Source: Escherichia virus TH44 | Sequence record: MT446415.1 | Strand: one strand, 5' to 3' | DNA length: 64,000 nucleotides | Shown: in pieces, positions 1 through 64,000 of the stretch | How the letters are laid out: each line of letters begins with the position of its first letter | Numbering within the stretch: position 1 is the stretch's first letter | Program-made: the position numbers and the translations under genes | Notes under the pieces: model-generated | What the model was told of the DNA's origin: nothing | The model's database searches: none | What the model saw: the letters and a program-made list of their open reading frames with translations, nothing else

Positions 1-236
1 AATGAATAACCAAACTGGTCAGCGAACTTTTTAATTTGATTAACCAAACCGTATGGTAATTTACGATTGTAATCCAGGAGGCGGATTCGTCCGTCCCAAA
101 CTCCCTGCTTGAACTTTGGATTGAAGCGATAGTTTTCAGCTTCGAAGCTGAAGTAATCACGGAGTTCGTAGAAGATTCCATCTTCACATTCAACATGCAC
201 GTGACTAAAATTTAGAAAGTTGATTTTAATATCCAT
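1..236 (-). CDS. uvsW: UvsW helicase, N-terminal part (gene continues past window start)
   Basis: Reverse-strand ATG at 236; translation MDIKINFLNFSHVHVECEDGIFYELRDYFSFEAENYRFNPKFKQGVWDGRIRLLDYNRKLPYGLVNQIKKF resembles recalled T4 UvsW N-terminus; truncated by window edge. Confidence 0.8.
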   Translation of the reverse strand, partial: MDIKINFLNFSHVHVECEDGIFYELRDYFSFEAENYRFNPKFKQGVWDGRIRLLDYNRKLPYGLVNQIKKFADQFGYS

Positions 237-264
237 GATGATTCCAAGGTAATAAATATATCTA

Positions 265-272
265 TATTTATA
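265..272 (-). promoter_or_regulatory. T4-type late promoter TATAAATA upstream of uvsW
   Basis: Plus-strand tatttata = reverse-strand TATAAATA, about 29 nt upstream of uvsW ATG. Confidence 0.5.
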
Positions 273-290
273 CACTAACCGAGGTTCATC

Positions 291-956
291 ATGATTGACA
301 AGAACTACATTGAGGAAATTCGTGTCCTCGAGAAAAAAGAAGCCAAAGAAAAATTAGCTGAATATGCAGCATCACTTGGTGTTGATGTTAAGAAAACAAA
401 AACCTTTGATAATATGTTGGCTGACCTGGAAGCAGGACTTAAAGCATTTGCTGACATGCCTATGCCTGATGATAATGAAGGCCTGAGCATCACTGACCTT
501 ATCGATGCCGATGATGAATTGTCAGGTGCTAAATTTGATGGCGATGAGTCAGCTAAAGAAGAAGCTAAGCTCTTATTTGATGCTCCAACCGAAGCAAAGG
601 TTGAAGTTGTTGAAATCGAAGAACCAGTTGTTTTGGTCGAAGAAGATGTTCCTTTTGTCGAAGAAAAGTTCGAAGCAGCTGTTGCTAAGGTTATCGAATC
701 TGAAAAACCTGTATTTGCTCTGCCAAAAAACTTTAGTCCAAATCTTATGCTTATTGGCAAGAACCCTGGATTCTGTACTGTTCCATGGTGGATTTATCAG
801 TGGATTTCTGAGACTCCGGATTGGAAAGAACGTCCGACTAGCTTCCAACATCCTACTGCACACCAAACACTATTCAGCTTGATTTATTACATCAATCGTA
901 ATGGGTCTGTTCTAATACGAGAAACTCGTAACTCATCTTTTGTCACTTTAAAATAA
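291..956 (+). CDS. inh: Inh-like protein (prohead protease inhibitor position), acidic N-terminal half
   Basis: 221 aa ORF with GAGG RBS; immediately upstream of hoc as in T4; identity assigned by position and composition only. Confidence 0.55.
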   Translation: MIDKNYIEEIRVLEKKEAKEKLAEYAASLGVDVKKTKTFDNMLADLEAGLKAFADMPMPDDNEGLSITDLIDADDELSGAKFDGDESAKEEAKLLFDAPTEAKVEVVEIEEPVVLVEEDVPFVEEKFEAAVAKVIESEKPVFALPKNFSPNLMLIGKNPGFCTVPWWIYQWISETPDWKERPTSFQHPTAHQTLFSLIYYINRNGSVLIRETRNSSFVTLK

Positions 957-965
957 GGGTTTATT

Positions 966-2378
966 ATGGCTTATACCGTAGCTATTGCTCCTTTGGCGGC
1001 TACGGCCGTTATTGGAGCAACAACCAATTTCACTGCAACCGGCTCTGGCGCTGCAGCTGAAGGTGTTGAATCATTTGTATGGACCGTTAATGGCGTTCCT
1101 CAATCTTCTGTGACTGCAGCAATGGCTTATGTCGCTGTTGGTCCAGCAGGCAGTAAGACTATTAAAGTTGTTGCAACCACCACTCCAGCAGAAGGTGAAC
1201 CGGAAACTGCTGAGGCTGAGACAACTTTAACTATCCAGAATAAAACAATGCCTGCTATTACATTGACTTTAGACCCTGCCTCTGTTACTAAAGAAGTGGG
1301 ACAATCTCAAGTTGTTACTGCTAACGTGACGGGTGCTCCTTCTGGTGCAACAATCACTTACGTTTGGAAACGTAACACTAGCGTAATCGCAGGTCAAACC
1401 GGTAAAACTATTACCGTAACCGAAGCGGCGGCAGCAAATTATACATTGAACTGTGAAGTTACTGTTTCTGCACCCGATTATAATAATGGTACTGCAACTA
1501 AAGGAGCTGCGGTATCTTTTGTTAAGAAAACTATGACAGGTGTTTCCGTTACTTTAACGCCCGCCTCAATTAGTACAGAGAAAGACTCACCTGCACAGTT
1601 TAAAGCGGATGTAGTCGGCGCTCCGGTCGGCGTAAAGGCAACTTATTCTTGGAAGAAAAATGGTTCTATTATTCCAGGCGAAAGCAGTAATATTCTTGCT
1701 GTTGATACGTCTACAATAGGTTCTTACTCTATTGAAGTTTCGGTACTCCTAACAGGTGCGGATTATAATGATTTAACCGTTACCAAAACAGGAAGTGTAG
1801 CAATTACTAAAAAGACTATGACAGGTGTTTCCGTTACTTTAACGCCGGCTTCTATTACCGTCTCTGAAGGACTCCCAGCTTCTTTTAAAGCTACCGTAGC
1901 CGGCGCGCCTAGTGGTGCTACTTTTGCATATTCTTGGAAGAAAGACGGTTTAGCTGTTGCTGGCACCACGGATACCCTAGCAATCGATACAAGCGCTGAA
2001 GGTTCACAGGTTATTGAAGTTTCTGTTGTGGTTTCGGCGACTAATTACAACCCAGTGACTGTCAAAAAAACTGGTAATGTAACAGTCACCGCTAAAGTCG
2101 CTCCTGAACCAGAGGGCGAACTACCTTACGTTCATCCGCTACCAGTTCGTAATTCAGCTTATATCTGGTGTGGTTGGTGGGTTATGGATGAAATCCAGAA
2201 AATGACTCTTGAAGGCAAAGACTGGAAAACCGATGACCCTGATAGTGATTTCTATCTCCATCGTTATACTCTTCAAAAAATGATTGCCGATTATCCAGAG
2301 GTCGATGTACAAGAATCCCGTAATGGATATATTATCCATCGTTCGGCTCTTGACGCAGGTATAATTTATTTTTACTGA
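966..2378 (+). CDS. hoc: Hoc head outer capsid decoration protein with extra Ig-like domain
   Basis: 470 aa; C-terminus PEPEGELPYVHPLPVRNSAYIWCGWWVMDEIQKMT...YPEVDVQESRNGYIIH matches recalled T4 Hoc capsid-binding domain; repeated Ig-like modules. Confidence 0.9.
   Translation: MAYTVAIAPLAATAVIGATTNFTATGSGAAAEGVESFVWTVNGVPQSSVTAAMAYVAVGPAGSKTIKVVATTTPAEGEPETAEAETTLTIQNKTMPAITLTLDPASVTKEVGQSQVVTANVTGAPSGATITYVWKRNTSVIAGQTGKTITVTEAAAANYTLNCEVTVSAPDYNNGTATKGAAVSFVKKTMTGVSVTLTPASISTEKDSPAQFKADVVGAPVGVKATYSWKKNGSIIPGESSNILAVDTSTIGSYSIEVSVLLTGADYNDLTVTKTGSVAITKKTMTGVSVTLTPASITVSEGLPASFKATVAGAPSGATFAYSWKKDGLAVAGTTDTLAIDTSAEGSQVIEVSVVVSATNYNPVTVKKTGNVTVTAKVAPEPEGELPYVHPLPVRNSAYIWCGWWVMDEIQKMTLEGKDWKTDDPDSDFYLHRYTLQKMIADYPEVDVQESRNGYIIHRSALDAGIIYFY
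1531..1847 (+). repeat. Internal direct repeat in hoc (Ig-domain duplication, about 285 bp period)
   Basis: 32-bp identical segment actatgacaggtgtttccgttactttaacgcc at 1531-1562 and 1816-1847; protein KKTMTGVSVTLTPASI occurs twice. Confidence 0.8.
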
Positions 2379-2397
2379 TACCTAATTCAAAATAACC

Positions 2398-2411
2398 GGG
2401 CCGCAAGGCCC
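2398..2411 (+). other. GNRA-type hairpin GGGCC-GCAA-GGCCC between hoc and collagen-like gene
   Basis: Perfect 5-bp stem with GCAA loop; not followed by a T-run, so likely an RNA stability/processing hairpin rather than terminator. Confidence 0.4.
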
Positions 2412-2427
2412 TTAATCCGGAGGTTGT

Positions 2428-4458
2428 ATGAGTGTAGAAGTAATTTTGGTAACTAAGTACACTATACCTGAACTTATCCAAGCCGTTAATGAAAAACAAA
2501 CGGTTGGATATTTTCCTGCTTGTGGTGTTCTTTATTTTAATAATAGATTTACCCAATTAATGACCTTAGACACAAATGCTACAGAAGTTCCATCAGCACC
2601 TTATACCATAATAGCCGAACAAAACGGTGTTTTATGGGCGGAAGCCGCTTCAGCTTTTGTGGATGCAAATCCGACAGCAGAATGCTTATCACCTGTAGAA
2701 TATATAGATTCGCTATACATGCAAGCTTATGGGGACGCAAGGGCCGCATCCGGTGGCGGTTCGACGGGGCCTAAAGGTGATACCGGTCCAATGGGTCCAA
2801 TGGGTCCTCAAGGTATTCAAGGGCCAATAGGTCCAGAAGGTCCCCAAGGTTTAAAAGGAGAAAAAGGTGATACTGGTCCTCAAGGTCCTCAAGGTCCACA
2901 GGGAGTAAAGGGAGACACAGGAGCAACCGGTTTAACTGGGGCTGAAGGGCCACAAGGACCTATAGGTTTAACGGGCCCTAGTGGAGCCCAGGGTGTTAAA
3001 GGCGATACAGGTCCTCAAGGACCCCAGGGTTTGAAGGGTGAAAAAGGTGATACCGGACCGCAAGGCCCACAAGGAGAACCAGGCACCGGCAATGGCGGTC
3101 TGAAATGGTATACAGAAGATGCTGGTAAAACTTATCCTATTATAGATGTGGACCCAAATTTATCACAAATAGGAATGGGTAATCCAGATGGTGGATACGT
3201 CCAATTAAAATTTATGACCGGAGGCAATAACGCTGGACATATAATGGCTGATGATGGGACCATGACGTTATGGAAAACCCAGCAAAGCACACTCAATCTT
3301 TCGGATAACTCGGCAGCACTGCATAACCATGCCAACGTGGAACTTGCCAATGCTGACATGACGCTTAACATGGATGGGCGTGACTTGACTGTTAGTGATG
3401 TGGATAGTATTCGTCTCCAGCTCAATGCGGACAGAAGCGCTCTGGTGGCGCCGGCGGACGTTGCAAACGTGACAGTATCCACTGAAGGCACTGCACAGGT
3501 CATGGCTAATACTTACATCCAACTGAATGCAGTAAACAACAGGTCTATAATTCAGCTAGACGAATCCGCTATCACCACAAGGTCAGGTCGCTCAAACACT
3601 GAACTCACAGATGCTACATACCGTGCCAGTGCGCCGGACTTAGACGGCCGAATTTCGTTGACTCTGGGTCCGCATGCAAAGTTCCTGGCTACACCTACCA
3701 ATACTGCAATCAATTTTAGTAAAAGTACTGTAACAACCAGAATGCTCATGGATAGTACCGGGATAAACATTGAAACATTAACCGAGGCACCTGTGTTTAT
3801 ACGGAATGTCGATAAGGTGGTTTATACGGCTGATAAAGGTGTGGCTACCATTGGACGGGGTGATTATACACAGGTCGTTGACCAAACTGGGGTAGTAATC
3901 ACTACGGGTGCAGGTAATGTAAGCACTCAAAATGCCACTGGATTTATTAAAGACACTGCCGGCGAGTATCAGTACCGCATCGACAACAAATTGGTATTCT
4001 TCTCTAGTGGGGACATTACAAGAATTAACACAGATGCTTGTGGTGTTGAACTTGATAATGGTTCAGGCATTGCTTATAATAGTGGCACAGGCGAACATAC
4101 TTTTCTTGGCGGTAACGTAGCCCCAGGTGCGGCCAATATAAGTTTAGGTGGAGCTGTTGCTCCGTGGGCTTCAATTTATCTGGATAGTTCTACCCCACGT
4201 GTAATTCAGACCAACACGGCCCACGCGGAAGTCCCAGCTGCTACAATAGCTAAGATGGCTACACTTGTCCCACAAGCTCTGAACACAGCATCCGGTGGCT
4301 TCACAATGGGATATGTTTACGAGGATGTGATTGCAGCTTTAGGCGCCGTCGATGCTGAACTCTACGGGCTTGCATGGATGGAAGGCGGGAAGAAGGTCAT
4401 TAACCCTGTTGCAATACTTGCTATGGAGGCGTTATACGTTCGTAGTAAATTAGTCTAA
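2428..4458 (+). CDS. Collagen-like repeat protein (fibre-like), about 36 G-X-Y triplets plus large C-terminal domain
   Basis: 676 aa ORF with GGAGG RBS; residues about 112-225 are uninterrupted GPQGPQG/GDTGP Gly-X-Y repeats; inserted between hoc and rnlB-side small genes. Confidence 0.8.
   Translation: MSVEVILVTKYTIPELIQAVNEKQTVGYFPACGVLYFNNRFTQLMTLDTNATEVPSAPYTIIAEQNGVLWAEAASAFVDANPTAECLSPVEYIDSLYMQAYGDARAASGGGSTGPKGDTGPMGPMGPQGIQGPIGPEGPQGLKGEKGDTGPQGPQGPQGVKGDTGATGLTGAEGPQGPIGLTGPSGAQGVKGDTGPQGPQGLKGEKGDTGPQGPQGEPGTGNGGLKWYTEDAGKTYPIIDVDPNLSQIGMGNPDGGYVQLKFMTGGNNAGHIMADDGTMTLWKTQQSTLNLSDNSAALHNHANVELANADMTLNMDGRDLTVSDVDSIRLQLNADRSALVAPADVANVTVSTEGTAQVMANTYIQLNAVNNRSIIQLDESAITTRSGRSNTELTDATYRASAPDLDGRISLTLGPHAKFLATPTNTAINFSKSTVTTRMLMDSTGINIETLTEAPVFIRNVDKVVYTADKGVATIGRGDYTQVVDQTGVVITTGAGNVSTQNATGFIKDTAGEYQYRIDNKLVFFSSGDITRINTDACGVELDNGSGIAYNSGTGEHTFLGGNVAPGAANISLGGAVAPWASIYLDSSTPRVIQTNTAHAEVPAATIAKMATLVPQALNTASGGFTMGYVYEDVIAALGAVDAELYGLAWMEGGKKVINPVAILAMEALYVRSKLV
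2761..3095 (+). repeat. Collagen-type triplet (G-X-Y) coding repeat
   Basis: ggtcctcaaggtcc-type 9-bp periodic units encoding GPQ/GDT/GEK triplets. Confidence 0.8.
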
Positions 4459-4465
4459 AAAAAAA

Positions 4466-4493
4466 TGGGAGAGCGAAAGCTCTCCCATTTTTA
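4466..4493 (+). terminator. Rho-independent terminator after collagen-like gene
   Basis: TGGGAGAGC-GAAA-GCTCTCCCA stem-loop followed by TTTTT. Confidence 0.8.
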
Positions 4494-4494
4494 T

Positions 4495-4524
4495 GTTTAC
4501 AAGTTAAAAATTCCATGTTAAGAT
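4495..4524 (+). promoter_or_regulatory. Candidate sigma70-type early promoter (-35 GTTTAC, -10 TAAGAT)
   Basis: GTTTAC at 4495-4500, 18-nt spacer, TAAGAT at 4519-4524, upstream of ORF at 4542. Confidence 0.4.
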
Positions 4525-4541
4525 AGCTTCACTAACTCAAC

Positions 4542-4745
4542 ATGAGAATCATTATGGATAAGGTTAAAGTACATTTTTTACACGAATCTGGTATGACATT
4601 TATTGAAATCGCCAAGGTACTAGGCGGGACTGCTAAAGAGATGGCAAAGGCCTGGGTTGATGTAGAACAAGCCAAAGCTAAATTTAAAGCGAAAGAAAAG
4701 ATTGTTTATCGTAAACGTTTGAATAACAAAAAGGTGAAGAAATGA
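4542..4745 (+). CDS. Hypothetical small protein (T4 24.3 position)
   Basis: 67 aa ORF downstream of candidate promoter; positional analogue between hoc and rnlB. Confidence 0.55.
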   Translation: MRIIMDKVKVHFLHESGMTFIEIAKVLGGTAKEMAKAWVDVEQAKAKFKAKEKIVYRKRLNNKKVKK

Positions 4746-5005
4746 CATTCGCAGAAGAACTACGCCAAATAGCCAAAGAGTCACAAGATAAAGTTGCAAA
4801 TGACTTTATTGCTATATTTCGCAAAGTGGCTCTTAACGCCGCCGAGAATGGCAAAGATGCTGTTAATATGGCAGTTTCTGAAAAAGAGTATGAAGAAGGA
4901 AACCGTGCAAAGATATCTGAATTTATGCGAGCAGAAAAATTTACATCATTTACCTGGAATTATGATTGGCAAGAAAACAAGCCAATGCTGTATGTAAAAT
5001 TCTGA
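4742..5005 (+). CDS. Hypothetical small protein (T4 24.2 position)
   Basis: 87 aa ORF overlapping previous stop (translational coupling). Confidence 0.55.
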   Translation: MTFAEELRQIAKESQDKVANDFIAIFRKVALNAAENGKDAVNMAVSEKEYEEGNRAKISEFMRAEKFTSFTWNYDWQENKPMLYVKF

Positions 5006-5010
5006 CCTTT

Positions 5011-5038
5011 TTTGCTTCAAATAAAAATGTGGTATAAT
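5011..5038 (+). promoter_or_regulatory. MotA-box middle promoter (TTTGCTTCA + 13 nt + TATAAT) upstream of rnlB
   Basis: MotA-box-like TTTGCTTCA at 5011-5019 and TATAAT at 5033-5038; followed by conserved GGTTCTAGACC also seen at 15208 and 40078. Confidence 0.55.
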
Positions 5039-5135
5039 GGTTCTAGACCCTTTGCGACTATTAATTCCTTTCAGAGAAAGAAAGTATAGTGGGTCTAATT
5101 TATAATGATATTTATAACATCAAAAGTGAGAGATT

Positions 5136-6143
5136 ATGTTTAAGAAATACAACAGCCTTGAAAATCACTATAACAACAAGTTCATTGAAAAGATTCGCCT
5201 GCAAGGCTTCACCAGCGGTGAATGGGTAGCTCGTGAGAAGATTCATGGTACCAACTTTTCATTAATCATTGAACAAGACAATGTGACATGTGCGAAACGC
5301 ACTGGACCTATCTTGCCTGCAGAAGATTTCTATGGTTATGAAATTGTATTAAAGAATTATGCAGATTCCATTAAAACTGTGCAGAAACTTTTGCAGGATA
5401 TTAATTACCAGGCATATCAGATTTATGGTGAGTTTGCCGGGGCAGGTATCCAGAAGAATGTGGATTACGGTGATAAAGATTTTTATGTATTTGATATCCG
5501 CGTTACTAAAGAAGATGGTTTTGAATCCGTCCTGACTGACACCTTGATGGAAGCATTCTGTATTATCCATAAGTTTAAGGTTGCACCGCGACTGGCTACG
5601 GGTAGTTTTGAAGAATTAATTAAGCTCCCTAATGACCTGGATTCCGTTGTCCCTGATTACAATTTCACAGTGGATAACGCAGGATTGACTACAGCAAATA
5701 CCACTGATTTTGCTGCAAAGGCGGAAGGTAAAGTATTCACTGCCGAAGGATTTGTATTAAAACCTGATGTTCCTGCATGGTTACCTAACGGTGAGCGTGT
5801 AGCGATTAAATGTAAGAACTCTAAATTCAGCGAAAAGAAAAAGTCTGATAAACCAATTAAAGCTGCAGTGGTTCTGAGCCAAAATGATATGGATTTACTG
5901 TGGAATTTCACTGATTATGTGACTGTTAACCGTATCAATAATGTTATCAGTAAAATTGGGGAAGTAACACCGAAGGATTTTGGGAAGGTAATGGGGCTAA
6001 CAGTTCAAGATATCCTGGAAGAAGCCGCTCGTGAAGGCCTTGAATTGTCCCTGACGGAAAATCCTGTTGAAGTTAAAAAGCAACTTATTGCAAATGTAAA
6101 AGAAACATTAAGACATGTTTGGATTACATTAATTAGTGAATAA
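5136..6143 (+). CDS. rnlB: RNA ligase 2 (Rnl2)
   Basis: 335 aa; [12 protein letters not shown]...[13 protein letters not shown] (adenylation lysine motif KxHG) ... [18 protein letters not shown] closely resembles recalled T4 Rnl2. Confidence 0.93.
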
Positions 6144-6147
6144 AAAA

Positions 6148-6172
6148 GGGCCGCAAGGCCCTTATTCTTTTT
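6148..6172. terminator. Bidirectional rho-independent terminator between rnlB and gp24 paralog
   Basis: GGGCC-GCAA-GGCCC hairpin flanked by A-run upstream and T-run downstream, between convergent stops. Confidence 0.75.
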
Positions 6173-7445
6173 CCAGTGGTGGAAGTTTAACACCAAGATA
6201 AGAACTCAATTGGCTTTGGTTAGCCATCTTATCCATATCAGCACCGTCAATAATGCGAGCTTCTTTATCGTCTTTAGCAACTGTATAAGGGTTCGCAGTC
6301 AATGCATAACGAGCTAACAGTGCAACCGTAGGCTGTAAGCTTTCAGGGTCAACAATAACCTTGAATTCCCCGACCGAGGTATCACCCTCATCATCAACTT
6401 CGCTAAGACCTTCCGTATAAGGCGCATAATACAAAGATGCGACCGTCTGTCCTTCACCCATATCAGCATTTACACCGACAATAACATAATCACATGGACT
6501 GTTCATATCTGCATAAAGCGGCAAACCGTTCTTCAGAACGCCATAGGCTAATTCATCCTGACCTTCCTTTTTCTCAACCCAGCCAGAAGCTGCTAAAATA
6601 GCTGCACAACGGGAAGAAGCGACTGCATATGTACCAGCAAACGAAGTCTGACGTTGAACTGCAGAGTTCATTTCACACATATAATAATACAGGGTTCGCG
6701 CACGGTCCTGAGCATTATCATATTTCGGGTCAGTAAGATTCAATACACCTTTTTCAGAAACACCTTGCACCTTGAAGCGGGAACTAACAGTAATAAGGGA
6801 TTGTAATACGTCCTTATTAATTTCCTCTGCCATTTGAATGCCGAGAATATTATCAATGAAATCTGTTGCATCGAAACCGTTTGCTTCCAGGTCTTGGGCA
6901 AGCTCAACAGTTAAAGAAGTTTTCAGCTTTCTGGATTTAACTTCGGTCTGCCATTTATCGATACGGAAACCCGCTTCGGCAATTTCAGGATGACCTTTTT
7001 CAAATTTATCAGTGAAAGCTGCATCTGACATCATTCTTATATGACCAGCAGCAATGGCTTCAGAAATAACTTCACCCAAATCAGTTTCGAGAGTCCCGGC
7101 GAATGGTGATGCTTCCAAAACTTTGAACACAACACTTTCAAACTGGAACATATCGCCGACTGCATAAGCTTCGTCTTTGTTTGTAAATTCTGGAATATTC
7201 TTACGCTCGAACATACCAATCTGTCCTGCAAATGTTGCTCCACCGAGATAAGTCATTTTATCATCTGGGTTCAGGACGCGAACACCATACAGCGCAGCAA
7301 CAGGCTGGGTAGTTTTCTGTTCAGCAACGAGTGCTTTAAAAATTCGTTTATTCGTAGCCTGAGTATAAGAAAGCAAATTAGGACGGGCGACCTGGTTGGC
7401 CGCCGTTAATGTTGATTCGTGAATTAGTGCGTTAATCTTTTGCAT
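6162..7445 (-). CDS. Capsid vertex protein gp24 paralog (second copy, more divergent)
   Basis: 427 aa; shares MxKINxL, QPVAALYGV, KSRKLKT, TVELAQDLEANGF, NKDVLQSLITVS, ANPYTVAKDDKEARIID with upstream copy; ATG directly abuts stop of upstream copy. Confidence 0.85.
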   Translation of the reverse strand: MQKINALIHESTLTAANQVARPNLLSYTQATNKRIFKALVAEQKTTQPVAALYGVRVLNPDDKMTYLGGATFAGQIGMFERKNIPEFTNKDEAYAVGDMFQFESVVFKVLEASPFAGTLETDLGEVISEAIAAGHIRMMSDAAFTDKFEKGHPEIAEAGFRIDKWQTEVKSRKLKTSLTVELAQDLEANGFDATDFIDNILGIQMAEEINKDVLQSLITVSSRFKVQGVSEKGVLNLTDPKYDNAQDRARTLYYYMCEMNSAVQRQTSFAGTYAVASSRCAAILAASGWVEKKEGQDELAYGVLKNGLPLYADMNSPCDYVIVGVNADMGEGQTVASLYYAPYTEGLSEVDDEGDTSVGEFKVIVDPESLQPTVALLARYALTANPYTVAKDDKEARIIDGADMDKMANQSQLSSYLGVKLPPLEKE

Positions 7446-8726
7446 TTACGCCTCATAAATGATTGGCGGAAGTTTAACACCGAGCAGATAAGACATATTG
7501 CTCTGACCGGCCATTAAATCCATATTGGTTGCATCGATAATACGAGCTTCTTTATCGTCTTTAGCAACGGTGTACGGGTTAGCTGAAAGCGCATAACGAA
7601 CCATCAAAGAGATAGCTGGCTGCAAACTATCGGGGTCCACAATGACCTTAAATGCGCCTACATGCTCTTCATCGTCTAAGTCCAGGCCTTCGGTATAAGG
7701 AGCATAGAAGATTGAGCCTACGACTTCGTTTCCACCGTAATTTTCTTTAACGCCAACGGTTACATAATCCAATGGACTGTTAACATCACAGAATACAGGG
7801 AGGCCATTAATCAAATAGCCGTACGCTGTTTCAGGAAGCCATTGTTCATCTTCTGGTTTATGTTTCAGCCACCCAGAGCCAGCCAACATAGCAGCAACAC
7901 GGCTAGAGGCAACAACAAAGGTACCGGAATAAGATGTAGTTTTCTGAATCTCGGAGTTCATTTCGCAAACCATTTCATATAATTTACGAGCGCTTTCTGG
8001 TGCAGAATTATATGACAAGTCAATAATGCCATTGTCAGAAACACCAGTTACTTTATAACGCTTGGAAACGGTAATAAGAGACTGAAGAACATCTTTGTTA
8101 ATTTCATCTGCCATAATAGTGGCAAGCAAGTCTTCCAGGAAAGCAGGAGCATTAAACCCATTTGCTTCCATATCCTGAGCAAGCTCAACAGTTAATGCAG
8201 TTTTCAATTTACGTGTTTTAACCGGAGCATTCCATTTGTTAACCTGGAATACAGCATTACTAATCTCAACATCACCGGCTTCAAATTTCTCGGTGTGCGC
8301 CGCATCAGGAACCAAACGAATGGTTAATGCAATAAGACCTTCTTGCAGAACATCGGATAGTACAGTTTCGGTAGTCGATGCAAATGGATTATCAACCAGA
8401 GCTTTATAAACGATATTCTGGAATTTAATGTATTCACCTTTAGCTACGGCTTGAGTTGGGGTTGTAAATTCCGGGATAGTTTCACGGTCTTTAGAACCAA
8501 CTTCACCGCCATAAACGGCACCGGTTTGGAAACTGAATTCATTATCAGGAGTAAGATATTTAACACCGTACAGAGCCGCAACTGGCTGGTTCGTACGTTG
8601 TTCAGCGATAATATCGCGGTAAATCAATTTGGTTGTAGCGCGGGTCAAAGCAACAAGATTCGGGCGGCCCAAGGAGTTGCTGGTAGTGGTAGTTGACTCG
8701 CGCAGTAATTTGTTAATCTTTGCCAT
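7446..8726 (-). CDS. 24: Capsid vertex protein gp24
   Basis: 426 aa; MAKINKLLRESTTT...PNLVALTRATTKLIY closely resembles recalled T4 gp24; HK97-fold relative of gp23. Confidence 0.9.
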   Translation of the reverse strand: MAKINKLLRESTTTTSNSLGRPNLVALTRATTKLIYRDIIAEQRTNQPVAALYGVKYLTPDNEFSFQTGAVYGGEVGSKDRETIPEFTTPTQAVAKGEYIKFQNIVYKALVDNPFASTTETVLSDVLQEGLIALTIRLVPDAAHTEKFEAGDVEISNAVFQVNKWNAPVKTRKLKTALTVELAQDMEANGFNAPAFLEDLLATIMADEINKDVLQSLITVSKRYKVTGVSDNGIIDLSYNSAPESARKLYEMVCEMNSEIQKTTSYSGTFVVASSRVAAMLAGSGWLKHKPEDEQWLPETAYGYLINGLPVFCDVNSPLDYVTVGVKENYGGNEVVGSIFYAPYTEGLDLDDEEHVGAFKVIVDPDSLQPAISLMVRYALSANPYTVAKDDKEARIIDATNMDLMAGQSNMSYLLGVKLPPIIYEA

Positions 8727-8753
8727 TTGCGCTTTTCCTTTTGTGATATACTT

Positions 8754-8761
8754 TATTTATA
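8754..8761 (-). promoter_or_regulatory. Late promoter TATAAATA for gene 24
   Basis: Reverse-strand TATAAATA 28 nt upstream of gp24 ATG. Confidence 0.6.
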
Positions 8762-8767
8762 AAAGTT

Positions 8768-8797
8768 GTTTACAACCAGATTAAGATAAGACATAAT
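8768..8797 (+). promoter_or_regulatory. Early promoter cassette (-35 GTTTAC, -10 CATAAT) for ORF 8838
   Basis: Same leader cataatgattccatactgagtta as cassettes at 47263, 48150, 48677. Confidence 0.5.
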
Positions 8798-8837
8798 GAT
8801 TCCATACTGAGTTAACAAACAAAACCTGGAGTTTAAA

Positions 8838-9119
8838 ATGAACAAATCAACTTTCCTTCTGAACACCTTTAAAAATCTGGAAATTGAAGTTATTGCCTTG
8901 GTCAACAAATACCCAAATGGTGTTAATGGTAATGCTCTGAACAAACTAGTTAAAAAATATGAAAACTTAGCATATGACACTGATTTCTGGTGGAATGGTA
9001 ATTATTCTACTCACACTAAAGATAAAAATGGTAACTGGTTGAAACTTCAAGAAAACAATGTTAACTTCAGAGACCTCATCAAGCGCCGGGTAGAAGTTCA
9101 TTTAAATGGTATGGTATGA
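8838..9119 (+). CDS. Hypothetical protein inserted between gene 24 and gene 23 on opposite strand
   Basis: 93 aa ORF with GGAG RBS and own promoter cassette; flanked by bidirectional terminator. Confidence 0.6.
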   Translation: MNKSTFLLNTFKNLEIEVIALVNKYPNGVNGNALNKLVKKYENLAYDTDFWWNGNYSTHTKDKNGNWLKLQENNVNFRDLIKRRVEVHLNGMV

Positions 9120-9129
9120 AAACAAGAAA

Positions 9130-9152
9130 GGGACCTCAAGGGTCCCTTTTTA
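9130..9152. terminator. Bidirectional terminator between ORF 8838 and gene 23
   Basis: GGGACC-TCAAG-GGTCCC hairpin with flanking A/T runs. Confidence 0.7.
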
Positions 9153-9169
9153 TTTAACTTAATCTAGGA

Positions 9170-10729
9170 TTAAATTCCTTTAACATACACGCGGCGGAAG
9201 TAACCGTTCAAGCCGAGGCTATTAACGATATCCGGCATGCCGTTCTGAATGCGCTTGGTCGGAGCCTGAGCAGCAGGGTCAGCAAACGGGTTGATACCGA
9301 TACCGTAACGGGTTTTGAAGCCCATAACCGGCTGGAAGTTTTTCGGGTCAGAGCCACGCAGCGGGGTCAGTGCAACATATGGTGCGTAGTAGATACCAGC
9401 ATCCATTTCGTTAGCACCTTTGTAACCGATGGTGAAGTAATCGGAGCGAGCATACTGGTCGATATAGACACGGTATTTGCCACCCAGAACACCAGCGAAC
9501 ACAGCTTTAGTGGTGTCAACGTTGAAACCTTTACCCAGACCCTGAGCAGCATAACTAACAGAAGTATCAACAGCGGCCAGTACGTTAACTACGTTACGGG
9601 AAGCGATGATGAAGTTACCTGCACCACGACCGGTCTGACGAGCGATTTCAGCGGCTTCTTTATCAATCTGGAACAGTAAAGCTTTGAAGCTTTCACCAGC
9701 CCAACGAGCGCCACGGATATCAATCGGGTCCTGGAAGTCAAACACACCAGCTTTAGCGCCAACGGTGTTGGTCATACCAGATTTACCAACCTGTGCGGAG
9801 TAGTTAATCCAATCGATAACTTCGCGGTTGATTTCCAGCATAATTTCGGTAGCCAGAATACCACTCAATTCGGCATCAGCATCCATACCGTGAACAGCGC
9901 GCAGGTCCTGTGCCAGTTCGATGGAGTAGCTTGCTTTCAGCTGACGGGATTTAGCTTCGATAACTTGTTTGTCGATACGGAAGCCCATTTCGTTCCACGG
10001 GTTATCCTGGGAACCGTTAAAACCTTCTTGCAGTTCGGCGATGGAGGTAGCCATACCTTCAGCCAGTTCAGCCAGCTGACCAGCTTCCAACAGAGCGGTA
10101 ACAGCAGCGTCAAGTTTAGCAGCATCGGTAGCAGCAGCATCAACAGTTACAGCTTCAACAGCCTGGAAGTGTGCAGCACCGGTAGCTTCGAAGAAGTAAG
10201 AATAAATTTTACCAACTTCAAGAACTTTACCCGCAGCCAGTGCTTCAAAAGTCTGAGCAGCGCCCTGACCAGAGAACATAGCATTCGGAGCATACATCGG
10301 ATGGAAAGCTTCTTTAGCGCCGGCAGCGACAGGGTCTTTACCGTATACTGCACGCAGTGCAAATACCTGACCAGTCGGGTTGTTCAGAGGCTGTACGCCA
10401 CAAATATCAAACGCAATCAGATGCGGGATAGCACGACGAACCATACCCATAACTGCCGGCCCAATCTGAGTTACTGCACCAGAGGTCTGGCCAGCAGCGA
10501 TATTGGTAGCATCATAACCATGGTCACCACCGATTTCAGCTTCGGTCAGGAAAGAACCAAATGCTTCGGAGATTTTTTCGTCACGGTATTCAGGAGCGGT
10601 CAGAATATCTTGTTCCTGGTTTTCAAAGATTTTAGCGATGATAGCTTGTTTAGAAGCACCAACGATTTCAGGAAGAGCTTCGTTTTCCAGCAGAGCGGAC
10701 CATTTTTGAACTAATGCATTCTTTTTCAT
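9170..10729 (-). CDS. 23: Major capsid protein gp23
   Basis: 519 aa; position between gp22 and gp24; shares FRIDKQVIEAKSRQLKA/ELAQDL block with gp24. Confidence 0.93.
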   Translation of the reverse strand: MKKNALVQKWSALLENEALPEIVGASKQAIIAKIFENQEQDILTAPEYRDEKISEAFGSFLTEAEIGGDHGYDATNIAAGQTSGAVTQIGPAVMGMVRRAIPHLIAFDICGVQPLNNPTGQVFALRAVYGKDPVAAGAKEAFHPMYAPNAMFSGQGAAQTFEALAAGKVLEVGKIYSYFFEATGAAHFQAVEAVTVDAAATDAAKLDAAVTALLEAGQLAELAEGMATSIAELQEGFNGSQDNPWNEMGFRIDKQVIEAKSRQLKASYSIELAQDLRAVHGMDADAELSGILATEIMLEINREVIDWINYSAQVGKSGMTNTVGAKAGVFDFQDPIDIRGARWAGESFKALLFQIDKEAAEIARQTGRGAGNFIIASRNVVNVLAAVDTSVSYAAQGLGKGFNVDTTKAVFAGVLGGKYRVYIDQYARSDYFTIGYKGANEMDAGIYYAPYVALTPLRGSDPKNFQPVMGFKTRYGIGINPFADPAAQAPTKRIQNGMPDIVNSLGLNGYFRRVYVKGI

Positions 10730-10750
10730 GTGTTGTATAACCTTATTAAA

Positions 10751-11569
10751 TTAAGAAATTCGTGATGCTGCGAGAGCAGACAAGTCCGCGAAGGACAGGG
10801 TAGGCTTGGCGCCTTTTTCTTCAACTGCTTCTGAAATGTAATTCAGTGCCGCAGCATCGTCTACATTTTTATTTATAGCGGCTTCGGTGATTGGTTTGTT
10901 GGTGGGTTCTACCTGACCTTTAACCATTTCAACGATAGCGCCAATTTTGGTACCGAATGCATCAGAGTATTCCATGCCTTCTACCAGAGAACCAACTTTT
11001 TCTTTCTGAGATTCAGTCAGGTCTTTAGTTGCTTCAGTCAACGCAACTTCACGTTGGACATAATTGATATAAGCATCACGCTTAGAAACTTCTTCGAACA
11101 GGTTAGCGGTTTCTTCTTTCTGTTCAGCCAGTTCTTCCTGCATTTCTGCAACAACATCAACAGATTCTTCCGGAACAACAACGTTGTGCTCAACGAACAG
11201 TTCTTTCATGCCGGTGAACATGGATTCGAACAGGTCAGCTTTAATGCCACGGTCGACAGCCAGTTTATTTTCAGCAAGCCATTCTTTAGCAACGTGGTCC
11301 AGGAATTTAGCTGCGGATTCTTTCAGTTTTTTCTCTGCTTTTTCGTCGGATTCTTCTTTATTCTTTTCGACTTCTTCTTCAGCTTTTTCAGCGATGGCGT
11401 GAATGTGAGATTCTGCCAGTTTGATGGCGTGTTGCTTGACGGTAGCTTCGAATACAGTGCCGAAGGTAGCTTTCGCTTCCGGGGACAAATTAACTGATTC
11501 GAAAATACTATCGAGAGCAACGGAAGCATCGATATTCTGAGCTTCGGCAATGAGTTGTTCTTTAAGCAT
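10751..11569 (-). CDS. 22: Prohead core scaffold protein gp22
   Basis: 272 aa acidic, helical, Glu/Lys-rich; between gp21 and gp23. Confidence 0.85.
   Translation of the reverse strand: MLKEQLIAEAQNIDASVALDSIFESVNLSPEAKATFGTVFEATVKQHAIKLAESHIHAIAEKAEEEVEKNKEESDEKAEKKLKESAAKFLDHVAKEWLAENKLAVDRGIKADLFESMFTGMKELFVEHNVVVPEESVDVVAEMQEELAEQKEETANLFEEVSKRDAYINYVQREVALTEATKDLTESQKEKVGSLVEGMEYSDAFGTKIGAIVEMVKGQVEPTNKPITEAAINKNVDDAAALNYISEAVEEKGAKPTLSFADLSALAASRIS
10870..10877 (-). promoter_or_regulatory. Candidate late promoter TATAAATA inside gene 22 (for gene 23)
   Basis: Reverse-strand TATAAATA about 140 nt upstream of gp23 ATG. Confidence 0.3.
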
Positions 11570-11598
11570 TTTGTAGTCCTGTTGTTAAGATATACATT

Positions 11599-11606
11599 TA
11601 TTTATA
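11599..11606 (-). promoter_or_regulatory. Late promoter TATAAATA for gene 22 (overlaps gene 21 stop)
   Basis: Reverse-strand TATAAATA 30 nt upstream of gp22 ATG. Confidence 0.55.
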
Positions 11607-12240
11607 ACGTCTTTAAAGCCTCTGCGAGAGCCATAAAGGCGTCATCGGCACTGGTATCGGCAACAGCCGTTTGTGATTCTGTAATCTGCTTTGGTTTGAC
11701 CCAAGCGTCCGGAGCACTTGGCCCCCATACTGCGTCCACTCCAACCGTCAATTTAAAACCTTCATTAACGATGTTATAACCTTTAGCTGATTTAGTCAGG
11801 GAACCAAGTCCACGACTAGATACGCCAGGAATCCAACCTGCTCTTATATTCGCAGCAAGTTTATCACCTGGGCCATGGTCGCCTTCGATAATACGCGCGC
11901 GGCCATATACATCATTCCCTTTCCACCACATTTCCTCGATAATAATTGCTGCCTGCATAGGGTCAACGTTTGCACGAGGTGGATGGTTTAATTCTCCAAG
12001 AGACTGCTTGGTTTCAACCTGTTCGGCGATATAGTCCGCAACGGCTTTTTCCAAAATATGTTTAGGATAAAGTCGTTTATTACGGTTAACAACTTCAGCT
12101 TGTAGGAAAATACCTTCAATATAAAGTCCTGGCTTTAAACCGCTGCTGGAACCATCATGAGATTCCAACATCGGTACACCATCTTTAATTTCGCCCGGTT
12201 GGCCCCAGTGTTCGATTAGTAACTCTGGTTTCTGTTCCAT
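11602..12240 (-). CDS. 21: Prohead protease gp21
   Basis: 212 aa, same length as T4 gp21; between gp68 and gp22. Confidence 0.88.
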   Translation of the reverse strand: MEQKPELLIEHWGQPGEIKDGVPMLESHDGSSSGLKPGLYIEGIFLQAEVVNRNKRLYPKHILEKAVADYIAEQVETKQSLGELNHPPRANVDPMQAAIIIEEMWWKGNDVYGRARIIEGDHGPGDKLAANIRAGWIPGVSSRGLGSLTKSAKGYNIVNEGFKLTVGVDAVWGPSAPDAWVKPKQITESQTAVADTSADDAFMALAEALKTL

Positions 12241-12668
12241 TAATCAAGTCCGAATGCTTTACGCTTAGCTCGAGCTTTTTTGCGCTTGCGCTCTGCTCTG
12301 ATTTGCGTAGATGGGTTTGCTCTTTTCGTTTTAGTAGCCAGACGGGCAATTTGACGACGTTTAGCTTTAGAAAGACCAGTTGTTTGGAAAGCATTACGCT
12401 TACGAGTAGCTAGGTCTTTTGTGCGGGTTAACTCACCGCGAGACGATACATGTTTAACGATAAATTCGTTAAGCTGAACACCTTCATTCAGAGCGCCGAT
12501 AACCGTTGCTTTTTCGTATTCACCGGCTGCAAACATGTTTTCTACAATAATATTTATATCGTCTTTTTCTAAGGCTTCAGATAATGAATCAAATTGTCCC
12601 TGAGCTTCTTCGGAAACACTTTCGATGTTTTCAAGAGTTAATTCGTAATCATCAGGGATAATAAACAT
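12240..12668 (-). CDS. 68: Prohead core protein gp68
   Basis: 142 aa with basic C-terminal tail; between gp67 and gp21. Confidence 0.8.
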
Positions 12669-12925
12669 TATTCATCGTCCTCATCTTCATCATCGTCGTC
12701 GCCTTCGTCAGCGTCATCAGATTCTTTTTTGTCTTTCTTTTCTGCTTTACCGTCGTCCTTGTCTTCATCTTCTTTAGGCTCTTCGCCTTCAATCATGATG
12801 GAACGTGCAATTTCAATCTTACGTTCTTCAATCAAACTACCGCATACTGGGCCAATGTTTTCAGCAAAATATTTGCGAACGGCTACGAGGTCGTTTGATT
12901 TAATGGCTTCAAATAAATCATCCAT
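12668..12925 (-). CDS. 67: Prohead core protein gp67
   Basis: 85 aa with poly-acidic C-terminus ([10 protein letters not shown]); follows portal gene. Confidence 0.8.
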
Positions 12926-14499
12926 TAGAAATCCTCTTCTTCTTCTTCAGGGTTTTGGAAACGAGCCTCTTTGGACTCCAATTCAATTTGCTTAGCTTCT
13001 TGATTAATTTCTTCATCAGACATCTGGAGGAAATCCTTCATAGCCGTTTGATGCGAAATATATTTACCGATAAACGGTTCAGCCATCGTTAGCATATTGA
13101 TTCTGCGTTCCATGATTTCTGCATCTTTCATTTCGGTGAAATAGCTATCACGGTTGAACGTAACTTTAATATTATTTAGTTCCTTTTCCCATTCCTCTTC
13201 TGAAATAATTTTTTTCAGGATAAGGTTTGTTTTAAGCGGGTCGAGGAAAACTTCTTCAAATTTATTCTGTAGCTGCCTAATCCATTTAGCGAAATTCAAT
13301 TCATCGCGAGTAATTGTCGCGCCCGCATCAAACATAACGCCACTGTTTTGGTCATTAGGGATACGAGATAATGGAATTCGGAGAGCCTGATATAGGTTGT
13401 TCTTAAACCAGCGAACATCGTCCATATCCGACATGCCTTGCGCGCCCGGGAGGGTATCAACTTCGGTGACAGCTTTACCATCACGACGTTGCAACCAATA
13501 GTCTTCTGTCATTGACATGTTGTGCTGTTGGTTTTTGATTTTACCAGTAGTTGCATCATATACGACACGGTTTTTCATCGTGTTCATAATATGTTGCATG
13601 TGTGCTGCTGCTTTACGAGACGGCATATTCCCGGTATCGATATAAAAGACTCGGCGGTCTGGCGCACGAGTTATACGATAAATGACTAAAGCATCTTCTA
13701 ATAGTTTTAATTGGTTTGCAGGTTTAATTGCTCGTTGCAAGTATCCGATGATATTCTTGCCGCAGCAATCGAGTAATCCAGAATGTGCATATACAATTGC
13801 CGCACGAGGAATTTTTATTTTAGTACCTGCTTCATATATACGACCATCGGCACAATAACTTTCATGGCCCGTATCGTATACAAAATATTCTCTGTACCCG
13901 TCGACAACTTTCGTACCGTTTTCCATGCGCGTAACAATTTCACGGATGAACTGAATTTGTCTTGGGTCAAGACGACGAAGTTCTTGAACTCCATCTTTAA
14001 GTTTTGATGGGTTGATAATTTTGTGGAAGAAAATTCGAGAATCCACATACCAACGTTTAAAATGGTCAGAACCTTTACGCTCGAAATTAAGGAGGTTATT
14101 GACTTCCAAAAATTCTTCGAGGATTCGGTCTTTAATTTTCTGACTAAATTCGGTAGCATCAAGGTTAAGAGCTACAACATCTTTACCGTCTTCAAAAACG
14201 ATAGCATCAGATACAATTTCTTGCACTGCGTTATCAACTTCATAATTATTTAGTAGGTTACGGTAGGTGTCAATTAATTCCCTGGTATTTTTTACTTCAG
14301 GTTCATTGCTCCCGAACATCTGTTGCATCAATGCATTATACGGGACGTTTTGTTCTTGTGACTCAATTTCGCGAGCCCCATCATCAAACTTCGGCCCGGT
14401 CATTGACTCTAAATTATTTTTTTCTTGTTGCTTATATTCTTGTTCATCTTCTTTAGCCCAAGGCTTAAGAAAATTTAGTATTGTGTTAAAACCTGCCAT
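12925..14499 (-). CDS. 20: Portal vertex protein gp20
   Basis: 524 aa, same length as T4 gp20; between gp19 and gp67. Confidence 0.92.
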
Positions 14500-14523
14500 T
14501 AGAGTCTCCGAAGTTTGGGAAAT

Positions 14524-14537
14524 GAGGCCGAAGCCTC
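14524..14537 (-). other. UUCG-tetraloop hairpin in 5' leader of gene 20
   Basis: Reverse strand GAGGC-TTCG-GCCTC between late promoter and gene 20 RBS. Confidence 0.5.
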
Positions 14538-14547
14538 ATAATAACTT

Positions 14548-14555
14548 TATTTATA
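14548..14555 (-). promoter_or_regulatory. Late promoter TATAAATA for gene 20
   Basis: Reverse-strand TATAAATA immediately after gene 19 stop, 49 nt upstream of gp20 ATG. Confidence 0.6.
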
Positions 14556-14556
14556 C

Positions 14557-15048
14557 TTATTCCCACCAGTCAATTGCGAACGTTGTTTCGAACGTCTCAA
14601 TCTCATTATTACTGTCCCAATCCATCTGGACTTCCCCAACGTTGGTTGGCCACATGCCGGTAATAACAACTTCTTTCGTAACGGTCTTGCCATCACGATG
14701 GAACTGGCGGACAGTAGCGGTTTTCTTATAATCAGCAGGAGCTGCACCGGTGATTTCGTTAGTCATACCGTGACACAGATTTTGCCAATCAACAATTGCT
14801 TGACGAACTTTATGAGCATCGTCGTTATAAATCGTAATAGTCCAGTCATCAAATGTACGGTCGCCCGCAACGTTGATTTTACGGTTCATGTAACCGACAG
14901 GAACTTTTTCTACAATGCCTGCTGGCATCGGGGCTGCTTTACAATGGAAAGCAAAGTTTTTACCCAGGAATGGGATTTCGACTTCGAACAGGTTAGGGCG
15001 AGCAAAGTCGCCGGATTCGAAAGCGCGTGTGATATCGGTCAACTCCAT
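14557..15048 (-). CDS. 19: Tail tube protein gp19
   Basis: Start trimmed to MELTDITRAFESGDFARPNLF (ATG 15048, AAGAGGA RBS), matching recalled T4 gp19 N-terminus; the upstream in-frame ATG at 15099 sits directly beside the late promoter. Confidence 0.9.
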   Translation of the reverse strand: MELTDITRAFESGDFARPNLFEVEIPFLGKNFAFHCKAAPMPAGIVEKVPVGYMNRKINVAGDRTFDDWTITIYNDDAHKVRQAIVDWQNLCHGMTNEITGAAPADYKKTATVRQFHRDGKTVTKEVVITGMWPTNVGEVQMDWDSNNEIETFETTFAIDWWE

Positions 15049-15100
15049 TAAGGAATCCTCTTTATAGACACAGGTCGCGCGAACGCGTCCCTGATGCATG

Positions 15101-15108
15101 TATTTATA
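15101..15108 (-). promoter_or_regulatory. Late promoter TATAAATA for gene 19
   Basis: Reverse-strand TATAAATA 52 nt upstream of trimmed gp19 start. Confidence 0.55.
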
Positions 15109-15180
15109 CTAGGTAATATGATTCATCATCTCAAGATAATGTCTTCCCAGAATCAACCACAGGAGCCCGTAGAACCGATT

Positions 15181-15207
15181 ATGCTTTTATTTATAACACT
15201 GTATAAT
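15181..15207 (+). promoter_or_regulatory. MotA-box-like middle promoter oriented antisense to gene 18
   Basis: ATGCTTTTA + 12 nt + TATAAT followed by GGTTCTACGG; same architecture as 5011-5050. Confidence 0.4.
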
Positions 15208-15252
15208 GGTTCTACGGTTTCTAACTGATTAATTCATTCTAAGCGATGATAA

Positions 15253-17232
15253 TTATTGTGGCCCAATCAGCTCATCAAAATCAGCACCAGTGCTAGTGGC
15301 TACAAAATTAAGCTGTATATAGTTAATGCTGCGCGCAGGTTTATAATAAATGCTAGCAACGAACTCATTGCGGTCTATGACCGCTGGGGTGTTGTTAGTA
15401 GTATCACAAACCACACGACCTTCATAAATGCCACCGAGCGCACGAATACCATCCAAGTATTGAGAAGTTTCCATACGGAATGATGCACGAGTGAAGTTAT
15501 CGTTAAGCTCAAACAGTTTATATTTGGATGCGTCACCGATATTTTTCTTCAGCATATTCGTAAGACGACGAACGTTAATATGGTCCATCGGAGATGGAAC
15601 TTTAGTTGCAGTCTTATCACCATACAGAACAAAACCATCACCACCTGCGAAACCAACAACCGGGTTGATAGCTTCCTGATACATACGGTCACGTTGGGTC
15701 TGACGTGGTTCAACAGCCAATTTCAGAACGTTCAGAATCTGACCGCGGTTATAACCAGCAGGAGACATCCAAGGCTGAGAAACATCATCAGTACGAGCAC
15801 ACAGACCAGCCATATCAGCTGCCAGAGGAACCCAACGGTTAACGTCGTTATATTTATCATACTGATATTTATAGTTGCCATCAATCGCTGCATAAGTCGT
15901 GCTGATATTCATATTATCAGTATCAAATGCACCAGCACCTGTACGCCAGTCAATCAGGTTATCCACTGCACGGGTCAGAGGAACGTTAACCAACAGACCT
16001 TTCGGCGGGGAAATGAATGCCAAGCAATCCTGACGTTCGTCAGCAATAGAAACTACGTGCTTCTGAACAGTGGAAGCGGTCGCATCACCTTCACCAGCTA
16101 CTGCACCAGCGATAAGCAGGTTAATATGTAGAGCTTCACGGTCAGCGAACAGGTCCCAACCTTGCATCAAATCACCAGCGGTAATCTTATCGTTTGCAGA
16201 AATACCGCCAGACAGATTGATGATACCACTGAAGCCTACAGGCCAGTTGCGAGATGTTGCATAGATGTAGTTGGAAGTACCTTTTGCAAAGTAGTCATCC
16301 AGGTAAATGTTATTACCATAAACATCTTTTTCACCCTGCTTGGTAGACAAAACAACGTTTTCGACGATTGCACCATCACGGCGAACGATAATTGCATATT
16401 GGTTTTCGGACTGAGGACCGTAGTTAAACACTGCACGAGCCACAGAAGCACGCGTTCCGCCACCTGGGAAAATATTCAGATTTGTAGCCGCGCCTTTTTC
16501 GAATTCGGCTTTAGATACGATTTCAACTTCAAGTGTCGAACCAATTTCACCAGGATAAAGAGCAACAACACCCGGCATTGCATATTTTGCCAATGATGCC
16601 TGGAATTCCAGAGAAGTAATTGCTTCTTCACTATTTTCTGCTTCAGTCAACAGAATGCCGGAATCGGTAACAATTTTCCCAACAGTGATGGTACCAGATA
16701 CACCGGAAGAAGTGGTCGTAACTTCTGCAGTCCATGCGCTACCCAAATTAGGATATTGGTTAATAGTTTTGGCAAATGCAACAATCTTATCGGTAGGAAT
16801 AAAGATTGCAAGAATTTTACCATCAACATCGACCTTGGTCACGCGGCCAGCTGATTCAACAACAGTCTGATTGTGCTTAACCTGAATAACATCACCAACA
16901 GCATAGTTTGTACCAGCAGTTACAATGGTAGTTTCAATATTGCCAGCAATCGGGGATGCGTTTTTAGCTTCGTCGCGGTTAACAACACGTACAGTACGGA
17001 GGTCATTACCATATTGCAGGAAGTTCATCCCACTCATAAAGTAATCTGCTGTTTCATTATTCGGACCACCAAATAAATCAACAAGTTCAACTTCGTTTGT
17101 AATCTGAGTTACCTGGAAAGCTGGGCCCCACTGGAATTTACCAACCAGCGCCGCACGACCCGTCGCATTACGAACAACAGTGCTTTGGACCGTTGTTTCT
17201 TTGAGCTCAATGCCCGGAGATAATAAAGCCAT
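15253..17232 (-). CDS. 18: Tail sheath protein gp18
   Basis: 659 aa, same length as T4 gp18; between gp17 and gp19. Confidence 0.93.
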   Translation of the reverse strand: MALLSPGIELKETTVQSTVVRNATGRAALVGKFQWGPAFQVTQITNEVELVDLFGGPNNETADYFMSGMNFLQYGNDLRTVRVVNRDEAKNASPIAGNIETTIVTAGTNYAVGDVIQVKHNQTVVESAGRVTKVDVDGKILAIFIPTDKIVAFAKTINQYPNLGSAWTAEVTTTSSGVSGTITVGKIVTDSGILLTEAENSEEAITSLEFQASLAKYAMPGVVALYPGEIGSTLEVEIVSKAEFEKGAATNLNIFPGGGTRASVARAVFNYGPQSENQYAIIVRRDGAIVENVVLSTKQGEKDVYGNNIYLDDYFAKGTSNYIYATSRNWPVGFSGIINLSGGISANDKITAGDLMQGWDLFADREALHINLLIAGAVAGEGDATASTVQKHVVSIADERQDCLAFISPPKGLLVNVPLTRAVDNLIDWRTGAGAFDTDNMNISTTYAAIDGNYKYQYDKYNDVNRWVPLAADMAGLCARTDDVSQPWMSPAGYNRGQILNVLKLAVEPRQTQRDRMYQEAINPVVGFAGGDGFVLYGDKTATKVPSPMDHINVRRLTNMLKKNIGDASKYKLFELNDNFTRASFRMETSQYLDGIRALGGIYEGRVVCDTTNNTPAVIDRNEFVASIYYKPARSINYIQLNFVATSTGADFDELIGPQ

Positions 17233-17261
17233 TTTGAGTCCTCTAATAGTTTGCTTTACTT

Positions 17262-19568
<2,307 letters not shown>

Positions 19569-19572
<4 letters not shown>

Positions 19573-20444
19573 AGTGGTACCCTATTTTTTCTTGGGGCTG
19601 GCGGTGCTGGGTCAACCGGTACAGGAATATCCTGCGAATATGTTTGAACAGATTCACCTTGCCAGTCTTCTTGGTCGACGTCTCGTGGAACAGCTTCCGA
19701 GTCAACAGATTCGAAATTGCCCTCTGGTGCAAGCTCTCTGGAATTTGCAAAGAAGTCAAGATAGATAGTGCGGATTTCCCCTGCTACTTCCTTGACCGGT
19801 GGATATAACCAACCGTTGACTTCGAACATAATGGACCATTCGAGTCTACGGCGAGTCATTGCATCACCTTCAATTTGCTCATCCATAGCAATGGACTGGA
19901 GCACGATTCTTATATCACGTTCGAACGTAATTTCATTCGTATAAAGTTCAGTGATAGTTGTATTAAAATGTGGTTGGAAGTAAGGCATGATTTGTTCGAT
20001 AATCTGGAACATATCATCTTGATGCCTTGTATATATTCCAAGCTCGAAAATCATTTTGACCGGCACCGGAGAATATTGAGATATCTGCTTGCGAGGGTCG
20101 TTATTAGCAAATCGCGCCTGTGTGTGATTCTGGAGAGCCGTTTTATATTGCCCGTTATACATCAAGTCAACCATATGTAGGTTCATACGGGGCAATACGG
20201 TCTCGATTTTAGCCTTCTGAGCAGCACGTTCTTGTGGTGTCATGTCAGGAGTAGGTGTATTCTGAATAGCGGTCCATTTTCCAAGCTGCATCATGAATTT
20301 TTCTTTTGAAGCATAAGAAATAGGGACCTTAATATATTTAAGTCCAGTGTCTTCTCTGGTTCTGGCCACTTGTACATGGGAAAATAAATCGCCCATTAAA
20401 ACGATATAGCGACGCAGAGACGAATTATAAAAATGCCCAAACAA
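19569..20444 (-). CDS. 15: Tail sheath stabiliser/completion protein gp15
   Basis: 291 aa; [21 protein letters not shown] resembles recalled T4 gp15 N-terminus; initiator codon appears to be TTG with GGAGG RBS 5 nt upstream. Confidence 0.88.
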
Positions 20445-20456
20445 AGTAACCTCCAG

Positions 20457-20473
20457 GCGCCCAATTCGGGCGC
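20457..20473 (-). other. Hairpin GCGCCC-loop-GGGCGC in gene 14-15 intergenic leader
   Basis: 6-bp GC stem immediately upstream of gene 15 RBS. Confidence 0.4.
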
Positions 20474-20487
20474 ATTAATAAATGTAT

Positions 20488-21273
20488 TTATTCATCAAAG
20501 AAACTATCGTCAAAGCTATCCTGTTTTGCCTTCGGAGGAGCCTCAAGTCCACGACCATTCTGCACAAAATATGGTTTAACATATTCAGCTGCTTCTGCGT
20601 TAATCTCATCAGATTCTGCATAAGGGATATCGCTGATATCTGTAAGGCCATCAATATTGTGGATTGGTTGTAAATCGAGCTCGCTGAATTCTGAAATATT
20701 AATACCTTCATTCCGTTGCAATTCAGGTTTAAGTTCTTCCCCGGAGTAAATGTATTTGCTCGCGGTGATTTTACGAATGGCGTTTTGACCTACCTGATAG
20801 AATGGGTCGTAAGGTTGTACCCATGTAATTTCGAACAGGCTGTTATCAAGAGGGAAATAAATCAAATCCCCTGCAATAGGTTCAGTGCCATTACATTGAT
20901 GTTTAAACAGATTAGGGTTAATCGATATTGTGATTTCGTCATTCACAGTCATACCGAATTTACTAAAGATAGAACCATCACCCTGATAGGCGTCAAACGT
21001 ATCCAGATAACCTGCAAATTTCCATGCTTTATCGAATTTACTCTGGAGGTCTTCACCGAATAGCAAATCCGGTTTAACGAATTGTCTTGGGATATAATAG
21101 AGAGACATTCCACGCATCTGAATACTTTCGGCAACAATAGCATCAGCTAAAGTCTGGGTATTTTCATGATGCATAAAGTTTACATAAGGGTTCAATATCT
21201 CTGTAGCATTGGTATTGTCATACCCGGTCCCGTCTTCGAGCCGGGCGAATAATCTTGAGTCATAAGTAGCCAT
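20488..21273 (-). CDS. 14: Neck protein gp14
   Basis: 261 aa; between gp13 and gp15. Confidence 0.85.
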
Positions 21274-22211
21274 TAGCCCACCAATATAGGAGTCGGTGCA
21301 TCCAGCAAGTCAAGTTCCTCACGGAGACGTTCTTTTTCCATACGAGCTTCTTCGATTAAACGGACGCCATCAACCGTGGTACCACCTGGCATCATCATCC
21401 CCTGATGTTTAGCCAATACGTTGCCGTTAACTTCCTTAACGAGTGCCGTGGCATAGTCTTTCACCCAACGATTGTTGTATGCACCATCTTGAAGTCCAAG
21501 GTCCTCACCAGCTCTCATGCCGCTTATTCTGCGTGCCGGGTTATCCCACTGTGCGCCAGCATTCCACGGATTATCACAATCAGCCGAAGCAAAACCATAA
21601 CCAGCTGTATTGCCTACCATTGAATCCACACCGTTATATGATTTGGTATAAACTTCAATTACAATCACATCTCCCTGACGGAAGTTGCCCATAATTTTAA
21701 GTTGTTCAGTATCGTCATTATACCAGTAATCTGGCAGCGGAACCATCAGGTCTTGCATCATTGAACGGTATTGCATAAGCTGTGTAAAATAACCAAGGTC
21801 TGCACCAAAAGCATTTGGGCCAAAGCTGTTACATGAGCTACCCATTCCACCGTTAATCCCAGCAAGGCCCAGAACGAAATCTGTGAACCACGGATATGTA
21901 GCTTGTCCGTCCATTGAAGTTAATGAACCGACGTTAGTACGAATAATCTGCGTTACTGCAAAAATATTACGGCCTTTTAAATCGAAAACACCATCGCGGA
22001 ATTTCTGTTGTGAAACTTCATCATGGCCAATATAAAAAGCCTGATAACCTTTGTTATAACCATTATAGTGATATTCGCCATATAATTCTAATGCACGCTG
22101 GATGCAATCATAAACCTGTTCGGTCGTAACTTCGATATTCGTGATTGGCGCACCAAGACGACGAAGGATTGCATCTTTTAATTGTTTCGGGTTGTATGAT
22201 TCAGTTGCCAT
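21273..22211 (-). CDS. 13: Neck protein gp13
   Basis: 312 aa; between wac and gp14. Confidence 0.85.
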
Positions 22212-22229
22212 ATGTTTTCCTCTTTACTG

Positions 22230-22237
22230 TATTTATA
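22230..22237 (-). promoter_or_regulatory. Late promoter TATAAATA for gene 13
   Basis: Reverse-strand TATAAATA between wac terminator and gene 13 RBS. Confidence 0.5.
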
Positions 22238-22245
22238 CGAAAAAA

Positions 22246-22257
22246 GGGCCGAAGCCC
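22246..22257 (-). terminator. Terminator hairpin after wac (GGGC-UUCG-GCCC + U-run)
   Basis: Reverse strand GGGC-TTCG-GCCC followed by TTTTTTCG. Confidence 0.6.
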
Positions 22258-22262
22258 TTTTA

Positions 22263-24509
22263 TTATGGTGCTGGATTTAATGTCACAAATGTTGACAAAA
22301 GAACCCATGCATTATCAACGAGAACATACGGGAGACCATCATCCGCAGGAGCGACAGGAGGCCTTTTGGCGAGCTCTGTTTCTAAGGCTGATACTTTACC
22401 TTCTAAAGTAGTTATCTTCGCCTCGGCTGCATCCAGGCGACCAGGAAGAGGAGTTACTTTGCCTTCGAGAGTTGTCACACGAGTGGTTAATGGTGCAATT
22501 TTTGCAGTATCAAGTTTAATCGTAGCGATTTCATCTTCACTCGAGGTAACACGTACAGTTAATGGTGCAATCTTAGCAGTATCGAGTTTAATCGTATCGA
22601 TTTCATCTTCAACTGTTGCGACTCTTTCGTCTAGCGGTGCAATTTTTGCAGTATCCAATTTAATTGCGGTAATTTCATTTTCACTTGATGTGACACGCGT
22701 AGTTAATGGAGCAATTTTTGCAGTATCGAGTTTAATCGCAGTGATTTCTCCTTCCGCCGAAGTCATTCGCCCGGTCAAGGTTACCAAACCACCTTTGTTT
22801 GTTTCGATATTTGCTTTGATAGTAACCAGTTCACCTTCAACATTGCTAACGTCTAAAGCTAAAGCAGTGACATCATCATCAGTAGACGCGGTTTTGGTTT
22901 CCAGTGCGGTTATTTTACCGTCAACAGTCGTATCCTTCGTTTCTAATGCAGTGAGTCGACCATCTTGTTCCGTATCTTTATTTTGCAGAGCAAGAACATC
23001 TGCCTTAACACCAGTGACGGAAGTATTCAGCGCACCATAACGAGTATCTAATGAACTAATTGCCGTATCATTATCGTCAACACGACCAGTTAATGTTGTT
23101 ACGCGCCCATCAGTTGTTGCCAATGAAGCTTTAACCGCATCAACTTCGGTTTTGGAATCGATAATTTCTGTCCAGGCTCCTTGCTTGCGACCATATAACT
23201 TATTGTCCAATGGTGCGTCGTTCAGCTTGGTCGCCATCAGCATATCCAAGTTAATTACAACCGGAAGAACACCACGTTCAGCCACAGTAGCACCGTTAGG
23301 GTTAGTTCCGTTCATCTGACTAGTTAAAGTCAAAATAGAGCCTTTCATACCGGTGTTATTTGTACCGATTTCGGCCTGTACATCCTGAAGACCTGATGCG
23401 GTTTCGTTAGCCAGCGTAGTAGTTGCATTCAACTTGTACGTGATAGTGTTTGGCTCTGGAGATTGCTCTGTACCGATTCTCTGAGAAAGCCATGCAGTGG
23501 TTCCGCGTAAACCGGAGCTTGAATCCTGACCAACAACAACCTGTAATCCATTAACATCCGTGCGTAAAGCACTGATTCGACCATTAATTGTTAATGGTTC
23601 CAGAGCGGTGCCGATATCAGCTTCAACCTTAGTGAGTCTTGGTTTGATATTCGCAATATCTGTTTCATTGACTAGAACACGTCCACCAAGATTTTCAACG
23701 CGGGTTGTAATTGCAATCCCTGTACCAAAACCAATAGCTTCTTGAATGCTGGCAATATCTTCGTCAATTTCGACTGCTTTATCATCAAGAGTATTCAGTC
23801 GAACAAATACAGCCGGTTTACCTGTTGCTAAAGTAGACTCACCTAATTCTTCACGAATTTTAATTACTTTTACGTTAAGAGAACCAACATCAGAATCGTG
23901 ATAGTTATCTTCAAGAGTCTTAATACGAACTCCATGCGCAACAATAGCCGAACTGTTATCGATGATGCGGCGTTTCATGCCTTTTGATGGATTGCCAATA
24001 ACCTGAAGACCATTTATATCTTGGTCAACATACTGACCTAATTCATTTTTAATCCATAAAAGGTCATTACGAACTGTGCGATAATATGAATCGGTTAACG
24101 GGTCATAAGCACCAACATCTTCCTTTAACTTTTTAAGACCTTCGGATGTTTCGCTTGATAACAATTCAGTATTAAATTGGCGTTCATCAAGGTCAAGAAT
24201 ATCCGTACGGTTTTTTTCAATTTGTTTAACAACTTCCGTGTTAGTTGTTATATCCAAAGCTTCCTGAATATTATTGACGTTATCAATAATTTCGTTGATT
24301 TTTTCTTTAGATGTATTTGAGTTGTCGTCGAGTGTATCTACGTTTGTTTGAACGCTTACCGCAGCAGCGTTCAAATTACCATCATGGCCATATTTGGTGC
24401 TGGCCGCAGTCATACAATCGCCATTTTGTATCCAACGAATTCTCTGTTGACCTTCGTCTGGAATACCGATGCTATACGGCAGTTCTTTGAGACTGAGTTT
24501 ATTAATCAT
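22263..24509 (-). CDS. wac: Fibritin (whisker/neck fibre), elongated coiled coil with C-terminal foldon
   Basis: Start trimmed to MINKLSLKELPYSIGIPDEGQQRIRWIQNG (AAGGA RBS); C-terminal YVLVDNAWVLLSTFV foldon-like; 748 aa. Confidence 0.88.
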   Translation of the reverse strand: MINKLSLKELPYSIGIPDEGQQRIRWIQNGDCMTAASTKYGHDGNLNAAAVSVQTNVDTLDDNSNTSKEKINEIIDNVNNIQEALDITTNTEVVKQIEKNRTDILDLDERQFNTELLSSETSEGLKKLKEDVGAYDPLTDSYYRTVRNDLLWIKNELGQYVDQDINGLQVIGNPSKGMKRRIIDNSSAIVAHGVRIKTLEDNYHDSDVGSLNVKVIKIREELGESTLATGKPAVFVRLNTLDDKAVEIDEDIASIQEAIGFGTGIAITTRVENLGGRVLVNETDIANIKPRLTKVEADIGTALEPLTINGRISALRTDVNGLQVVVGQDSSSGLRGTTAWLSQRIGTEQSPEPNTITYKLNATTTLANETASGLQDVQAEIGTNNTGMKGSILTLTSQMNGTNPNGATVAERGVLPVVINLDMLMATKLNDAPLDNKLYGRKQGAWTEIIDSKTEVDAVKASLATTDGRVTTLTGRVDDNDTAISSLDTRYGALNTSVTGVKADVLALQNKDTEQDGRLTALETKDTTVDGKITALETKTASTDDDVTALALDVSNVEGELVTIKANIETNKGGLVTLTGRMTSAEGEITAIKLDTAKIAPLTTRVTSSENEITAIKLDTAKIAPLDERVATVEDEIDTIKLDTAKIAPLTVRVTSSEDEIATIKLDTAKIAPLTTRVTTLEGKVTPLPGRLDAAEAKITTLEGKVSALETELAKRPPVAPADDGLPYVLVDNAWVLLSTFVTLNPAP
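22486..22760 (-). repeat. Tandem ~60-70 bp coding repeats in wac coiled-coil region
   Basis: Four copies of ttaatggtgcaat.tt.gcagtatc.agtttaatcg; protein repeat KLDTAKIAPLTTRVTSSE.EI.AI. Confidence 0.75.
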
Positions 24510-24517
24510 TTTGGTCC

Positions 24518-26068
24518 TTAGTAATGAATTTTGATAATATAGTTTAAAGACATATTCCATGGGCGAGTTTCATAACCAATAAGACCTTCACGGTTTAATG
24601 TACCTAAAGCATCTCTGCCGCCACCGAGTTCAAATCCATCGTTAGTAAAATATGAAGCGTTATCCCAGTCCGCATATTTTCTTGTGCCCAGATACCCCTG
24701 ATAAACTGATGCACCAAATGGAGCTTCGTTACGTTGGTATTCACCCCAACCACCCGCGTGTTTATGATATGACATTTGCTGGGCTTGTACACCACCGACC
24801 CATGAACCATCACAACCAACACCCAAACGGTCTTTGCCATAACCATCTTGACCGCGGTTATTCAGAATATGTCCACCGGTACCAGCACCACGAACAAACA
24901 AACCACGCATATCAGGAATACCGACGTTGGTCCAATCACCACCGAAACGAGTCCCAACAGTATTTCGATAGTCAGGGAATTGGTCACCATTAACGGTGCC
25001 ACCATGACACATAATCCAACCAGGAGGAGCACTATCACCCGCAAACATCATCACGGTTCCGACAGGAACACGTTCAGAAGCATAACGTTGTGTGGAAAGT
25101 AATTGGCCACCCATGTGAGCCGTATTAGAATCAAAATTGCCAGTGGAAATATAATCTAAAGAAAGACTTCCATTAATTCGTTGACCGCCGCGAGTGTTAA
25201 TTACATCAGCGTTCCAAGCCAGTGCGCCAGCACCATCGCCACCGGGAGCAACCCCCGCCTGAGTAGTTAATCTAACAACACCGCGAATATCGGTTGTAGC
25301 ACCACGGCCATTAAGAGTTGCTCCGGTTACTGCAACGCCATCAGCACTGTTATTAATCTCTGACTGAGTACCAAGACGAATAATCCCCGCGCGGTCTTGT
25401 GTTGATGTACGAGCATTTAAACCAGCCGGAGAAATTGCTACACCGTCACCTAGAGTTCCTGCTTGTACTTCAGCATTTGTAGCAATTCGTACTAAACCAG
25501 AAACAGTTTGTGTGGCAGTTGAATAAGTCGGAAGAGCTGCTGTTGCTTTGCCAATTGCCAGAGCAACTTTCAACGGAGACATAGCAGTTGTATCATCTGT
25601 ACCAGCTAAAGCTGCATCCTCGGTACTAATACGAAGAACACCCAAATTATTTTCGGTACCGACACGAACAGTAAAAACATCGTCAATTGTTGCTTTTAAT
25701 GAAGATGGAACAATAGCCGCATCGGTTACTGTTCCGGCAATTGCTTCAGCATCGGTTGCATAACGGGTAATACCTACATAAGTTTCTGTGGCTTGCGTAG
25801 GGATGTCTAAACGAGCTTTTAAGGTCGCTGGAGTAACTGCAGAGTCTGGACTAATACCATCAATAACTTCTTGTGTGGTGGCTAGTCTGATGAGTCCTGC
25901 AGTCGTTTCGGAAGAGGCTGGGATATATCCATCTAACGCAATTTTATTAAGAGACCCTAAAGCCTCTTGTACGTTGGTAACAGTCGACGGGAAAGCTGTC
26001 CCCGTCGGGTCGAACGTTTTATATTCGGATTTATCGCTAATGTGTTTTAGCGTGTTAGTCGTTGTCAT
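24518..26068 (-). CDS. 12: Short tail fibre protein gp12
   Basis: 516 aa; C-terminus SYHKHAGG.GEY...TRPWN.SLNYIIK closely resembles recalled T4 gp12 receptor-binding domain. Confidence 0.92.
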   Translation of the reverse strand: MTTTNTLKHISDKSEYKTFDPTGTAFPSTVTNVQEALGSLNKIALDGYIPASSETTAGLIRLATTQEVIDGISPDSAVTPATLKARLDIPTQATETYVGITRYATDAEAIAGTVTDAAIVPSSLKATIDDVFTVRVGTENNLGVLRISTEDAALAGTDDTTAMSPLKVALAIGKATAALPTYSTATQTVSGLVRIATNAEVQAGTLGDGVAISPAGLNARTSTQDRAGIIRLGTQSEINNSADGVAVTGATLNGRGATTDIRGVVRLTTQAGVAPGGDGAGALAWNADVINTRGGQRINGSLSLDYISTGNFDSNTAHMGGQLLSTQRYASERVPVGTVMMFAGDSAPPGWIMCHGGTVNGDQFPDYRNTVGTRFGGDWTNVGIPDMRGLFVRGAGTGGHILNNRGQDGYGKDRLGVGCDGSWVGGVQAQQMSYHKHAGGWGEYQRNEAPFGASVYQGYLGTRKYADWDNASYFTNDGFELGGGRDALGTLNREGLIGYETRPWNMSLNYIIKIHY

Positions 26069-26733
26069 TACGATACTCGCTTATAATGGTAAAGTGAAAT
26101 TGCGCCATTTGCTGTGCCACCTGATAATGTCTGGGTTGAAGTTCCAAGATATTCCCATGAACCATAACCACCGCGCGGTTGCTGTATAATAGTCTGGCTA
26201 AGCGTACAACCATATTGAGCGAAAGGTGCAAAATTATGGTTTTGGTAGTCGTTATATGTAATATTTAATATAGACTGGTCCACACTATCAATTGCGGAGC
26301 TTGACACAATTAAACTATCAGCAACAGCCGTCAGCAAAGCATCGTTAACCTTGGAAGCAACTAATACAGCCGAATCCCCGACAATAACCTCGACCGGAAT
26401 ACCAAAAATGAAAAATAAAACAGTATCACCAACCCCAGCACCAGAAATAGACCCGGTGAATTTAATTTTATCCGACTGACTAATTGCCGCAGGAGAAAGG
26501 TTATTCGTATTAGTAATTACACTGCCAACCGGAAGCTCATATCGAAACGCAATATCATCTATTGCGCTCTGAACTGTTGGATAAAAAATACCCTCGGTTG
26601 TTTGTGTTGCGGATGGGCCGCCGATTGCTCGTTGACCCATGACAGCCGTAATATTTTTTGATGTATTTTGAAATTCTAAGTAACTAGCAAGGCGGGAAAT
26701 TACTCCAGCCTTTTTATTCGTTAATGTTTTCAT
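26068..26733 (-). CDS. 11: Baseplate wedge protein gp11
   Basis: 221 aa; between gp10 and gp12. Confidence 0.85.
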   Translation of the reverse strand: MKTLTNKKAGVISRLASYLEFQNTSKNITAVMGQRAIGGPSATQTTEGIFYPTVQSAIDDIAFRYELPVGSVITNTNNLSPAAISQSDKIKFTGSISGAGVGDTVLFFIFGIPVEVIVGDSAVLVASKVNDALLTAVADSLIVSSSAIDSVDQSILNITYNDYQNHNFAPFAQYGCTLSQTIIQQPRGGYGSWEYLGTSTQTLSGGTANGAISLYHYKRVS

Positions 26734-28544
26734 TAAGCAATCCTTACCCAGCGATGAGCAATCAAATATGGAGGCATTGTATAAACCGGTTGAGCTTGAG
26801 GGTCTTGCGCCTGATTAATAGTGGCTTTGTCTTCTCTGTATTTGGTATAGGCTGGACCTTGTGCATCTGGGTCTACCTGACAACCGCCAACAACAATCGG
26901 ACCATTATCATCAACAACCAAAACTTTCTCATCGGTTTCAAGTTTAGGTACGTTTATATCTTTAATATGAACTTCAACACTACCACCTGTGCCACCCGCT
27001 GTCGCTTGTGGGTTACCACCAGAATCCAGGTCATTATTGTTTGTATGGAAGTTTGAGGCAGGGTCGTCCGACCAGGCAACGATTACACGCTCTTTCAAAC
27101 GTTTCCATGAACCGAATCCCATATAAGTAACCGGGTTATTCGGGTTAACCGTATTTTCGTAAATTGTACCGACCGGATAGAATAATTCGAAGATAGCGCC
27201 AACAGAAGATGGAACAACTTCCTGAAGACCGACTGGTTCAACGTTTGGTGCAAACGGATTATCAAAATCTGTAATACGTACACGACCAGTTAGGCTCAAT
27301 GTGTTTCCCTGAGAAACATAAAGAGTGTCAGTCTCATCACGGATTTCATCCATGGTCATAGTTGTGCCGATATCGTTATTGTACCAAATGACCGACAGAA
27401 TATCACCGTCTTCAAATTCACGATAAATGCTAATACCTTCGATGCGGTTGTCATCATCAAATTGCAGCAAATAATCCTGGGTTGATTCAGACCAACTGCC
27501 ACCATTTGCGCTACATTCTGCCGCAGTGGAACCTTGTGCACCTTCGCAATAAAATACTGGAGTTCCTGCGGTCCCGGCTTGATGTTGTAAAATACTGTTA
27601 ATGAATACCTGACATGCATTTGGGTTAATTGGACTACCCGGAGAAATACCAAGTTCTTCAATTGTAAAGGTGTGTTTGGTTGTCAAATCTGTAACAATCA
27701 AAGAACCATTAATTGTTGTTTCTTTAGTCCTGTCTTGACTACGAACAAGTATATCACGACGATTATACGAACTACGCCATTGAGCAATACCATCATTAAA
27801 TGTTCGGATGATAACCGTATCACCTTCAGCGCATGGCATTTTCAAACGGATACTTTTGCCATCAAGCGCAACAATTTCGCCAGGGTTTGCGCCAGGGGAA
27901 CCAAATTCAGCATTCACCGGGTCGAAAATATCATCTTTACCATAAAACAGGTCGTTACCACGATGTTTGACTTCTAAGTTCGATACGCTATACGGAATAG
28001 CACCAAACACATTGATAAAGTCAGTTTGTCCTTCGGTAGCAATAAACTGTTGGGATGCAACCGTAGCAACGTCGTTATTTGAAATTTTATCGACTTGTTT
28101 ATTATCGATATATTCCCAACGACCTGGTGAACAATATACAAGTTCAAGGTCAGCTAAGTTGCGTTTAATTTCTACTGGATTTGGTGAGCCTTTAATCGTA
28201 TCCCCGACTGCAGGAACAATTGTCACCGGGTTGATTTGCCAGGTAGCAAACACATCGCGCAATCGAATTACATAATTGTATTCTTGAGTTGTTCCTTTCG
28301 GGAGGATAACTCGGACTGCACCGGCCGATGTATCGATGGTATAGCTTCGACCCATAACAGCAGGCAACTCGGTGCCTTCTTGTGTAGTCCAAGTTTTCCA
28401 TGCACCAGCCGCATGAGGATTTTCACCGTCACCCAGCTGATAATAAAGGTCGTCAAAGTTATTGTTTATTTTTTGACCGCCGAGACGAAGGTAATCACCA
28501 GTACCATCATCAACCATATTGCCAATTTTTAAATTCTGTTTCAT
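26733..28544 (-). CDS. 10: Baseplate wedge protein gp10
   Basis: 603 aa; T4 gene order. Confidence 0.88.
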   Translation of the reverse strand: MKQNLKIGNMVDDGTGDYLRLGGQKINNNFDDLYYQLGDGENPHAAGAWKTWTTQEGTELPAVMGRSYTIDTSAGAVRVILPKGTTQEYNYVIRLRDVFATWQINPVTIVPAVGDTIKGSPNPVEIKRNLADLELVYCSPGRWEYIDNKQVDKISNNDVATVASQQFIATEGQTDFINVFGAIPYSVSNLEVKHRGNDLFYGKDDIFDPVNAEFGSPGANPGEIVALDGKSIRLKMPCAEGDTVIIRTFNDGIAQWRSSYNRRDILVRSQDRTKETTINGSLIVTDLTTKHTFTIEELGISPGSPINPNACQVFINSILQHQAGTAGTPVFYCEGAQGSTAAECSANGGSWSESTQDYLLQFDDDNRIEGISIYREFEDGDILSVIWYNNDIGTTMTMDEIRDETDTLYVSQGNTLSLTGRVRITDFDNPFAPNVEPVGLQEVVPSSVGAIFELFYPVGTIYENTVNPNNPVTYMGFGSWKRLKERVIVAWSDDPASNFHTNNNDLDSGGNPQATAGGTGGSVEVHIKDINVPKLETDEKVLVVDDNGPIVVGGCQVDPDAQGPAYTKYREDKATINQAQDPQAQPVYTMPPYLIAHRWVRIA

Positions 28545-29413
28545 TATACCGGTACTCCGATTGTTTGGGCGGAAATTACTTTAACAGCGAGCTTCATGGC
28601 AGTGGGTGAGCTTATAGCCGCCTGAATGATATCCTGGTTATCAATTCTAAAATCGATGGCATATATCTCATCTTCTTCATTAGTTTGTCCACGTCTGATT
28701 ACAGCGTATTCTGTGCTATATACCTTGCGGTCCTTAAGGTCGATGTAAAGTAATATTTCTGATGCTTTGTATTTAGTTTCGTCTGTTGAAATAGCTGTCA
28801 GCATCAATTTGATAGTTTTATAATCTGCGCGGAAAGCAAGTGGAATATCACGAACAACCGAGCTCATATTGTATGTTTTGTCGAGCAATACAGATTGGTT
28901 GCCAAACATACTTTCAATTTTGTAGTCCCAGGTCCCTACACCGTTAGCATCGTCAATACACCACAATGTAATTTTTGTATAAGGCTGAGTAAATTTCATT
29001 TTGTTCGTTGCAGCAGTCAGGAATGAATCCGTGCCTTGTAGTTCAACTTCCAAAGGCAACGAGGTGGATAATGAACCATTGGAGTTAATAAAGATAACAC
29101 CTTCGCCTGCTTTACCTTTTGCAATTCTTGCAGTGATAACACCTTCGGCAGTATTGACATCTCGCATAGAACCGAGAGCAACAGTCGAGTTCCATTCGAT
29201 GATATTTGTGGCTTTTTGATAGTAGCCAGTCGCATGAAGTACCTGGGAGTTTTCTCCATTGTTCACAGAGTACAGACGCTGGTCGCCGAATGTATTATAC
29301 AAACTGTCTAAATCCACGTTCAGTTTACGACCGCCTTCATATAGAATATCACCGGTGCTGGCGTTACCAATCTCGCCGATGTCTACTAATAATTTTGGGG
29401 TTTGATTAATCAT
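28544..29413 (-). CDS. 9: Baseplate wedge protein gp9 (long tail fibre socket)
   Basis: 289 aa; T4 gene order. Confidence 0.85.
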   Translation of the reverse strand: MINQTPKLLVDIGEIGNASTGDILYEGGRKLNVDLDSLYNTFGDQRLYSVNNGENSQVLHATGYYQKATNIIEWNSTVALGSMRDVNTAEGVITARIAKGKAGEGVIFINSNGSLSTSLPLEVELQGTDSFLTAATNKMKFTQPYTKITLWCIDDANGVGTWDYKIESMFGNQSVLLDKTYNMSSVVRDIPLAFRADYKTIKLMLTAISTDETKYKASEILLYIDLKDRKVYSTEYAVIRRGQTNEEDEIYAIDFRIDNQDIIQAAISSPTAMKLAVKVISAQTIGVPV

Positions 29414-29440
29414 AGGTAAGCCTCGTTATTGATATAGCTA

Positions 29441-29448
29441 TATTTATA
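29441..29448 (-). promoter_or_regulatory. Late promoter TATAAATA for gene 9
   Basis: Reverse-strand TATAAATA 28 nt upstream of gp9 ATG. Confidence 0.55.
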
Positions 29449-29458
29449 GAATAAAAAA

Positions 29459-29474
29459 GGGACCCGAAGGTCCC
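29459..29474 (-). terminator. Terminator/attenuator hairpin between gene 8 and gene 9
   Basis: Reverse strand GGGACC-TTCG-GGTCCC followed by TTTTTTATTC. Confidence 0.6.
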
Positions 29475-29477
29475 TTG

Positions 29478-30482
29478 TTAGAATTCAAAAATAATGTTAA
29501 CTTCTTCTGTCTGGTCCATTGCACGAATAATCGGTGGACGGTTTTCCATATAAATCATTTCCCCGGAATGACGGTCCAAATCAATTGCATCGTAGTATTC
29601 TTTGATTGCTTTGATATTTGGGTCATTAGGATGTACTTTAACTTCAAGTGGGTTGGATATAATCGACAGCTGGCGGAAGCCTTTGTTCCCCGGGAGACTG
29701 AACTCTGGGAAATAAATGGAATCCATAAATGCTTTAAATCTGATTGTATATCCTTTGATTCTGTATATTAAACCGAAATCATCTTGTTGCCAGCTGATAT
29801 TGTCTTTGTAGCCCCAACGTGATGGGTCTTCTTCGATTTCTTCAGGCCATGGAACAACAATATATTCGTTAGTACAACGGTTGATGGATACATCAGGTGG
29901 AATCTCATACAAATATTCCCAGAGATAACCATCGCCCATATCGACTCGTCCTTCTGTATCACCAGTCCCAGCTGGAGCTCTCGTTGAGTTATATTCTGCA
30001 GTCCATTTACCACCGAGTTTTAAACACTCTTCTTTATTGATAATAGAATAAATGGAGCAAGTCCCAACATCAGGAACATCTACACAACGATAAACCATCC
30101 AACCTTTACCAACATCAGTTCGGTTATACGGAGCACTGTTAGCTACAACAATTTCCCCTACCTGGAAGTTAAGCGGATTAGGATATCTGATATCGCCCCA
30201 GTCTTTACGTGGGACAACACAATCAAGCATTGACTTATAAACTTTGACTGCACCCATCATATTTGTCCAAGTATCTTCAACACCTTGTGCTGTGTCAACC
30301 GGATACGGAGGGGCGAACCCCGGGTCATTCTCATTCGAAGCCCAGGGTTCAGCACGACCGAACGTTACATACATCGTATTCTGGTCGGGCTCATTACCAA
30401 TCATTTTATAAAAGTTATACATTTTTTCAGTTCGAAATTTCGAGGTAATTATCGAACGATAAACTACAGATGAATTATTCAT
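29478..30482 (-). CDS. 8: Baseplate wedge protein gp8
   Basis: 334 aa, same length as T4 gp8. Confidence 0.88.
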   Translation of the reverse strand: MNNSSVVYRSIITSKFRTEKMYNFYKMIGNEPDQNTMYVTFGRAEPWASNENDPGFAPPYPVDTAQGVEDTWTNMMGAVKVYKSMLDCVVPRKDWGDIRYPNPLNFQVGEIVVANSAPYNRTDVGKGWMVYRCVDVPDVGTCSIYSIINKEECLKLGGKWTAEYNSTRAPAGTGDTEGRVDMGDGYLWEYLYEIPPDVSINRCTNEYIVVPWPEEIEEDPSRWGYKDNISWQQDDFGLIYRIKGYTIRFKAFMDSIYFPEFSLPGNKGFRQLSIISNPLEVKVHPNDPNIKAIKEYYDAIDLDRHSGEMIYMENRPPIIRAMDQTEEVNIIFEF

Positions 30483-33400
30483 TTACCTTTACCTGTGTTG
30501 GGTCTTTCGGGTCGCGTGGATTACCAATATCATCCTTAAGACGTTGATTAACCAAATTGCGCCAGTTAGCAAAAGTCACGGCAGACTGGTCAAACAATGG
30601 ACTGTATTTTTTACGACGTTCAGACGGGAGAGTCCCATGAAAATCTGAAAAATCGTTTTCGGCATCATAATCTGCCGGTAATGGGAACGGTAAACCTGCG
30701 TTAGGAGCAATATTATATACTGCTTCACCTGTAACAGGGTTATGCTCAATGTTTCCATCAGCTCCAATAACTGCAATACGGTCACACCATTCTGACGGGA
30801 TACCCGACGACCAACGATAGTTGTTCAGTTTATTGATAATGGTTTCTGTGTGTTTTAATGACAGACCAGCATTAACAAACATTGTCAATAATGTAATTCC
30901 AACAAATCCAAATCCAACCGGATGAACAAATCGCAATACGTCATTACGATAACGAGATGTAGGGAGACTTGATTTAATGGTCATTACATAGTAAGAACGA
31001 TTTCGGTTGATATAATCTATGTTGTTGCTAAGTAATTCTTTCCCGCGAACACCCTGAACAATCATGCCTTCAAAGGAAGTCCTTTCGGATTTAATTTCTT
31101 GCCCAACAATAAAGCGACCAAGCAAGTTATGAATCGTGATACGCCATCTCAATTTACCCTGTTTGTAGTCACGCTCCATATAGGTAACGTTACTGCGGCC
31201 GGTTGGTGTGTAAATTGTTTGCCCAACAATATCTTCGCTGATATTATCAGATTCGACAATTATGTCATACTCGGTTCCGTTCTTGGATTCAATATCGATT
31301 TCAACGTCTTCATTATATAACAATTTGAATAAAAACTTATAGGATGCTTCAGTCCCCTTGGTTGCCCAAAAATCAGACTGTCTTGCTTCAAAGAAACGAA
31401 CTACTTCGTCACGCTTGGTCTTTGACAAATATATATTTCTTTTGTACATTTCACTCCAAAGGTATTCCCATGCATCTTCCTCGCGTGGGTATTGGTTGCG
31501 AATCAAGTTCAAAAGGTTGTTATAATATGTGCCAGAACCATCACTGATAAACTGCAAATAATATTCACAGAATTTTTCGAAGTTGCTATCCTGGAGCAAA
31601 TAACTATCCGGAATCATCTTTGTTAAAAGAGGACGCAAGTCCGGGTCTTTCTCTTGTTCATCATTCTCCGGGGTCCATGGAATATCATGTTCCTGGTTCT
31701 GCAATTCTGCAGTGAACATAACTTCTTTCGGTTTCCAGATTAATCTAACTTCATCACGCATACGATAGTCGAATTCAAAATAACCAATAAGCTCACCAGT
31801 ATTTTTATGTAACATAATACCTGAGGCATATTTTTTAAAGCCATTGAATTCGATGTTAGGAGAAGTAACTTTCACTTGACCTTTATTCCAGTATTCGTGC
31901 ACAATACGTTCAGGGGATGAACCACCAAAGGTATCGATAATCTTTTGATACAGCATGTCATTATATACAACCAGAGCTTTGTCTGATGTAGTAATCCAGC
32001 AACGAGTATCATCACGGCGAGACCAGTTAAAGAACGGTTCAGCGTAATATGACATACGTCCAGGTTTAAACTCTTCCCAACCTGAATCTTTATTTGACCT
32101 AAAACTCATCATCAAATAATGCTTGTCATGTATCCATTGTTCATCATACACATATTTGACTGCTTCGTTAACTTCTTCAGGATACTTAGCAGGGAGTTCG
32201 GTATCTGGCTCAACGGAATAACGGAAGTTACTTGAACTGATAAAAAGTTCAATTCCATCAGTTGACATGCTTGTGTAACCATGTTCAATACGGCGACGTT
32301 CATCCTCTGTATTACCAAAAACTCGTGTCCATGTATCGGTATCGGTATTTAATTTATAAACACCCTTTGATAATGAATCGACAACGTTTTCAGGCTTAGT
32401 CGGGTCTTGGCGTTCTTCCTTTACTTCACCCGTGATTAATGCAAACACTTCACCGTCAATTGAATCCATCTTGTAACAAACAGCTTTTGGGTTGCCGCTT
32501 ATTGTGCTATATCCAGCTTCAAATAATTTTTCACCGAATGTTGGGGAGTTAGGGTCGTTATCAATTGGAGCATCAGAAGATTTAGCTTTATATACACGGT
32601 CGCGGCCAGCAACGTAAATCATGGAATCGGTCGTGGTAATTGCTTCGGCAATTGTTGAGATATATGCCGGAAGTCTTGCGTATGTGCCAAATATTTCAAT
32701 ATCAAATCCGAGATTGATATCCGAACCAATTTTTGCAAATGTTATATCCTGAGAACTGAATCGAACATCATCAGCAGACCATCTTATGTCACTTGATTTA
32801 CGACCGTAAAAAATTCGGTCATATCCGAGTACATAAGTTGTCGTATCTGATTGATAATAAATTGTGCGCGATACTGGGTTACCGATACGGTCATTAAACA
32901 ATTTTACATAATACCAGTTCTGCCCTTTATCATTGGAGACTTTGACAGTTGTCTGGAATCGTTCAAACAAATACAGTACACCACCAAGTTCAGCAATCAT
33001 CGTACGATTAACATCGTTACACACTGGCTGAATACTGCCCTGAATTTCGTGATATTGGTCTTCTTTTAATACATAGTTTGAAATTGAAGACAAATGAGAA
33101 TAAGCAGGAGTAAAGCTAAAATCTTCAGACATCAACGATGCCATAATTGCATCATTATTAAAGTTGATATAAGCCTGATTATTGTTTGTGAATTTTTCTT
33201 CGATGAATTTATTTGTTAATGTAAACTCACGCATGTGTTCAAATGTGTATGCGTTAGTTGCAAAGGTTTCAAATTCTTCGGTATAAACCCAATCAGATTG
33301 TTCAAAACCCATTGCTGCAACAGCAACACGCATTTTGTAAAATGACACTGGACGAATAAAATCTTGTTCGAACCATTCATTGTCTGGAGTATAACCTAAA

Positions 33401-33573
33401 TTCCTCCATAACAGATTTTCTTCTGGAATAGCAACACCATTTTCTTTTGTCGTAGCAATCTCAACAAAATAATAAAAGTTGGCGCCAACATTATCCCATT
33501 TTATGCTAACCTGGTTAGCAGATAGTTTATCAATCCGTAAGCTGGTTACATAAGGGGCTTTAACACTCATCAT
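30475..33573 (-). CDS. 7: Baseplate wedge initiator gp7
   Basis: Start trimmed to MMSVKAPYVTSLRIDKLSANQ, resembling recalled T4 gp7 N-terminus; about 1032 aa. Confidence 0.9.
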   Translation of the reverse strand: MMSVKAPYVTSLRIDKLSANQVSIKWDNVGANFYYFVEIATTKENGVAIPEENLLWRNLGYTPDNEWFEQDFIRPVSFYKMRVAVAAMGFEQSDWVYTEEFETFATNAYTFEHMREFTLTNKFIEEKFTNNNQAYINFNNDAIMASLMSEDFSFTPAYSHLSSISNYVLKEDQYHEIQGSIQPVCNDVNRTMIAELGGVLYLFERFQTTVKVSNDKGQNWYYVKLFNDRIGNPVSRTIYYQSDTTTYVLGYDRIFYGRKSSDIRWSADDVRFSSQDITFAKIGSDINLGFDIEIFGTYARLPAYISTIAEAITTTDSMIYVAGRDRVYKAKSSDAPIDNDPNSPTFGEKLFEAGYSTISGNPKAVCYKMDSIDGEVFALITGEVKEERQDPTKPENVVDSLSKGVYKLNTDTDTWTRVFGNTEDERRRIEHGYTSMSTDGIELFISSSNFRYSVEPDTELPAKYPEEVNEAVKYVYDEQWIHDKHYLMMSFRSNKDSGWEEFKPGRMSYYAEPFFNWSRRDDTRCWITTSDKALVVYNDMLYQKIIDTFGGSSPERIVHEYWNKGQVKVTSPNIEFNGFKKYASGIMLHKNTGELIGYFEFDYRMRDEVRLIWKPKEVMFTAELQNQEHDIPWTPENDEQEKDPDLRPLLTKMIPDSYLLQDSNFEKFCEYYLQFISDGSGTYYNNLLNLIRNQYPREEDAWEYLWSEMYKRNIYLSKTKRDEVVRFFEARQSDFWATKGTEASYKFLFKLLYNEDVEIDIESKNGTEYDIIVESDNISEDIVGQTIYTPTGRSNVTYMERDYKQGKLRWRITIHNLLGRFIVGQEIKSERTSFEGMIVQGVRGKELLSNNIDYINRNRSYYVMTIKSSLPTSRYRNDVLRFVHPVGFGFVGITLLTMFVNAGLSLKHTETIINKLNNYRWSSGIPSEWCDRIAVIGADGNIEHNPVTGEAVYNIAPNAGLPFPLPADYDAENDFSDFHGTLPSERRKKYSPLFDQSAVTFANWRNLVNQRLKDDIGNPRDPKDPTQVKVNE

Positions 33574-33587
33574 GGTTTCCTTAAAAA

Positions 33588-33601
33588 GCCTCCGAAGAGG
33601 C
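33588..33601 (-). other. Intercistronic UUCG hairpin between gene 6 and gene 7
   Basis: Reverse strand GCCTC-TTCG-GAGGC + TTTTT, then AAGGA RBS of gene 7. Confidence 0.5.
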
Positions 33602-35548
33602 TTATAGTGTAATTGGTTCAAGGTCAATCTTTGTATATTGCGGACGAAGGTCATTCTCAAATACAATCAGTGAACCATCTTGCGTGTATATATTATCTTG
33701 GTTAGGACTTGCATAAAGTTCGATTGATTGAACTTCAAAGCGCTCGGAGGTCAATCCAATCGCGGCGATATCCCAAAAAATATAATCAGAGTAATAGTCA
33801 ATTTCGCCAATTGCGTAATAAACTGTTTGGTCAGCCGGAGCTTCCATTTTATTAAAGTCATCTTGCAGGTAAGGCTGGATGTTTACATTTTCAATAACAT
33901 CGCCTGGACGGAATGGACCAATTACCATTTTACCATCGCCACGAGAATCTTTATCAGTTGCAACAATGCGAACGTTATAGGCTTCACCCGTGGTCGGAAC
34001 AAATTCAAATTCACTTGATTCGACTGAACGGTTGCCATACTGGTTATAGTATTTAATGCCGGATTCTGGAGTCTTAAAGAAGTTCAGGACTTCACGCACC
34101 ATCGAAATGGTTGCAGATGAACCAAGAATACTATGGTCAGTATTATCCACATACGTAAGCATTTTTGACTTAGCAAAACTTCTGTTAAAGATTTCAACTT
34201 CATCGATATAATAACGGTCAATCTGATTAATGATTTGTGCTTGCAGCCATTGTTCAGATTCTTGTAATTTGTTCAGCGCATAAGATACTTTGATATTATG
34301 TTTAAGGAACAAATAATCCGGAGAAATTACCGAGGGTGTAATTGTTGATACGTTGAACTCGCTAAGGTAGTTCTGGATGTCCTCACGCTGCACTGCAGTG
34401 AGATACAAGCCCGATTTAGGCTTAACTGATATAAACGCATACCCAGGCTTATTTGCGTCTGTAAACGTCTGTACGGCTTGCACGATTGAACCAAATCTTT
34501 CAGATACGAAGGTATCATAATCTGTTCCGGTGACAGCACGCATCTGCGCTTCACGTTTAACAACAGCCAGTTCACGGATACGTTCGATATCTTCTGGGTC
34601 ACCACCGCCATCGGCACCGACATAATCAGGGTCGTTGTTGTAGTTTTCAGTAATTTTATCCACTGTGATATAAGACAAAGTATCGGCATAACTGAAATCA
34701 ACAGCGCCGTTTGCATCTGCCCCTGAGGTACGAAGATATTCAATAACAATTGTCGAATCTTGCACCGGTTTGAGACCGCCAATATAGTTGGCTTCCATAA
34801 CGCCACCGGCTACGGATTTGGTGGATTCACCTTCACCGAAGAAAAATTCAGTATAGCCATCGATTGTTTCACGCATATAAAATATGGTGGAAGTCGAACC
34901 AGCATGGACCATTGATTTGTTCGTCCAGTCAACCCACTCAACACCGTTCACATATAACTTAACTTCTTTGCGGTCGATATCCGGGTCGCGAATAAGAATA
35001 GGTTGTTTCGGGTCATATAAAAGTTCTGTACGAATAATACGGCCCTGGGCCAGAGATACAATCGGAAGGTATTGGTTGTTAATATCTTTAACCGCAATAA
35101 CGTTTTCCGTGGTAACAAAAACATAAGGGTCAGCTGATGTATCACGAGCATATGCCAGGAATTTAGTTCCTCGTGGGATTTCAATATTCGATGGTTGCAG
35201 AGCATGAGAACATGTCAACATAACCGAAGTCTTTGCGGCCGAACGTGAAGATGGAAGATATCCATTATCCTGTGCCGCCTGAACAACCGAAGACCTTAAG
35301 TTTGCAGTTCCGATAAATGATTCATAAACTGCTGTATTAGCAAACTGCTGCATATAAAGTGTATTATACGCAAGCATGTCAATCAGGATATTCATTCGCG
35401 AACCTACGAAATCATAATCCTTAAATTCATCCTGGCTTGATAACCAGTCGATGATGTTCTTTTTAATTTCTTCAAACGTAGCTCCCACAAATACTTTTGG
35501 GATAGCGTTAACGGTTCTTGTTAATTGGTAATTCGTAGGAGTAGCCAT
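33602..35548 (-). CDS. 6: Baseplate wedge protein gp6
   Basis: 648 aa; MATPTNYQLTRTVNAIP...DYDFVGSR resembles recalled T4 gp6. Confidence 0.9.
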   Translation of the reverse strand: MATPTNYQLTRTVNAIPKVFVGATFEEIKKNIIDWLSSQDEFKDYDFVGSRMNILIDMLAYNTLYMQQFANTAVYESFIGTANLRSSVVQAAQDNGYLPSSRSAAKTSVMLTCSHALQPSNIEIPRGTKFLAYARDTSADPYVFVTTENVIAVKDINNQYLPIVSLAQGRIIRTELLYDPKQPILIRDPDIDRKEVKLYVNGVEWVDWTNKSMVHAGSTSTIFYMRETIDGYTEFFFGEGESTKSVAGGVMEANYIGGLKPVQDSTIVIEYLRTSGADANGAVDFSYADTLSYITVDKITENYNNDPDYVGADGGGDPEDIERIRELAVVKREAQMRAVTGTDYDTFVSERFGSIVQAVQTFTDANKPGYAFISVKPKSGLYLTAVQREDIQNYLSEFNVSTITPSVISPDYLFLKHNIKVSYALNKLQESEQWLQAQIINQIDRYYIDEVEIFNRSFAKSKMLTYVDNTDHSILGSSATISMVREVLNFFKTPESGIKYYNQYGNRSVESSEFEFVPTTGEAYNVRIVATDKDSRGDGKMVIGPFRPGDVIENVNIQPYLQDDFNKMEAPADQTVYYAIGEIDYYSDYIFWDIAAIGLTSERFEVQSIELYASPNQDNIYTQDGSLIVFENDLRPQYTKIDLEPITL

Positions 35549-35556
35549 TTTATTTC

Positions 35557-35850
35557 CTATTTTATAAAGACTTTTGATGAGGCTTGAGCCACAGTATCAC
35601 CACATGAAATCGGGTCTGCCATTTGAACAGCTTTCTTACCGGTAACAAATACTTTTGATGTGCGCGGTTGTGTTACTCCACCGTGAGTTTCATATGGTTT
35701 TTTAATTTCGGTATGCTCGGTAATAGGGTCCCCGGCAACTAACACCGGAATTCCCCCGGTGAATACTTTACCTTGAGTTGCATTAATTACAGTCGGTGGC
35801 CATGCTTCGTGGCCTGCTGTAACACATTGATTGAAACTTAATCCAGCCAT
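35557..35850 (-). CDS. 5.4: PAAR-repeat spike tip protein gp5.4
   Basis: 97 aa, same size and position as T4 gp5.4 (between gene 5 cluster and gene 6). Confidence 0.8.
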
Positions 35851-36347
35851 TAATCCCTCGCATATACGTATGAACGCAATTTATCTGCCCATCTTGACCA
35901 GTTACCAACGATAGTTTTTGTGTAAACTTTTGTCATTGTTTTTCTTACTGGAGCAGGAGGTGGGTCGGTCTCATTACCCGCACGGCTATTACTGCCACCA
36001 GAGCTCCCTGTGTCTCCACCAGAGCTCTCTTCTTGAAAGTCATAGGTTAGGGTTACCGTGTATGAAAAGACTCTCTGGAGGCTCGCTGGGGCCCTCCAGA
36101 GATACAATTGAGTACTCTTATCGGTAGGAAGGTCTTCCCATGAACCAGCAGTTTTGAATTCATCATTAAGCCGATATTTAAGTGCATCATCTGCGAATCC
36201 GAACACGGATTCATAAACGCCATAAAGATGATTCTCCTCAACATTAACGCCAGGGGTGGCCTCATATTCAGTTATATTTATTTCGACTAATGTTTCGTTT
36301 GTTTCTAATTGAGCTGTAAACGTAACATCGATTGAGGCTCCTTCCAT
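35850..36347 (-). CDS. 5.1: gp5.1-like hypothetical protein
   Basis: ORF-track start is TTG; trimmed to ATG 36347 ([10 protein letters not shown]) which has AGGAG RBS; an alternative ATG at 36371 has no RBS. Confidence 0.6.
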
Positions 36348-36381
36348 GGAGTCTCCTAAGTCAGTGCTCATTGGAAGTATA

Positions 36382-38124
36382 TTAGCCAATGTCAATCCTC
36401 GAACCATCAATAGTATATTGACCAGATGCAATAGAACTCATTGTTGACATTGTTTCGGACCAATTGCCAGCCACGGTCATATCAACGTTTCCATTAACGG
36501 ACCATTTGACATTACCATTTACCGTATAATCATGGTTACCTTCGACAAGAGTTTTTGCGTCACCTTTAACAGTTATTTCAGCATTACCTTCGACCAAAAT
36601 ACTTACATTACCTTTGACAATAATTGTACCGTCACCTTCAATGGTTTTGGTTTCATTCCCACGAATATGAATGCTTTCGTTTCCATCGGTCTGACGACGA
36701 ACGTTAGCCATATTATAATAGGTTTCATCACCACCAACGTTGACTTTATTATTACCGCCAACGTAAGTACTCGAATCGCCCTGGGTCATATAATAACCAT
36801 CAGCCACTGTCTTCGAAGTCTTACGACCGTCTGGTGCAACTTCCTCATAGGAACCGGTTGGATGAATCAGTCGATAACGTTCTTGTCCAGGGGTGTTATC
36901 AAATTCCTGAATATGACCGCCTTCAGTTTGCATTGTCTGCACGTAAGGATATTCGCCCTTGTAACTGGATTCTGGCTCTTTAAACAGAATCCTCGTATCT
37001 TCTGGAGTCCATGGGTCGGCTGGGTCAGAATTTGCAGGGGCTGCAAAGGTTTGAATCATCCTATATGAACGCCCTTTAAATGACCTTTCTTTAGGGGCCA
37101 TAATACCATATGATTCCATGTTACCTGTAAGGATAATCATTGATACCCTTGATGCACGGCCTTTAGTTTGGTTAAACCATACAGAATCACGAGCGGCATC
37201 AAATGCTTTCTTATAATCTCCAGCTAACATTGCAGCGAGCATCGTTTTAAATTTAGCAAGCCCACCCAATCCCATTTGGAAAGCCATGTTTTCAAGAGCC
37301 ATTTGTCTCGAACGGTTTTCTTTATTGTAAACTGGACCCACGACACTATGTCGACCTATATCGTTTTGCACTTTTTTAAGGTCTTCTTGGAATAATTTAG
37401 AGGCCTCGTCCATTGATATTGCACCAGGGTTACCTTTAACTTCACGGCCTATTTGATTAGATAATATTTTGTTTATCTGATTCATATCTCTAATAGGTTG
37501 TGGTGCAATCAAGTGTCCTATACCTATAGTAGGATAACCTTCGGTGTCCCAATATACTTTCAAACGAAGACCTTCATCACGGTGAAGCATATTTTCAATT
37601 GTGAAATTAGGATTATCATCTGGCTTAACTTGACTCAAATCAAGGCCATCGGGGTTAATACCAAGGTCAAGGTTTGCATCCTGAATTACGTTCGAAGTTG
37701 CATCATAACCGACCTCACCGCCTCGGTTGAGCGCAGCAGCATCATTACCTACATAAAGTGGATATTGTCCTGTGGGGTCAGAGAAGCCTTCGTTGGGATT
37801 TGCTTTTTGTCTTGAGGCTGAACCATATGTACCAAGGACTAATCCGTTAAGTTTCCACTTGTCTAAAAAGTGACCATACACTTGAGTCCCTGGCACCATA
37901 CCGGTCATTGCAGTTTGAATACCCGAAACTGATGCAGATGATGTTGGCATCAATACAGACATCCATGGCAGGTCTTCAGTTCTGATACCTTTTACAGGCC
38001 CTTGCGATTTCTCATATGGATGCATACCCCATACACGGACACGGACTCGACCTTGTTGAAGTGGGTCCATTCGGTCTTCGACAACACCGACGAACCAACT
38101 TACACTATCTGACATATTAATCAT
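36382..38124 (-). CDS. 5: Baseplate hub / tail lysozyme gp5 (OB domain, lysozyme domain, beta-helix needle)
   Basis: 580 aa; internal T4-lysozyme-like segment ENMLHRDEGLRLKVYWDTEGYPTIGIGHL with Glu/Asp/Thr triad; C-terminal VxGN octad repeats. Confidence 0.93.
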   Translation of the reverse strand: MINMSDSVSWFVGVVEDRMDPLQQGRVRVRVWGMHPYEKSQGPVKGIRTEDLPWMSVLMPTSSASVSGIQTAMTGMVPGTQVYGHFLDKWKLNGLVLGTYGSASRQKANPNEGFSDPTGQYPLYVGNDAAALNRGGEVGYDATSNVIQDANLDLGINPDGLDLSQVKPDDNPNFTIENMLHRDEGLRLKVYWDTEGYPTIGIGHLIAPQPIRDMNQINKILSNQIGREVKGNPGAISMDEASKLFQEDLKKVQNDIGRHSVVGPVYNKENRSRQMALENMAFQMGLGGLAKFKTMLAAMLAGDYKKAFDAARDSVWFNQTKGRASRVSMIILTGNMESYGIMAPKERSFKGRSYRMIQTFAAPANSDPADPWTPEDTRILFKEPESSYKGEYPYVQTMQTEGGHIQEFDNTPGQERYRLIHPTGSYEEVAPDGRKTSKTVADGYYMTQGDSSTYVGGNNKVNVGGDETYYNMANVRRQTDGNESIHIRGNETKTIEGDGTIIVKGNVSILVEGNAEITVKGDAKTLVEGNHDYTVNGNVKWSVNGNVDMTVAGNWSETMSTMSSIASGQYTIDGSRIDIG

Positions 38125-38723
38125 AATGACTTCTCCATCTCACGGATTAATGCCGAAATAAATGATTCGATATCATTAGGGTCGATTATCTTTATTTCTC
38201 GTTTATATTCATTTTTGCGAATAGCATCTTCATAGATATCTACTGCAGCTAATGGACCTTCATATTGGGGGTACAATTTATTCTTATCACCTTTATCATA
38301 CCAGGTGTACGGATTATCAGGATAAGAAACAAGATTCCAGAATTTTTCACCATCTTCATTTACATGATAAAGAACCTGATTACCACCTATATTCGAATAG
38401 CGTTGAATTGATGCCTGATACGATGATTCTTGTGAACATATCCAACCATAATAAGGGTCATAGATATTATTAAGCATAAGGAGAACCCAATAGAGTTGCG
38501 TGTTCCCATAGAGCTGGTATGCAAGTTCTTCAGGTCTCGGAGCTCCGGCGATGTAATATGTTTTTGGTGTATAATTAACCGCAACCTTATCAAAATAGGC
38601 ACGATAGTTTCTGAAGATGTCAGTCATTGGGATGCTTAAGACGTCTTCTTTCGTTAATGATGCCGAGTTTTTTCTGATTGTTTTTGCATCATAATCAATT
38701 GGGTTAAAAAATGAAAAAAGCAT
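38121..38723 (-). CDS. 53: Baseplate wedge protein gp53
   Basis: ORF-track start is TTG; trimmed to ATG 38723 (MLFSFFNPIDYDAKT, GGAGG RBS) resembling recalled T4 gp53 N-terminus; overlaps gene 5 start. Confidence 0.85.
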   Translation of the reverse strand: MLFSFFNPIDYDAKTIRKNSASLTKEDVLSIPMTDIFRNYRAYFDKVAVNYTPKTYYIAGAPRPEELAYQLYGNTQLYWVLLMLNNIYDPYYGWICSQESSYQASIQRYSNIGGNQVLYHVNEDGEKFWNLVSYPDNPYTWYDKGDKNKLYPQYEGPLAAVDIYEDAIRKNEYKREIKIIDPNDIESFISALIREMEKSL

Positions 38724-38735
38724 AAAGCCTCCATT

Positions 38736-38743
38736 TATAAATA
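38736..38743 (+). promoter_or_regulatory. Late promoter TATAAATA for gene 4
   Basis: Plus-strand TATAAATA 29 nt upstream of gp4 ATG in divergent 53/4 intergenic region. Confidence 0.6.
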
Positions 38744-38771
38744 AGTATATCAATATTTATTAGGAGGCTAT

Positions 38772-39221
38772 ATGGCATACTCCGGGAAATTTAAGCCCAC
38801 CAATATAGAAAAATATAAGGGCGACTGGAAGAAAATACAATACCGGTCAAGCTGGGAGGCTTGGTTGATGAGATGGCTCGACAATCATCCGAACGTTGTT
38901 CAATGGGGCTCTGAGACTGTGATTATTCCATACTTCTGCAATGCTGAAGGGAAAAAGCGCAGATATTATATGGATTTCTGGGTTAAGTTTGATACAGGGC
39001 AACAGTTCTTTTTTGAAGTTAAGCCGTTAAAAGAAACAAGACCCCCAACCAAACCGGCTAATAATACCACTGCGAGTAAAAAGAGATTTATTAACGAAAT
39101 GTACACCTGGAGCGTTAACTCTGACAAATGGAAAGCTGCACAAGCTACCGCGGATAAGATGGGTATAACTTTCAGGATAATCACTGAAAACTCACTGAAA
39201 AAATTAGGATGGAAAGGATGA
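38772..39221 (+). CDS. 4: Head completion protein gp4
   Basis: 149 aa; [18 protein letters not shown]...YRSSWE resembles recalled T4 gp4. Confidence 0.88.
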
Positions 39222-40042
39222 GTATTTTTACATTTATCAATGAATCTGCAGATAAACCAGGTCCGAAACCCAGTAAATCAGAACAACAATGGGTTGAAAT
39301 AGGGGTTGAATTTTATACAGCAAAAGAAAAGGGAATGACCTCGAAGAAGTTTGCTGAAGAGAAAGGAATCAACTATTCGACCTTTACCAAAAGCATGTCA
39401 AGATATCATTCGAGAATTCAGACTGCTTATAAAGTATCCAAGCTCAAAAAGAAACCTGCTGGTAAACTTACGAAGGCTGAACGTCAGCTGATAATGGTGA
39501 ATAGCTTTAGAAAGAGCATAAGAGATAAGATTGCTAACGAAGGCGCTGCAAGCAACACCAAATCTGCCAGATGGTTCGCTGAGACAATTAAGAAATCAGT
39601 TCGTGGTCACGTAACGGCTAAACCCCAACCGGGTAAGATTTATGCTTATATCTATGATGCAAAGCATAAGGATACTCTTCCGTACTGGGACAAATATCCG
39701 TTAATCATTTATCTTGGGCTAGGTAAGCACAATTTGATGTATGGTTTGAACTTGCACTATATTCCACCGAAGGCACGTCAAGAGTTCCTTGAGGAACTTC
39801 TTAAGCAATATGCTAATACTCCTACGATTACGAACAAGACTCATCTGAAGATTGATTGGTCAAAGGTAAAGGGATTTAAAGGGGCTGACCAGATGATTAA
39901 AGCATATATACCTGGCAATATAAAAGGTACTATCACTGAAATCAAGCCCAGCGACTGGGCAAACGTGGTATTACTCCCCCTTCAGCAGTTCATGTCGAAA
40001 GGCAAAAGATATTCTTCCCAGAAAGTATGGAGAAATTCATAA
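39209..40042 (+). CDS. 2: DNA end protector protein gp2
   Basis: 277 aa, basic; T4 gene order 4-2-3-1. Confidence 0.85.
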
Positions 40043-40088
40043 TCTATTATCGGTCAGTGTTATTGGTAAGGACAAAAGGTCTAGAACC

Positions 40089-40116
40089 ATTATAACACTG
40101 ATTGTTTTAAAGCAAA
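40089..40116 (-). promoter_or_regulatory. MotA-box middle promoter on reverse strand, antisense to genes 2/4
   Basis: Reverse strand TTTGCTTTA + 13 nt + TATAAT + GGTTCTAGACC; same 17-mer as at 5033-5049. Confidence 0.4.
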
Positions 40117-40127
40117 CAAGGTGCACT

Positions 40128-40727
40128 ATGTCAGGTTTATATAATCAAACTAACACGACTAACTTTATATTAGAGGTGAGCGATTCAAACCTCACACAGA
40201 CCTTTAAACTAAACGTTCAAGACGTTACCCTCCCAGGGGTTCACATTCCTGTGACGGATGTTCCTGGCGGAACACAAGGTATAAATCGCTCCAGTCTTCC
40301 TGGTAGTACAATAGAATTCGACCCGCTGATTGTTAACTTTCTGTGTGACAAAGACCTAAGAGCGTGGCTTGACATCTATAAATGGATGCTCTCGCTCAAC
40401 AACTACATCACACACGAATCAAAAGCATGGCATCCGAAGGGTCGTCCCGAAGCGGTCACGCTTCATATCTTAGATAACAACAAGGACAAAATTGTCATGT
40501 CAATCCATTACTATGGAGCATGGCCGTCCGACCTGTCAGAGATTCAGTACTCATATAAAGAAGATTCTGACCCGGCTATCAATGCAACAGCAACTTTTAA
40601 CTTTAAGTCTTTTGCTGTAGAAATTGATGGTATAATAATAGAAGGTAGACCACAGATTGATAGTAATGCAGCAATGCAACAGGAAATCAGGTCTAAGTCA
40701 ATGCATCCATCTATGAGAAACGTATGA
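40128..40727 (+). CDS. 3: Tail completion and sheath stabiliser protein gp3 (by position)
   Basis: 199 aa ORF between gp2 and gp1. Confidence 0.65.
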   Translation: MSGLYNQTNTTNFILEVSDSNLTQTFKLNVQDVTLPGVHIPVTDVPGGTQGINRSSLPGSTIEFDPLIVNFLCDKDLRAWLDIYKWMLSLNNYITHESKAWHPKGRPEAVTLHILDNNKDKIVMSIHYYGAWPSDLSEIQYSYKEDSDPAINATATFNFKSFAVEIDGIIIEGRPQIDSNAAMQQEIRSKSMHPSMRNV

Positions 40728-41400
40728 AATTAATTGCGATTGTGGGTAAAAAACGCAGTGGTAAAGATACGACTGCTGATTATGTTATTAGTCAAAACGG
40801 AACAAAGTGGCAGCTTGCAGGTCCGATTAAAGAAGCGCTTTATAAAGCGTGGATTCGTCAAGACCTGCCACACAATTTGACCCTGGAAAATTTTGATGGA
40901 CAAGGTTATGACCGTGAAAAAACCTTGATAATGAACAACACCGAAGCTCATATTCTTCTGGCTGATGCTCTTGAATGGTTGAAACAACAATACAATCTCG
41001 ACCTTCCGAATCCGGATATGGTTCGTAAAATTATTGAATTTCACACACTAAATAATGTTGAGCCCTGGACAGTTAGACGTTTCATGCAGACCCTTGGAAC
41101 TGACATTGTTTGTACAGAGTTCGACAGCATGTTTTGGATTAAAACTTTTGCCTGCGACTATCTTGACAACCTCTATTCTGGATATAAATATTACGTTGTC
41201 CCAGATGTTCGCCAAAAGAACGAACTTGATTCGCTTCGGGCGATGGGTGCTACAATAATCTTTGTAGAACGCGATGAAGCAAATCATTCTACTGATACAC
41301 ACATTACGGAAGCTGGACTTCCACCACTAGCTAGTGACATTGTTATTAAAAACGATGGCACACTCGAAGAACTTTTTGATAAAATTAATAAGGTAATATA

Positions 41401-41401
<1 letters not shown>
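40724..41401 (+). CDS. 1: Deoxynucleoside monophosphate kinase gp1
   Basis: 225 aa; P-loop GKKRSGKDT; T4 gene order. Confidence 0.85.
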
Positions 41402-42091
<690 letters not shown>

Positions 42092-42092
<1 letters not shown>

Positions 42093-42129
42093 TGTACAAA
42101 TGAGTGTAGGTGCAGTATTATGCACCTAC
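42092..42129 (+). promoter_or_regulatory. Early promoter stem-loop cassette (PeSL-like)
   Basis: -35 GTGTAC; 9-bp inverted repeat GTAGGTGCA/TGCACCTAC with -10-like TATTAT in the loop. Confidence 0.5.
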
Positions 42130-42152
42130 GTCAACGAACAAACGGAGTTAAA

Positions 42153-42485
42153 ATGAACATCAAAACTTACAACGAGTTTTTAGCCGAATCCGCCATCAAT
42201 GAGACCAAATCAATTGATGATAGTGAAGGCTCTCTGAAATTTGGTTTATCCAAAAATGCAGATGGTGTTTTCTTTCAGATTGGTAATGAACGTTTTCAAA
42301 CGTCCAAATATTCCAAAGCTGCAGTTGAAGCTGTCCTGAAATCTGGTGGCAAGTGGAAAGGCAAAGAAGGTACTAAAGAAATTGGTATCGCTGTTGACGG
42401 TGGTATGGCTTATTTTAAAATTGGCGATGAACAATTTATTATGTCTGCTCGCGGGCGTAAAGAACTGGCAAAACTTTATAAATAA
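42153..42485 (+). CDS. Internal-protein-like small protein with capsid-targeting-type N-terminus
   Basis: Trimmed start MNIKTYNEFLAES (GGAG RBS); N-terminus resembles T4 IP leader MKTYQEFIAE. Confidence 0.7.
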   Translation: MNIKTYNEFLAESAINETKSIDDSEGSLKFGLSKNADGVFFQIGNERFQTSKYSKAAVEAVLKSGGKWKGKEGTKEIGIAVDGGMAYFKIGDEQFIMSARGRKELAKLYK

Positions 42486-42493
42486 GGTTTCTT

Positions 42494-42766
42494 ATGAAAA
42501 CTTTCAATGAATTTTTCAACGAGTCACAACTGAATGAAGAAGTAAAAATTAGTAAAGCAGTCAAATCTATGATTGACAATATCAATCACCTGTATAGCAT
42601 TGACTTGACTGACCATATAACAATTGGTAACAAACGCAACTTTTTCGCGTTTGACATTTCAGAACTTGACCAGAACCAAATTAATAACATTGAGCGTTTT
42701 GCCAATGACAAGGGTCTCCGTCATGAGACGGCTGGTTATAAAAAATATGCAATTTATCTAAAATAG
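42494..42766 (+). CDS. Internal-protein-like small protein
   Basis: 90 aa; N-terminus MKTFNEFFNES. Confidence 0.7.
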   Translation: MKTFNEFFNESQLNEEVKISKAVKSMIDNINHLYSIDLTDHITIGNKRNFFAFDISELDQNQINNIERFANDKGLRHETAGYKKYAIYLK

Positions 42767-42774
42767 GATTTCAA

Positions 42775-43074
42775 ATGCAAACGCTCCATGAATTTTTAGT
42801 AGAAAACAATTACCTGGCAGAAGCAAAAACCTGGCCTCTGGGTCTTCAGAAGAAAAACACTTTCAAATGGGTTGACTTCAAAGGTAAAGGTGACGAAGAA
42901 GATTTTATGCAACTGCGTAAAAATGGTTATACCTTCCTTGACTCCAACTATAACAAAATTACCTCTTTTAGTCAGAAGTCAAGCATTGCCTTCATTGAAA
43001 CTGGTAAGAACTCTCCTAAAGATATTTCTGACGACTTCGCCGCTTATGGTGTAATTCGTGGCGGTAAGATGTAA
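42775..43074 (+). CDS. Internal-protein-like small protein
   Basis: 99 aa; N-terminus MQTLHEFLVEN. Confidence 0.65.
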   Translation: MQTLHEFLVENNYLAEAKTWPLGLQKKNTFKWVDFKGKGDEEDFMQLRKNGYTFLDSNYNKITSFSQKSSIAFIETGKNSPKDISDDFAAYGVIRGGKM

Positions 43075-43083
43075 ATAACACAA

Positions 43084-43105
43084 GGGGATAATTATCCCCT
43101 TTTTA
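43084..43105 (+). terminator. Palindrome GGGGATAATTATCCCC + T-run
   Basis: 16-bp perfect palindrome followed by TTTTTA; cassette boundary. Confidence 0.5.
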
Positions 43106-43120
43106 TGGCTTGGAGACAAC

Positions 43121-43363
43121 ATGAAAACTTATCAAACATTTATAACAGAATCTTCTCATGGTATGGAAGTTAAACTTGGTCAAGCCCTTGCTGAAGCTGA
43201 GCGTTTGTTTGCACGCATCAAAGAACTTGCTGATTCCGTAGATGCATCATCTTTTAAAGGTGACCAAGGCAAAGTTAAAGCTCTCCTCGCTCTTTGTTCA
43301 GACGCGGGTGAAATTGCTAAGAATGGCACCAAGATGAAAAAACGTCTGGAAGACTTAAAATAA
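43121..43363 (+). CDS. Internal-protein-like small protein
   Basis: 80 aa; N-terminus MKTYQTFITES. Confidence 0.7.
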   Translation: MKTYQTFITESSHGMEVKLGQALAEAERLFARIKELADSVDASSFKGDQGKVKALLALCSDAGEIAKNGTKMKKRLEDLK

Positions 43364-43401
43364 GTATACGCGATGGGATAACTGCATTATAATTATCCCA
43401 T
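43364..43401 (+). promoter_or_regulatory. Early promoter stem-loop cassette (PeSL-like)
   Basis: -35 GTATAC; inverted repeat ATGGGATAA/TTATCCCAT flanking TATAAT. Confidence 0.5.
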
Positions 43402-43418
43402 CAACTACTGGAGACAAC

Positions 43419-43697
43419 ATGAAAACTTATCAAGAATTTATTAACGAATCAATTAGTCACCCGGATATGCTGGAAGACCTGAAAGGATATCTGATGGTTA
43501 AGGCCAAACCGGTTGATGGTGGCGCATTTGAGTTGTTTCTTGTTAAAGGCGAAAACGGTCCTGATAACAAGAAAGTTTCAGCAATGATGTTGACTAAAGG
43601 TTACAAAGTCAGTTCTTCCTGGAATGCTCCATTCACTTACGCGGTAAGCCCTCGTGAACTGAAAAAAGTTAAAGCTGGGCAATATACAAAAATTTAG
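43419..43697 (+). CDS. Internal-protein-like small protein
   Basis: 92 aa; N-terminus MKTYQEFINES. Confidence 0.7.
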   Translation: MKTYQEFINESISHPDMLEDLKGYLMVKAKPVDGGAFELFLVKGENGPDNKKVSAMMLTKGYKVSSSWNAPFTYAVSPRELKKVKAGQYTKI

Positions 43698-43734
43698 TGT
43701 ACGTGATGGGATAACTGTAGTATGATTATCCCAT
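43697..43734 (+). promoter_or_regulatory. Early promoter stem-loop cassette (PeSL-like)
   Basis: -35 GTGTAC; inverted repeat ATGGGATAA/TTATCCCAT flanking TATGAT. Confidence 0.5.
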
Positions 43735-43751
43735 CAACTATTGGAGACCAC

Positions 43752-44006
43752 ATGAAAACTTATCAAGAATTTATTACTGAATCTGCAAATACAAAAGTTG
43801 AGTTTGCTTATGTTGGTTCGCCGCGTGGCAGTTTTTCCAATGAGGAATTCCGTCGTTCACTGGACAATTTCATGCAGTTAAGTGCTGAAGTATCGCATGA
43901 TGGTCGTTATGACATCGTTACTATTAGCGGTTCTGAAGACCTTATCAAAAAGTGGCACAAGCAGAAAGATGTTGAGATGCGTTACTATCGTATCCCTAAA
44001 AAATAA
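43752..44006 (+). CDS. Internal-protein-like small protein
   Basis: Trimmed start MKTYQEFITES (GGAG RBS). Confidence 0.7.
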   Translation: MKTYQEFITESANTKVEFAYVGSPRGSFSNEEFRRSLDNFMQLSAEVSHDGRYDIVTISGSEDLIKKWHKQKDVEMRYYRIPKK

Positions 44007-44043
44007 GTGTACTTTTAAATGGGATAGTGTATAATTATCCCAT
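44007..44043 (+). promoter_or_regulatory. Early promoter stem-loop cassette (PeSL-like)
   Basis: -35 GTGTAC, -10 TATAAT inside loop of inverted repeat ATGGGATA/TATCCCAT; leader ...caactactgaggagaataaaATG. Confidence 0.55.
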
Positions 44044-44063
44044 CAACTACTGAGGAGAATAAA

Positions 44064-44249
44064 ATGAAACGTTGCGAATTAATTAGAAATGTTACTGCCC
44101 TTGTTGCTGTTACCACTTTTGGTTTTAACATGTTTGCTGGCTTTATGTTGAATATGCTTTCAACTTCTGAGAATATAATCTCTTTAGTAGTTGCATTTTT
44201 AATTGGTTCAATCTCTTTCGTTATGGATAAAATCTCTAAAGGTGAGTAA
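44064..44249 (+). CDS. Small hydrophobic (membrane) protein
   Basis: 61 aa with central hydrophobic segments; GGAG RBS. Confidence 0.55.
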   Translation: MKRCELIRNVTALVAVTTFGFNMFAGFMLNMLSTSENIISLVVAFLIGSISFVMDKISKGE

Positions 44250-44250
44250 A

Positions 44251-44640
44251 ATGTATAAAGTGTATGCGGATTATCAGGCAAATCCATCTGAAAAACCAGA
44301 TTGTCAAATTGGGTGGGCGCATGACACCCTGCTTGAAGCGGTAGATGAAGCTCAAAAATTAGGGTATAGTTATGTAGATATTGTTCAACCAAATGGAACA
44401 GTTATTACTCTTGAAGAATTCAAGAATATCAAAACAAACTTTTTGCTCTTTGCTGGTGATAGCTATTATCCTCGTGGCGGTTATGCTGACTTAATTGCAA
44501 AAGCTGCGACTGAAGATGAACTGCGTGATATCATTAAAGAAAACGAGAAGAAGCCTTGTTATGGTTCCAACCGTTTTGACTGGTGGCAGATTGTTAATGC
44601 CAATACGCATACTATTGTTGATGAAGGAACATGCGAATGA
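44251..44640 (+). CDS. Hypothetical protein
   Basis: Trimmed start MYKVYADYQ with RBS; 129 aa. Confidence 0.55.
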   Translation: MYKVYADYQANPSEKPDCQIGWAHDTLLEAVDEAQKLGYSYVDIVQPNGTVITLEEFKNIKTNFLLFAGDSYYPRGGYADLIAKAATEDELRDIIKENEKKPCYGSNRFDWWQIVNANTHTIVDEGTCE

Positions 44641-45113
44641 ATATCAAATTTGGTCAGACCATCCCTAAAGGTTATGTGATTGAAATTGAAACCTGGGAAA
44701 ATGATGGTGACAACTATAAAACCCAAACGGTATTTGGCGTAGAAGAACAAGAAATCCAACAGTACAAATATATCCTGGAACTTTTCCATGGTTCGCATTG
44801 CAATAACCGCAATAAATGTGGTAATTCAGAATGGGATGTGGTTAAACACTTGGTTATCGCCCACATTGCATCTGGTGTAAAATCTGGCCAGTTGACTTAT
44901 GAATTTTTGGATAAAGTTCTTGGTATCCAAGACTTAGAAGCCTTGCTGAATGATGATGAAGAAGCATACTATTTGAATGAAGCCCTTACTGAGCTCCTTG
45001 GTATGGCTTGCGAATATGATGGCGATTTCATGCGTGTAATTTCTTATGTTAAGCTATATATAATCGAAGAAGAAATCCGAATCCCATCTGTTAAAGCGCT
45101 TGATATGCTTTAA
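44637..45113 (+). CDS. Hypothetical protein
   Basis: Trimmed start MNIKFGQ with GAAGGAA RBS; 158 aa. Confidence 0.55.
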   Translation: MNIKFGQTIPKGYVIEIETWENDGDNYKTQTVFGVEEQEIQQYKYILELFHGSHCNNRNKCGNSEWDVVKHLVIAHIASGVKSGQLTYEFLDKVLGIQDLEALLNDDEEAYYLNEALTELLGMACEYDGDFMRVISYVKLYIIEEEIRIPSVKALDML

Positions 45114-45234
45114 CAAAAACGCGTTATTATTAATAAGTACCCTCTATTACCAAAGGTTCTTCCCTCAAAGAACCTTTCATAATAGCATGTGCTATTAATC
45201 AAACTTACTTTACTTAATTTTACTTGAGGTGTTT

Positions 45235-45504
45235 ATGTTAGTATTAAAATTAGCTTTTTACGACCCTAAAACAAAGACAACCACTACCAAACGTTGCTCT
45301 ATCTCGTATGAGTGTCAATTTGGCGAAATTCAGCATCCAACAGGCGAAACCTTTATGTCAATTGGTTGTTCAACATTCAATAAAGTCAAATTAATCCCGT
45401 TGGTTAATACGGCGGCTTATCTGGTTGCACCAGAAGAAATGACTTATCATACAATTCAGCATATGGTTAAAGATGATAATGCTCCCGCTGGATTTGTAAT
45501 TTAA
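45235..45504 (+). CDS. Hypothetical protein
   Basis: ORF-track start is GTG; ATG at 45235 with RBS; 89 aa. Confidence 0.5.
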   Translation: MLVLKLAFYDPKTKTTTTKRCSISYECQFGEIQHPTGETFMSIGCSTFNKVKLIPLVNTAAYLVAPEEMTYHTIQHMVKDDNAPAGFVI

Positions 45505-45509
45505 TTTTA

Positions 45510-45583
45510 GGCCCTGTAGCTCAATTGGTTAGAGCATCCGGCTCATAACTGGCAGGTTTCCGGTTCAAGTCCGGATGGGGCCA
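45510..45583 (+). tRNA. tRNA with CAT anticodon (Met by sequence; likely lysidine-type Ile as in T4)
   Basis: Cloverleaf folded by hand: acceptor GGCCCTG/TGGGGCC, D arm GCTC/GAGC, anticodon loop CTCATAA, T arm TCCGG-TTCAAGT-CCGGA. Confidence 0.8.
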
Positions 45584-45585
45584 CC

Positions 45586-45662
45586 CGGGGTGTAGCTCAA
45601 TTGTATAGAGCAACGGTCTTCTAAACCGTAGGTTGTGGGTTAGAATCCCACCACCCCGACCA
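45586..45662 (+). tRNA. tRNA-Arg (anticodon TCT), CCA encoded
   Basis: Perfect acceptor CGGGGTG/CACCCCG, D arm GCTC/GAGC, anticodon stem ACGGT/ACCGT with loop CTTCTAA, T arm GTGGG/CCCAC, 3' ACCA. Confidence 0.85.
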
Positions 45663-45677
45663 ATTACTGAGGATATT

Positions 45678-45917
45678 ATGGTTATTAGTGAATCATATGC
45701 AGTTATGGATATAACCAGCAACGAGCTGGTTTATAGCTTTGATGAGTTTGACGAAAATGATAAACAAGTCCCATGGTTTGCATTAACTGCTCCACCTGAA
45801 CATAATAAATATCTAAGTTTCCCGACTCGCAGACTAGCAACAAATTTTATGGAATTCAATGACCTTGATTCCAATTATAAGGTTGTTAAAGTCAAATTAG
45901 CTATTACAATTGAATGA
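45678..45917 (+). CDS. Hypothetical protein
   Basis: 79 aa from ATG 45678 (GAGGA RBS) just after tRNA-Arg; ORF-track start lies inside the tRNA. Confidence 0.5.
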   Translation: MVISESYAVMDITSNELVYSFDEFDENDKQVPWFALTAPPEHNKYLSFPTRRLATNFMEFNDLDSNYKVVKVKLAITIE

Positions 45918-46150
45918 GAAACCGGGTCGCTACCGGTAAGTCGTCGGACTGATGTTCCCTGGAGTATAGTTCCTCCCACGGTTTTACTGTGTTCTGGTTC
46001 TTTACTATCACAGCTGAAACGGCGCACCCTTTTAACGGAGTTTTTCCAGAGCGGACGGTGCGTCCGGTAGTACGAGAAATCAGAGCGGGTGGTGCATCCG
46101 GTACTATGGAATATAAATATTAACAACAACCCTAATAATGGAAAAACAAA

Positions 46151-46534
46151 ATGCTTACATATGCAGAATTTTTAAATCGCAATACCATCACTGAATCCGT
46201 ACTGACTGAAGCTGGCAAATTTTCTTTAGTGGCTCCAGAAAAAGCCGGTGTTTCAATTGGTGACCGTGTTATGTTCAAGAAACCAGTTAATGGCGTTTCT
46301 TGGGGTATCGTAACTGGGTTTGGCATCAAAGCTAAAGACGTTAAAAACGCCGCAGCACCTGGTGCTAAACTGGCTGGTTCCAAAGTTTCAACTTATATGG
46401 TTCGCCCTAAACAGTCTCCAGGTAATGGTGCTGCTGACTGGGTTGGTGCTCCAATCGAAATCGCTCGTGATAAATTCTTGAACATCACTGACCGTGCCAA
46501 CGAACGCGCTGCAATGGCATTCGCTCGCGGATAA
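46151..46534 (+). CDS. Hypothetical protein with IP-like N-terminus (MLTYAEFL)
   Basis: 127 aa; Gly/Ala-rich. Confidence 0.6.
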   Translation: MLTYAEFLNRNTITESVLTEAGKFSLVAPEKAGVSIGDRVMFKKPVNGVSWGIVTGFGIKAKDVKNAAAPGAKLAGSKVSTYMVRPKQSPGNGAADWVGAPIEIARDKFLNITDRANERAAMAFARG

Positions 46535-46571
46535 GAACACTTGCCTTGCAGGTGGAACCCCGACAAGGTAT

Positions 46572-46600
46572 AGCCCCTTCCGAAAGGTTGGGGCTTTTTT
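46572..46600 (+). terminator. Rho-independent terminator
   Basis: GCCCC...GAAA...GGGGC stem followed by TTTTTT. Confidence 0.7.
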
Positions 46601-46623
46601 ATAAATCAACTAAAGAGAAACGT

Positions 46624-47178
46624 ATGAAACTGTTAAAATATTTGAGTTGGATTCTGTTAGTTCCGCTGGATTTTATCTCCATGATTCTGGCCGTTATCCT
46701 GGCTCCATTTGTAGTTCCGTTCCATAATAAAAAGACTGGTAAACTTCCGTTCGGGTTTGATTGGATGATGACTTATGATAATCCGATTGATGGTGACCGT
46801 GGCCATGTCAAACGTTGGTCAAAAATCCGAAAATGGCCATTAGGTGTTTACTTCCAACGAGTAGCCTGGCTCTGGCGAAACAAAGCATACAATTTTGCTT
46901 ACCACAAGCTCGGCCGTGATTGCAATTCAGAATTCCATTATAAAGGTAATCCGGATGTTGAATCGGGCTCCCCTGATAAAGCTCATCATGGTTGGCTCTT
47001 TATGTGGACTGATAATGCATGGGGTGTTTTTGCTTCTGTTCCTTATCTTAAGGTCGGTGGAATCACCTTTTATCTGCGTGTTTATTGTGGCTGGAAGCTC
47101 AAGAGTCTTCTGTCCCGACCTATCCCTAAGGCTATGCTCGCCTTCCATATAAATCCGTTCCGCTTTTATAAGAACTAA
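46624..47178 (+). CDS. Membrane protein (N-terminal transmembrane helices)
   Basis: Trimmed start MKLLKYLSWILLVPLDFISMILAVILAPFVVPF; RBS AAAGAGAAA. Confidence 0.6.
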   Translation: MKLLKYLSWILLVPLDFISMILAVILAPFVVPFHNKKTGKLPFGFDWMMTYDNPIDGDRGHVKRWSKIRKWPLGVYFQRVAWLWRNKAYNFAYHKLGRDCNSEFHYKGNPDVESGSPDKAHHGWLFMWTDNAWGVFASVPYLKVGGITFYLRVYCGWKLKSLLSRPIPKAMLAFHINPFRFYKN

Positions 47179-47180
47179 CA

Positions 47181-47202
47181 GCCCGCATTGCGGGCTTTTT
47201 TA
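47181..47202 (+). terminator. Rho-independent terminator
   Basis: GCCCGC-ATT-GCGGGC followed by TTTTTT. Confidence 0.75.
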
Positions 47203-47238
47203 TACCCCGAATAAATTTGAAATTTTCTTCAAAAAGTA

Positions 47239-47268
47239 GTGTACATCCGAATTGACCCGGCGCATAAT
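47239..47268 (+). promoter_or_regulatory. Early promoter cassette (-35 GTGTAC, -10 CATAAT)
   Basis: 18-nt spacer; conserved leader cataatgattccatactgagttac. Confidence 0.5.
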
Positions 47269-47319
47269 GATTCCATACTGAGTTACACACTGAATCAAAC
47301 AAAACTTTGGAGAAATAAA

Positions 47320-47745
47320 ATGAACTTTCTGACCCTGACCTCTGCATTCTCTGTTACCCGCATCACCAACAAAATGGTTGCTGACGAAGTATGTGAAATC
47401 TGCATTCGTGAAGATGCACTTATCCATCTGACTTCAACCCAGATTGTTGCCATTGCCAAGTCCCTTAATTCTGAACTGAAGGTAAACACCAAACAGTCAA
47501 AAGAATCTATCATTGAATTAATCCAAGCTGAAATGATTGAATTCCCAATTGAAGAAGTTAAAGAAGAAAAAATCCAGTCCAAATCTGGTAATGCTCGTGA
47601 CATTTGCTTCCAGGCATTTGCAGAAATTGATATGAATGATAATGCAGCTCGTCGCGCTCTGATTGATGTTCTGGTTACCACCCATGATATCAAAAAGACT
47701 GTTGTTCAGTCATATGCTTCCAACTTCCGCAAAGCTCAAAAATAA
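47320..47745 (+). CDS. Hypothetical protein with C-terminal AARRALID...VQSYASNFRK domain
   Basis: Trimmed start MNFLTLTS; C-terminal 45 aa shared with ORF 48198. Confidence 0.6.
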   Translation: MNFLTLTSAFSVTRITNKMVADEVCEICIREDALIHLTSTQIVAIAKSLNSELKVNTKQSKESIIELIQAEMIEFPIEEVKEEKIQSKSGNARDICFQAFAEIDMNDNAARRALIDVLVTTHDIKKTVVQSYASNFRKAQK

Positions 47746-47755
47746 TTGAGAAAAG

Positions 47756-47795
47756 TGTTTTACTTCCAGATGGGATAATGTATAATTATCCCATA
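47756..47795 (+). promoter_or_regulatory. Early promoter stem-loop cassette (PeSL-like)
   Basis: 10-bp inverted repeat ATGGGATAAT/ATTATCCCAT around TATAAT. Confidence 0.5.
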
Positions 47796-47827
47796 CTGAG
47801 TTACCAAATAAAACACTGGAGAATAAA

Positions 47828-48124
47828 ATGTTTAACGCACCTGCATGGCACGCTACCCAAGCTCAAGAAGAAAACAAAGCAATCGTTTCTGCTAAAATTG
47901 AAGCTCAACTGAATGAATTGTGTGAAACTGCTTCTGAAGAAGTTGTTGCAATCATCAAACAGTATCCTGCATCCAACTACTCCCTGGCATGCATCAAAAC
48001 AGAAATGGTTAACTTGTGGCGTAAGAACAAGAAAACTTTCTTGGGTATGCAGTACCAAGCAATCGCGTCTGCAGTAGTAAACATGTATGACTTTGAAGTT
48101 TATTTCCCAACTTCTGAAAATTAA
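47828..48124 (+). CDS. Hypothetical protein
   Basis: 98 aa with GGAG RBS. Confidence 0.55.
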   Translation: MFNAPAWHATQAQEENKAIVSAKIEAQLNELCETASEEVVAIIKQYPASNYSLACIKTEMVNLWRKNKKTFLGMQYQAIASAVVNMYDFEVYFPTSEN

Positions 48125-48125
48125 T

Positions 48126-48155
48126 GTGTACTTTGGAATTTAACTAAGACATAAT
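48126..48155 (+). promoter_or_regulatory. Early promoter cassette (-35 GTGTAC, -10 CATAAT)
   Basis: 18-nt spacer; same leader family. Confidence 0.5.
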
Positions 48156-48197
48156 GATTCCATACTGAGTTAACAAATAAACAAACGGGATAATAAA

Positions 48198-48641
48198 ATG
48201 AAAACTTCAAAACTGGTTAAGTATGTTAAACTGGCATTAAACAACTCTTCTGAAGCTGAAGCACAATCCGCAGCACGTATGTTCTTCAAACGTCTGACAG
48301 CTGAAGGTATTTCATTTAACCCGGCAGTATTTGGTATCACTCGTGGCGAAGCTGCTAAACTGGCAACTCTGGCAGGTAAAATTTTTAAAGGTCTGAATGA
48401 TGGACAGGTTAAACCAGAAGTTAAACCTACTCCTAAAGCTGAACCAAAAGCTGAACGTAAGGCACCTAAACGCTCCGGTATGAGCAACAAAGATTTATGC
48501 TATGATATGTTCAAAACTGTTAATATGTCTAATGGTGCCGCTCGCAGGGCTGTTATTGATATGATTGTGCGTGAGTTTGGATTCAACAAAGCATCAGTTC
48601 AGTCTTATGCTTCCAACTTCCGCAAAGAATTTGAAATTTAA
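48198..48641 (+). CDS. Hypothetical protein with C-terminal AARRAVID...VQSYASNFRK domain
   Basis: 147 aa; paralogous C-terminus to ORF 47320. Confidence 0.6.
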   Translation: MKTSKLVKYVKLALNNSSEAEAQSAARMFFKRLTAEGISFNPAVFGITRGEAAKLATLAGKIFKGLNDGQVKPEVKPTPKAEPKAERKAPKRSGMSNKDLCYDMFKTVNMSNGAARRAVIDMIVREFGFNKASVQSYASNFRKEFEI

Positions 48642-48652
48642 TTTAAAAGGGG

Positions 48653-48682
48653 GTATACAAGCCCCCTGCTTTAAGGCATAAT
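48653..48682 (+). promoter_or_regulatory. Early promoter cassette (-35 GTATAC, -10 CATAAT)
   Basis: Preceded by GGGGG-loop-CCCCC hairpin; same leader family. Confidence 0.45.
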
Positions 48683-48723
48683 GATTCCATACTGAGTTAC
48701 ACAATAAAACACTGGAGAATAAA

Positions 48724-49029
48724 ATGAAATTCATCATCAACCTGGCGCTTGTTGACTTTGATAAAACTGGTAATTTCGCATCTGCTGAAAATATGATTCG
48801 TAACACCAAGTTCAAAGTGCAAGTCCAACAGGCGGTAGCAAAAGAGTTCTTTACTGATAAATTAACTAACGTTGTTAATCACCTGAATGTGCAAGTTAAA
48901 TTTACTCGTGAAGCGGAAACTACTGTTGCATTTGATTTTGACTGCCAATACCATGATGAATATGTTCGCCGCATCCTGGATATCGTGTCTGACGAACTTT
49001 ATTATGGTGTACAGGAAAACAAAATCTAA
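48724..49029 (+). CDS. Hypothetical protein
   Basis: 101 aa with GGAG RBS. Confidence 0.55.
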   Translation: MKFIINLALVDFDKTGNFASAENMIRNTKFKVQVQQAVAKEFFTDKLTNVVNHLNVQVKFTREAETTVAFDFDCQYHDEYVRRILDIVSDELYYGVQENKI

Positions 49030-49043
49030 ATTAGTGCTTTAAT

Positions 49044-49065
49044 GGGAACATGATAGTATGTTCCC
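49044..49065 (+). promoter_or_regulatory. Stem-loop cassette (inverted repeat GGGAACAT/ATGTTCCC)
   Basis: 8-bp arms flanking a 6-nt loop (GATAGT) upstream of ORF 49102. Confidence 0.4.
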
Positions 49066-49101
49066 TGGATAATAAAACATTAACCAACTGAAGGAAATAC
49101 C

Positions 49102-49695
49102 ATGAATACTTTAAAGAAACTTGTTGAATTCATCCGCTCCAAACTGGGTACTGCAATGGCACAAAACCTGTCTATTGAAGACCAATATACTAAAGCTGCT
49201 TCTACCCTGATTGACAAGATTACTGAGCTCCAGACTGCCCATGTTAAGTCTGTTAATGAAGAAAAACGCATCCGCGAGTTAGCGAATGAAAAAGACCAGC
49301 TCGCCGCTTCAAAAGAGCGTGAAATCCGCAAACTGATTTCTGATGGTGCAGATGTTCAGGTCCATGCTAAACTGGGTCTTCTGTATCGTCGCACTGCTAA
49401 ACAACTTCGTAAGAAGGCAGATGATTATGTTGAAATGCGTAATGAAATTAAATTGAAAGTTAAAGAGCTGGATGACTCTCGTCAGGAACTAGCTGTTAAA
49501 CTGGAATACATCCGCGAAACCCGTAAGGTGTCTGCACTGGGTATTGCGACTGCAGATGATGTTGTTGAAATCGCTGCATTGACTAAGATTGATATTGAAG
49601 ACACCCTGATGCGTGTTGAAACCTTCAAAGGCCCACAGGTTGGTGTGGATACCACGTCCGCGGACATTGAAGAATACATCAATTCACTTAAGTAA
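49102..49695 (+). CDS. Coiled-coil protein (PspA-like pattern, tentative)
   Basis: 197 aa, long heptad-rich helices; family assignment is a guess from composition. Confidence 0.55.
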
Positions 49696-49737
49696 GATAA
49701 AGGGGGCTTTGCCCCCTAATTGGGAGAGGAGAATATT

Positions 49738-50292
49738 ATGAGCTTATATAATGACCTTATATCAAATGTAGAATGGTTTGGCGGTAGTGGTCTTGCTACT
49801 GAAACTAATACAGTTCTTTATAGAATCCGTGGTGACTTGGGTTATTCCAATGATTTCTTAAGAAGAACAACTAGCCGTGGACACACTACAAAATTGCCTT
49901 TTATTTTTGCTTTAGCTGAAGACCTTTCTTTCGCAGATGCCTTGGAAATTATTGATGTAAATCTGGGTATTCAACGAGTGGAATTCGGTGGGCTGAGTTA
50001 TTCCGTGTATGCGTTAAATGACCCAAGCGATTATAGGCAACTTATTAATGCGAACGATGATGACCATTTGGTGTGTTATTTGATGTTGGAAAATGGTGAC
50101 CACTTTGGAATGGTTGACCGCCGACCAGCTTATACTGATATTAAAAATTATGATAAAGATGAGCTTCTTGATTTGACGTCTGAGTACACATTAGAGAGTC
50201 GTAAACAAAAACGAAAGCTTAATCGTTTTATTGCTGAATGTCGTGAATATGCTAAAGAGGTTCAAAATGCGAACGTTATATCTGCCAAATAA
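49738..50292 (+). CDS. Hypothetical protein
   Basis: Trimmed start MSLYNDL with GGAGAGGAG RBS; 184 aa. Confidence 0.55.
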   Translation: MSLYNDLISNVEWFGGSGLATETNTVLYRIRGDLGYSNDFLRRTTSRGHTTKLPFIFALAEDLSFADALEIIDVNLGIQRVEFGGLSYSVYALNDPSDYRQLINANDDDHLVCYLMLENGDHFGMVDRRPAYTDIKNYDKDELLDLTSEYTLESRKQKRKLNRFIAECREYAKEVQNANVISAK

Positions 50293-50626
50293 ACCAGAAA
50301 AATTTGTATACGCAAACAAGATTGATAAAGACTTGATGCCTCCATTTGGAGCTTTGTCCATGTGCATCGTTGGGGTTATAATGATGGTGCTTTGTGGGGA
50401 TATGGATATCATTAGTGTCGGAGTCGCCTGGGCACTAATAATCGCAGCTCCTTTTATTACAGTCCTGAGCATGATTTTGATAAATGTGTGGCATCAAAAT
50501 CATATGAATAAAGGATATCGTGGGCGAGTTAAAGAGTGGGAACAAAAATGTATTTCCCTACAAGAAGAGCACAAAATTAAATGTGCAGAAGAATTTATCA
50601 AGGAGGTTCGTAATGGAACGGCCTAG
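50267..50626 (+). CDS. Membrane protein with C-terminal EEFIKEV motif
   Basis: Trimmed start MRTLYLPNKP (AAGAGG RBS); two hydrophobic helices. Confidence 0.55.
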   Translation: MRTLYLPNKPEKFVYANKIDKDLMPPFGALSMCIVGVIMMVLCGDMDIISVGVAWALIIAAPFITVLSMILINVWHQNHMNKGYRGRVKEWEQKCISLQEEHKIKCAEEFIKEVRNGTA

Positions 50627-50966
50627 TCTTGCATCACATGTTTATCAATTGGCTGAATATGATATTGGTGCCAGTTTATTATTAGGGATACCCACCGCCA
50701 TGCTTGGTGGTTTGGTTGGTCTGGTAATGACCACGGTTATGGCTGCAATCGAGGGAGTGATGCCCATTGAGATGGGTTTCTTTATGATAATCGCTCCGGC
50801 TGTTGTGTCTTATTTTATCCCTGTTGTGTATGATATCTGCCACACAAACGCCGTGAATGCTCCTAGTCGGAAGAGATATGCTTCAGCAATGGCTGAGTAT
50901 AATAAGTTCCTAGACAAAACAAAACGTAATGACCTTGAAACCTTTATTAAGGAATGTAAATCATGA
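50613..50966 (+). CDS. Membrane protein with C-terminal ETFIKECK motif
   Basis: Trimmed start MERPSLASHVYQ (AAGGAGG RBS); hydrophobic helices. Confidence 0.6.
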   Translation: MERPSLASHVYQLAEYDIGASLLLGIPTAMLGGLVGLVMTTVMAAIEGVMPIEMGFFMIIAPAVVSYFIPVVYDICHTNAVNAPSRKRYASAMAEYNKFLDKTKRNDLETFIKECKS

Positions 50967-51253
50967 ATAAAATTGAAATTGCTATCCCCAAGTATTATGA
51001 TGAGAAATCTGCAGAAAAAGCTATCTATTCTCTTCTAAATAAGACCTCTGAAATTGAAAAACACTGTGAAGAAATCGCAGATGAATATGGTATCGAATTC
51101 AGCACTGGCGATTACGGCACCGGCCGTACATATCACCCAGTCGGTTATGAATGTTCCGAATGGTTCGCTCACCATATTGAAAACAACGGCGGGCAAGTTG
51201 AAAACGGCATTGTTACTGTTGGTGCCTGGGTTTCCTCTTCTGAGGTGTGCTAA
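50963..51253 (+). CDS. Small protein, member 1 of W-x-S-S-x-x-C C-terminal family
   Basis: 96 aa ending GAWVSSSEVC. Confidence 0.6.
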   Translation: MNKIEIAIPKYYDEKSAEKAIYSLLNKTSEIEKHCEEIADEYGIEFSTGDYGTGRTYHPVGYECSEWFAHHIENNGGQVENGIVTVGAWVSSSEVC

Positions 51254-51254
51254 T

Positions 51255-51536
51255 ATGATGAATGATTACCGTAAAAATAAAGAACTGGCTAACGCAGTAA
51301 ATGATATCCATAAAGCTATTCGTCGTGCCGAGGAAATTGCAAACAAATATGAGACTCATTTTAATATATACCCTGCTCGCGGTATGGGCGGTGACTATTA
51401 TTCTCCTGGCGCCCTGAAAGCTGACCTTGCTCATTGGGAAGAACATGGTCATCCTGAATGGGCTATTGTTAATACTCATGACTATACAACTGACCTGGAA
51501 AAAGGCGGTTGGGTGTCCTCCTCTTCTGAATGTTAA
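51255..51536 (+). CDS. Small protein, member 2 of W-x-S-S-x-x-C C-terminal family
   Basis: Trimmed start MMNDYRK; 93 aa ending GGWVSSSSEC. Confidence 0.6.
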   Translation: MMNDYRKNKELANAVNDIHKAIRRAEEIANKYETHFNIYPARGMGGDYYSPGALKADLAHWEEHGHPEWAIVNTHDYTTDLEKGGWVSSSSEC

Positions 51537-51544
51537 GGAATGTT

Positions 51545-51742
51545 ATGTCTCGTGAATTAGATTGTGCAATCCGTACTGCTGCGGCAGCTATTGAAAACGT
51601 TATCCAGATTTGTAAAGAAGAGCGTGAAGAAGCTGATATCTATATTGACGGTCAGCGTAATCTGGAACGTCATATCACGCTTTATAATGGTTGTATTACA
51701 ATTAGTGGTACCTCTTGGGTGTCCTCCTCTTACGAATGCTAA
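51545..51742 (+). CDS. Small protein, member 3 of W-x-S-S-x-x-C C-terminal family
   Basis: Trimmed start MSRELDCAIR; 65 aa ending TSWVSSSYEC. Confidence 0.6.
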   Translation: MSRELDCAIRTAAAAIENVIQICKEEREEADIYIDGQRNLERHITLYNGCITISGTSWVSSSYEC

Positions 51743-51751
51743 GGAAATAAA

Positions 51752-51970
51752 ATGACTACTAAAACTGTTAAAGAAATTGAAGACCAAATCCGTGCACTAA
51801 TCTGTGAAGGTGAACAACTGGCCGATAAAACCGGCGAACACTTCTGTAGCGGTGGCGAAGAATATATTCCAGCTTCTAGTCCGGAATATAACGATTACGA
51901 ATGGGTTCGTGATGAATATTGTATTCCAGAAGGTGAAGGTTTCTGGTTTAACTCCTCTATGTCTTGCTAA
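51752..51970 (+). CDS. Small protein, member 4 of the family
   Basis: 72 aa ending GFWFNSSMSC. Confidence 0.6.
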   Translation: MTTKTVKEIEDQIRALICEGEQLADKTGEHFCSGGEEYIPASSPEYNDYEWVRDEYCIPEGEGFWFNSSMSC

Positions 51971-51979
51971 GGTGATAAA

Positions 51980-52213
51980 ATGACTACTGCTGTTGAACAT
52001 GCTGAATTAGAAAAAGCTGCCCTTGAACTGGCCGCGCTGTATAAGAAAGTAAAAGATATGGCTTTTGCTCAAGATTTCGGTGTCGAGCTTGATGATTATG
52101 ACGGCGAAGTTCGTCTTGAAGATTGGTTGAATAGCTCTTGTTACGGTGAAGAAGCTGGTCGTACCTTCGTTGCTCGTGCCGATGGTAAAATCTGGTATCC
52201 GAGTAGCTGCTAA
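51980..52213 (+). CDS. Small protein, member 5 of the family
   Basis: 77 aa ending KIWYPSSC. Confidence 0.6.
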   Translation: MTTAVEHAELEKAALELAALYKKVKDMAFAQDFGVELDDYDGEVRLEDWLNSSCYGEEAGRTFVARADGKIWYPSSC

Positions 52214-52316
52214 AATTATCACAAGGATGTGATAGGAGGACTTATGTGCAGAAATTTAGTGTACAAGCCTAAAGAAACGTAGTATCATTATCTCGTCAAC
52301 TAATGAGGAAAATATT

Positions 52317-52484
52317 ATGTATAATGTTCTTATTGTTTTTGTCACTCACCCGCAAGGTGGAGTAAGACAGAATACTTCTCAAGTGGTTCAATTTTCTTCA
52401 CTAGAGGCCGCCAATCTTGCTGCCTCACGAATTGAAGCGAAAAAATCGGCACTTGGAAAATATGAAGTAACTCGTCTTTACTAA
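52317..52484 (+). CDS. Small hypothetical protein (55 aa, below ORF-track cutoff)
   Basis: ATG 52317 preceded by conserved aatgaggaaaatattATG initiation region (also at 52485 and 53503). Confidence 0.45.
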   Translation: MYNVLIVFVTHPQGGVRQNTSQVVQFSSLEAANLAASRIEAKKSALGKYEVTRLY

Positions 52485-52497
52485 TGAGGAAAATATT

Positions 52498-53457
52498 ATG
52501 ATGTTAGTTATTGGTTCTCGTGCATTACATAACGCTGGTCTGATTGAAAGTCAGAAAATTGAAAACTCTGATTGGGACTTTATCGCTGACCAGGGTTCTT
52601 GGAACCACTTTAAAGCACGTATGTTCGGGGCTCATGTTCCTGTGGATAACCCTAACGTCCAAGCTTTTAAATGTATGTACAATGGCAAAGAAACCTATTT
52701 TGAAGCTTATATTGTCCGTGCCCTGACCAATGTCAGAGAAATTACTGGTGAGCTTCAAGACGAAGATTTCACCTCAAGTTATCGTCTCTTGAAATACGCT
52801 GAAAATCATATTAAGAAAGACCGTCTTACAGGTTTCTATTGGGCGACGCCTGATATTTGCCTGGCGATTAAATTGTCTCATCGTTACCTGAAGAACAATC
52901 CATTCTTCCTGAAGACCATGAGTCATATTAATTACCTTCGCAATAAGGGTGTTGTTCTTAATGATGAACTGCAAAAAATCATGCTACAGCGTCAGGCAGA
53001 AACATTGTCATATAGTCACCCTAAACTAGACGTGGGCAAGAAAACTTTCTTTAATGATACAATCTATACCCTTGACCATGACTCCATCCACGAGGCCGTG
53101 GCGCTTGCTGATAAGCCTGCATATAAGTTCTATATGAAGGATGATTCAGAAGTCATGACCTCACGTGAAAAATTTGAAGCACTCCCTGATGTTATTAAAC
53201 TGGCAGGGGTTTATGAAGAAGCATGTGTGCTCGCTCTGGAGCGTTCGCAGGTTCCTAATGAGTTCAATATCTCTCCATCCGTGAGCTTCCATGTTGCGCT
53301 GGAAAAAGTCTGCACCTCCATTACTTCTGGATGGTTCCGTGAGTACGCCTGGGAACATTACCAGGAAGTGGTTAATATGTATAACACCCTGGGTCGCGAA
53401 GACTATGTTAAACGCTTCAAGGCTAACCAACATTTAATTCGCCCTTTCACAAAATAA
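52498..53457 (+). CDS. Candidate nucleotidyltransferase-fold protein
   Basis: 319 aa; N-terminal LVIGSRAL ... SDWDFIAD resembles hG[GS]...DxD nucleotidyltransferase signature, with unusually long spacing. Confidence 0.6.
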   Translation: MMLVIGSRALHNAGLIESQKIENSDWDFIADQGSWNHFKARMFGAHVPVDNPNVQAFKCMYNGKETYFEAYIVRALTNVREITGELQDEDFTSSYRLLKYAENHIKKDRLTGFYWATPDICLAIKLSHRYLKNNPFFLKTMSHINYLRNKGVVLNDELQKIMLQRQAETLSYSHPKLDVGKKTFFNDTIYTLDHDSIHEAVALADKPAYKFYMKDDSEVMTSREKFEALPDVIKLAGVYEEACVLALERSQVPNEFNISPSVSFHVALEKVCTSITSGWFREYAWEHYQEVVNMYNTLGREDYVKRFKANQHLIRPFTK

Positions 53458-53460
53458 GTA

Positions 53461-53497
53461 TGTACATCCAAGTGGGACCATGACACAATGGTCCCAC
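53461..53497 (+). promoter_or_regulatory. Stem-loop cassette (inverted repeat GTGGGACCAT/ATGGTCCCAC)
   Basis: 10-bp arms; preceded by TGTACA -35-like element. Confidence 0.4.
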
Positions 53498-53516
53498 AAT
53501 CAATGAGGAAAATATT

Positions 53517-54203
53517 ATGAACAGTCCAAAAACTTTTAATTCTCAAGCTCGTGCAGTAGGCGGATTTGCAGGTCATATTTCTAATGATGATATTAAAAAC
53601 GAGCCTATGTTCTTTAACTGTGATTTGAATTTTGCTGCACAAAATGGCGGTCCTATTACTCGTAGCTTTATTACTAATCTCCCTGATGAGTGGAAAGCCG
53701 CTGAATGTGTATTTGATTCTCGGGTTCATATGTTGATGCCTGGTTGGTATCCTGCTATCCCAGGGTATCATCATGACGATGTACCACGCCCAGATATTCC
53801 GGTTGGTCAACACTTTATTACTGCAGGGCAACCTGATTATGATAATCCTCGTTACCATTCTGAACATATTCTTGGTCTTGTTAACGCTGATGTGTGTCCT
53901 ACTTATTTTGCAACCGGAACTGCACAATTTAGTCAGATTCCTGAAGGCGAACTTATCTATCGCCAGTGGCATAAAGAAGTTCTGGAAAAAATTGAGTCCA
54001 ATGAATTAACCAAGTGGGATGCTCCTGACCGTACGTTGCTCCAGTTTGATTGGCAGACATGGCATACAGGTTCTCGCGCAGTAAGTAATGGTTGGCGCTG
54101 GTTTGGTCGCGTATCTCGTAAAACTGACCGCGTTAATAAAATCACCAATGAAATTCGCGTTAATGCTCAAGTATATCTGGAATTCCCTATGGAGGGCTGG
54201 TAA
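53517..54203 (+). CDS. Hypothetical protein (His/Asp-rich core GYHHDDVPRPD)
   Basis: 228 aa; RBS GAGGAAAA. Confidence 0.6.
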   Translation: MNSPKTFNSQARAVGGFAGHISNDDIKNEPMFFNCDLNFAAQNGGPITRSFITNLPDEWKAAECVFDSRVHMLMPGWYPAIPGYHHDDVPRPDIPVGQHFITAGQPDYDNPRYHSEHILGLVNADVCPTYFATGTAQFSQIPEGELIYRQWHKEVLEKIESNELTKWDAPDRTLLQFDWQTWHTGSRAVSNGWRWFGRVSRKTDRVNKITNEIRVNAQVYLEFPMEGW

Positions 54204-54790
54204 TGGCCCTTTATGAACCTGGGTGTATGGGTGTTGATGTAAACTTCATCCGTCGCCCAGAAAATGCAGGAATTATTGTCTCAAGAGACGAATTTATGAT
54301 TACCAAAAGATATTGGGCGGACCTTGATGATGGTGATGAAGGAATCAAGGTTGAAAACGTTGATTGGTCGCGATGCAATCGTCATGTGAAAGAGCTTTTA
54401 ATTAAGGAATATAAAATGGGATATATTGTTAATGGGTATCAACCGGAACCACTCAAAGAACAGACACCCGACCCATTAATTTCTTATAGCAAGAAATATG
54501 GATTTCGTACCTGGAGTGATGAATTTGATAAGTTAATTTGTTCCAGGTTTTATGCCTGGTCTGGAATCTTATTTTTACCATTCCTGTGGTTTTTCCTGAC
54601 AGGTAAAAATGAAGCATCTGTAGCTGTAATGGGCGCGTGCTTTTCTACTGCTCTTGCTGGACTTATTGCATCATTTTTATGGACTATGGTTATTGAAGTA
54701 CCTTTTCGTATTTCTAAAGTTAAAAAGGTGTACGACGATATCACTAAGAAAAATACATTGAACTCTTTTATTGAGGAATGCCGTAAATGA
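54203..54790 (+). CDS. Membrane protein with C-terminal NSFIEECRK motif
   Basis: 195 aa; start overlaps previous stop (TAATG); hydrophobic helices near C-terminus. Confidence 0.6.
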   Translation: MALYEPGCMGVDVNFIRRPENAGIIVSRDEFMITKRYWADLDDGDEGIKVENVDWSRCNRHVKELLIKEYKMGYIVNGYQPEPLKEQTPDPLISYSKKYGFRTWSDEFDKLICSRFYAWSGILFLPFLWFFLTGKNEASVAVMGACFSTALAGLIASFLWTMVIEVPFRISKVKKVYDDITKKNTLNSFIEECRK

Positions 54791-55023
54791 GTATTGCAAT
54801 TTATATTAAATCCGAGTCATGTGATTCTTATCTGTATTCCTATGACACCGGAACATCAGAAGAGAAAATCAAAGAAGATTTAGAAAGTGATTTGGATATG
54901 TTCTGCCCAATTTCCGATTATATGGTCCAAATATCTGATAGTGAAAGTCCGTCAACAGAAACACGCGTTGAAATTATTATGGCCGAAATCTTTAAAAAAT
55001 CTTGGGAACGTGATGATGAGTAA
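54787..55023 (+). CDS. Hypothetical acidic small protein
   Basis: 78 aa, translationally coupled to upstream gene. Confidence 0.5.
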   Translation: MSIAIYIKSESCDSYLYSYDTGTSEEKIKEDLESDLDMFCPISDYMVQISDSESPSTETRVEIIMAEIFKKSWERDDE

Positions 55024-55468
55024 GAAAGTGAAGGAATTATCTGCTGGCATTATTTTCATGACCGAAGATAAAGAGTTATTCATGGGTCGTGTGACTGGTT
55101 CTCGTAAACCAGGTATGCCTGCGCACAAATGGGACATCCCTAAGGGTCATGTTGAAGCTGGCGAATCACCGATTGAAGCTGCTATCCGTGAAACCGAAGA
55201 AGAAACTGGGTTTACCCAATACGACCCGGCATTCTTAAAAGACCTCGGTGAATTCCGTTATTCAGATAATAAAAACCTTCACCTGTTTTTATATACGGTT
55301 CCGGTTGAGCATGAACAATTCAGACATAGTAAATGCTCTGCATATCATACCTTCCCGGATGGTAGTACGGTCCCAGAGTTCGATGCATTTGCTCTGATTA
55401 AACCGAGCCAATGGCAGTATGTGATGGGCAAATCGATGTACAAGGTAATGACTCAAATTTTCGGATAA
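55013..55468 (+). CDS. nudE: Nudix hydrolase NudE
   Basis: Nudix box GHVEAGESPIEAAIRETEEETG; trimmed to ATG 55013; immediately upstream of e as in T4. Confidence 0.85.
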   Translation: MMSKKVKELSAGIIFMTEDKELFMGRVTGSRKPGMPAHKWDIPKGHVEAGESPIEAAIRETEEETGFTQYDPAFLKDLGEFRYSDNKNLHLFLYTVPVEHEQFRHSKCSAYHTFPDGSTVPEFDAFALIKPSQWQYVMGKSMYKVMTQIFG

Positions 55469-55494
55469 TAAATACCCCTATATAAGGGGGTATT

Positions 55495-55986
55495 ATGAAT
55501 ATATTCGAAATGTTACGCATAGATGAAGGTTGTAAGTTGGATTTGTATAAAGATACCGAAGGCTATTGGACCATTGGTATCGGGCAATTGATAACTAAGA
55601 ACCCATCAAAAGATGTAGCTCGTGCTGAGCTCGACAAGCTTATGGGTCGCGTCTGTAATGGTCGCATAACCCAGCACGAAGCTGAAACATTGTTTAATCG
55701 TTCGGTCGAAAAAGCTAAAGCCGGAATCTTGAGGCATCCTGTCTTAAAACCTGTTTATGATGTACTGGATGAAGTTCGTCGTTGTGCGCTCATTAATATG
55801 GTATTCCAGATGGGTGTTGCCGGGGTAGCTGGTTTTCCTAAGGGTATGCGATTGCTGAAGGCTAAATCATGGGAAGCCGCTGCTAAGGAACTAGCTGACT
55901 CAAGATGGTATAAAGTCCAGACTCCGAATAGGGCAAAACGAGTTATCGAAACTTTCCGTACTGGAACTTTTGACGCATACAAATAA
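55495..55986 (+). CDS. e: Endolysin (T4 lysozyme e)
   Basis: 163 aa; [12 protein letters not shown]...[15 protein letters not shown] with Glu11/Asp20/Thr26; ...[12 protein letters not shown]...NRAKRVI..FRTGT.DAYK resembles recalled T4 lysozyme. Confidence 0.95.
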
Positions 55987-55994
55987 GGTAAAAT

Positions 55995-56264
55995 ATGAAA
56001 ACGTATCAAGAATTTTTGGCTGAATCTGTATTAAATGAATCAGATGAAAGTCGCATGGCATTTTTAGCTAAGAAAGAAGGCTTTGAGTTTACTTCTATTA
56101 AAAAAGTTAATGGAACTTCATTTAAAGTTGGTGATTGGACCTTTGGTAACAAAGGAAATGGCCAGTGGCAAATTGTAGATAAATCTGGCAAAGAAGTGGA
56201 TTATTTGTTTAATCAGAAATTGGGTGATATCGCTAAACTTATGGGTCAATACTCTAAGAAATGA
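55995..56264 (+). CDS. Internal-protein-like small protein
   Basis: 89 aa; N-terminus MKTYQEFLAES. Confidence 0.7.
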   Translation: MKTYQEFLAESVLNESDESRMAFLAKKEGFEFTSIKKVNGTSFKVGDWTFGNKGNGQWQIVDKSGKEVDYLFNQKLGDIAKLMGQYSKK

Positions 56265-56301
56265 TGTACATCTCCAAACGATAGGGTTATAATGACCCTA
56301 T
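56264..56301 (+). promoter_or_regulatory. Early promoter stem-loop cassette upstream of denV
   Basis: -35-like ATGTAC; inverted repeat ATAGGGT/ACCCTAT with TATAAT in loop. Confidence 0.5.
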
Positions 56302-56319
56302 CAACTACGGAGAATAAAC

Positions 56320-56736
56320 ATGACTCGTATTAATTTAACCCTGGTATCTGAACTTGCCGACCAACATCTTATGGCTGAATACCGTGAACTTCCTCGCGTG
56401 TTTGGTGCGGTTCGTAAGCATGTGCAAAATGGTAAAAAGGTTTCTGACTTTAAAATCCCATCATCTTTTCTTTTAGGGACTGGTCATGTCACCTTCTTTT
56501 ATGATAAACTTTTGTTCCTTAAAAACCGCCATCAAGAACTTATTGCGGAATGTTTAAAGCGAGGGTTTAACATAAAAGATATTTCTACCCAGGATTTAAA
56601 TGATATTCCTGATGAATGGAAGAATGATTATCAACCATCAATCTGGTCAATTGAAATCAGTCAAGCCAGACTGAATGAGAAAATTTCTCAAAAGCCTACC
56701 TGGTACAAATACTATGGGAAAGCTGTGTACGCTTAA
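56320..56736 (+). CDS. denV: Endonuclease V (pyrimidine dimer DNA glycosylase/AP lyase)
   Basis: 138 aa; [35 protein letters not shown]...[10 protein letters not shown]...[10 protein letters not shown] closely resembles recalled T4 DenV. Confidence 0.95.
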
Positions 56737-56784
56737 TTAAAAAGGTTGTATAATGATTTTATCAACCAAACAATGGAATATAAA

Positions 56785-57048
56785 ATGAAAACTTATCAAG
56801 AATTTATTACTGAATCTGCCAAAGCTCCTGCTGGTTCTTTTAAAGTTCGCGCCTTCGCGGGTGATGCTGAAGACTTTGGCACCATGAAGCGTAACGGTTA
56901 TTCTTTCTTTGGCGGAGATGGTAAAGAAATTGTAACCTATGCAAAACGTCGCGAAATCGCATTTGTGGTTGCTGGTAAGAAAGTTGATGTTGACGATATT
57001 GAATGGGACTTTGAGACCTTTGGTATTGTTTCTGGCGGTAAAGCATAA
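56785..57048 (+). CDS. Internal-protein-like small protein
   Basis: Trimmed start MKTYQEFITESAKAPAGS; TATAAT promoter upstream. Confidence 0.7.
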   Translation: MKTYQEFITESAKAPAGSFKVRAFAGDAEDFGTMKRNGYSFFGGDGKEIVTYAKRREIAFVVAGKKVDVDDIEWDFETFGIVSGGKA

Positions 57049-57050
57049 CT

Positions 57051-57087
57051 GTTTACTTTATGATGGGATAGTGTATAATTATCCCAT
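57051..57087 (+). promoter_or_regulatory. Early promoter stem-loop cassette (PeSL-like)
   Basis: -35 GTTTAC, 17-nt spacer, TATAAT in loop of ATGGGATA/TATCCCAT. Confidence 0.55.
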
Positions 57088-57107
57088 CAACTACTGAGGA
57101 GAATAAA

Positions 57108-57305
57108 ATGTTAACTTATAAAGAATTTATGAAAGAAGTTAAAAAACTTAAAAAGACTTCTGGTGATGTTAAAATTGAAATCCATGGCCAAACCGTAAAT
57201 GCGGTAGCGGATGGTCAGGCATTAGTTCTTTATAGTGATAAAGACCAAGAATTTCGCGAAGCACAAAAGAAAAAATTTACCGTGTGGCTCAAAAAAGCTG
57301 TTTAA
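57108..57305 (+). CDS. Small basic protein with IP-like N-terminus (MLTYKEFMKE)
   Basis: 65 aa; GGAG RBS. Confidence 0.6.
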   Translation: MLTYKEFMKEVKKLKKTSGDVKIEIHGQTVNAVADGQALVLYSDKDQEFREAQKKKFTVWLKKAV

Positions 57306-57313
57306 GGACCAAT

Positions 57314-57613
57314 ATGAAAACTTATCAAGAATTTATCACAGAAGCCAAAGCCCCTAAAGCATTCCAAATTGGAGTCCAAGGCAATTTAGACCAACAATAT
57401 GTTGATGCTATTGTAGCAAGCCTCGGTAAACAGGGTGTACAAGTGGATTTGGTTGATTTTACTAAAGGCAATACTTTTAATATTGTCACATCTAAAGGTT
57501 CTTTAGCTAAAGTTAAAAAGGCCTTTGGTGTAGCACAAGCATATGAAATCGACCACTCTGAATTGGAAAATAAAGGTCGCCAGAACACAATTAAAGGTTC
57601 TGGTTCTTTCTAA
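57314..57613 (+). CDS. Internal-protein-like small protein
   Basis: Trimmed start MKTYQEFITEAKAPKAF; 99 aa. Confidence 0.7.
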   Translation: MKTYQEFITEAKAPKAFQIGVQGNLDQQYVDAIVASLGKQGVQVDLVDFTKGNTFNIVTSKGSLAKVKKAFGVAQAYEIDHSELENKGRQNTIKGSGSF

Positions 57614-57777
57614 TAAAGGCAAGCCGACCCTCTCCTCATGAACTTCGTGTCCTCTGAGTGATGGACCTTTCCCTACCTGTAATAAGGTCGAGCCCAAGTG
57701 CGGTAAAGGGTTTACATACGGATACATGGACGAATTATGTGCCAAGGAATGGCCCCACAACTTAAAAAGAGACAATT

Positions 57778-58323
57778 ATGAAAACGTTTTTAACCGGTAG
57801 TTATCTATCCCTGATGAATGCTTTTGCAAACCATTCTGATGCTAGAGTAGAACACATTTGTAATAGTGGGTTTTATGTACCCGATTCGCAAACCTTGTTT
57901 AAAGAATGTTGCACCTTAAAACTTGATGGTGGGCGCCAATCTGGTAAAACTAAAGCAGTATCCATTTTTGCTACGGAATGGTTAGCTGATGGCGGCTCTA
58001 TTGTTATTTTGTCTAATAACACGGCATATGCTAATGTTTCGGCTACTGCAATCCGAAAGGAATATTTTAATAACCATACAGAAAGTATTAAGCACCGCTT
58101 GTACACTGATTCTGTTCGTAGTTTTATTGGTAACACTGCATGTAAATTCCGTGGATTATCACTTTCACGGGTTCTGTATATAATTGATGAGCCTGTTAAA
58201 ACACCTGATATGGATAAGATTTATGATGCCCACATAAAGGTTGTGCATTATTGCTGCCGTGCATCATGTGAAGAAACCAATCAAACCACACGCCCTCTGT
58301 TCTTTGTGATAGGAATGCAATGA
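57778..58323 (+). CDS. Hypothetical P-loop protein
   Basis: 181 aa; Walker A-like GGRQSGKT. Confidence 0.6.
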   Translation: MKTFLTGSYLSLMNAFANHSDARVEHICNSGFYVPDSQTLFKECCTLKLDGGRQSGKTKAVSIFATEWLADGGSIVILSNNTAYANVSATAIRKEYFNNHTESIKHRLYTDSVRSFIGNTACKFRGLSLSRVLYIIDEPVKTPDMDKIYDAHIKVVHYCCRASCEETNQTTRPLFFVIGMQ

Positions 58324-58619
58324 TGACCCATGAAGAGCTTTTTGACCAAATCTATTTTATTCCAAAGGTTAGGTCAGAAGATTTCGTAAAGAATTTTGAA
58401 ATCTTTAATAAAGCAAATTTCTTTGAGTATGTGTTTTTGTCTGGGCCTTTTAATGGGTCCAGATTTCGTTGCACTGCTCCGAGTATTCGCTTGATGAAGT
58501 TGGTTCCTTACTTTACTCTGGAATTTATTTCTGGACCGTGTAAGGGTATTATCACTCGTAGCCTCCTGACCTATGACCAGGATGTGCGATTAATTAGTGA
58601 CTGGAAAAAATATGTCTAA
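58320..58619 (+). CDS. Hypothetical protein
   Basis: 99 aa overlapping previous stop. Confidence 0.5.
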   Translation: MMTHEELFDQIYFIPKVRSEDFVKNFEIFNKANFFEYVFLSGPFNGSRFRCTAPSIRLMKLVPYFTLEFISGPCKGIITRSLLTYDQDVRLISDWKKYV

Positions 58620-58826
58620 ATTGACTATTGAAGGTTCTGATGCAGCCCTGAAAAGATTTGTTGAATGGTTTAATGGCCCAGGTGAACAAGACTTTCTGGA
58701 AGTCTGGAACGGTGGACAGTGGAATGGTAAAGAAATAGTTTACCCAACTACCTATATCTCCGTGCAAGGTTGGACTGAAGGCCTTCGTTTGGTAGAATAT
58801 GATATCGCAACTGGCGAGGAAGTGAA

Positions 58827-58830
<4 letters not shown>
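58612..58830 (+). CDS. Hypothetical protein
   Basis: Trimmed start MSKLTIEG; 72 aa. Confidence 0.5.
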
Positions 58831-59409
<579 letters not shown>

Positions 59410-59410
<1 letters not shown>

Positions 59411-59468
59411 TGTACAAGCAGGTTGAAATGAGTTATGATTATCCCATCAAACAAAAGGAGATAATCAT
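59410..59468 (+). promoter_or_regulatory. Early promoter with inverted repeat spanning -10 and regB start codon
   Basis: -35 GTGTAC, -10 TATGAT; ATGATTATC (59436-44) is reverse complement of GATAATCAT (59460-68) covering RBS/ATG. Confidence 0.5.
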
Positions 59469-59925
59469 GACTACTATCGATTCAAGTGTTTACATTCGCC
59501 GCAATAAACTTCGTCGCATTTTTGAAACGGAGTTCCTCAAAATTAATAATGCTATCAACAAGGCTTGTAAAGAAGCAGGCCTTGAAGCATTCTTCATTAA
59601 GTACAGTCCACACCTGTTGGACCGTGCAATCCAACGTGAAATTGATGAACAATATGTTTTTGACTTGTTTGGAAAAATCACACCACATGTAAAAGAAATC
59701 GTTGAATTCCTGGAGATGAAACCACTCCCGGAAGTTGAAGCACAAATTGACCCGAATGTGAACTATCGTCCACTTCGTCTGGAAATCACAGACAAGAACC
59801 TGTGGTTAGGAATGACAGTTAACCCAGCTCTTCCTGGGAAGTCTCCGACCATGTGTTGTCGTATGGCGTTTGTTAACTCTAATCGTCTGGAAGGAAAAAT
59901 TAGCACAAAAGTGATTTATATCTAA
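59467..59925 (+). CDS. regB: RegB endoribonuclease
   Basis: Trimmed start MTTIDSSVYIRRNKLRRIFETEF...LLDRAIQREIDEQYVF...RLEITDKNLWLG resembles recalled T4 RegB; AAGGAG RBS. Confidence 0.85.
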   Translation: MTTIDSSVYIRRNKLRRIFETEFLKINNAINKACKEAGLEAFFIKYSPHLLDRAIQREIDEQYVFDLFGKITPHVKEIVEFLEMKPLPEVEAQIDPNVNYRPLRLEITDKNLWLGMTVNPALPGKSPTMCCRMAFVNSNRLEGKISTKVIYI

Positions 59926-59935
59926 TGGGGAATTC

Positions 59936-60478
59936 ATGAAAAAAGTAATCGCCACCTTACTATTGACAGTTAGTATGTCTGCCCATAGCGTAGAGCCTAC
60001 TTTCAGTAATGAACAAATGGGGAACCTCCAATATGCTTATGCGTTTGGAGAACAGTTCCAGAAAAATGGTAAGTACAAAGAAAATCCGCACCAACATAAT
60101 GGTTTGGGATATATCATGGCTGGTTTAGCCTGGCAGGAAAGTTCTGCTGGGATTAATACTGGATTAAATAAAGATAAGCATCATGCATATGGTATATTCC
60201 AAAATTATCTTCCAACCGTGCGCGAACGCGTGAAACAGGTTGGGTGGACAATGACAGATAAAGAAATAATCAAGATGATAAGCAAGAGAGAGAACAGTGC
60301 ACGCTGGGCTTATATTGAGCTTTCATACTGGTTGAATATTCATAAGGGGGATATAAGGAAAACACTATCATCATATAACGCAGGGTGGAATGTGAAAGCT
60401 GGTAATACGTATGCTTCACAGGTCCTAGAAAAAGCTAACTACTTAAAATCACGAGGCCTATTAAAAACGGTGGATTAA
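59936..60478 (+). CDS. Secreted protein with lytic-transglycosylase-like motif
   Basis: 180 aa; signal peptide MKKVIATLLLTVSMSAHS; AWQESS...AYGIFQ resembles SLT ES...GLMQ motif. Confidence 0.6.
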   Translation: MKKVIATLLLTVSMSAHSVEPTFSNEQMGNLQYAYAFGEQFQKNGKYKENPHQHNGLGYIMAGLAWQESSAGINTGLNKDKHHAYGIFQNYLPTVRERVKQVGWTMTDKEIIKMISKRENSARWAYIELSYWLNIHKGDIRKTLSSYNAGWNVKAGNTYASQVLEKANYLKSRGLLKTVD

Positions 60479-60480
60479 AA

Positions 60481-60840
60481 ATGGTAAGAGTTATCACTTT
60501 AGCCATAGGGTTAGTATTCAGCACGGGAGGAATAGCTTCAGTACAGAGCGACGACAACAACAGCATCATAGAATATGCAACGAGGACGGCTAAAGATTAT
60601 TGCGCAGCAAGCAATGTGGATTGTGTAATCCAGTTCAGTGCCAAGCTCACCGCAGCCTATAAAGATGGCCAAAATGATGTTGAACATACGCTTTTGAAAA
60701 AGAATGTATTATCCAACAAATATGAAAAGAAACTATTTGAAATGGATTGCATTCTGTCAAGTGCAAAATATAAGGCGGCCTGCACCAGTATGGTTGACAG
60801 GTTAGTGGATTCATATAATAGAGGATTGAACTCTAAATGA
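60481..60840 (+). CDS. Secreted cysteine-containing small protein
   Basis: 119 aa; signal peptide MVRVITLAIGLVFSTGGIAS; four Cys. Confidence 0.6.
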   Translation: MVRVITLAIGLVFSTGGIASVQSDDNNSIIEYATRTAKDYCAASNVDCVIQFSAKLTAAYKDGQNDVEHTLLKKNVLSNKYEKKLFEMDCILSSAKYKAACTSMVDRLVDSYNRGLNSK

Positions 60841-61310
60841 TTACCCAGTATATTAAGGGCGATATCGTCGCCCTCTTTCTTCAAGGCAATATTATTGCAC
60901 ATGGTTGTAACTGCTTTCACACAATGGGTTCTGGCGTAGCTGGGCAGCTGGCGAAGGCTTATCCAAAAGTTTTAGAAATAGATAAAACCACTACTGAATA
61001 CGGTTCTCGTGATAAATTAGGCGATATGTCTATTGTTTTTAAACATAAGACTACAGGTTTTGGCATGTGCTATAACTTGTATACGCAATACGAACCAGGC
61101 CCTAATCTTGATTATGGTGCTTTAGTAAATTGTATGATAGAATTAAATCTACAAGCAGAAACCCTTTTGTTTAAACCGGTAATTTATATTCCTCGTATTG
61201 GTTGCGGTATTGCAGGCGGAGATTGGGATAAGGTTTCTAAATTAATCGACATGTTTACTCCTGACATTGATTTAATAGTGGTGGATTATGAGCCAAGCCC
61301 GAATTCTTAA
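60837..61310 (+). CDS. Macro-domain protein (candidate ADP-ribose binding/processing)
   Basis: 157 aa; KGDIVA...NIIAHGCNC...MGSGVAGQL and IGCGIAGGDW resemble macro-domain motifs GDIT...VNAAN...GGGV and G.G..G. Confidence 0.65.
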   Translation: MITQYIKGDIVALFLQGNIIAHGCNCFHTMGSGVAGQLAKAYPKVLEIDKTTTEYGSRDKLGDMSIVFKHKTTGFGMCYNLYTQYEPGPNLDYGALVNCMIELNLQAETLLFKPVIYIPRIGCGIAGGDWDKVSKLIDMFTPDIDLIVVDYEPSPNS

Positions 61311-61494
61311 AACGGCCAAATGTGAAAAATGTGAATGGCCAGTAATCGCAGCTTTGTGCAACGATGAAATGAATTGCGAATATGATTACTGGTGGTACTG
61401 TTCTAATAAAGGATGTTCTAATCATAAGGGTGAAGGTTTTCATTCTGGTTATTGCGAACATCCTAAATTTGTGCGATATGGGGAACCGAAATGA
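61288..61494 (+). CDS. Cys-rich small protein (zinc-ribbon-like)
   Basis: 68 aa with CxxC...CNDEMNC...CSNKGCSNH...C pattern. Confidence 0.5.
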   Translation: MSQARILKTAKCEKCEWPVIAALCNDEMNCEYDYWWYCSNKGCSNHKGEGFHSGYCEHPKFVRYGEPK

Positions 61495-61676
61495 GTTTAA
61501 GCATTAGTCAGAAAAGTAGATTATTTGAGCTTATCCATGAGCTTTTGGATGAGCATACGGAAGCAAACGCCTTTTATGATGAATACGGTCCAATAGATGC
61601 CGAACATCAGGAAGAATTTGCCAATCGATTTGATGCGAAAGAAAACGAATTAATAGCTTATGTGAATACGCTTTAA
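61491..61676 (+). CDS. Hypothetical small protein
   Basis: 61 aa, translationally coupled. Confidence 0.45.
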   Translation: MSLSISQKSRLFELIHELLDEHTEANAFYDEYGPIDAEHQEEFANRFDAKENELIAYVNTL

Positions 61677-61685
61677 GAAGGTGAT

Positions 61686-62258
61686 ATGGCGAGTTTAATT
61701 TATCATTACGCAGCAATGAATGCAGGCAAAACAGCTTCATTGCTGACTGCAGCTTATTCCTATAAAGAGCGTGGAATGAGTGTGCTTTTGCTAAAACCTG
61801 TTATTGATAATCGGGACTCGGAAGGCGAAATTAAATCACGCATCGGTATTAGCCAGGAAGCAAACCTGGTGACGGCCGACATGAACCTGTTTGAATTCTA
61901 TAAATGGGCCGAGTCTCAAAAGGATATCCATTGTGTCCTGGTCGATGAAGCTCAATTTTTGTTACCAGAGCAAATTGACCAGTTAGCTCAAGTGGTTGAT
62001 AATTACAATATCCCCGTTATGTGTTACGGGTTAAGAACAGATTTTCGGGGCCAATTATTTCCCGGTTCGGCTAGACTTCTGGCTATTTCGGATAAACTGG
62101 TTGAATTAAAGGGCGTCTGTCATTGCGGTCGGAAAGCAACCATGACCGCTCGAGTAATCGACGGTGCTGCTGTAAAGGACGGCGAGCAAGTATTGGTCGG
62201 TGGGAATGAATCGTACGTATCTTTATGCAGAAAACATTGGCTCGAATTGACAAGCTGA
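61686..62258 (+). CDS. tk: Thymidine kinase
   Basis: 190 aa; P-loop MNAGKTASLL, VDEAQF, C-terminal CHCGRKA...C..H zinc motif. Confidence 0.92.
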   Translation: MASLIYHYAAMNAGKTASLLTAAYSYKERGMSVLLLKPVIDNRDSEGEIKSRIGISQEANLVTADMNLFEFYKWAESQKDIHCVLVDEAQFLLPEQIDQLAQVVDNYNIPVMCYGLRTDFRGQLFPGSARLLAISDKLVELKGVCHCGRKATMTARVIDGAAVKDGEQVLVGGNESYVSLCRKHWLELTS

Positions 62259-62265
62259 GGTTCGC

Positions 62266-62541
62266 ATGGTATACAAGGTTTGGACGTATATCTCTATTTT
62301 GATATTCCTGGTTTTGGTTTTTGTTCCGATGCAACAAGACCAGGAAAGGTATGAGCGCGAAGTTGAAATTGTTGCAAGTACCTATCACTCGTTCAACAAA
62401 GAGTGCCCCAATAAAAACGGAATAAGCCTGCAACAAGCATACTATTTGTCAACGGTCACCAGCCCAAAACAACGGGTCTGGGTTGAACGTAATTTTGCAA
62501 GTTTATTTTCAGAGTACTGCTTTAATTTTAAACGTCTATAA
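62266..62541 (+). CDS. Small membrane protein
   Basis: 91 aa; N-terminal hydrophobic helix WTYISILIFLVLVFV. Confidence 0.5.
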   Translation: MVYKVWTYISILIFLVLVFVPMQQDQERYEREVEIVASTYHSFNKECPNKNGISLQQAYYLSTVTSPKQRVWVERNFASLFSEYCFNFKRL

Positions 62542-62613
62542 ATACAGTTACTAACTAGTATTCCGCTATGTTAAGGCTGCAAAGCGTAATCATGACCAAC
62601 AATAGGAGTCCTT

Positions 62614-62907
62614 ATGGACCTTATTCGAGGACTTTCATTAAGTCTAATAATCCTGGGCTGTTTAGGCCCAAATCTGTCCTCTGCAACAGAGGGGAAGTTT
62701 ACCCAATATGCAGATAGTGCGATGAAGATTTATTCGCAATTCAAAGAACCAAGCGTGCACCAATCCGAACAGTTCTGGGCGTTTATCAAGACTGAATGGA
62801 ACAACAAAAGCCAATGCGAAACAGAAATCACCTGCAAAAGCGATGGTAAAGCTGCGGCGAGAGAGTACGCTAAATTAATGAAGGTAAAATTGGAAGATGA
62901 AATTTGA
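62614..62907 (+). CDS. rI: RI lysis inhibition antiholin
   Basis: 97 aa; signal-anchor-like N-terminus; SEQFW.F, C..E..C and AREYAKLMKVKLE resemble recalled T4 RI. Confidence 0.75.
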   Translation: MDLIRGLSLSLIILGCLGPNLSSATEGKFTQYADSAMKIYSQFKEPSVHQSEQFWAFIKTEWNNKSQCETEITCKSDGKAAAREYAKLMKVKLEDEI

Positions 62908-63280
62908 TGATTTCGTAACGGGTCGTGGGTCTGAGGTGGATTCATATATTGGGTGGCTATTAGTCTCTTTGGCTTATTTTAAGTCTGCTCATCTTGAAAC
63001 CAAAAGTTATGCCCGCCATAAAGCTTATGATTTCTACTTCACAGAAATCCAGGGTCCACTCGACCAGTTCAGTGAGCAATGGTTAGGTTACAGCGGGAAA
63101 CAATACAAAGCTGCATTACCGTCCGCCTCGGACTTGCCGAAAGATACAATTTTGTTTTTAGATGAAATGATTAAAAGCTCGGAAAGAGTCTATAAAGTTG
63201 TACCCAAGGCTATTCAATCGACTCTGGACGATATCGTTGGAGTTTTCTTTCAGACTAAGTATCTGTTAACACTAGAGTAA
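62897..63280 (+). CDS. Hypothetical protein
   Basis: 127 aa overlapping rI stop. Confidence 0.5.
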   Translation: MKFDDFVTGRGSEVDSYIGWLLVSLAYFKSAHLETKSYARHKAYDFYFTEIQGPLDQFSEQWLGYSGKQYKAALPSASDLPKDTILFLDEMIKSSERVYKVVPKAIQSTLDDIVGVFFQTKYLLTLE

Positions 63281-63287
63281 TTCAAAA

Positions 63288-63314
63288 GGTCTGCCTTCGG
63301 GTGGACCTTTTTTC
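63288..63314 (+). terminator. Rho-independent terminator (UUCG loop)
   Basis: GGTCTGCC-TTCG-GGTGGACC followed by TTTTTTC. Confidence 0.7.
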
Positions 63315-63323
63315 ATTTAGGGG

Positions 63324-63353
63324 GTTTACAACACCATAAAAAGGGTGTACTAT
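63324..63353 (+). promoter_or_regulatory. Early promoter cassette (-35 GTTTAC)
   Basis: GTTTAC, about 18-nt spacer, TACTAT/TATTAT, then tatcccatcaactactgaggagaacacaATG leader. Confidence 0.5.
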
Positions 63354-63381
63354 TATCCCATCAACTACTGAGGAGAACACA

Positions 63382-63585
63382 ATGAGAATTAAAAATATCA
63401 AGATTGATGCAGTTAATACTGGTGATGAGGTTGTTATCTATCTTAATGATTATGCAATCTTTATGGACAGTGCCACTGATGAAGAAGTGGTTGAACTCTT
63501 ACAGAAAGCTCCATTTGAACTGTGTGAAGAAGATGCTACCCATCTTTCATCAGCAATTTTCTCATTATCATATGTGGTGGAATAA
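63382..63585 (+). CDS. Hypothetical acidic small protein
   Basis: 67 aa; GGAG RBS. Confidence 0.5.
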   Translation: MRIKNIKIDAVNTGDEVVIYLNDYAIFMDSATDEEVVELLQKAPFELCEEDATHLSSAIFSLSYVVE

Positions 63586-63821
63586 TGAAACTTACAAATA
63601 CCATGGTTTCATTGGAATATGAAACCAATAATCATATTCTTGAAATTAAGATATTTGATGACGGAAGCATATTTGCTGATTACCGCGGATATAGAATCCG
63701 CCTGGAAAAGGATGAGCTCAATGAACCATGGCTCCTTAAAGACACCTTAAAGGGTTGTGGGTGTAAACTGAAGACCACTCAAGTCCAAGAATTAATTTCT
63801 ACCATCAAAAAATACTGGTGA
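63585..63821 (+). CDS. Hypothetical protein
   Basis: 78 aa, start overlaps previous stop. Confidence 0.5.
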   Translation: MKLTNTMVSLEYETNNHILEIKIFDDGSIFADYRGYRIRLEKDELNEPWLLKDTLKGCGCKLKTTQVQELISTIKKYW

Positions 63822-63825
63822 TATT

Positions 63826-64000
63826 ATGTTAACTACTGAACAGATTGAACAAATCCTTAAACTTGCTACTGCTGTTGAACGCGATTCTTATGATATGGCA
63901 GTAGAACATTGTGAAGGCTATTCATATTCCGGAATAGAGCAGTGTAAACGAGATTTAGCGAATTCTAAAGCAGCATTGGTTGGGTATCTGAATGAGTTGA
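63826..64000 (+). CDS. Hypothetical protein, 5' part (runs off window end)
   Basis: ATG 63826, MLTTEQIEQILKLATAVERDSYDMAVEHCEGYSYSGIEQCKRD..., no stop before window end. Confidence 0.4.
   Translation, partial: MLTTEQIEQILKLATAVERDSYDMAVEHCEGYSYSGIEQCKRDLANSKAALVGYLNEL

Follow-up and report, generated by a model that had tools for sequence, protein, structure and literature searches.

Why should a T4-like phage keep probable middle promoters that point backwards into its late genes? The question is raised by a 64,000-nucleotide stretch of Escherichia virus TH44 (MT446415.1, hereafter the window), in which a promoter-like element at 15180-15217 recurs at 5011-5050 and 40078-40116. T4 is the reference system for both middle transcription and R-loop replication origins. 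Region 18-19 of the window is 96–98 % identical to Gaprivervirus Escherichia phages (VR20, VR25, SP18, UPEC07 and others), which belong to the Tevenvirinae and are relatives of T4. The + strand of the window runs in the early (counter-clockwise) direction of T4 and carries rnlB and genes 4, 2, 3 and 1; genes 24 down to 5, including 20, 19, 18 and 17, are on the − strand. The genes neighbouring the three elements are rnlB (RNA ligase 2, as annotated in relatives; 5136-6143, +), gene 19 (tail tube; 14557-15048, −), gene 18 (tail sheath; 15253-17232, −), gene 4 (head completion; 38772-39221, +), gene 2 (DNA end protector; 39209-40042, +) and gene 3 (tail completion; 40128-40727, +). Neither motA nor asiA is found within the window; the genus encodes both, as annotated in the close relative VR20 (96–98 % identical).

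The first-pass annotation had described three copies of a MotA box followed by TATAAT, and direct reading of the sequence agrees with it as to their places and orientations. Site 1 (5011-5050, +) consists of the MotA box TTTGCTTCA (5011-5019), a 13-nt spacer with TGn, TATAAT (5033-5038) and the box GGTTCTAGACCC. Site 2 (15180-15217, +) has the MotA box TATGCTTTT (15180-15188), a 13-nt spacer, TATAAT (15202-15207) and the box GGTTCTACGG, which extends to 15217. In site 3 (40078-40116, −) the MotA box TTTGCTTTA (40116-40108) is followed by a 13-nt spacer with TGn, TATAAT (40094-40089) and the box GGTTCTAGACC (40088-40078). The 13-mer TATAATGGTTCTA has exactly three exact matches in the window, where about zero are expected, each with a MotA box 13 nt upstream. 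When up to two mismatches were allowed, we obtained 9 matches against 2.4 expected, a number reached by none of 100 shuffles, and a degenerate regular expression for the start box matched 3 times against 0.09 expected from shuffles. Scanning the 64 kb for a MotA box plus −10 pattern gave only nine matches, and just sites 1–3 among them carry the start box. In whole genomes the exact pattern with the same spacing occurs three times in VR20, three times in VR25, and twice plus one variant in VR26. The copies are real and highly non-random.

The start-site box common to all three sites is TATAATGGTYCTAG. The reported identity of a 17-mer at 5033 and 40078 holds, as TATAATGGTTCTAGACC is the same in sites 1 and 3. 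The further claim that all three sites share their downstream sequence stands for sites 1 and 3 but fails for site 2, which continues as GGTTCTACGG and not GGTTCTAGACC: it has GGTTCTA in common with the other two and then reads CGG. The T4 middle consensus given in the literature is (a/t)(a/t)(a/t)TGCTT(t/c)A-N11-13-TAnnnT, with the MotA box centred near −30 and often with TGn. All three sites fit this consensus with their boxes and with TATAAT after 13 nt each time; TGn forms an extended −10 at sites 1 and 3, and at site 2 the TG directly abuts the −10. The roughly 60 ordinary middle promoters of T4 (Hinton 2010) likewise have a MotA box at −30 and a sigma-70 −10, with TGn in about half of them. 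Unlike our sites, most of them have A or T after the −10 (as do most of the 50 listed ones that we examined), and the examined ones all face the early direction.

By their sequence, sites 1–3 join the known class of MotA-dependent middle promoters as new members, in a subclass that includes the T4 R-loop origins. They would combine a host sigma-70 −10 with a phage MotA box, used together with AsiA, and the mark of the small and anciently conserved subclass would be the TGn extended −10 plus a G-rich start-site box (TATAAT-GGTYCTAG). We consider it very probable that the three sites are functional promoters, and from these elements we infer that they fire in vivo and depend on MotA.

Site 1 has an obvious gene to serve. 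It is located 86 nt upstream of rnlB, its predicted start is A 5045, and it is kept in about 32 Gaprivervirus records; it is the predicted promoter of rnlB, from which that gene would be transcribed. A degenerate second copy of the −10 and box, TATAGTGGGTCTA, follows at 5085-5097 (+). Its GGGTCTA can pair with the TAGACCC of site 1 into a stem at the extreme 5′ end of the predicted rnlB leader, the fold of which is predicted to be no better than that of shuffles. In the same leader region we noticed the late-promoter consensus TATAAATA at 5109-5116 (−), pointing backwards into the upstream + strand genes. This may be a chance occurrence, as about five such 8-mers are expected in the window.

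Sites 2 and 3 are the puzzling ones, as they do face antisense into late genes, as had been claimed, and have no ORF to serve. Site 3 lies within the 85-bp spacer between genes 2 and 3 and is predicted to start at A 40082 and to read genes 2 and 4 in antisense. Starting from gp3, we fetched the gene 2-3 spacers of other T4-like genera and recovered orthologues of site 3 in the same place and orientation in seven genera (Gaprivervirus, Dhakavirus, Winklervirus, Mosigvirus, Tequatrovirus with T4, Karamvirus and Gelderlandvirus). All aligned copies have an unchanged TATAATG, preceded at 15 nt (14 nt in Mosigvirus) by GCTT, which Winklervirus replaces with GCTA. With the −10 as anchor, the mean pairwise identity reaches 1.00 in the −10 itself, 0.55 in the MotA 9-mer and 0.57 over the 12 nt that follow the −10; in the spacer it drops to 0.32, and over the subsequent 12 nt to 0.34. 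Judged from this alignment, the pattern is that of a promoter under selection, with selection also on the start region. The promoter was not seen in the gene 2-3 region of Krischvirus phiS, Pseudotevenvirus Margaery, Tulanevirus phage 25, Klebsiella phages Roth80 and PhiK2046, or Providencia phage PSTCR6. RB49 and RB43, of the genera Krischvirus and Pseudotevenvirus, have no motA (Nolan et al. 2006). In phiS an endonuclease gene is found directly upstream of gene 3.

The T4 copy of site 3 has its −10 at 75988-75993 on the + strand and is missing from the table of about 60 identified middle promoters in Hinton 2010; the gene 2-3 spacer promoter merits annotation in T4-like genomes. In VR25, VR7, P479, UPEC07, TH22, TH55 and fPSFA, a MobB-like endonuclease gene sits at the end of gene 2 and overlaps its stop codon (1043-1702 in the fetched VR25 locus, the overlap matching 40040-40042 of the window). 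The spacer and the promoter are unchanged with or without this insert. The suggestion that the antisense copies are relics of cassette insertion is contradicted by site 3, where the same promoter in the same orientation is found in seven genera, with a promoter-shaped footprint that is unaffected by the adjoining endonuclease gene.

The surroundings of site 3 can also form structure. An inverted repeat, TCAGTGTTAT / ATAACACTGA (40054-40101), encloses the start box, with its arms straddling the −10 and box (z −3.6 to −3.9), and gives a large-loop hairpin right after the gene 2 stop codon. A stem of 7–10 bp with a loop of about 28–30 nt follows that stop codon in every genus (window 40043-40101; T4, Mosigvirus, Dhakavirus, Karamvirus, Gelderlandvirus). 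The stems differ in sequence between genera, and TAAT(T)CTATTAT follows the stop codon in several of them. The stem seems to be a structure that is conserved as such, either in the late message or in the DNA.

For site 2 the situation was more complex. It lies in the 204-bp spacer (15049-15252) between gene 19 and gene 18, and its predicted start, A 15214, is 39 nt before the gene 18 stop codon and antisense to it. Just upstream of the MotA box is the left arm, CCGTAGAACC (15167-15176), of a 10-bp perfect inverted repeat; this arm is an inverted copy of the start box, and the right arm is the start box itself. On either strand the repeat folds into a hairpin of about −28 kcal/mol, with z between −6.2 and −6.4. 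The spacer of site 2 also holds, on the − strand (15188-15195), a perfect match to the late promoter consensus, TATAAATA, which is aimed at gene 19 and is invariant in the aligned haplotypes; the same consensus is found again proximal to gene 19 at 15101-15108 (−). Across the window this 8-mer shows 4-fold enrichment, each time on the late-gene strand. As read from these elements, site 2 is a composite of a + strand middle promoter and a − strand late promoter in the loop of a very stable inverted repeat.

The spacer sequence around site 2 is restricted to Gaprivervirus (33 records), where the site is kept in 33 of 33 despite three spacer layouts. Across eight haplotypes a 37-nt island, TATGCTTTTATTTATA..C...GTATAATGG.TCTA, is nearly invariant and its flanks diverge strongly. 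All substitutions within site 2 fall in the spacer or the discriminator, and both TGCTT and TATAAT are free of them. The island is the sole recognisable part of the 18-19 spacer in VR26. At the corresponding position T4 carries a late promoter and a GC hairpin of unrelated sequence, and we found no middle promoter in the T4 gene 18-19 spacer.

The late promoter on the other strand accounts for part of this conservation. It could even be asked whether, at site 2 only, all that is conserved is a hairpin at the 3′ end of the gene 18 mRNA, the loop of which holds a late promoter for gene 19, so that the resemblance to a middle promoter is incidental. The invariant, enriched and strand-consistent 8-mer at 15188-15195, the very stable hairpin (z −6.4) and the presence of other hairpins just after gene 18 in T4 and VR26 all speak for this. 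However, the 8-mer is all that a T4 late promoter requires, which leaves the equally invariant TATAATGG(T/G)TCTA without an explanation. In VR26 the promoter core has persisted although the inverted repeat is lost, and the exact 13-mer that site 2 has in common with sites 1 and 3 cannot be incidental. We regard this explanation as very improbable.

Several records call a hypothetical protein over site 2, a 44-aa ORF at 15094-15228 (+) in UPEC07, P8 and pEC-M719-6WT.2. In RZ and VR7 only 12 codons of the frame are left, so that it is almost certainly no gene, and the annotation should be removed. The 18-19 spacer has another variable inhabitant, gene 19.1 (HNH-like, PHROG 5104), which in VR7, RZ and TH57 separates gene 18 from the island and in VR26 separates the island from gene 19 (1945-2550, 1097-1702 and 359-1042 in three fetched loci of relatives). 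Gene 19.1 shows weak endonuclease VII/HNH similarity with a DH...N motif and is absent from the phage of the window; its two versions are just 35 % identical. Because these two versions were inserted on either side of site 2, the spacer is an insertion hot spot.

Such insertions revive, in a broader form, the idea of a by-product or relic, in which promoter modules were copied into spacers through short promoter homologies or mobile endonuclease traffic and now fire to give RNA without a role. Hot spots of this kind adjoin both antisense sites (gene 19.1 at site 2, the MobB-like gene at the end of gene 2), site 2 is limited to one genus, and according to a review invading endonuclease genes can carry promoters that create antisense transcripts. 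Promoter/stem-loop cassettes, PeSL and PmSL, are moreover known in T4-like phages. On the other side, site 3 is older than the split of seven genera and has retained exactly its promoter elements, site 2 has survived in every one of its records, neither promoter faces an inserted endonuclease gene, and the copies are identical just in the −10 and box, with no cassette including flanks. Taken together, these points make a mere relic unlikely. A promoter serving, or left by, a homing endonuclease gene was likewise rejected, as gene 19.1 and the Mob-like gene are on the other strand or upstream and the presence or absence of the insert makes no difference to the promoter sequences.

The cassettes themselves were compared more closely. 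PeSL and PmSL are short conserved promoter and stem-loop units beside indels, PmSL being the middle-promoter version (Arbiol 2010; Comeau 2014). Our sites resemble them in being located at indels between close relatives, with gene 19.1 on either side of site 2 and the Mob-like gene beside site 3. The geometry is different. The PeSL stem-loop lies just upstream of the promoter, whereas here the arms flank site 2, straddle the −10 and box of site 3, and at site 1 the pairing partner is downstream. A PeSL promoter is followed by a Shine-Dalgarno sequence and a start codon, which is true here for site 1 only, while sites 2 and 3 face the 3′ ends of genes. Finally, there are just 4–5 copies per genome here, with about 20 nt in common. 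Neither the stem-loop geometry nor the downstream gene fits, and we rejected membership in the PeSL/PmSL family.

What, then, would sites 2 and 3 produce? The predicted products are transcripts that begin at about 15214 (+) and 40082 (−) and read gene 18 and genes 2 and 4, respectively, in the antisense direction; they are probably untranslated, judging from the ORFs. No ORF led by a ribosome site was found downstream of site 3. After site 2 we considered a 183-aa ORF (15580-16131, +) as a hidden gene and rejected it as an artefact of the antisense frame, interrupted in T4 by many stops. Neither predicted RNA folds better than its shuffles (z −0.6 for site 2 and +1.3 for site 3) or has a match in Rfam. 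A cis-antisense regulatory RNA is oriented opposite to its target, as sites 2 and 3 are, but no intrinsic terminator was found within 330 nt after either site in the seven genera. One weak terminator candidate at 39960-39946 was within chance. With no terminator, no structure above shuffles and no Rfam match, a defined small RNA from either site was rejected.

The orientation of sites 2 and 3 and their lack of coding capacity nevertheless suggest antisense control, in which RNAs made at middle times would pair with the late mRNAs of genes 18, 2 and 4, or hinder their synthesis by collision, and so delay or damp them. Possibly, for example, early read-through would be kept from yielding the DNA-end-binding gp2 until replication and recombination have started. 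The late genes 4-2-3 are oriented in the direction of early transcription, so that read-through from upstream is conceivable, and site 3 is conserved across the seven genera. Work of the 1970s described an "anti-late RNA" in T4-infected cells that was complementary to late messages, and we counted it in favour of this reading. The points against it are the missing defined transcript end and the unremarkable predicted structure of the RNAs, together with the shut-off of middle promoters at the onset of late transcription. Our literature search found no T4 antisense RNA with a demonstrated regulatory role. Such control would, besides, leave unexplained why the start box is shared with PuvsY, P34i and mRNA promoters. 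We hold antisense control to be possible but doubtful, and about as probable as the origin-type role discussed below; if true, these would be the first conserved, promoter-defined "anti-late" transcripts.

The start box is best understood from its distribution in T4. We joined seven loci into the whole T4 genome and searched it for the degenerate box, which gave exactly five box promoters against 0.22 expected, all with a MotA box and TGn. These are a promoter in the srd-modA spacer (11885, +), PnrdC.7 (53337, −), a promoter in the gene 3-2 spacer (75988, +), PuvsY/oriF (115383, −) and P34i/oriG (153023, −). The two on the + strand are on the wrong strand and absent from the Hinton 2010 list, and they are the only promoters on the T4 + strand that combine a consensus GCTT with TATAAT. 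PuvsY reads AATGCTTCA-N13-TATAATGAATCTAAGTCC, the wrong-strand gene 3-2 promoter AATGCTTTA-N13-TATAATGGGTCTAAGTCC and P34i TTTGCTTCA-N13-TATAATGGTCCCAGAG. In the srd-modA spacer (AF158101, 11856-11905, +) we read AATGCTTTA-N12-TATAATGAATCTAAGTCC, facing against the surrounding early genes; its 18-mer equals that of PuvsY/oriF. The five-member subclass of T4 contains both proven R-loop origins and two unlisted backward-facing promoters, one of them conserved in seven genera.

The same family can be followed outside T4. The T4-type 18-mer is present three times in other Tequatrovirus genomes. In VR20, the uvsY promoter (TAATGCTTTA-N12-TATAATGGTTCTAGACCC; UvsY Pfam E = 2e-50) has the same 18-mer as site 1, and P34i is conserved antisense in gene 34. 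Dhakavirus retains an orthologue of PnrdC.7 with the box, and its PuvsY, TATAATGGTCCTATGG, resembles its gene 2-3 promoter, TATAATGGTCCTAGGTC. Counted by hand, the boxes of PuvsY and the gene 2-3 promoter differ at 1–3 positions within a genus and at 4–6 between genera, a comparison of three genera that is too few for significance. It is suggestive of co-variation of the two boxes within genera. A weight matrix built from the non-T4 gene 2-3 promoters ranked PuvsY first of 50 and P34i second or ninth depending on the training set; this ranking was devised after the resemblance to PuvsY and P34i had been noticed. By these alignments the box family is old and tied to particular positions, with at least five members in Gaprivervirus, three of them in the window.

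Among known systems the closest to sites 2 and 3 is P34i/oriG. This non-coding middle promoter has a MotA box, a 13-nt spacer, TATAAT and a start box of the GG type (TATAATGGTCCCAG), and it points backwards in a late gene. It differs in lying inside a coding sequence and in its demonstrated origin activity, whereas sites 2 and 3 lie in spacers and are known from sequence. PuvsY/oriF has the same architecture, and in T4 its −10 and box, GTGGTATAATGAATCTAAGTCC, are almost the same as in the wrong-strand promoter of the gene 3-2 spacer, GTGGTATAATGGGTCTAAGTCC. Unlike sites 2 and 3, PuvsY doubles as the mRNA promoter of uvsY and is in this respect closer to site 1 with rnlB.

A middle promoter plus a downstream unwinding element is all that oriF and oriG require; both act via a persistent R-loop, and early T4 DNA synthesis begins mostly in late-gene regions (Kreuzer and Brister). 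A minimal T4 R-loop origin measures about 100 bp and includes a middle-mode promoter. The T4 record describes the primer RNA of oriG as opposite in direction to gene 34, and that of oriE as complementary to the transcript of gene 5. The layout of sites 2 and 3 is that of oriG, namely a box-type middle promoter that faces backwards with nothing to express, and by sequence they have the promoter part of an oriF/oriG-type origin. We therefore propose that the nascent RNA from sites 2 and 3 might remain hybridised behind the polymerase as an R-loop, which would open the DNA and prime replication within the late-gene blocks. Working middle promoters, with sites 2 and 3 in an R-loop role like that of PuvsY/oriF and above all P34i/oriG, are our best overall explanation, held with less than even confidence. 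The origin-type role as such is speculative; it is weakly favoured over antisense damping of late genes and still falls short of probable.

Several observations limit this proposal. Plasmid screens in T4 recovered only oriF and oriG, and the T4 gene 18-19 region has no mapped origin. The box is also present at ordinary mRNA promoters (PnrdC.7 in T4, rnlB here), which counts against it as an origin mark. It may simply be an optimal discriminator and start region for the sigma-70 RNA polymerase, with GG at −6/−5 and T-A-G at −1/+1/+2. A+T content was uninformative as a sign of an unwinding element: the first 50–100 bp downstream of the sites contain 62–68 % A+T, at the 66th–86th percentile, but the proven P34i, at the 21st–58th, is not picked out either, so the measure does not discriminate. 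GC skew was similarly uninformative as a sign of an origin, its turning points at about 6 kb and 38–42 kb merely tracking the switches of coding strand.

According to Kreuzer and Brister, T4 origins share no common motif and there is no middle promoter near oriE; in reviews, the priming of oriA and oriE is still open. The non-origin box promoters of T4 lie 4.9, 5.7 and 3.4 kb from oriA, oriC and oriE (P = 0.04, a value relying on an oriC position that is our own estimate). The first and last of these distances belong to the two wrong-strand promoters, at 11.9 kb (srd-modA) and 76.0 kb (gene 3-2), which point toward oriA and oriE. The papers searched mention no transcription start at 76.0 or 11.9 kb. 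A bolder idea is that TATAAT-GGTYCTAG with TGn and a MotA box marks R-loop priming promoters in general, so that the 11.9 and 76.0 kb promoters would be the missing primer promoters of oriA and oriE. If this were true, the gene 2-3 and 18-19 spacers would be replication origins inside the late-gene blocks of the present phage. We think this rather unlikely as a whole.

A few other features of the window were recorded. At 50877-50920 (+) there is a further good MotA promoter, TATGCTTCA-N12-TATAAT followed by AAGTTCCTAGAC, which is box-like but lacks the GG. Left of position 4494 (region 1-4494) the relatives no longer match, and a 676-aa ORF is found at 2428-4458 (+), where T4 carries hoc. Two tRNA genes stand side by side at 45510-45659 (+) and are the sole Rfam matches in the window.

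Follow-up and report, generated by a model that had tools for sequence, protein, structure and literature searches.

Where does translation of gene 15, which encodes the tail terminator (tail sheath stabiliser) gp15, begin in a phage that has no ATG at the position where T4 starts this gene? The 64,000-nucleotide stretch of Escherichia virus TH44 analysed here (MT446415.1; hereafter the window) raises this question, as an earlier note on the locus had placed the start of gene 15 at a TTG codon. We re-read the frame and its surroundings, compared them with those of other T4-like phages, and asked how often gene 15 and its neighbours lack an ATG start.

The gene 15 locus and its relatives

The product of the gene 15 frame aligned with T4 gp15 (3J2M/4HUD) over residues 1-285 to T4 1-271 in a phmmer search of the PDB (E = 7.5e-103). 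It matched the Pfam family PF16724, T4-gp15_tss, with residues 4-271 covering profile positions 1-244 of 245 (E 1.4e-100), and PHROG 227 from residue 1 onwards (E 4e-100). The gene order 13-14-15-16-17 is conserved, as annotated in VR7, SP18 and T4 (Table 1). Megablast of the locus returned 32 phages at 95-98.4% identity, all belonging to the VR7/SP18 group of the genus Gaprivervirus, with Yersinia phage vB_YenM_P8 as the best match. Judged by these matches, the source phage is a Gaprivervirus of the VR7/SP18 group, and the gene 15 product is an orthologue of the T4 gp15 tail terminator, with residue 1 aligned to residue 1.

Table 1 Features of the gene 15 locus and of related loci. Positions are those of the window unless a locus or phage is named.
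Feature	Position	Strand	Remark
Gene 13	21273..22211	minus	upstream on the same strand
Gene 14 (neck protein)	20488..21273	minus	upstream neighbour; 66% identity to T4 gp14
AATAAATA, late-promoter-like	20485..20492	minus	overlaps gene 14 stop codon; 7/8 match to T4 late-promoter core TATAAATA; lead only
Gene 14 stop TAA	20490..20488	minus	43 nt before the TTG, in another frame than gene 15
In-frame TAA	20477..20475	minus	closes the frame 11 codons upstream of the TTG; from translation
GC-rich hairpin GCGCCC-GAATT-GGGCGC	20473..20457	minus	6 bp; -12.4 kcal/mol; ends 2 nt before the Shine-Dalgarno sequence
Predicted alternative fold	20436-20472	minus	GCCCGAAU pairs with GUUUGGGC
Shine-Dalgarno sequence GGAGG	20454..20450	minus	5-nt spacer TTACT (20449..20445) to the TTG
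Gene 15 TTG, putative initiation codon	20444..20442	minus	homologous to the ATG of T4, JS98 and Gravdalen
Gene 15 CDS (gp15)	19569..20444	minus	291 codons including the TTG start
Arg11 codon of gene 15	20412..20414	minus	within the 16-residue stretch lost with a Met17 start
Met17 ATG	20396..20394	minus	first ATG in the gene 15 frame; start in several sister-phage GenBank annotations
Gene 15 stop TGA	19571..19569	minus	
Gene 15/gene 16 overlap ATGA	19569-19572	minus	gene 16 ATG at 19572..19570 overlaps gene 15 TGA
Gene 16 (small terminase)	19081..19572	minus	downstream neighbour; from the ORF list and the VR7 annotation
Gene 17	17265..19097	minus	
TTG of the gene 5.1 homologue	~36389..36387	minus	GAGGATTGACA-TTG
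Exact TATAAATA core, examples	22230-22237; 17262-17269	minus	
Exact TATAAATA core, example	38736-38743	plus	
Mob-like HNH/NUMOD3 insert at 14/15 junction	ZZ1-like (L083 1-504); Acj9; Dhaka-like contig L122		
Insert with GIY-YIG-like motif	L139		motif seen by eye; no Pfam match
CapR-domain 'endonuclease' insert	RB16/Lw1/leE; L187 (RB16) 384-1114		
MobE insert	RB43/Miller/Taquito; L186 (RB43) 522-1142		
Further 14/15 junction endonuclease insertion	L118		
Gene 15 loci listed for start-codon variation besides the window	L004, L015, L017, L021, L036, L040, L085-L089, L094, L095, L101, L103, L105, L106, L111, L113, L115, L117-L119, L186-L192		
Records with probable gp15 mis-annotation	GQ981382, PP693301, MG696114, MK295204, MN709128, NC_049479, OL770262, AY967407, KM236237, PQ096441, PP174317, HQ698922		

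Gene 15 very probably opens with TTG behind a strong Shine-Dalgarno sequence

On the minus strand, the start region reads TAA (the gene 14 stop)-ATACATTTATTAAT-GCGCCC-GAATT-GGGCGC-CT-GGAGG-TTACT-TTG-TTT-GGG-CAT. The earlier note had described, leaving the strand unstated, a frame that begins with TTG, carries a GGAGG ribosome-binding site 5 nt upstream, has no in-frame ATG before the preceding stop, and matches the N-terminus of T4 gp15 (MFGxFYNSS in the note, MFGYFYNSS in T4). Each of these observations was borne out: the open reading frame of 291 amino acids lies on the minus strand, the GGAGG is separated from the TTG by TTACT, a spacing within the range of 4-9 nt expected before a UUG start, and the alignment with T4 gp15 begins at the first residue. 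Translated in frame, the sequence upstream is Y*CARIGRLEVT; between its TAA and the TTG there is no ATG, GTG or TTG in frame, and the only near-cognate codons are ATT and CTG. The latter two, at -7 and -4 codons respectively, were rejected as starts because they lie inside or 5' of the Shine-Dalgarno (SD) sequence and hairpin and have no SD of their own.

The strength of the SD was assessed by pairing with the anti-SD at the 3' end of 16S rRNA. The 20 nt before the TTG formed a duplex of -10.0 kcal/mol, which is the minimum of the whole gene region (mean -2.0). Only 15 of 882 twenty-nucleotide windows reached -9 kcal/mol, approximately the number of windows able to contain one SD. The match at the TTG thus goes beyond a chance resemblance. 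The corresponding value before Met17, the first ATG of the frame, was +1.2 kcal/mol, that is, no SD.

A comparison with orthologues, proposed as a check in the earlier note, placed the TTG at the ATG position of most T4-like phages, and this alignment argues against a start at the downstream ATG. The homologous codon opens an ATG-TTY-GGN motif, with an SD before each, in T4T, JS98 (Dhakavirus) and Gravdalen (Winklervirus), and is ATG in 49 of the 71 IMG/VR loci encoding gp15 relatives. Within Gaprivervirus, the TTG was identical in all seven genomes examined (the window, P8, VR7, SP18 and L008-L010). A sequencing error or a pseudogene was rejected on the grounds that the TTG is found in these seven independent genomes as well as in other genera, and that the reading frame is intact.

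We infer from these sequence features, from the homology of position, from the constraint on codons 2-16 described below and from the SD-less Met17 that ribosomes start at the UUG, plausibly at an adequate rate. In this mechanism, the 30S subunit would be positioned by the strong GGAGG 5 nt upstream of the UUG, and initiator tRNA would decode the UUG as (f)Met. The product would be a full-length gp15 of 291 residues with an N-terminus co-linear with that of T4 gp15, which as a hexamer would cap the finished tail and dock it to the gp13/gp14 neck. The UUG would represent a one-base substitution of an ancestral AUG, fixed in the genus and made tolerable by the near-optimal SD. When the initiation region is optimised, UUG is reported to match AUG in vitro at 20-40 °C (PMC5499595), so that the GGAGG at 5 nt plausibly keeps output adequate here. 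Taken together, translation of gene 15 very probably starts at this UUG and yields the full-length protein.

The codons upstream of Met17 are under purifying selection

An alternative reading holds that gene 15 starts at Met17, giving a gp15 of 275 residues preceded by an untranslated leader. This is how the gene is annotated in the same genus for SP18 (GQ981382) and vB_YenM_P8 (PP693301), both at 275 amino acids, and in other genera for Konradin, Berthold, phiP4-3, SdyM_006, Miller and Taquito; Met17 is, moreover, conserved. However, codons 2-16, the 15 codons between the TTG and Met17, do not behave as a leader. They specify a near-invariant peptide starting FGH(F/W), and between lineages without the ATG they show a pS of 0.69-1.2 versus a pN of 0.06-0.24. 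Their synonymous sites are saturated, including amino-acid-preserving switches of Ser between TCN and AGY and of Arg between CGN and AGR, and there are no indels or stops in any lineage compared. The first 51 nt are identical in all Gaprivervirus genomes, and the evidence for coding constraint is that of the between-genus comparisons. This is the pattern of strong purifying selection on codons 2-16 in lineages without the ATG.

Structural data bear on the same stretch. In the T4 virion in situ, a salt bridge links R11 of gp15 to E227 of gp14 (PMC12929629), and both residues are conserved in the window, R11 in gp15 and E227 in gp14. A start at Met17 would therefore delete a gp14 contact, and would additionally remove Pfam profile positions 1-13. 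As T4 and most of its relatives begin with an ATG 16 codons earlier and no SD precedes Met17, we consider a start at this codon very improbable; the Met17 annotations look like the output of ATG-preferring gene callers.

A third reading combines the two sites, with the UUG giving full-length gp15 and Met17 a minor, N-terminally truncated isoform. Other late genes of T4 do have internal starts in frame, as annotated for gene 17 in NC_000866, and Met17 is nearly invariant, a property equally well explained if it is a structural residue. With no SD or other initiation signal before Met17 and no evidence found for two products, we give this dual use scarcely any credence and retain the UUG as the start of gp15.

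A TTG start for gene 15 is ordinary and not new, since the GenBank records of VR7 and RB16 already annotate it. In our literature search, we found no proteomic or N-terminal sequencing evidence for gp15 of the TTG-bearing phages and no paper linking gp15 and TTG, and the start of gene 15 goes unmentioned in two T4 reviews, on mobile elements and on comparative genomics.

Comparison with T4 and other phages

T4 gene 15 (PDB 4HUD, 3J2M; NC_000866 T4p161) is the same gene with the same neighbours, 13-14-15-16-17, and its product shares ~57% amino-acid identity with that of the window, co-linear from residue 1. In both phages, an SD and an intergenic spacer of ~41-43 nt follow gene 14, but T4 starts with ATG (AGGAG-AAGTC-ATG) where the window has TTG. 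The window protein is 19 residues longer than T4 gp15, owing to loop insertions and the C-terminus. A gp15 tail terminator is characterised as a tail-capping hexamer with gp14, gp3 and gp18 as partners; for the window, our check covered conservation of the R11/E227 pair.

Closest to the window among the annotated relatives considered is gene 15 of vB_EcoM_VR7 (HM563683, ADR32553.1) from the same genus. It has an identical start region, an annotated TTG and a product of 291 amino acids, with ~96% nucleotide identity over the locus and no relevant difference. In RB16 and vB_CsaM_leE (Pseudotevenvirus) and in IME523 (Kanagawavirus), which are lineages independent of Gaprivervirus, the corresponding codon is likewise a TTG and is annotated as the gene 15 start. 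The first two have an endonuclease gene whose end lies 2 nt upstream of this codon, whilst the window is without such an insert. A further group, comprising RB43, Miller, Taquito, Acj9, the ZZ1-like phages and phiP4-3, differs from the window in having ATT behind an SD at the homologous start. Initiation at AUU has a precedent in E. coli infC.

Downstream, genes 15 and 16 overlap as ATGA in the window, whereas they are 8 nt apart in T4. This overlap suggests translational coupling, by which gene 16 could be influenced as well if the UUG alters translation of gene 15. Coupling of gene 15 to gene 14 was rejected in view of the 43-nt gap, the differing frames and the hairpin between them.

Annotation of gp15 in GenBank records

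In at least ten GenBank records of T4-like phages, gp15 is too short by 16 to 65 residues or too long (accessions of probable cases are listed in Table 1). Probable mis-annotation at Met17 was seen in SP18, P8, phiP4-3, SdyM_006, Berthold, Konradin, Miller and Taquito; RB43 gp15 is annotated at the GTG of codon 29 and AC4 gp15 at the GTG of codon 66, and W16 gp15 is annotated 20 codons too far upstream. We attribute the mis-annotations to gene callers having avoided TTG or ATT. Separately, gene 15 of the ZZ1 record is frameshifted when compared with genomes nearly identical to it. The main value of the present analysis is one of annotation hygiene, the correct gp15 product being one of 291 amino acids: a truncated gp15 drops the neck-tail contact R11 and spreads into protein databases and structure predictions.

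Over a 49.5-kb stretch, the VR7 annotation has 58 coding sequences starting with ATG, three with TTG (a mobB-like ORF, gene 5.1 and gene 15) and one with GTG. In the window, the gene 5.1 homologue carries the same TTG as that annotated in VR7, preceded by GAGGATTGACA, and is probably a second TTG-initiated late gene.

Gene 15 recurrently lacks an ATG start among T4-like phages

A non-ATG start of gene 15 was found in about a dozen T4-like lineages. Codon 1 is TTG in Gaprivervirus, Kanagawavirus, Lazarusvirus, the Gelderlandvirus-like contigs (L094/L111), L095 and RB16/Lw1/leE; it is ATT in ZZ1/W16-like phages, Acj9, L113, phiP4-3/SdyM_006 and RB43/Miller/Taquito, and GTG in L103. Three motif scans of IMG/VR, which did not select for any start codon, returned genuine gp15 genes starting with ATG on 66 contigs, with TTG on 12, with ATT on 5 and with GTG on one.

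For comparison with other genes, we applied a conservative criterion, scoring a gene as ATG-less when no in-frame ATG occurs from the upstream stop to the first aligned residues; this criterion was used for the neighbours because the N-termini of genes 14 and 16 vary in length. By this measure, gene 15 was ATG-less in 16 of 73 unbiased loci (14 of 56 unique sequences), whilst genes 10, 11, 12, 13, 14, 16, 17, 18 and 19 were so in none of the 8-46 loci available for each. Gene 9, wac and gene 20 yielded one doubtful case each. In the homologue of gene 20, the portal gene, on the Lazarusvirus contig L106, the frame contains neither ATG nor GTG nor TTG from the preceding stop to the point where the alignment begins, and this alignment runs from query residue 1 at 66% identity. 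The start may again be non-canonical, or the alignment may be at fault.

Grouping gp15 at 90% protein identity gave 26 clusters with ATG only and 11 with a non-ATG member, three of them polymorphic. In neighbour-joining bootstraps, Gaprivervirus and Kanagawavirus were sisters in only 6% of replicates and Kanagawavirus grouped with ATG-bearing contigs in 89%. The low support for a Gaprivervirus-Kanagawavirus pairing suggests that the start-codon changes were mostly independent. SD pairing was somewhat stronger in non-ATG than in ATG alleles of gene 15, at -9.0 and -7.5 kcal/mol, respectively (p = 0.016, with no correction for phylogeny). None of the non-ATG alleles occurred where the gene directly adjoins or overlaps the stop of gene 14. 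If the pattern holds, it would provide a natural AUG/UUG/AUU/GUG allele series of one essential late gene.

Homing endonuclease genes at the gene 14/15 junction

At least six lineages carry insertions of 600-800 nt between genes 14 and 15 (Table 1), and the stop codons of the inserts lie 1-3 nt before the gene 15 start. Across the Pseudotevenvirus genomes, insert and start codon corresponded in seven of seven cases, those with MobE having ATT, those with the CapR-domain endonuclease TTG, and those with no insert ATG. Over all lineages, in a small and phylogenetically structured sample, the start is non-ATG in four of six with an insert and in about eight of 32 without. Sequence differences near the junction were also clustered. 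MobE-bearing Miller and insert-free CfP1 differ at four positions in the first 600 nt of gene 15, two of which are nt 3 (ATG to ATT) and nt 6, and between the endonuclease-bearing contig L122 and JS98 there are five differences in nt 6-15, with the next at nt 126. For a pair of genomes without an insert, the first mutual difference is at nt 63. Clustered changes at the start of gene 15 would be the signature expected of target-site immunity or of co-conversion at a homing junction.

These observations raise the question of whether the TTG of the window, instead of having arisen by neutral drift, is a scar, a resistance allele or a relic of homing-endonuclease activity at the 14/15 junction. 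Since fMet is inserted at every start codon, a change from ATG to TTG or ATT is silent in the protein. Under this hypothesis it would alter the endonuclease target silently, at the edge of a highly conserved coding target, and would be fixed as an immunity allele or spread by co-conversion with the endonuclease cassette. The way in which start codon tracks insert type in Pseudotevenvirus, the placement of the inserts directly before gene 15, the concentration of the Miller/CfP1 and L122/JS98 differences near its start, and the loss of ATG in 16 of 73 gene 15 loci and almost never in the neighbours are all consistent with such an origin.

Closer to the window, however, the evidence points the other way. 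Its 43-nt spacer between genes 14 and 15 contains no endonuclease gene or ORF, and all 32 close relatives are co-linear with it and likewise without an insert. Relative to JS98, changes in Gaprivervirus are not concentrated in the first 15 nt of the gene (4/15 vs 7/36). Eight non-ATG lineages have no insert, and two insert-bearing lineages keep ATG. On balance, we regard an endonuclease origin of this particular TTG as unlikely. The hypothesis concerns where the TTG came from and is compatible with translation of gene 15 from the UUG, as favoured above.

Were it true, start-codon identity would be a 'synonymous site' exploited in conflicts between phages and selfish elements. It would also account for the lack of ATG in about one fifth of the gene 15 alleles of T4-like phages, when neighbouring late genes almost never lack it. 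If the pattern holds, a connection of start-codon turnover with free-standing homing endonucleases becomes open to test. Of the results presented here, the repeated loss of AUG at gene 15 and its association with endonuclease insertions are the only ones that might be worth following up.

The junction in RB43 has a further peculiarity. At L186 1134-1142 the sequence is TAG-AAA-ATT, with the mobE stop in frame with the gene 15 ATT and one codon removed from it. Initiation at this ATT may occur by termination-reinitiation, judging from the arrangement of the two codons, and read-through of the mobE TAG would fuse MobE to gp15.

Elements of the gene 14/15 spacer

In most lineages, the place of the GC-rich hairpin upstream of the SD is taken by a hairpin unrelated to it in sequence and frequently bearing a UUCG or GNRA loop, and 35 of 59 unique upstream regions had a minimum free energy of -8 or lower. 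The hairpin of the window was rejected as an intrinsic terminator, having no T-run and not being flagged by a terminator scan. It may stabilise the 5' end of a late transcript or protect the 3' end of the message for genes 13 and 14.

An alternative fold was also predicted, in which GCCCGAAU, comprising the 5' arm and loop of the hairpin, pairs with GUUUGGGC, which consists of the G of the start codon and codons 2-3. We rejected an RNA switch that sequesters the start codon: the fold reaches -16.6 kcal/mol (-12.4 for the simple hairpin), which is not significant against shuffled sequences (z = -1.5). Its conservation does not extend beyond the genus.

An exact T4 late promoter is absent before gene 15, where AATAAATA matches the core TATAAATA at seven of eight positions; an ATAAATA recurs upstream of the hairpin, at the same place, in most lineages. 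Elsewhere in the window, the exact TATAAATA core occurs 19 times against 5.1 expected, and its strand follows gene orientation, all copies being on the minus strand to the left of ~30 kb and on the plus strand to the right of ~38 kb.

Follow-up and report, generated by a model that had tools for sequence, protein, structure and literature searches.

Fibritin is best described in phage T4, where twelve trimers sit on gp13, six of them forming the collar and six the whiskers (PMC12929629). The C-terminal part of T4 fibritin makes contact with the long tail fibre close to the knee and aids fibre attachment, and the protein keeps the fibres retracted in adverse conditions, acting as an environmental sensor (PMC3797505). 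Other fibritins are built differently. JS98-type fibritins carry two T4-like foldon motifs, with a coiled-coil spacer between them whose length varies (Letarov & Krisch 2013, citing Latypov 2007; PMC3797505). RB43-type fibritins have one or three Ig-like domains and a C-terminal region that varies by module copy number (PMC3797505).

Here we analyse a repeat array in wac, the fibritin gene, within a 64-kb stretch of phage DNA (the window). We consider it highly probable that the array consists of four in-frame 24-residue modules in the coiled-coil spacer of a JS98-type Gaprivervirus fibritin, and that these modules are old paralogues reshuffled by recombination. No description of Gaprivervirus fibritin repeats was found in the literature searched.

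The window encodes a JS98-type fibritin

The gene lies on the minus strand (Table 1) between gene 12 (24518-26068) and gene 13 (21273-22211), and genes 12-wac-13-14-15-16-17 are arranged as in T4. Its product matched PHROG 1056 ('fibritin neck whisker') over aa 1-601 (E = 1.8e-183) and Pfam Fibritin_C (E = 1.6e-17), and, over 59% of its length, was ∼40% identical to T-even fibritins of 485 aa. On a Logan contig identical to the window, the neighbouring genes were labelled by Pfam as gp12, gp13, T4 neck protein and gp15. Over its first 25 kb, the window shares 95-96% identity with Gaprivervirus genomes (PSD2001 and ECML-359 among them), and the phage collection contains no exact match to this part. 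The gene is wac and codes for a JS98-type fibritin; the phage, a T4-like coliphage, belongs to Gaprivervirus.

The listed open reading frame spans 22263-24560 on the minus strand, and we counted the protein from the ATG at 24509. This codon lies 8 nt past the gp12 stop, has an AAGGA Shine-Dalgarno sequence at 24515-24519 and gives the MINKL N-terminus common to the wac product and all close homologues. The upstream ATG at 24560 (765 aa) was rejected as the start, being inside gene 12 and lacking a Shine-Dalgarno sequence; the exact 765-aa form was also missing from the protein collection. The exact 748-aa protein is recorded both from NCBI and from Logan. Counted from 24509, the product has 748 aa compared with 487 aa in T4 (PDB 2bsg), in agreement with an earlier reading made from the sequence only.

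Directly 3′ of the wac stop is a terminator-like hairpin, and beyond it, ahead of gene 13, a T4 late-promoter consensus (Table 1). This stretch was read from the sequence and was not among the matches of the consensus scan; for sigma-70 promoters and terminators, that scan gave no enrichment. An antisense open reading frame overlapping the array (22141-23040, plus strand, 299 aa) had no Pfam match and was not accepted as a gene. It was taken as a chance mirror of a coiled-coil gene.

Two foldon motifs enclose a long spacer

The window protein shares with T4 fibritin (gpwac; PDB 1aa0, 1avy, 2bsg and 3j2o) an N-terminal neck-binding domain, a shaft predicted to be a segmented coiled coil, the conserved NGTNPNG loop, a C-terminal foldon and the position between genes 12 and 13. 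Homology at the N-terminus, gene position and C-terminal foldon thus all identify it as a fibritin. The T4 counterpart of the N-terminal domain fixes the fibre to the neck protein gp13 (PMC3797505, PMC12929629). However, T4 fibritin has a single foldon and no spacer. In alignments to solved structures, T4 fibritin matched aa 371-415 and then aa 675-743, and the insert relative to T4 amounts to ∼260 residues between T4 positions ∼420 and 421.

The insert opens with a foldon-like sequence, APLDNKLYGRKQGAWTEI, in which 9 of 18 residues are the same as in the T4 foldon (APRDGQAYVRKDGEWVLL; compared by eye). The Pfam Fibritin_C match (profile positions 3-90 of 93) falls at aa 369-449, and is thus internal rather than C-terminal. 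An AlphaFold2 monomer model confidently predicted a beta-hairpin at aa 439-448 within this internal motif and another at aa 728-737 within the terminal foldon. In the terminal copy, aa 717-745 align to the foldon of PDB 1aa0, 1avy and 3j2o. The internal motif was found in all Gaprivervirus and Dhakavirus relatives examined, and the pair of foldon motifs is also present in JS98, VR5 and JS10. The spacer between the two motifs, the variable-length element of JS98-type fibritins, is 267 aa in the window and ∼45-320 aa in relatives.

The closest described architecture is that of the Dhakaviruses JS98, JS10, VR5 and IME08, which matches the window over the full length of the protein: both have two foldon motifs and the 133-aa spacer block, and the Dhakavirus proteins contain one KLDTAKIAPL unit. 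The JS98, VR5 and JS10 fibritins (718-799 aa) are ∼50% identical to the window protein over 100% of its length. The 133-aa block was predicted as one long helix (pLDDT > 90), part of a long confident helix covering aa 452-594 in the monomer model. Inside the block lies a degenerate tandem of 2 x 14 aa (22893-22976), detected as a lag-42 repeat. The PHROG 'tail needle protein' profile also matched the protein, at aa 509-597.

The sequence-only reading had described an elongated fibritin. The protein is indeed longer than that of T4, by 261 residues, but the repeats are not the main cause: 96 of these residues lie in the four units, and the remainder is the JS98-type internal foldon motif and the non-repeated 133-aa block. 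Since the JS98-type architecture is already published, the elongation is of a known type. The feature is a new allele of this fibritin type and not a new kind of system.

Table 1. Features of wac and its 3′ flank in the window
Feature	Residues (aa)	Position	Strand	Sequence	Basis
wac (fibritin) gene	748 + stop	22263..24509	-		ORF list; PHROG and Pfam matches; Shine-Dalgarno; homologue starts
N-terminal domain, conserved	∼50	24360..24509	-		columns nearly invariant among 26 fibritins
Internal foldon-like motif	428-449	23163..23228	-	DAPLDNKLYGRKQGAWTEII	end of Pfam Fibritin_C match; AlphaFold2 hairpin
Proximal spacer block, non-repeated coiled coil	450-582 (133 aa)	22764..23162	-		six-allele alignment
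Repeat unit 1	583-606	22692..22763	-	TSAEGEITAIKLDTAKIAPLTTRV	
Repeat unit 2	607-630	22620..22691	-	TSSENEITAIKLDTAKIAPLDERV	
Repeat unit 3	631-654	22548..22619	-	ATVEDEIDTIKLDTAKIAPLTVRV	
Repeat unit 4	655-678	22476..22547	-	TSSEDEIATIKLDTAKIAPLTTRV	
Distal coiled-coil segment	679-716	22362..22475	-		corresponds to T4 fibritin residues ∼421-455; phmmer to PDB 1aa0, 3j2o
Terminal foldon	717-748	22266..22361	-	PPVAPADDGLPYVLVDNAWVLLSTFV...	aligned with T4 foldon
Terminator-like hairpin, directly 3′ of wac stop		22240..22259	-	AAGGGC-TTCG-GCCCTT + T run	read from sequence
T4 late-promoter consensus, past wac hairpin, ahead of gene 13		22230..22237	-	TATAAATA	read from sequence

The array comprises four in-frame 24-residue units

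Tandem Repeats Finder placed the array at 22486-22748 (period 72, 3.7 copies, 75% matches, score 294), where the sequence-only reading had located it in wac, and this was the sole tandem array scoring at least 150 in the whole window. The period is therefore 72 bp and not the 60-70 bp first proposed. In codon register, the array resolves into four in-frame units of 72 bp (24 aa) covering 22476-22763 on the minus strand (aa 583-678). Identity at lag 72 was 0.71, compared with 0.32 ± 0.03 in codon shuffles (z = 12.4); because this lies far above the shuffled controls, the array is genuine.

The copies had also been called nearly identical, which their sequences contradict: pairwise identity within the window is 67-82% for DNA and 67-83% for amino acids, and IKLDTAKIAPL (11 aa) is the only invariant stretch. 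Across 20 units from ten fibritins, 15 of the 24 positions were at least 95% conserved. The 3′ half of unit 4 is identical (36/36) to the single unit of phage P479.

Unit number varies among related phages

Other Gaprivervirus alleles (P479, EAWsc9, TH15, VR26 and MN01) have the same gene and unit family, and the alleles are 93-96% identical in DNA outside the array. The shortest fibritins, of 541-543 aa, have one unit and lack the 133-aa block, as seen in an alignment of six alleles. This group comprises 15 phage records including P479, EAWsc9, RZ and DK-13; membership was set by match span, with P479, EAWsc9, DK-13, P0001, P0002 and P0132 read directly. All longer alleles have the 133-aa block. 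It is combined with one unit in the 674-aa fibritins of TH15 and of P0130 (on 7 contigs), three units in VR26 (722 aa), four in the window (748 aa) and ∼6 in MN01 (789 aa), where one unit is cut to 17 aa. Since related isolates carry 1, 3, 4 or ∼6 units, unit number both expands and contracts at this locus, as the sequence-only reading had anticipated.

In DNA alignments of the alleles, the indel edges all fell at the conserved core of the unit, ATTAAAyTn|GATACTGC, a pattern that homologous recombination between units in register would leave. P0131, another allele of 748 aa, was recovered from 9 contigs (ENA ERZ27235411 and Logan SRR7532884 among them) and also has four units but of another composition. 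Compared with the window, it has 35 differences in the 216 nt of units 2-4 (16%) and 22 in the other 2031 nt (1.1%). With divergence concentrated in this way, the array is a hot spot of unit exchange, and the comparison of the two alleles points to unit shuffling by recombination. The locus thereby illustrates how recombination can shuffle modules within a structural gene.

Scans of larger collections for two adjacent units (GATACTGCAAAAATT-N57-GATACNGCNAARATT) returned none in the metagenomes and VR26 alone in IMG/VR. Because these scans were nearly empty, the allele spectrum is drawn from GenBank phages and Logan/ENA contigs. The locus has the in-frame copy-number differences among close relatives of a variable-number tandem repeat, but not its nearly identical copies, as the longest exact word shared between units is 20 nt.

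The array is older than the divergence of the phages that carry it

We compared the units across phages as well as within the array. Sister units in the window differ by 4-10 synonymous codons per 24, and the closest pair is 82% identical. In contrast, each window unit has a nearer counterpart elsewhere: u1 is 97% identical to MN01 u1 and 89% to VR26 u1; u2 is 92% identical to MN01 u4 and 89% to VR26 u2; and u3 and u4 are both closest to VR26 u3 (85% each). As the units are more alike across phages than to their sisters, the array is older than the split of the window phage, MN01 and VR26. Concerted evolution inside the window array was ruled out by the same comparison.

These data bear on two explanations that would make the array either recent or unreal. 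The sequence-only reading took the repeats to be recent, meaning that slippage or unequal crossing-over produced the copies lately in the window lineage and that they have remained nearly identical. Variation in unit number between close relatives fits such a history, and in MN01 some units share exact stretches of at least 44 nt and a 51-bp duplicate is 94% matched; recent events at the array locus therefore do happen in other phages. However, the synonymous differences between the window units and their cross-phage matches of 85-97% speak against it, and for the window array we regard recent duplication as most improbable. Tandem repeats are also a classic cause of assembly error, and an assembler might have inflated or collapsed the unit number, a possibility that the sequence-only reading had itself named as fatal to its claim. 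This was not borne out. At 20 nt, the longest exact repeat falls short of the k-mers that assemblers normally use and is only a small fraction of a read. Logan contig SRR11772956_3056 agrees with the window at every position over 8247 bp, although this contig possibly derives from the same reads as the window genome and then counts as an independent assembly, not an independent isolate. The different four-unit allele on 9 contigs and a reading frame unbroken through the terminal foldon agree with a correct assembly. Given the short exact repeat and the identical contig, misassembly is very unlikely, and we give it next to no weight.

The units are predicted to extend a trimeric coiled coil

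The sequence-only reading had spoken of KLDTAKIAPL-type heptad segments. The repeat is in frame and of coiled-coil type, as it proposed, but the units are not plain heptad segments, since 24 aa equals three heptads plus 3 residues (21 + 3). In a simple heptad scan, the heptad phase moved by 3 residues with each unit. The sequence suggests that a unit reads IKLDTAK-IAPLTTR-VTSSENE-ITA, that is, three heptads followed by a 3-residue discontinuity. Each unit holds a proline (P19) and an Asp that is invariant and predicted to lie in the core. The AlphaFold2 monomer was mostly helical across the array, with pLDDT of 45-70 in units 2-4; at this low confidence, it broke the helix at K-L-D and not at the proline.

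Searches against solved structures matched the units to the core of the P22-type tail needle gp26 (PDB 4lin, E = 1.7e-11) and to reovirus sigma-1 (PDB 6gao, E = 2.6e-7). Together, the helix predicted in the monomer, the broken heptad pattern and these matches to solved trimeric coiled coils are consistent with a trimeric coiled-coil structure for the shaft, including the units. The gp26 core (PDB 2poh, 3c9i and 4lin) has similar heptads (ITANTKAITALNVRVTTAEGEI vs IKLDTAKIAPLTTRVTTLEGKV) and is a trimeric coiled coil, but its heptads are unbroken, without the 3-residue shift or the proline of the units. It also belongs to another part of the virion, the tail tip, and has other terminal domains. 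Only the helical core of the needle is matched by the window protein, whose N-terminus, C-terminus and gene context are those of a fibritin. The resemblance is thus one of working principle and not of family membership. Natural tail needles differ in core length, and 4lin is presumably an engineered fibre lengthened by duplicating the gp26 helical core.

Coiled coils rise by ∼1.48 Å per residue. At this value, a unit would span ∼3.5 nm, four units ∼14 nm and the 267-aa spacer up to ∼40 nm. We propose that the modules, lying in the spacer between the internal foldon-like motif and the terminal foldon, would each form a stretch of parallel trimeric alpha-helical rod, three heptads and three residues long, and would each lengthen the distal part of the collar/whisker fibre by ∼3.5 nm. 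These old paralogues very probably change in number and order through in-register homologous (unequal) recombination and unit exchange in the conserved core, with length alleles of 1, 3, 4 and ∼6 units as the outcome. Whisker length would then depend on unit number, and it is plausible that the reach of the terminal foldon region does so too. Such a change may in turn affect docking of the long tail fibres by the whisker tip, both in assembly and in retraction. Since T4 fibritin assists long-tail-fibre attachment and keeps the fibres retracted when conditions are unfavourable, whisker reach is plausibly adaptive. The 1-, 3-, 4- and ∼6-unit alleles, with or without the 133-aa block, form a natural allelic series in similar phages, which could be used to probe whisker length against fibre docking and environmental sensing.

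Could the units be functional motifs?

The units may do more than set length. In an alternative explanation, they are functional motifs whose IKLDTAKIAPL core binds or senses a partner (long tail fibre, ions or pH), so that copy number tunes valency or sensitivity and not just length. The high conservation described above for the 20 units spans two genera with fibritins of only ∼50% identity, and synonymous changes occur in the core; this exceeds the need of a passive spacer. In the gp26 alignment (ITANTKA vs IKLDTAK), the invariant pair Asp13-Thr14 falls at positions d and e of the Asn-Thr layer. In trimeric coiled coils, ions are coordinated by layers of the Asn-Thr type, and adhesin stalks have Asp at d (PMC13580157). 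Environmental sensing by T4 fibritin (PMC3797505) also fits. However, the case is built purely from sequence, and the register is uncertain because AlphaFold2 is unsure across the units. Moreover, one unit is enough in most relatives, and T4 fibritin is described as binding the fibre through its C-terminal moiety, close to the foldon (PMC3797505). We therefore regard binding or sensing by the units as unlikely. One form of the idea takes in the broken register: the array would stack up charged core layers responsive to ions or pH, with register breaks built in, and the number of units would tune how stiff or how environmentally sensitive the whisker sensor is, and not just how long. This too we regard as unlikely, and we favour the reading of the units as recombining coiled-coil length modules.

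Modules of other fibritins

Length variation takes other forms in related fibritins. In Dhakavirus, it arises through a 31-aa (93-bp) module and 17-aa (51-bp) partial units (ETGLAAVKVESDKVAGINTRLG...) placed after the single KLDTAKIAPL unit, whereas the window lineage amplifies the 24-aa KLDTAKIAPL unit itself. The modules of RB43-type fibritins are globular Ig-like domains, in contrast to the coiled-coil units of the window. Among the coiled-coil fibritins compared here, every indel module is a whole number of heptads plus 3 residues long, whether the 24-aa module of the window lineage, the 31-aa and 17-aa modules of Dhakavirus or the 17-aa one of MN01.

Internal organisation of the fibritin

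In the 748-aa fibritin encoded by wac, the end of the Pfam Fibritin_C domain falls at an internal foldon-like motif (aa 428-449) rather than at the C terminus. The protein has two foldons, a point that the sequence-only reading, which described an elongated fibritin with tandem coiled-coil repeats, did not include. The 133-aa spacer block (aa 450-582), a non-repeated coiled coil, contains a tandem of two 14-aa units, DTEQDGRLTALETK and DTTVDGKITALETK. DNA identity at lag 42 is 62%, and this tandem looks like an older, decayed repeat.

Other indel modules lie in the fibritin of MN01 (locus L002, 3313-3693) and at locus L008, 3501-3939. The MN01 units are much more homogenised, and one is truncated to 17 aa with a TTGCA microhomology at its junction. 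Dhakavirus fibritins instead carry 93-bp and 51-bp arrays. All indel modules seen (17, 24 and 31 aa) correspond to a whole number of heptads plus three residues.

Features of the window
Feature	Position	Strand	Remarks
Hairpin AAGGGC-TTCG-GCCCTT with T run, then T4 late-promoter consensus	22230-22259	-	between wac and gene 13
Degenerate 2 x 14-aa tandem	22893-22976	-	within 133-aa spacer block
Internal foldon-like motif	23163-23228	-	aa 428-449, mid-fibritin
In-frame ATG upstream of wac start	24510-24560	-	inside gene 12
Adjacent tRNA-Met (CAT) and tRNA-Arg (TCT) genes	45510-45662	+	

Boundaries and annotation of wac

The ATG within gene 12 would extend the fibritin by 17 aa (MEYVFKLYYQNSLLRTK). 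Several GenBank records (vB_YenM_P8, UPEC07 and DK-13; 558 or 560 aa) are annotated from this codon, which is probably the wrong start. The hairpin and its T run lie directly 3′ of the wac stop, followed by the late-promoter consensus TATAAATA, with the gene 13 start 18 nt further on; this hairpin was absent from the consensus scan output.

Some fibritin homologues carry odd labels in public records: those of MN01, P479 and PSD2001 are entered as 'hypothetical protein' and that of vB_EcoM_ESCO10 as 'phospholipase', while one JGI entry reads 'predicted nucleic acid-binding Zn-ribbon protein'.

Neighbouring gene content

In the related phage VR26, genes 13 and 14 are separated by a SegC-like homing endonuclease gene (locus L001, 4763-5206); in the window they abut at 21273.

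Follow-up and report, generated by a model that had tools for sequence, protein, structure and literature searches.

Eleven genes with a T4-type capsid targeting leader form a probable internal head protein repertoire in a Gaprivervirus

Eleven plus-strand genes of Escherichia virus TH44, a Gaprivervirus of the VR7/SP18 group, begin with a leader which, judged by sequence, is the capsid targeting sequence (CTS) of the T4 internal proteins (IPs) IPI, IPII and IPIII. In the window (the whole stretch of DNA that was analyzed, 64,000 nt of record MT446415.1) every one of these genes carries the CTS, the genes occupy the two classical IP loci and a third slot, and T4-like gp21 and gp22 are encoded as well. 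From this we infer packaging, cleavage and anti-defence activity of the eleven proteins, and we put at roughly 75% the probability that they are T4-type internal head proteins which are packaged, processed by gp21, injected and suited to anti-defence, and whose genes turn over by cassettes.

Six of the genes are consecutive (42153-44006) at the T4 ipI locus, with intergenic gaps of 8, 8, 46, 55 and 54 nt. In the following lists slashes mark candidate gp21 cleavage sites.
42153-42485, plus strand: IP-type gene, 110 aa, VR7ORF156c family, phrog_3966; leader MN-IKTYNEFLAE/SAINE/
42494-42766, plus strand: ip9 homolog, 90 aa, phrog_7673 (internal head protein); leader MKTFNEFFNE
42775-43074, plus strand: IP gene, 99 aa, VR7ORF154c family, paralog of 56785; leader MQTLHEFLVE/
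43121-43363, plus strand: ip5 homolog, 80 aa, phrog_3499 (internal head protein); leader MKTYQTFITE/
43419-43697, plus strand: IP-type gene, 92 aa, VR7ORF153c family, phrog_15565, in a 333-bp cassette; leader MKTYQEFINE/
43752-44006, plus strand: ip6-like gene, 84 aa, phrog_8111 (internal virion protein); leader MKTYQEFITE/
The gene directly upstream of the array lies outside the IP system.
41637-42092, plus strand: 57B/Acb1 homolog, anti-CBASS 2H phosphoesterase
As a side observation, the adjoining position of acb1, a proven anti-CBASS gene, was counted in favour of an anti-defence role.

Four genes are situated around denV, which by synteny is the T4 ipII/ipIII locus, and one occupies the third slot.
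55995-56264, plus strand: IP gene between e and denV, 89 aa, phrog_8765 (internal virion protein); leader MKTYQEFLAE/SVLNE/
56785-57048, plus strand: IP gene, 87 aa, VR7ORF127c family, paralog of 42775; leader MKTYQEFITE/
57108-57305, plus strand: candidate IP, 65 aa ORFan with its own promoter stem-loop and ribosome-binding site; leader MLTYKEFMKE
57314-57613, plus strand: ip7 homolog, 99 aa, phrog_2667 (internal head protein); leader MKTYQEFITE/
46151-46534, plus strand: IP-type gene in the third slot, after the tRNAs, 127 aa; long IPI-style leader MLTYAEFLNRNTITE/SVLTE/
Ten of the eleven genes thus lie within conserved IP loci (57B to trna.4; around e, denV and vs.8), with 46151 in the third slot. 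The arrangement differs from that of T4 in that three of the four genes at the second locus are on the opposite side of denV, and in the third slot itself. The family of 55995 adjoins the lysozyme gene e in several genera, and 57108 was matched in one other phage record only.

A six-frame scan of the 64-kb window with the motif M[KLQ]T[YFL]x[ET]F[ILMF]xE yielded nine ORF starts, all on the plus strand (42494, 42775, 43121, 43419, 43752, 55995, 56785, 57108 and 57314). A looser form of the motif recovered the same nine, compared with a mean of 0.05 and a maximum of 1 match in 100 shuffles, and an origin of the leader similarity by chance or low complexity was rejected on these figures. Together with two variants (42153 and 46151) there are eleven CTS-bearing ORFs, and a further, still looser scan across all 64 kb returned these eleven and no others. 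They are the same genes for which a sequence-only reading of this DNA had claimed MKTYQEFI.E-type leaders, namely the six consecutive ones and those at 46151, 55995, 56785, 57108 and 57314. Relatives share the start coordinates of that reading, and GGAG-type ribosome-binding sites stand ahead of them; the longer starts proposed by the ORF tool (42120, 43722, 56746 and 57284) are artefacts of in-frame upstream start codons. Regarding the two variants, the homologs of 42153 begin MKTYxEFLxE, and in the window copy the ATG at their start has become ATC, the actual start lying two codons upstream; in the leader of 46151 position 10 is not Glu.

The equation of the leader with the T4 targeting sequence, likewise claimed beforehand, was borne out by N-terminal comparison: T4 IPII and IPIII start with MKTYQEFIAE, and five window genes start with the nearly identical MKTYQEFI[TN]E. 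Experiments have shown that leader residues 4 and 7 direct targeting and that residues 8 and 10, at L/I-x-E, govern processing (PMC9026906). In all eleven leaders position 4 is aromatic or hydrophobic (Y, F or L) and position 7 is Phe (offset by two residues in 42153), and a canonical gp21 site (L/I-x-E) closes the leader in eight of them. Two genes have a longer leader as in T4 IPI, which is cut after residue 19, mature IPI* beginning at residue 20 (PDB 2JUB): 42494, whose first canonical site is completed at residue 15, and 46151, with sites at 15 and 20. Within the first 25 residues of 57108 (FMKE) a canonical L/I-x-E is absent; Met at position 8 recurs among other natural leaders. The expected partners of the leader are encoded on the other strand.
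10751-11569, minus strand: gp22 scaffolding core protein, expected docking partner of the leader, 73% identical to T4 gp22
11602-12240, minus strand: gp21 prohead protease, expected to remove the leader, 87% identical to T4 gp21
Sites for gp21 are conserved in gp23 (FLTE/AEIGG) and gp24 (LLRE/S) of the window, and IPs co-purify with gp22 (PMC9026906).

By analogy with T4, the leader would dock each protein on the prohead scaffolding core, gp21 would cut after the Glu of L/I-x-E to release a small, mostly basic mature protein, and tens to hundreds of copies would remain in the head with the DNA and be injected together with it. Because IPs arrive before any phage gene is expressed, they would be suited to blocking host nucleases that attack the incoming DNA. 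Being the first to enter the cell, they would decide the survival of the injected DNA and help to set host range, and this role bears on the choice and engineering of T4-like therapeutic phages.

The leader is also conserved as DNA, with a mean pairwise identity of 76% over its 30 nt vs 31% across the following 60 nt, and with 82% of its third-codon positions identical between paralogs. The shared 5' sequence could therefore be kept as DNA or RNA, serving as a recombination or translation-initiation module in front of unrelated, unpackaged accessory genes; a crossover in a relative that falls in the leader DNA and a stem-loop common to the non-IP genes denV and trna.4 homolog (see below) would agree with this. 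Such an origin appears extremely improbable, because the amino acids of the leader are kept via differing codons (ACT/ACG/ACA, TAT/TAC/TTC/CTC, ATT/ATA/ATC/TTA/TTG) and their pattern is present in distant environmental phages too, because the ten-residue peptide alone directs foreign proteins into T4 heads (PMC3012670; PMC9026906), and because denV and trna.4 have the stem-loop but not the leader.

Cassette turnover, as part of the interpretation as internal head proteins, is suggested by promoter stem-loops of the PeSL type and by a direct repeat.
42093-42152, plus strand: PeSL-type promoter stem-loop before the first array gene (TGTACA, 17 nt, TATTAT; -18.3 kcal/mol)
57049-57107, plus strand: PeSL-type promoter stem-loop upstream of 57108 (TTTACT, 16 nt, TATAAT; -20.4 kcal/mol, z -4.7)
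43357-43450, plus strand: copy 1 of a 94-nt direct repeat, a PeSL-type cassette boundary (sigma70-like -35, stem-loop with TATAAT, ribosome-binding site, leader)
43690-43783, plus strand: copy 2 of the repeat, 88% identical to copy 1 and 333 nt downstream of it
PeSL elements (sigma70-like -35/-10 with 16-17 nt spacing and a stable stem-loop, in spacers of hyperplastic regions) were found upstream of 42153, 43419, 43752, 44064, 56320 and 57108, with folding energies of -12.6 to -20.4 kcal/mol and z-scores of -2.1 to -5.0. A stem-loop specific to IP genes was rejected, as it precedes denV and the trna.4 homolog as well. The closest relatives, EAWsc9 and ECML-359, are without exactly the 333-bp cassette of 43419 between the 94-nt repeats. 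Up to the end of the leader their junction corresponds to copy 1 (3 mismatches in 89 nt vs 10 to copy 2), and past the leader to copy 2 (7 mismatches in 63 nt vs 48 to copy 1); this hybrid junction maps to the leader DNA.

With the PeSL cassettes of T4-like phages (Arbiol 2010; Comeau 2014, PMC4122927) the window shares the GT(G/T)TAC-type -35, the 16-17 nt spacing and the TATAAT within a stable stem-loop, as well as the location at indel boundaries in hyperplastic regions. Unlike the known cases, the recombining repeat of the window spans the ribosome-binding site and reaches the leader codons, and exchange therefore gives in-frame fusions of leader and cargo. A PeSL-type early-promoter stem-loop, itself conserved and with conserved leader DNA behind it, borders most of the genes, and recombination between these stem-loop/leader repeats would add, delete or swap mature domains. 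Late promoters are located ahead of 42494 (TATAAATA at 42477-42484) and ahead of 46151 (at 46112).

The sequence-only reading had counted about ten genes with unrelated mature domains. Its number was close, eleven having been found, but unrelatedness holds for most of the domains and not for all: 42775 is clearly paralogous to 56785 (38% identity, E 1e-12), and 42153 and 55995 align past the leader (profile comparison, probability 92%). An apparent grouping of 42775, 56785 and 57314 in PHROG 2667 was discarded after profile comparison, according to which 57314 shares the leader only. PHROG families labelled internal head or virion protein match eight of the eleven genes, and none of the eleven proteins had a match above threshold in Pfam or NCBIfam. 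For the 42775/56785 family the AlphaFold model (pLDDT 56.7) was too poor for a structure search. Regarding 42153, a Whirly/PUR-like (beta4-alpha)x2 fold is predicted for the mature domain, its model consisting of two tandem beta-beta-beta-beta-alpha modules of this nucleic-acid-binding fold. Compared with T4 IPI, IPII and IPIII, the window genes share the leader, the two genomic loci, the size range, the basic character and the protease and scaffold partners; they differ in number (eleven vs three) and in their mature domains, none of which is similar to those of T4 in an all-against-all BLASTP comparison (best E 0.078).

The mature domains have a pI of at least 8.8 in nine of eleven cases, the other two being near neutral (pI 6.2 and 6.8). 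T4 IPs are basic proteins that bind DNA at low salt, with some 300 copies of each in a head, and IPIII mutants show slower head assembly and polyheads (PMC9026906). The window proteins might thus be packaged but mainly structural, as basic DNA-associated core parts for prohead assembly, charge neutralisation or DNA organisation, with a diversity that reflects weak constraint and not an arms race. The Whirly/PUR fold of the 42153 model is typical of single-stranded nucleic acid binders, and ip4-10 are without anti-GmrSD activity (see below), both of which fit such a role. We nevertheless consider it unlikely, since a specific anti-restriction activity is known for each of Ip1, Ip2 and Ip3, two window members are near neutral, the T4 triple IP mutant is viable, and presence/absence polymorphism between phages that are 95% identical would be left unexplained. 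The dispensability of T4 IPs on laboratory hosts and the help that IPIII gives to head assembly (PMC9026906) were counted against the main interpretation.

Still less probable are injected host-takeover effectors that alter transcription, metabolism or the envelope. Their model would be the ADP-ribosyltransferase Alt, a packaged and injected enzyme that modifies RNA polymerase, and on environmental T4-like contigs a cytidylyltransferase-like enzyme does carry the leader as a fusion (Pfam 29.3 bits; phrog_395 E 2e-83). The predicted processed proteins of the window measure only 55-117 residues and carry no enzyme signature in Pfam or NCBIfam, and strain-level polymorphism better fits host-specific targets than core host machinery. 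Environmental T4-like contigs also encode the same leader fused to a Pfam SAM-lyase-family domain (70.7 bits); a profile of these proteins reached only E 0.47 against the solved SAM lyase Svi3-3, so that the assignment derives from the Pfam match. These fusions were counted in favour of an anti-defence role; taken at sequence level, they suggest that the CTS may be, in a wider case, a general delivery tag for varied anti-defence cargo.

To our knowledge, the recognition of glucosyl-hmC by GmrSD is the sole known reason for IPs. Ip1, Ip2 and Ip3 of T4 each inhibit one distinct GmrSD type IV enzyme, and ip4-10 showed no reproducible inhibition of 15 GmrSD groups (Silas et al. 2025, PMC12373910); these latter families cover three window genes (ip5, ip7 and ip9). 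The earlier statement that IPI* is injected and inhibits GmrSD agrees with the literature. The genome region concerned falls beyond the window; VR7 is without gene 42, beta-gt and alpha-gt at the syntenic positions but retains dCTPase, and no known modification enzymes are reported for Gaprivervirus (PMC8056088), which may make the recognised kind of IP target irrelevant here. A 2026 paper on glycosylated 5-hydroxycytosine has a coverage that leaves Gaprivervirus outside. The DNA of Gaprivervirus may carry an unrecognised modification, and its IPs probably act on targets other than the GmrSD enzymes studied to date. For the window proteins, targets outside the GmrSD class are conceivable, and nucleic-acid binding is a possibility for some of them. 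Because a glucosyl-hmC pathway is apparently missing and the ip5, ip7 and ip9 families are inactive on the tested GmrSD, the expanded repertoire could tentatively, at odds somewhat against, be seen as injected inhibitors of other first-line defences (classical restriction-modification, nucleases that sense an unknown modification, other sensors of incoming DNA), possibly including nucleic-acid binders such as the Whirly-like 42153.

The same logic of head-loaded anti-restriction proteins delivered with the DNA is described for the Dar system of phage P1 (DarA, DarB, Hdf and others; PMC12810830 and PMC9024508). Dar differs in that its proteins are unrelated and much larger, that they follow a packaging hierarchy instead of bearing a ten-residue cleavable tag, and that they act against type I restriction. 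The proposal of a diversified injected anti-defence repertoire, also made by the sequence-only reading, is supported as an interpretation, with activity of the window proteins presumed; it matches the published view (Rao and Black 2010, PMC3012670; PMC12373910) and is thus not new. A literature search for virion proteomics, cleavage or phenotype reports on these proteins or on VR7-group phages returned none.

Neither the arrays nor their polymorphism nor the idea of an anti-defence role is new, all three being present in the literature and in GenBank annotation; polymorphic IP loci of the VR7/SP18/JS98/RB69/T2/T6 type are credited to Repoila et al. 1994 in later papers. Relatives that are 95-100% identical annotate several of the genes as ip5, ip6, ip7, ip9, ip10 or 'internal head protein'. 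Direct homologs of Ip4-Ip10 and 'putative internal head protein' genes (VR7, SP18, JS98, RB69, T2, T6) occur in the window, 42494 being ip9, 43121 ip5, 43752 ip6-like and 57314 ip7, and VR7 ORFs 156c, 154c, 153c and 127c correspond to 42153, 42775, 43419 and 56785, respectively. The combination is the window's own, with 55995, 57108 and both 43121 and 43419 present and ip10 absent. CTS genes number 3 in T4 (as claimed beforehand), 5 in JS98, about 8 in VR7, 10 in TH41 and 11 in the window, as counted by regex scans of fetched loci, which replaced a 42-nt blastn leader query that undercounts (at most 5 places per record). The Gaprivervirus sets (8-11 genes) are the largest among the genomes compared, and VR7, TH41 and the window differ from one another in IP gene content. 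Rather than being peculiar to the window, the expansion characterises the genus and is already annotated in VR7.

What is of further use is the list of eleven candidates, four of which (42153, 43419, 46151 and 57108) are without an IP label among the annotated relatives examined. Of these, 46151 is confined to Gaprivervirus and annotated 'hypothetical' in every case. A k-mer-based protein search returned zero relatives of it and HMMER was needed; in an exhaustive HMMER search the remote homologs of its mature domain were found to carry CTS-like leaders too. In JS98 the slot of 46151 is filled by orf135, which has a canonical leader and starts with MKTYNEFLNESVLNEAG.

The phage belongs to Gaprivervirus (VR7/SP18 group), a genus of T4-like myoviruses; the G+C content is 41% over 64 kb. 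A six-frame scan of the window found nine + strand ORF starts fitting M[KLQ]T[YFL]x[ET]F[ILMF]xE and no match on the − strand. A looser pattern returned the same nine starts and gave a mean of 0.05 matches in shuffled sequence, and a further-relaxed scan of the whole window added just two variants, 42153 and 46151 (numbers are gene starts). The eleven leader-bearing genes proposed from the sequence alone were thus recovered, at the following positions:

42153-44006 (+): locus 1, six consecutive genes between 57B and trna.4/trna.3 homologs; the T4 counterpart is the single ipI
46151 (+): third slot, two tRNA genes before it and an amidase-like ORF after it
55995, 56785, 57108 and 57314 (+): locus 2, gene order e, 55995, denV, 56785, 57108, 57314, vs.8 homolog

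The T4 order at locus 2 is e, ipIII, ipII, denV, vs.8, whereas the window has three internal head protein (IP) genes beyond denV. The JS98 counterpart in the 46151 slot is orf135, with the N-terminus MKTYNEFLNESVLNEAG. Longer ORFs listed for four of the leader genes were rejected, as they begin at upstream in-frame start codons; one spurious ATG arose by a TATAAT-to-TATGAT change absent from relatives. The 57B homolog (41637-42092, +) lies directly upstream of locus 1 and shows both H-x-T/S motifs (FHSTI, PHITL); T4 57B is the anti-CBASS nuclease Acb1, so that a proven anti-defence gene adjoins the IP array.

For packaging, the first ten residues of T4 IPIII suffice (work of the Black laboratory, reviewed in PMC9026906); residues 4 and 7 serve targeting, residues 8 and 10 processing, and gp21 cleaves after L/I-x-E (PMC9026906). 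All eleven window genes encode Y, F or L at position 4 and F at position 7, and L/I-x-E ends at the canonical position in eight. The first canonical site lies further downstream in 42494 (residue 15) and 46151 (residues 15 and 20), which resembles T4 IPI, with its leader MKTFKEF…STITE and a solved mature form (PDB 2JUB) from residue 20. No canonical site is present in 57108 (FMKE); its Met at position 8 also occurs in natural leaders, namely an ip5 variant (MKTYQTFMTE), the 172-kb viral genome L039 (MKTYQEFMAE) and a large environmental family. The family of 42153 usually starts MKTYxEFLxE. At the ancestral start of the window copy (42153-42161) ATG has become ATC, so translation must begin two codons upstream (MN-IKTY…), displacing the targeting leader by two residues. 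The cognate machinery is encoded (gp21 and gp22, 87% and 73% identical to the T4 proteins), and gp21 sites are conserved in gp23 (FLTE|AEIGG) and gp24 (LLRE|S). The leader is therefore of the T4 capsid-targeting type, as had been claimed, and we infer that the eleven proteins are probably packaged and cleaved, the M-x-E of 57108 being a possible site.

No likeness to T4 IPI, IPII or IPIII was detected in any of the eleven mature domains. The description of these domains as unrelated holds for most of them and fails for two pairs: 42775 and 56785, the only clear paralogs after leader removal (E 1e-12), and 42153 and 55995, whose alignment extends past the leader (92% probability in profile comparison). 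Membership of 57314 in the 42775 family was rejected, the leader alone being in common in the profile comparison. Eight of the eleven matched PHROG families that bear the label internal head protein or internal virion protein, and all families are small and limited to T4-like phages. Gene 46151 was found in 15 records from Gaprivervirus, 99-100% identical and always annotated 'hypothetical'. An exhaustive HMMER search with its mature domain returned two remote homologs, whose leaders (MYTFKEFLVE…LITE and MKSFKEFMLSE) resemble the capsid targeting sequence and thereby independently support 46151 as an IP-type gene. Just one other phage record carries 57108. Four members (42153, 43419, 46151 and 57108) have no IP label in the annotated relatives examined.

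Leader-bearing ORFs at these loci number 3 in T4, 5 in JS98, about 8 in VR7, 10 in TH41 and 11 in the window, which bears out the earlier estimate of three against about ten. IP expansion is a genus trait. The first three locus-1 genes are tightly coupled, with 8-nt gaps and one exact late promoter at 42477; a second late promoter lies upstream of 46151. The remaining junctions have a GT(G/T)TAC-type −35 element, 16-17 nt and TATAAT within a stable stem-loop, the same architecture as in T4 ipI. Because denV and the trna.4 homolog, which are not IP genes, also carry the stem-loop, it is the general promoter-early stem-loop element of T4-like hyperplastic regions.

The records most similar to the window are EAWsc9, TH41, UPEC01 and ECML-359 (96-98% identity, 94-95% of the locus-1 query covered). 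Gene 43419 is flanked by two 94-nt copies, 88% identical to each other, of stem-loop, ribosome-binding site and leader, and EAWsc9 and ECML-359 lack exactly the 333-bp unit holding it. Through the leader their junction follows copy 1 (3 mismatches in 89 nt, versus 10 to copy 2), and past it copy 2 (7 mismatches in 63 nt, versus 48 to copy 1), which places the crossover at leader codons 9-11. This exchange is of the kind already described as shuffling of the T-even IP locus (Repoila et al. 1994, as cited in PMC4122927).

T4 IPs are basic, present at about 300 copies each per head and DNA-binding at low salt; they are dispensable on laboratory hosts, and IPIII also aids head assembly (PMC9026906). 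IPI* inhibits the CT596 GmrSD enzyme (PMC3012670), and Ip2 and Ip3 each inhibit one different GmrSD; both IP loci have been proposed as a hotspot of GmrSD inhibitors, and ip4-10 gave no reproducible inhibition against 15 GmrSD groups (Silas et al. 2025, PMC12373910). Homologs of the tested families ip5, ip7 and ip9 are present in the window. Our analysis supports the sequence-only reading of a repertoire of injected anti-defence effectors, which is the established view and not new; since close relatives are already annotated with internal head proteins, the finding counts as already known.

In VR7 (14000-40000), neither gene 42 nor β-gt was found between uvsX and imm, nor α-gt at its syntenic position between genes 47 and 55; the gp56 dCTPase is retained. 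Gaprivervirus phages keep DenA, DenB and Alc and are without known enzymes for non-canonical bases (PMC8056088). Enzymes specific for glucosyl-hmC may have no substrate in Gaprivervirus DNA. The presence of DenA, DenB and Alc in a genus with no known base-modification enzyme speaks for a DNA modification that is still uncharacterised. Four points are worth carrying forward: the occurrence of so large an IP set where the hmC pathway appears to be missing, the four unlabelled members, the mapped leader crossover and the environmental enzyme fusions.

A scan of viral contigs found the canonical leader in at least 80 loci, and many of the matches listed were on T4-like contigs of environmental origin in which two to five leader genes stand in a row. 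One recurrent environmental family (MKTYQEFMQE or MKTYQEFMLE, about 160-180 aa) has at least 13 complete copies and scores above threshold against PF23780, the SAM-lyase family of Pfam (70.7 bits, cutoff 28). Selected contig features are:

L017:60-548 (-) and L045:5044-5550: leader plus SAM-lyase-family protein (PF23780); likewise on L047, L052, L054, L055, L063, L068, L070, L077, L079, L087 and L088
L081:357-1520 (-): cytidylyltransferase-like fusion, 388 aa, start MKTYQEFIIE, linker of about 110 residues
L067:2888-4717 (-), L025:1027-2346 (+), L050:1427-2518 (+) and L075:5816-6973 (+): large repeat proteins, start MKTYQEFISEAKKCWPGYKKKG

The SAM-lyase family is that of the anti-restriction SAMase of phage T3. 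Leader and PF23780 match together suggest an anti-restriction enzyme that is packaged in the head and injected. L045 encodes gp45, gp46, gp47, gp55, UvsW and CobS/CobT, a T4-like context. A profile of the leader-plus-SAM-lyase proteins reached the solved SAM lyase Svi3-3 only weakly (E 0.47). In the L081 protein (Pfam PF01467, 29.3 bits; phrog_395, E 2e-83; motif GRFNPPTIGH) an enzyme would follow a capsid-targeting leader. If confirmed, such fusions would mean that the tag delivers recognisable enzymes. The MKTYQEFISEAKKCWPGYKKKG proteins (283-610 aa, very basic, internally repeated) matched nothing in Pfam or PHROG; many environmental contigs encode such proteins, and their genes adjoin smaller genes with MKTF(K/R)EFLEE leaders.

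The window + strand runs in reverse of the T4 map direction. T4 late-region genes 24 to 5 are on the − strand, among them the head-core genes for gp20, gp67/68, gp21, gp22 and gp23 and two gp24 paralogs. The adjacent paralogs of this capsid vertex protein, at 6162-7445 (-) and 7446-8726 (-), are 56% and 70% identical to T4 gp24, and both retain the N-terminal gp21 site (LIHE|S and LLRE|S). The Hoc position of T4 is filled at 966-2378 (+) by a 470-aa repeat protein in which the motif …SWKK… recurs. The protein that follows, at 2428-4458 (+), is 676 aa long and contains a long tract of collagen-like G-x-y repeats. The ORFs at 47239-47745 (+) and 48198-48641 (+) have a C-terminal segment in common (…NxAARRAxIDxxV…VQSYASNFRK) and look like diverged paralogs. 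Five successive small ORFs (about 70-96 aa) at 50963-52213 (+), annotated in relatives only as hypothetical proteins, form a second family of tandem paralogs whose defining feature is the conserved C-terminal motif W-[VFY]-x-S-S-(x-x)-C (…AWVSSSEVC, …GWVSSSSEC, …SWVSSSYEC, …FWFNSSMSC and …IWYPSSC).

Follow-up and report, generated by a model that had tools for sequence, protein, structure and literature searches.

Does the structured stretch that follows the tRNA genes of Escherichia virus TH44 correspond to the small stable RNAs of the T4 tRNA cluster, as a first-pass annotation of the sequence suggested? Here, we address this question in a window comprising 64,000 nucleotides of sequence record MT446415.1, in which the non-coding stretch covers 233 nt (45918-46150), and we find that it consists of two different things, namely a homolog of T4 rnaD at 45916-46029 and the leader of a downstream protein gene at 46029-46150. 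The suggestion holds for the former, which represents the species 2 RNA, and fails for the latter. The region is approximately 96-98% identical to the T4-family Escherichia phages ECML-359, pEC-M719-6WT.2, MN01 and DK-13 and 91% identical to the same region of vB_EcoM_VR20 (VR20), the type member of Gaprivervirus. The tRNA-bearing strand of T4 corresponds to the plus strand of the window, on which all features described here are located unless a strand is named. We interpret the region as the distal end of the unit from which a T-even-type coliphage near Gaprivervirus transcribes its tRNAs, with four functional parts: a tRNA pair, the rnaD homolog, a gene cassette, and a leader that would control translation of the cassette gene. 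Taken jointly, with all of its parts, we regard this reading as on balance probable. Most of the locus is ordinary, and the exchange of one of the small stable RNAs, rnaC, for an orphan gene is mildly unusual.

Exactly two tRNA genes were detected by ARAGORN in the 64-kb window, and the two abut (45510-45585 and 45586-45662). Their Rfam RF00005 scores of 62.2 and 73.7 bits lie well above the gathering score of 29, and the cloverleaves that had previously been folded by hand, one with a CAT anticodon and one for Arg-TCT, were thus accepted by both programs. The CAU tRNA is most likely a lysidine-type, AUA-reading tRNA-Ile2, a reading based on its acceptor stem (GGCCCUG/UGGGGCC, with C4-G69 and C5-G68), on the match of its nucleotides 1-15 to the annotated T4 tRNA-Ile with no mismatch, and on a stem that is unlike that of elongator tRNA-Met (E. 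coli metT) and closer to that of E. coli ileX. The pairs C4-G69 and C5-G68 are reportedly determinants for TilS, as described by Ikeuchi and colleagues in 2005, and were taken here as the criterion for an Ile2-type acceptor stem. The second gene encodes tRNA-Arg (UCU), which reads AGA. In the long ORFs of the window, AGA makes up 15% of the Arg codons and AUA 14% of the Ile codons, and E. coli seldom uses either codon; therefore, the usual codon-supplementation reading applies, and the pair would supply decoding of AUA and AGA. The earlier description of the tRNA cluster as minimal is correct, as is the contrast drawn with the eight tRNAs of T4, whose corresponding region also encodes rnaC and rnaD, but such a reduction was already known: the published counts are 2 for RB69, 3 for JS98 and 8 for T4 (PMC2993671, Table 2). 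In a T-even-type phage, both this tRNA pair and an rnaD homolog are to be expected, and the same two-tRNA set has been published for RB69.

Between tRNA-Arg and rnaD lies an ORF of 79 aa (45678-45917) that is annotated in relatives and matches PHROG 33509 (E 4.9e-57), and T2 and RB69 also feature an ORF at the equivalent position. Its TGA stop codon falls inside AATGAGAAACC, the start of rnaD. The ORFs inside the non-coding stretch itself are one of 84 aa on the minus strand, which is annotated by one GenBank relative, and one of 44 aa on the plus strand. Across relatives the longest ATG ORF of the stretch varies from 5 to 72 aa while the sequence is kept as RNA, in agreement with the earlier view that no convincing ORF is present and with conservation at the RNA level.

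A BLAST search of 45915-46150 against phage genomes returned 741 records, most of which cover just the initial 47-52 or 112 nt of the query. In T4, the match coincides with the annotated rnaD (NC_000866, 71053-71171), adjoining rnaC ('species 1') just past tRNA-Arg. Nucleotides 1-52 of the window copy share 96-98% identity with T4 records that carry the rnaD annotation, conservation extends to the final ~23 nt, and identity to T2 reaches 97% over 112 nt. Alignments including T4, T2, RB69 and the congeneric P479 reveal a near-invariant 5' end, GAGAAACCGGGUCGCUACCGGUAAGUCGUCGGACUGA, and a conserved 3' end, AUCACAGCnGAAACGGCGCACC, with the 3' ATCACAGCnGAAACGGCGCACC likewise retained, while the central ~45 nt exist in several unrelated versions, of which the window carries that of T2. 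The single-sequence fold z-scores of rnaD (-0.88) and of the leader (-1.86) are unremarkable, and comparative data were therefore needed. The RNAalifold consensus of nine diverse rnaD copies contains 24 pairs, 8 of them with compensatory changes, and two of these changes come from a copy located among the tRNAs of an unrelated-looking Pseudomonas phage, PsgM04F. In the consensus fold, ACCGG and CCGGU form a hairpin at the 5' end, GUCGUCG pairs with the 3'-terminal CGGCG(C)AC to close the structure, and the variable tip sits on an irregular stem. A covariance model built on this alignment has a single match in the window, at 45916-46029, with 114.5 bits for the window sequence, itself part of the seed, and 116.2 bits for T2 rnaD, which was outside the seed. 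Homology to T4 rnaD, placement past tRNA-Arg and before the shared terminator, and a common secondary structure were all found, and the 114 nt at 45916-46029 can, judging from the alignments, be called a clear homolog of T4 rnaD with a T2-type central domain.

As is the case for T4 rnaD, the RNA would presumably be excised from the tRNA precursor and accumulate as a stable RNA. RNAC and RNAD have been confirmed as late-accumulating RNAs in T4 (PMC9697503), and their roles are stated to be unknown (PMC3014915, PMC9697503). Rfam returned nothing on the plus strand of 45918-46150, either at the gathering threshold or at E <= 10. It also returned nothing for rnaC and rnaD of T4 itself, as neither RNA has an Rfam family; the empty scan of the stretch is thus uninformative, and the absence of both RNAs from Rfam also explains why automated pipelines miss them. 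Some automated annotations place spurious ORFs or odd tRNAs over rnaD or rnaC. The alignment and covariance model from this analysis could be used to seed an rnaD family.

Downstream of rnaD, the window departs from most T-even phages. In phage genomes rnaC is near-invariant: this 139-nt RNA was found in 740 phage records, 681 of which are at least 95% identical to T4. In T4, T2, RB69 and P479, it resides between the 3' end of rnaD and a shared block that begins with AACACTTGCC and ends in the terminator. The corresponding interval in the window is filled by 505 bp (46029-46533) comprising a 122-nt leader and a 127-aa ORF (46151-46534), with breakpoints at the 3' end of rnaD and just 5' of AACACTTGCC. 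P479 shares 99% identity with the flanks of the window, yet has kept rnaC. In JS98, neither rnaC nor the cassette is present and rnaD is joined straight to the shared block (...GGCGCAC|AGAACACTTGCC); the right junction of the window, TAAGAACACTTGCC, looks like an insertion into a JS98-like site. The shared block (46536-46601) comprises a conserved stem-loop and an intrinsic terminator (the terminator proper at 46572-46601) that closes the tRNA and small-RNA unit; it folds with -27.3 kcal/mol (z = -3.0), is followed by a U-run, and is identical after rnaC in T4, T2, RB69 and P479 and directly after rnaD in JS98. The cassette, which this phage shares with about 15 relatives from Gaprivervirus, was found in 15 phage records as well as in many sequencing-run assemblies, and because it adjoins at least three different types of the rnaD central domain, recombination occurs within rnaD. 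Based on these alignments, a 505-bp cassette, made up of a leader and an orphan gene, precisely replaces rnaC in this clade. The segment at 46029-46150 is not a divergent rnaC: it has no alignment with rnaC of T4, T2, RB69 or P479 and lacks a tRNA-like T-arm, and no tRNA-like match was found by Rfam in the non-coding stretch when the cutoff was relaxed to E <= 10. This segment contains both the direct repeat and the CGGACG hairpin, which the first-pass annotation had linked to the T4 small RNAs, and that link is accordingly not supported. A duplication of rnaC or of the rnaD 3' end is similarly unconvincing as a source of the leader, with 12/21 ungapped positions alike, by eye, in the comparison with the rnaD 3' end.

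In 14 records, the 127-aa protein shows 100% identity despite numerous synonymous differences in the DNA, and the ORF is therefore a real gene. No Pfam or PHROG family was found for the protein. It forms one cluster among 5.8 billion proteins and has, in addition, only three remote relatives (38-47% identity), to which a metagenome scan added none. All three are encoded on T4-like contigs (L034, L035 and L036) and two of them adjoin tRNA genes. No linkage between the gene and rnaD is established, as the covariance model finds no rnaD in any of the three contigs. The protein is basic (pI 9.9) and AlphaFold reaches a pLDDT of 36 from the single sequence and of 71 from five sequences, the latter model being a generic SH3/KOW/Tudor-like barrel. 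Structure matches of this model are also generic (Z <= 6.9), and the predicted barrel is common to KOW, Tudor and OapB-type nucleic-acid binders.

The leader (46029-46150) is absent from T4, T2, RB69 and P479 and accompanies the ORF in 15 phage records. The direct repeat reported from the first inspection is real and longer than described, with 26 nt, 85% identity between copies (46047-46072 and 46081-46106) and a spacing of 34 nt, and it is unique in the window: its core occurs in 2 copies against 0.07 expected, a number reached in 0/100 shuffles. Each copy contains a 6-bp stem with a GUG loop. The hairpin noted previously, CGGACG-GUG-CGUCCG, is present at 46052-46066 (arms 46052-46057 and 46061-46066), and a second one, CGGGUG-GUG-CAUCCG, follows at 46086-46100 (arms 46086-46091 and 46095-46100). 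Through the G/C difference between the copies their tails are complementary, with GUAGUAC (46067-46073) pairing with GUACUAU (46101-46107). We compared 16 distinct leader variants, in which positions 46089/46097 of hairpin 2 carry either G.U or A-U and positions 46073/46101 of the tail helix either C-G or U.G, and these wobble changes preserve pairing in plus-strand RNA only. In hairpin 1, G-C replaces A-U at 46055/46063 in 4/8 distinct variants, and the two are never mixed among the 16. This is the single true compensatory pair, and 8/500 shuffles equal the observed score; since variation in the leader is scarce, the covariation is supportive rather than conclusive. The hairpins are not intrinsic terminators, being followed by GUAGUA and GUACUA and not by U-runs, and the terminator scan of them was negative. 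A promoter scan rules them out as sigma-70 promoters, as no sigma-70-like site is present within 46029-46150 and the sole promoter motif there is of the late type. Mobile PeSL regulatory cassettes of T4-type phages reportedly consist of an early promoter and a stem-loop, as described by Arbiol and colleagues in 2010; there is no sigma-70-type early promoter beside the stem-loops of this segment, and we do not count the leader among them.

The late-type motif is TATAAATA at 46112-46119, the T4 late promoter consensus, located 31 nt before the ATG and with a predicted late start near 46125. In the window it occurs 19 times against 5.1 expected (3.7-fold enriched), and each of the three remote homologs has (A/G)ATAAATA 28-34 nt 5' of its ATG. 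The Shine-Dalgarno (SD) GGA of the 127-aa gene (46140-46142) sits 8 nt before the ATG within UGGAAAAAC (46139-46147), of which GUUUUUCCA at 46040-46048 is a perfect 9-nt complement, and the helix of the two is part of the minimum free energy (MFE) fold. Complementarity of 9 nt to the ribosome binding site (RBS) region was reached by 15/5000 dinucleotide shuffles of the upstream part. In read-through RNA, the SD has a predicted probability of 0.023 of being unpaired, the shuffles average 0.60, and 0/300 of them gave so low a value; in RNA starting at 46125, the predicted probability is 0.54. When rnaD remains attached to the leader, the full 270 nt take a different MFE fold. The long-range helix varies just in homopolymer length (U6 in L031; A4 in MN01 and L028), which would introduce an uncompensated bulge.

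These features, TATAAATA near the RBS and a predicted SD-covering helix whose 5' strand lies outside the late transcript, are those of the leaders of T4 gene e and I-TevI, and they suggest how the cassette may be controlled. In T4, the RBS of e, soc, 49 and I-TevI is sequestered in a helix on long early and middle transcripts, and RNA from a late promoter located a short distance 5' of the RBS lacks the 5' strand and is translated (PMC3014915). No convincing terminator was found by the terminator scan between the tRNAs and the 127-aa gene. Read-through transcripts from the tRNA unit would carry GUUUUUCCA, the anti-SD strand, which would pair with UGGAAAAAC and bury the RBS, and the two hairpins together with the helix of their tails would compact the loop of ~90 nt. 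Late transcripts, in turn, would start at TATAAATA within this loop, lack the 5' strand and be translatable; the gene would consequently be expressed only late, like T4 e, soc, 49 and I-TevI. Based on the predicted folds and on the analogy with gene e and I-TevI, we infer that the leader restricts translation to late transcripts.

Three other accounts of the twin repeat deserve consideration. Its 17-20-nt core (CCAGAGCGGRYGGUGCAU) may be an operator, a sequence-specific protein site on RNA or DNA, in which case the most economical candidate binder would be the basic SH3-like protein of the cassette itself, acting by autoregulation; on DNA, the site would act at positions of roughly -44 to -28 relative to the late promoter. 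Such an operator would be compatible with sequestration of the RBS, and the remote homolog on contig L036 speaks for it. Upstream of that homolog (P0005), which is only ~40% identical as a protein, the core (UUCCAGAGCGGGCGGUGCAU) is 19/20 identical to copy 2 and its distance to (T/A)ATAAATA is the same as in the window, although the 14-nt spacer that separates the core from the promoter is not the same. The 3' arm of the hairpin is missing from the L036 leader, which argues that sequence rather than structure was kept. Additionally, the predicted unpaired probability of the SD in L036 is 0.39-0.41 in read-through RNA against 0.24 in late RNA, so that sequestration is supported weakly there, and with the arm missing and occlusion weak, RBS sequestration or RNA structure alone fails to explain the conservation of the core. 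The motif is found nowhere else in the window, including upstream of its other late promoters, and not meaningfully in the databases: in IMG/VR the hairpin or core motif is limited to VR20 besides chance matches in GC-rich contigs, and the combination of core and late promoter gave 0 matches in JGI metagenomes. The high pI of the protein and its predicted small beta-barrel, resembling KOW, Tudor and OapB-type nucleic-acid binders, would also suit a binder. Set against this, the structural match is generic (the Z-scores given above), the motif is known from two lineages only and may reflect shared ancestry with few changes, the homologs on L034 and L035 have no clear copy of the core upstream, and the covariation of hairpin 1 is that of a stem, a property not required of an operator recognised by sequence alone. 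We therefore rate the operator as unlikely, while keeping it in view.

The twin-hairpin segment (about 46029-46110) could alternatively be a small stable RNA that is cut from the tRNA-rnaD precursor and substitutes for rnaC. It occupies the exact slot of rnaC, directly after rnaD, and is compact, with hairpins preserved through compensatory and wobble changes; further, an 8-nt segment of hairpin 1 at 46057-46064 (GGUGCGUC; GGUGCGCC in VR20) is complementary to the 3' end of rnaD, a match seen in 8/5000 shuffles. We nevertheless consider such an RNA distinctly unlikely, given that the segment resembles rnaC neither in sequence nor in structure and has no tRNA-like T-arm or acceptor to recruit RNase P or the CCA-adding enzyme and no Rfam match, that the downstream gene accompanies it in each of the 15+ genomes and also in L036, and that rnaC can simply be absent, as in JS98. 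Finally, the repeat might be a relic without function, left by a tandem duplication or by the recombination event that introduced the cassette, with hairpins and SD helix being coincidental. The very little variation available to test, the SD-covering helix without covariation and the modest single-sequence z-scores would all fit a relic, but they are outweighed by the compensatory change in hairpin 1, by wobble-only changes that fit pairing in plus-strand RNA, by the retention of the core in the leader of the 40%-identical homolog, and by an SD-covering helix and a promoter motif that are each improbable by shuffling, and we judge it highly improbable that the repeat is devoid of function. 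Our preferred reading thus remains a leader that would confine translation of the 127-aa gene to late transcripts.

The interest of the locus lies mainly in the natural material it offers for the old question of the roles of rnaC and rnaD. The former is among the most conserved non-coding sequences of T4-type phages, and its function has been an open question since the 1970s. The window and P479 represent a near-isogenic natural pair, the former with the cassette and the latter with rnaC, and JS98 has neither; such pairs are ready material for probing the contribution of rnaC. A bolder idea, which we hold to be very unlikely, is that the twin repeat serves as operator for an autoregulated late-gene module that is complete in itself, with the basic SH3-like orphan protein binding CCAGAGCGGRYGGUGC on RNA or DNA, and that this module displaced rnaC by taking over its role or by making it redundant. 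If true, the replacement of rnaC function by such a module would provide the first functional handle on the 50-year-old question of the T4 small stable RNAs.

Compared with known systems, the tRNA region most closely recalls that of RB69, which has the same pair (tRNA-Met CAU and tRNA-Arg UCU) followed by an ORF (ORF150c) and rnaD; RB69 differs in retaining rnaC, which the window lacks, and the ORF of the window is shorter (79 aa). With T4 rnaD, the window copy shares the 5' ~48 nt and the 3' ~23 nt, the position past tRNA-Arg and before the operon terminator, the 5' hairpin, and the closing helix of GUCGUCG with the 3' end. It departs from T4 in that its central ~45 nt are of the T2 rather than the T4 type, in that an ORF intervenes after tRNA-Arg, as in T2 and RB69, and in that no rnaC follows. 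The hairpin segment holds the same slot as T4 rnaC (species 1), immediately 3' of rnaD and ahead of the shared terminator block, but has no sequence similarity to it, lacks the GGTTCGAATCC T-arm and is tied to a protein gene, and is thus not a member of that family. With the autogenous operators of T4 (the targets of gp32, gp43 and RegA), the likeness is limited to the idea of a small protein controlling its own mRNA leader, an analogy that bears on the operator account only; the leader in the window has no sequence or structural similarity to these operators, and binding is putative. The leaders of T4 e, soc, 49 and I-TevI are closer, sharing TATAAATA just 5' of the RBS and, by prediction, an SD-covering helix with its 5' strand upstream of the late start. 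The predicted helix of the window differs from theirs in being long-range, closing a loop of ~90 nt with two extra hairpins, and its promoter lies in the loop and not in the 5' strand. Seen against these systems, the exchange of rnaC for an orphan gene with a twin-hairpin leader is a modest variant, albeit an undescribed one.

Sequence comparison of the window with phage relatives (loci L002-L033) revealed that the central part of rnaD, the T4 species 2 small stable RNA, is interchangeable. Its central stretch of approximately 45 nt (45955-46005 in the window) occurs in at least three unrelated versions, namely a T2/window type, a VR20 type and a P479/JS98 type, and the same 505-bp cassette (a leader and a 127-aa orphan gene in the slot of rnaC, T4 species 1) adjoins all three, which indicates recombination within rnaD. 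The rnaD family also extends past the enterobacterial T-even phages, as a clear homolog is present in the 151-kb Pseudomonas phage PsgM04F (OR584014, positions 900-1013 of the extracted locus; 99.6 bits, with this sequence being part of the seed alignment). This copy is flanked by tRNA-Tyr and tRNA-Thr and carries compensatory changes in both the 5' hairpin and the closing helix.

In the window, the segment GGUGCGUC (46057-46064) of hairpin 1 in the cassette leader is complementary to the 3' end of rnaD, GGCGCACC (46021-46028). This could be an alternative fold of the precursor, or a chance match. The 8-bp pairing is stronger than the closing helix of rnaD and was matched in only 8 of 5000 shuffles, and the VR20 counterpart of 46057-46064 reads GGUGCGCC.

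Annotations in some public records obscure these small RNAs. In Enterobacter phage PG7 (Karamvirus; NC_023561, L016 901-1040), an rnaC homolog 79% identical to that of T4 is situated among tRNA genes, with part of it annotated as a 95-nt 'tRNA-Met', and in some other records 'hypothetical protein' coding sequences are placed on top of rnaC and rnaD. An 84-aa open reading frame on the minus strand of the window (45875-46129) overlaps rnaD and the leader, and is entered as a hypothetical protein in the record of pEC-M719-6WT.2 (L002 2175-2429); the frame is not conserved among the relatives and is probably spurious. tRNA-like elements were also present on T4-like contigs carrying remote homologs of the 127-aa protein. 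On one metagenomic contig (L036 2312-2438), a 127-nt element with a long internal insertion lies immediately upstream of tRNA-Arg and matches the Rfam tRNA model over its full length (42.5 bits); it could be either an interrupted tRNA or an rnaC-like RNA. On another (L034 1600-1730), a tRNA-like stretch with the T-arm GTAGGTTCGATCCCTAC, for which ARAGORN made no tRNA call, precedes tRNA-Gly and the 202-aa homolog P0003.

Across the whole window, the late-promoter motif TATAAATA was found at 19 sites (3.7-fold over-representation), 14 of them on the minus strand within the first 30 kb (e.g. 22230 and 29441) and several immediately 3' of a terminator hairpin, a distribution consistent with a late-gene block in that part of the window.

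At least two T-even lineages naturally lack rnaC, since in JS98 (EF469154, L020 895-1110) rnaD, ending in ...GGCGCAC, is joined directly to the common stem-loop and terminator block, starting with AGAACACTTGCC, with no rnaC between them. An additional segment of approximately 11 nt separates the two hairpins of this block in VR20, T2, RB69 and T4. The block (46536-46601 in the window; fold z = -3.0) is nearly identical across T4, T2, RB69, P479, JS98 and the window, regardless of the sequence upstream.
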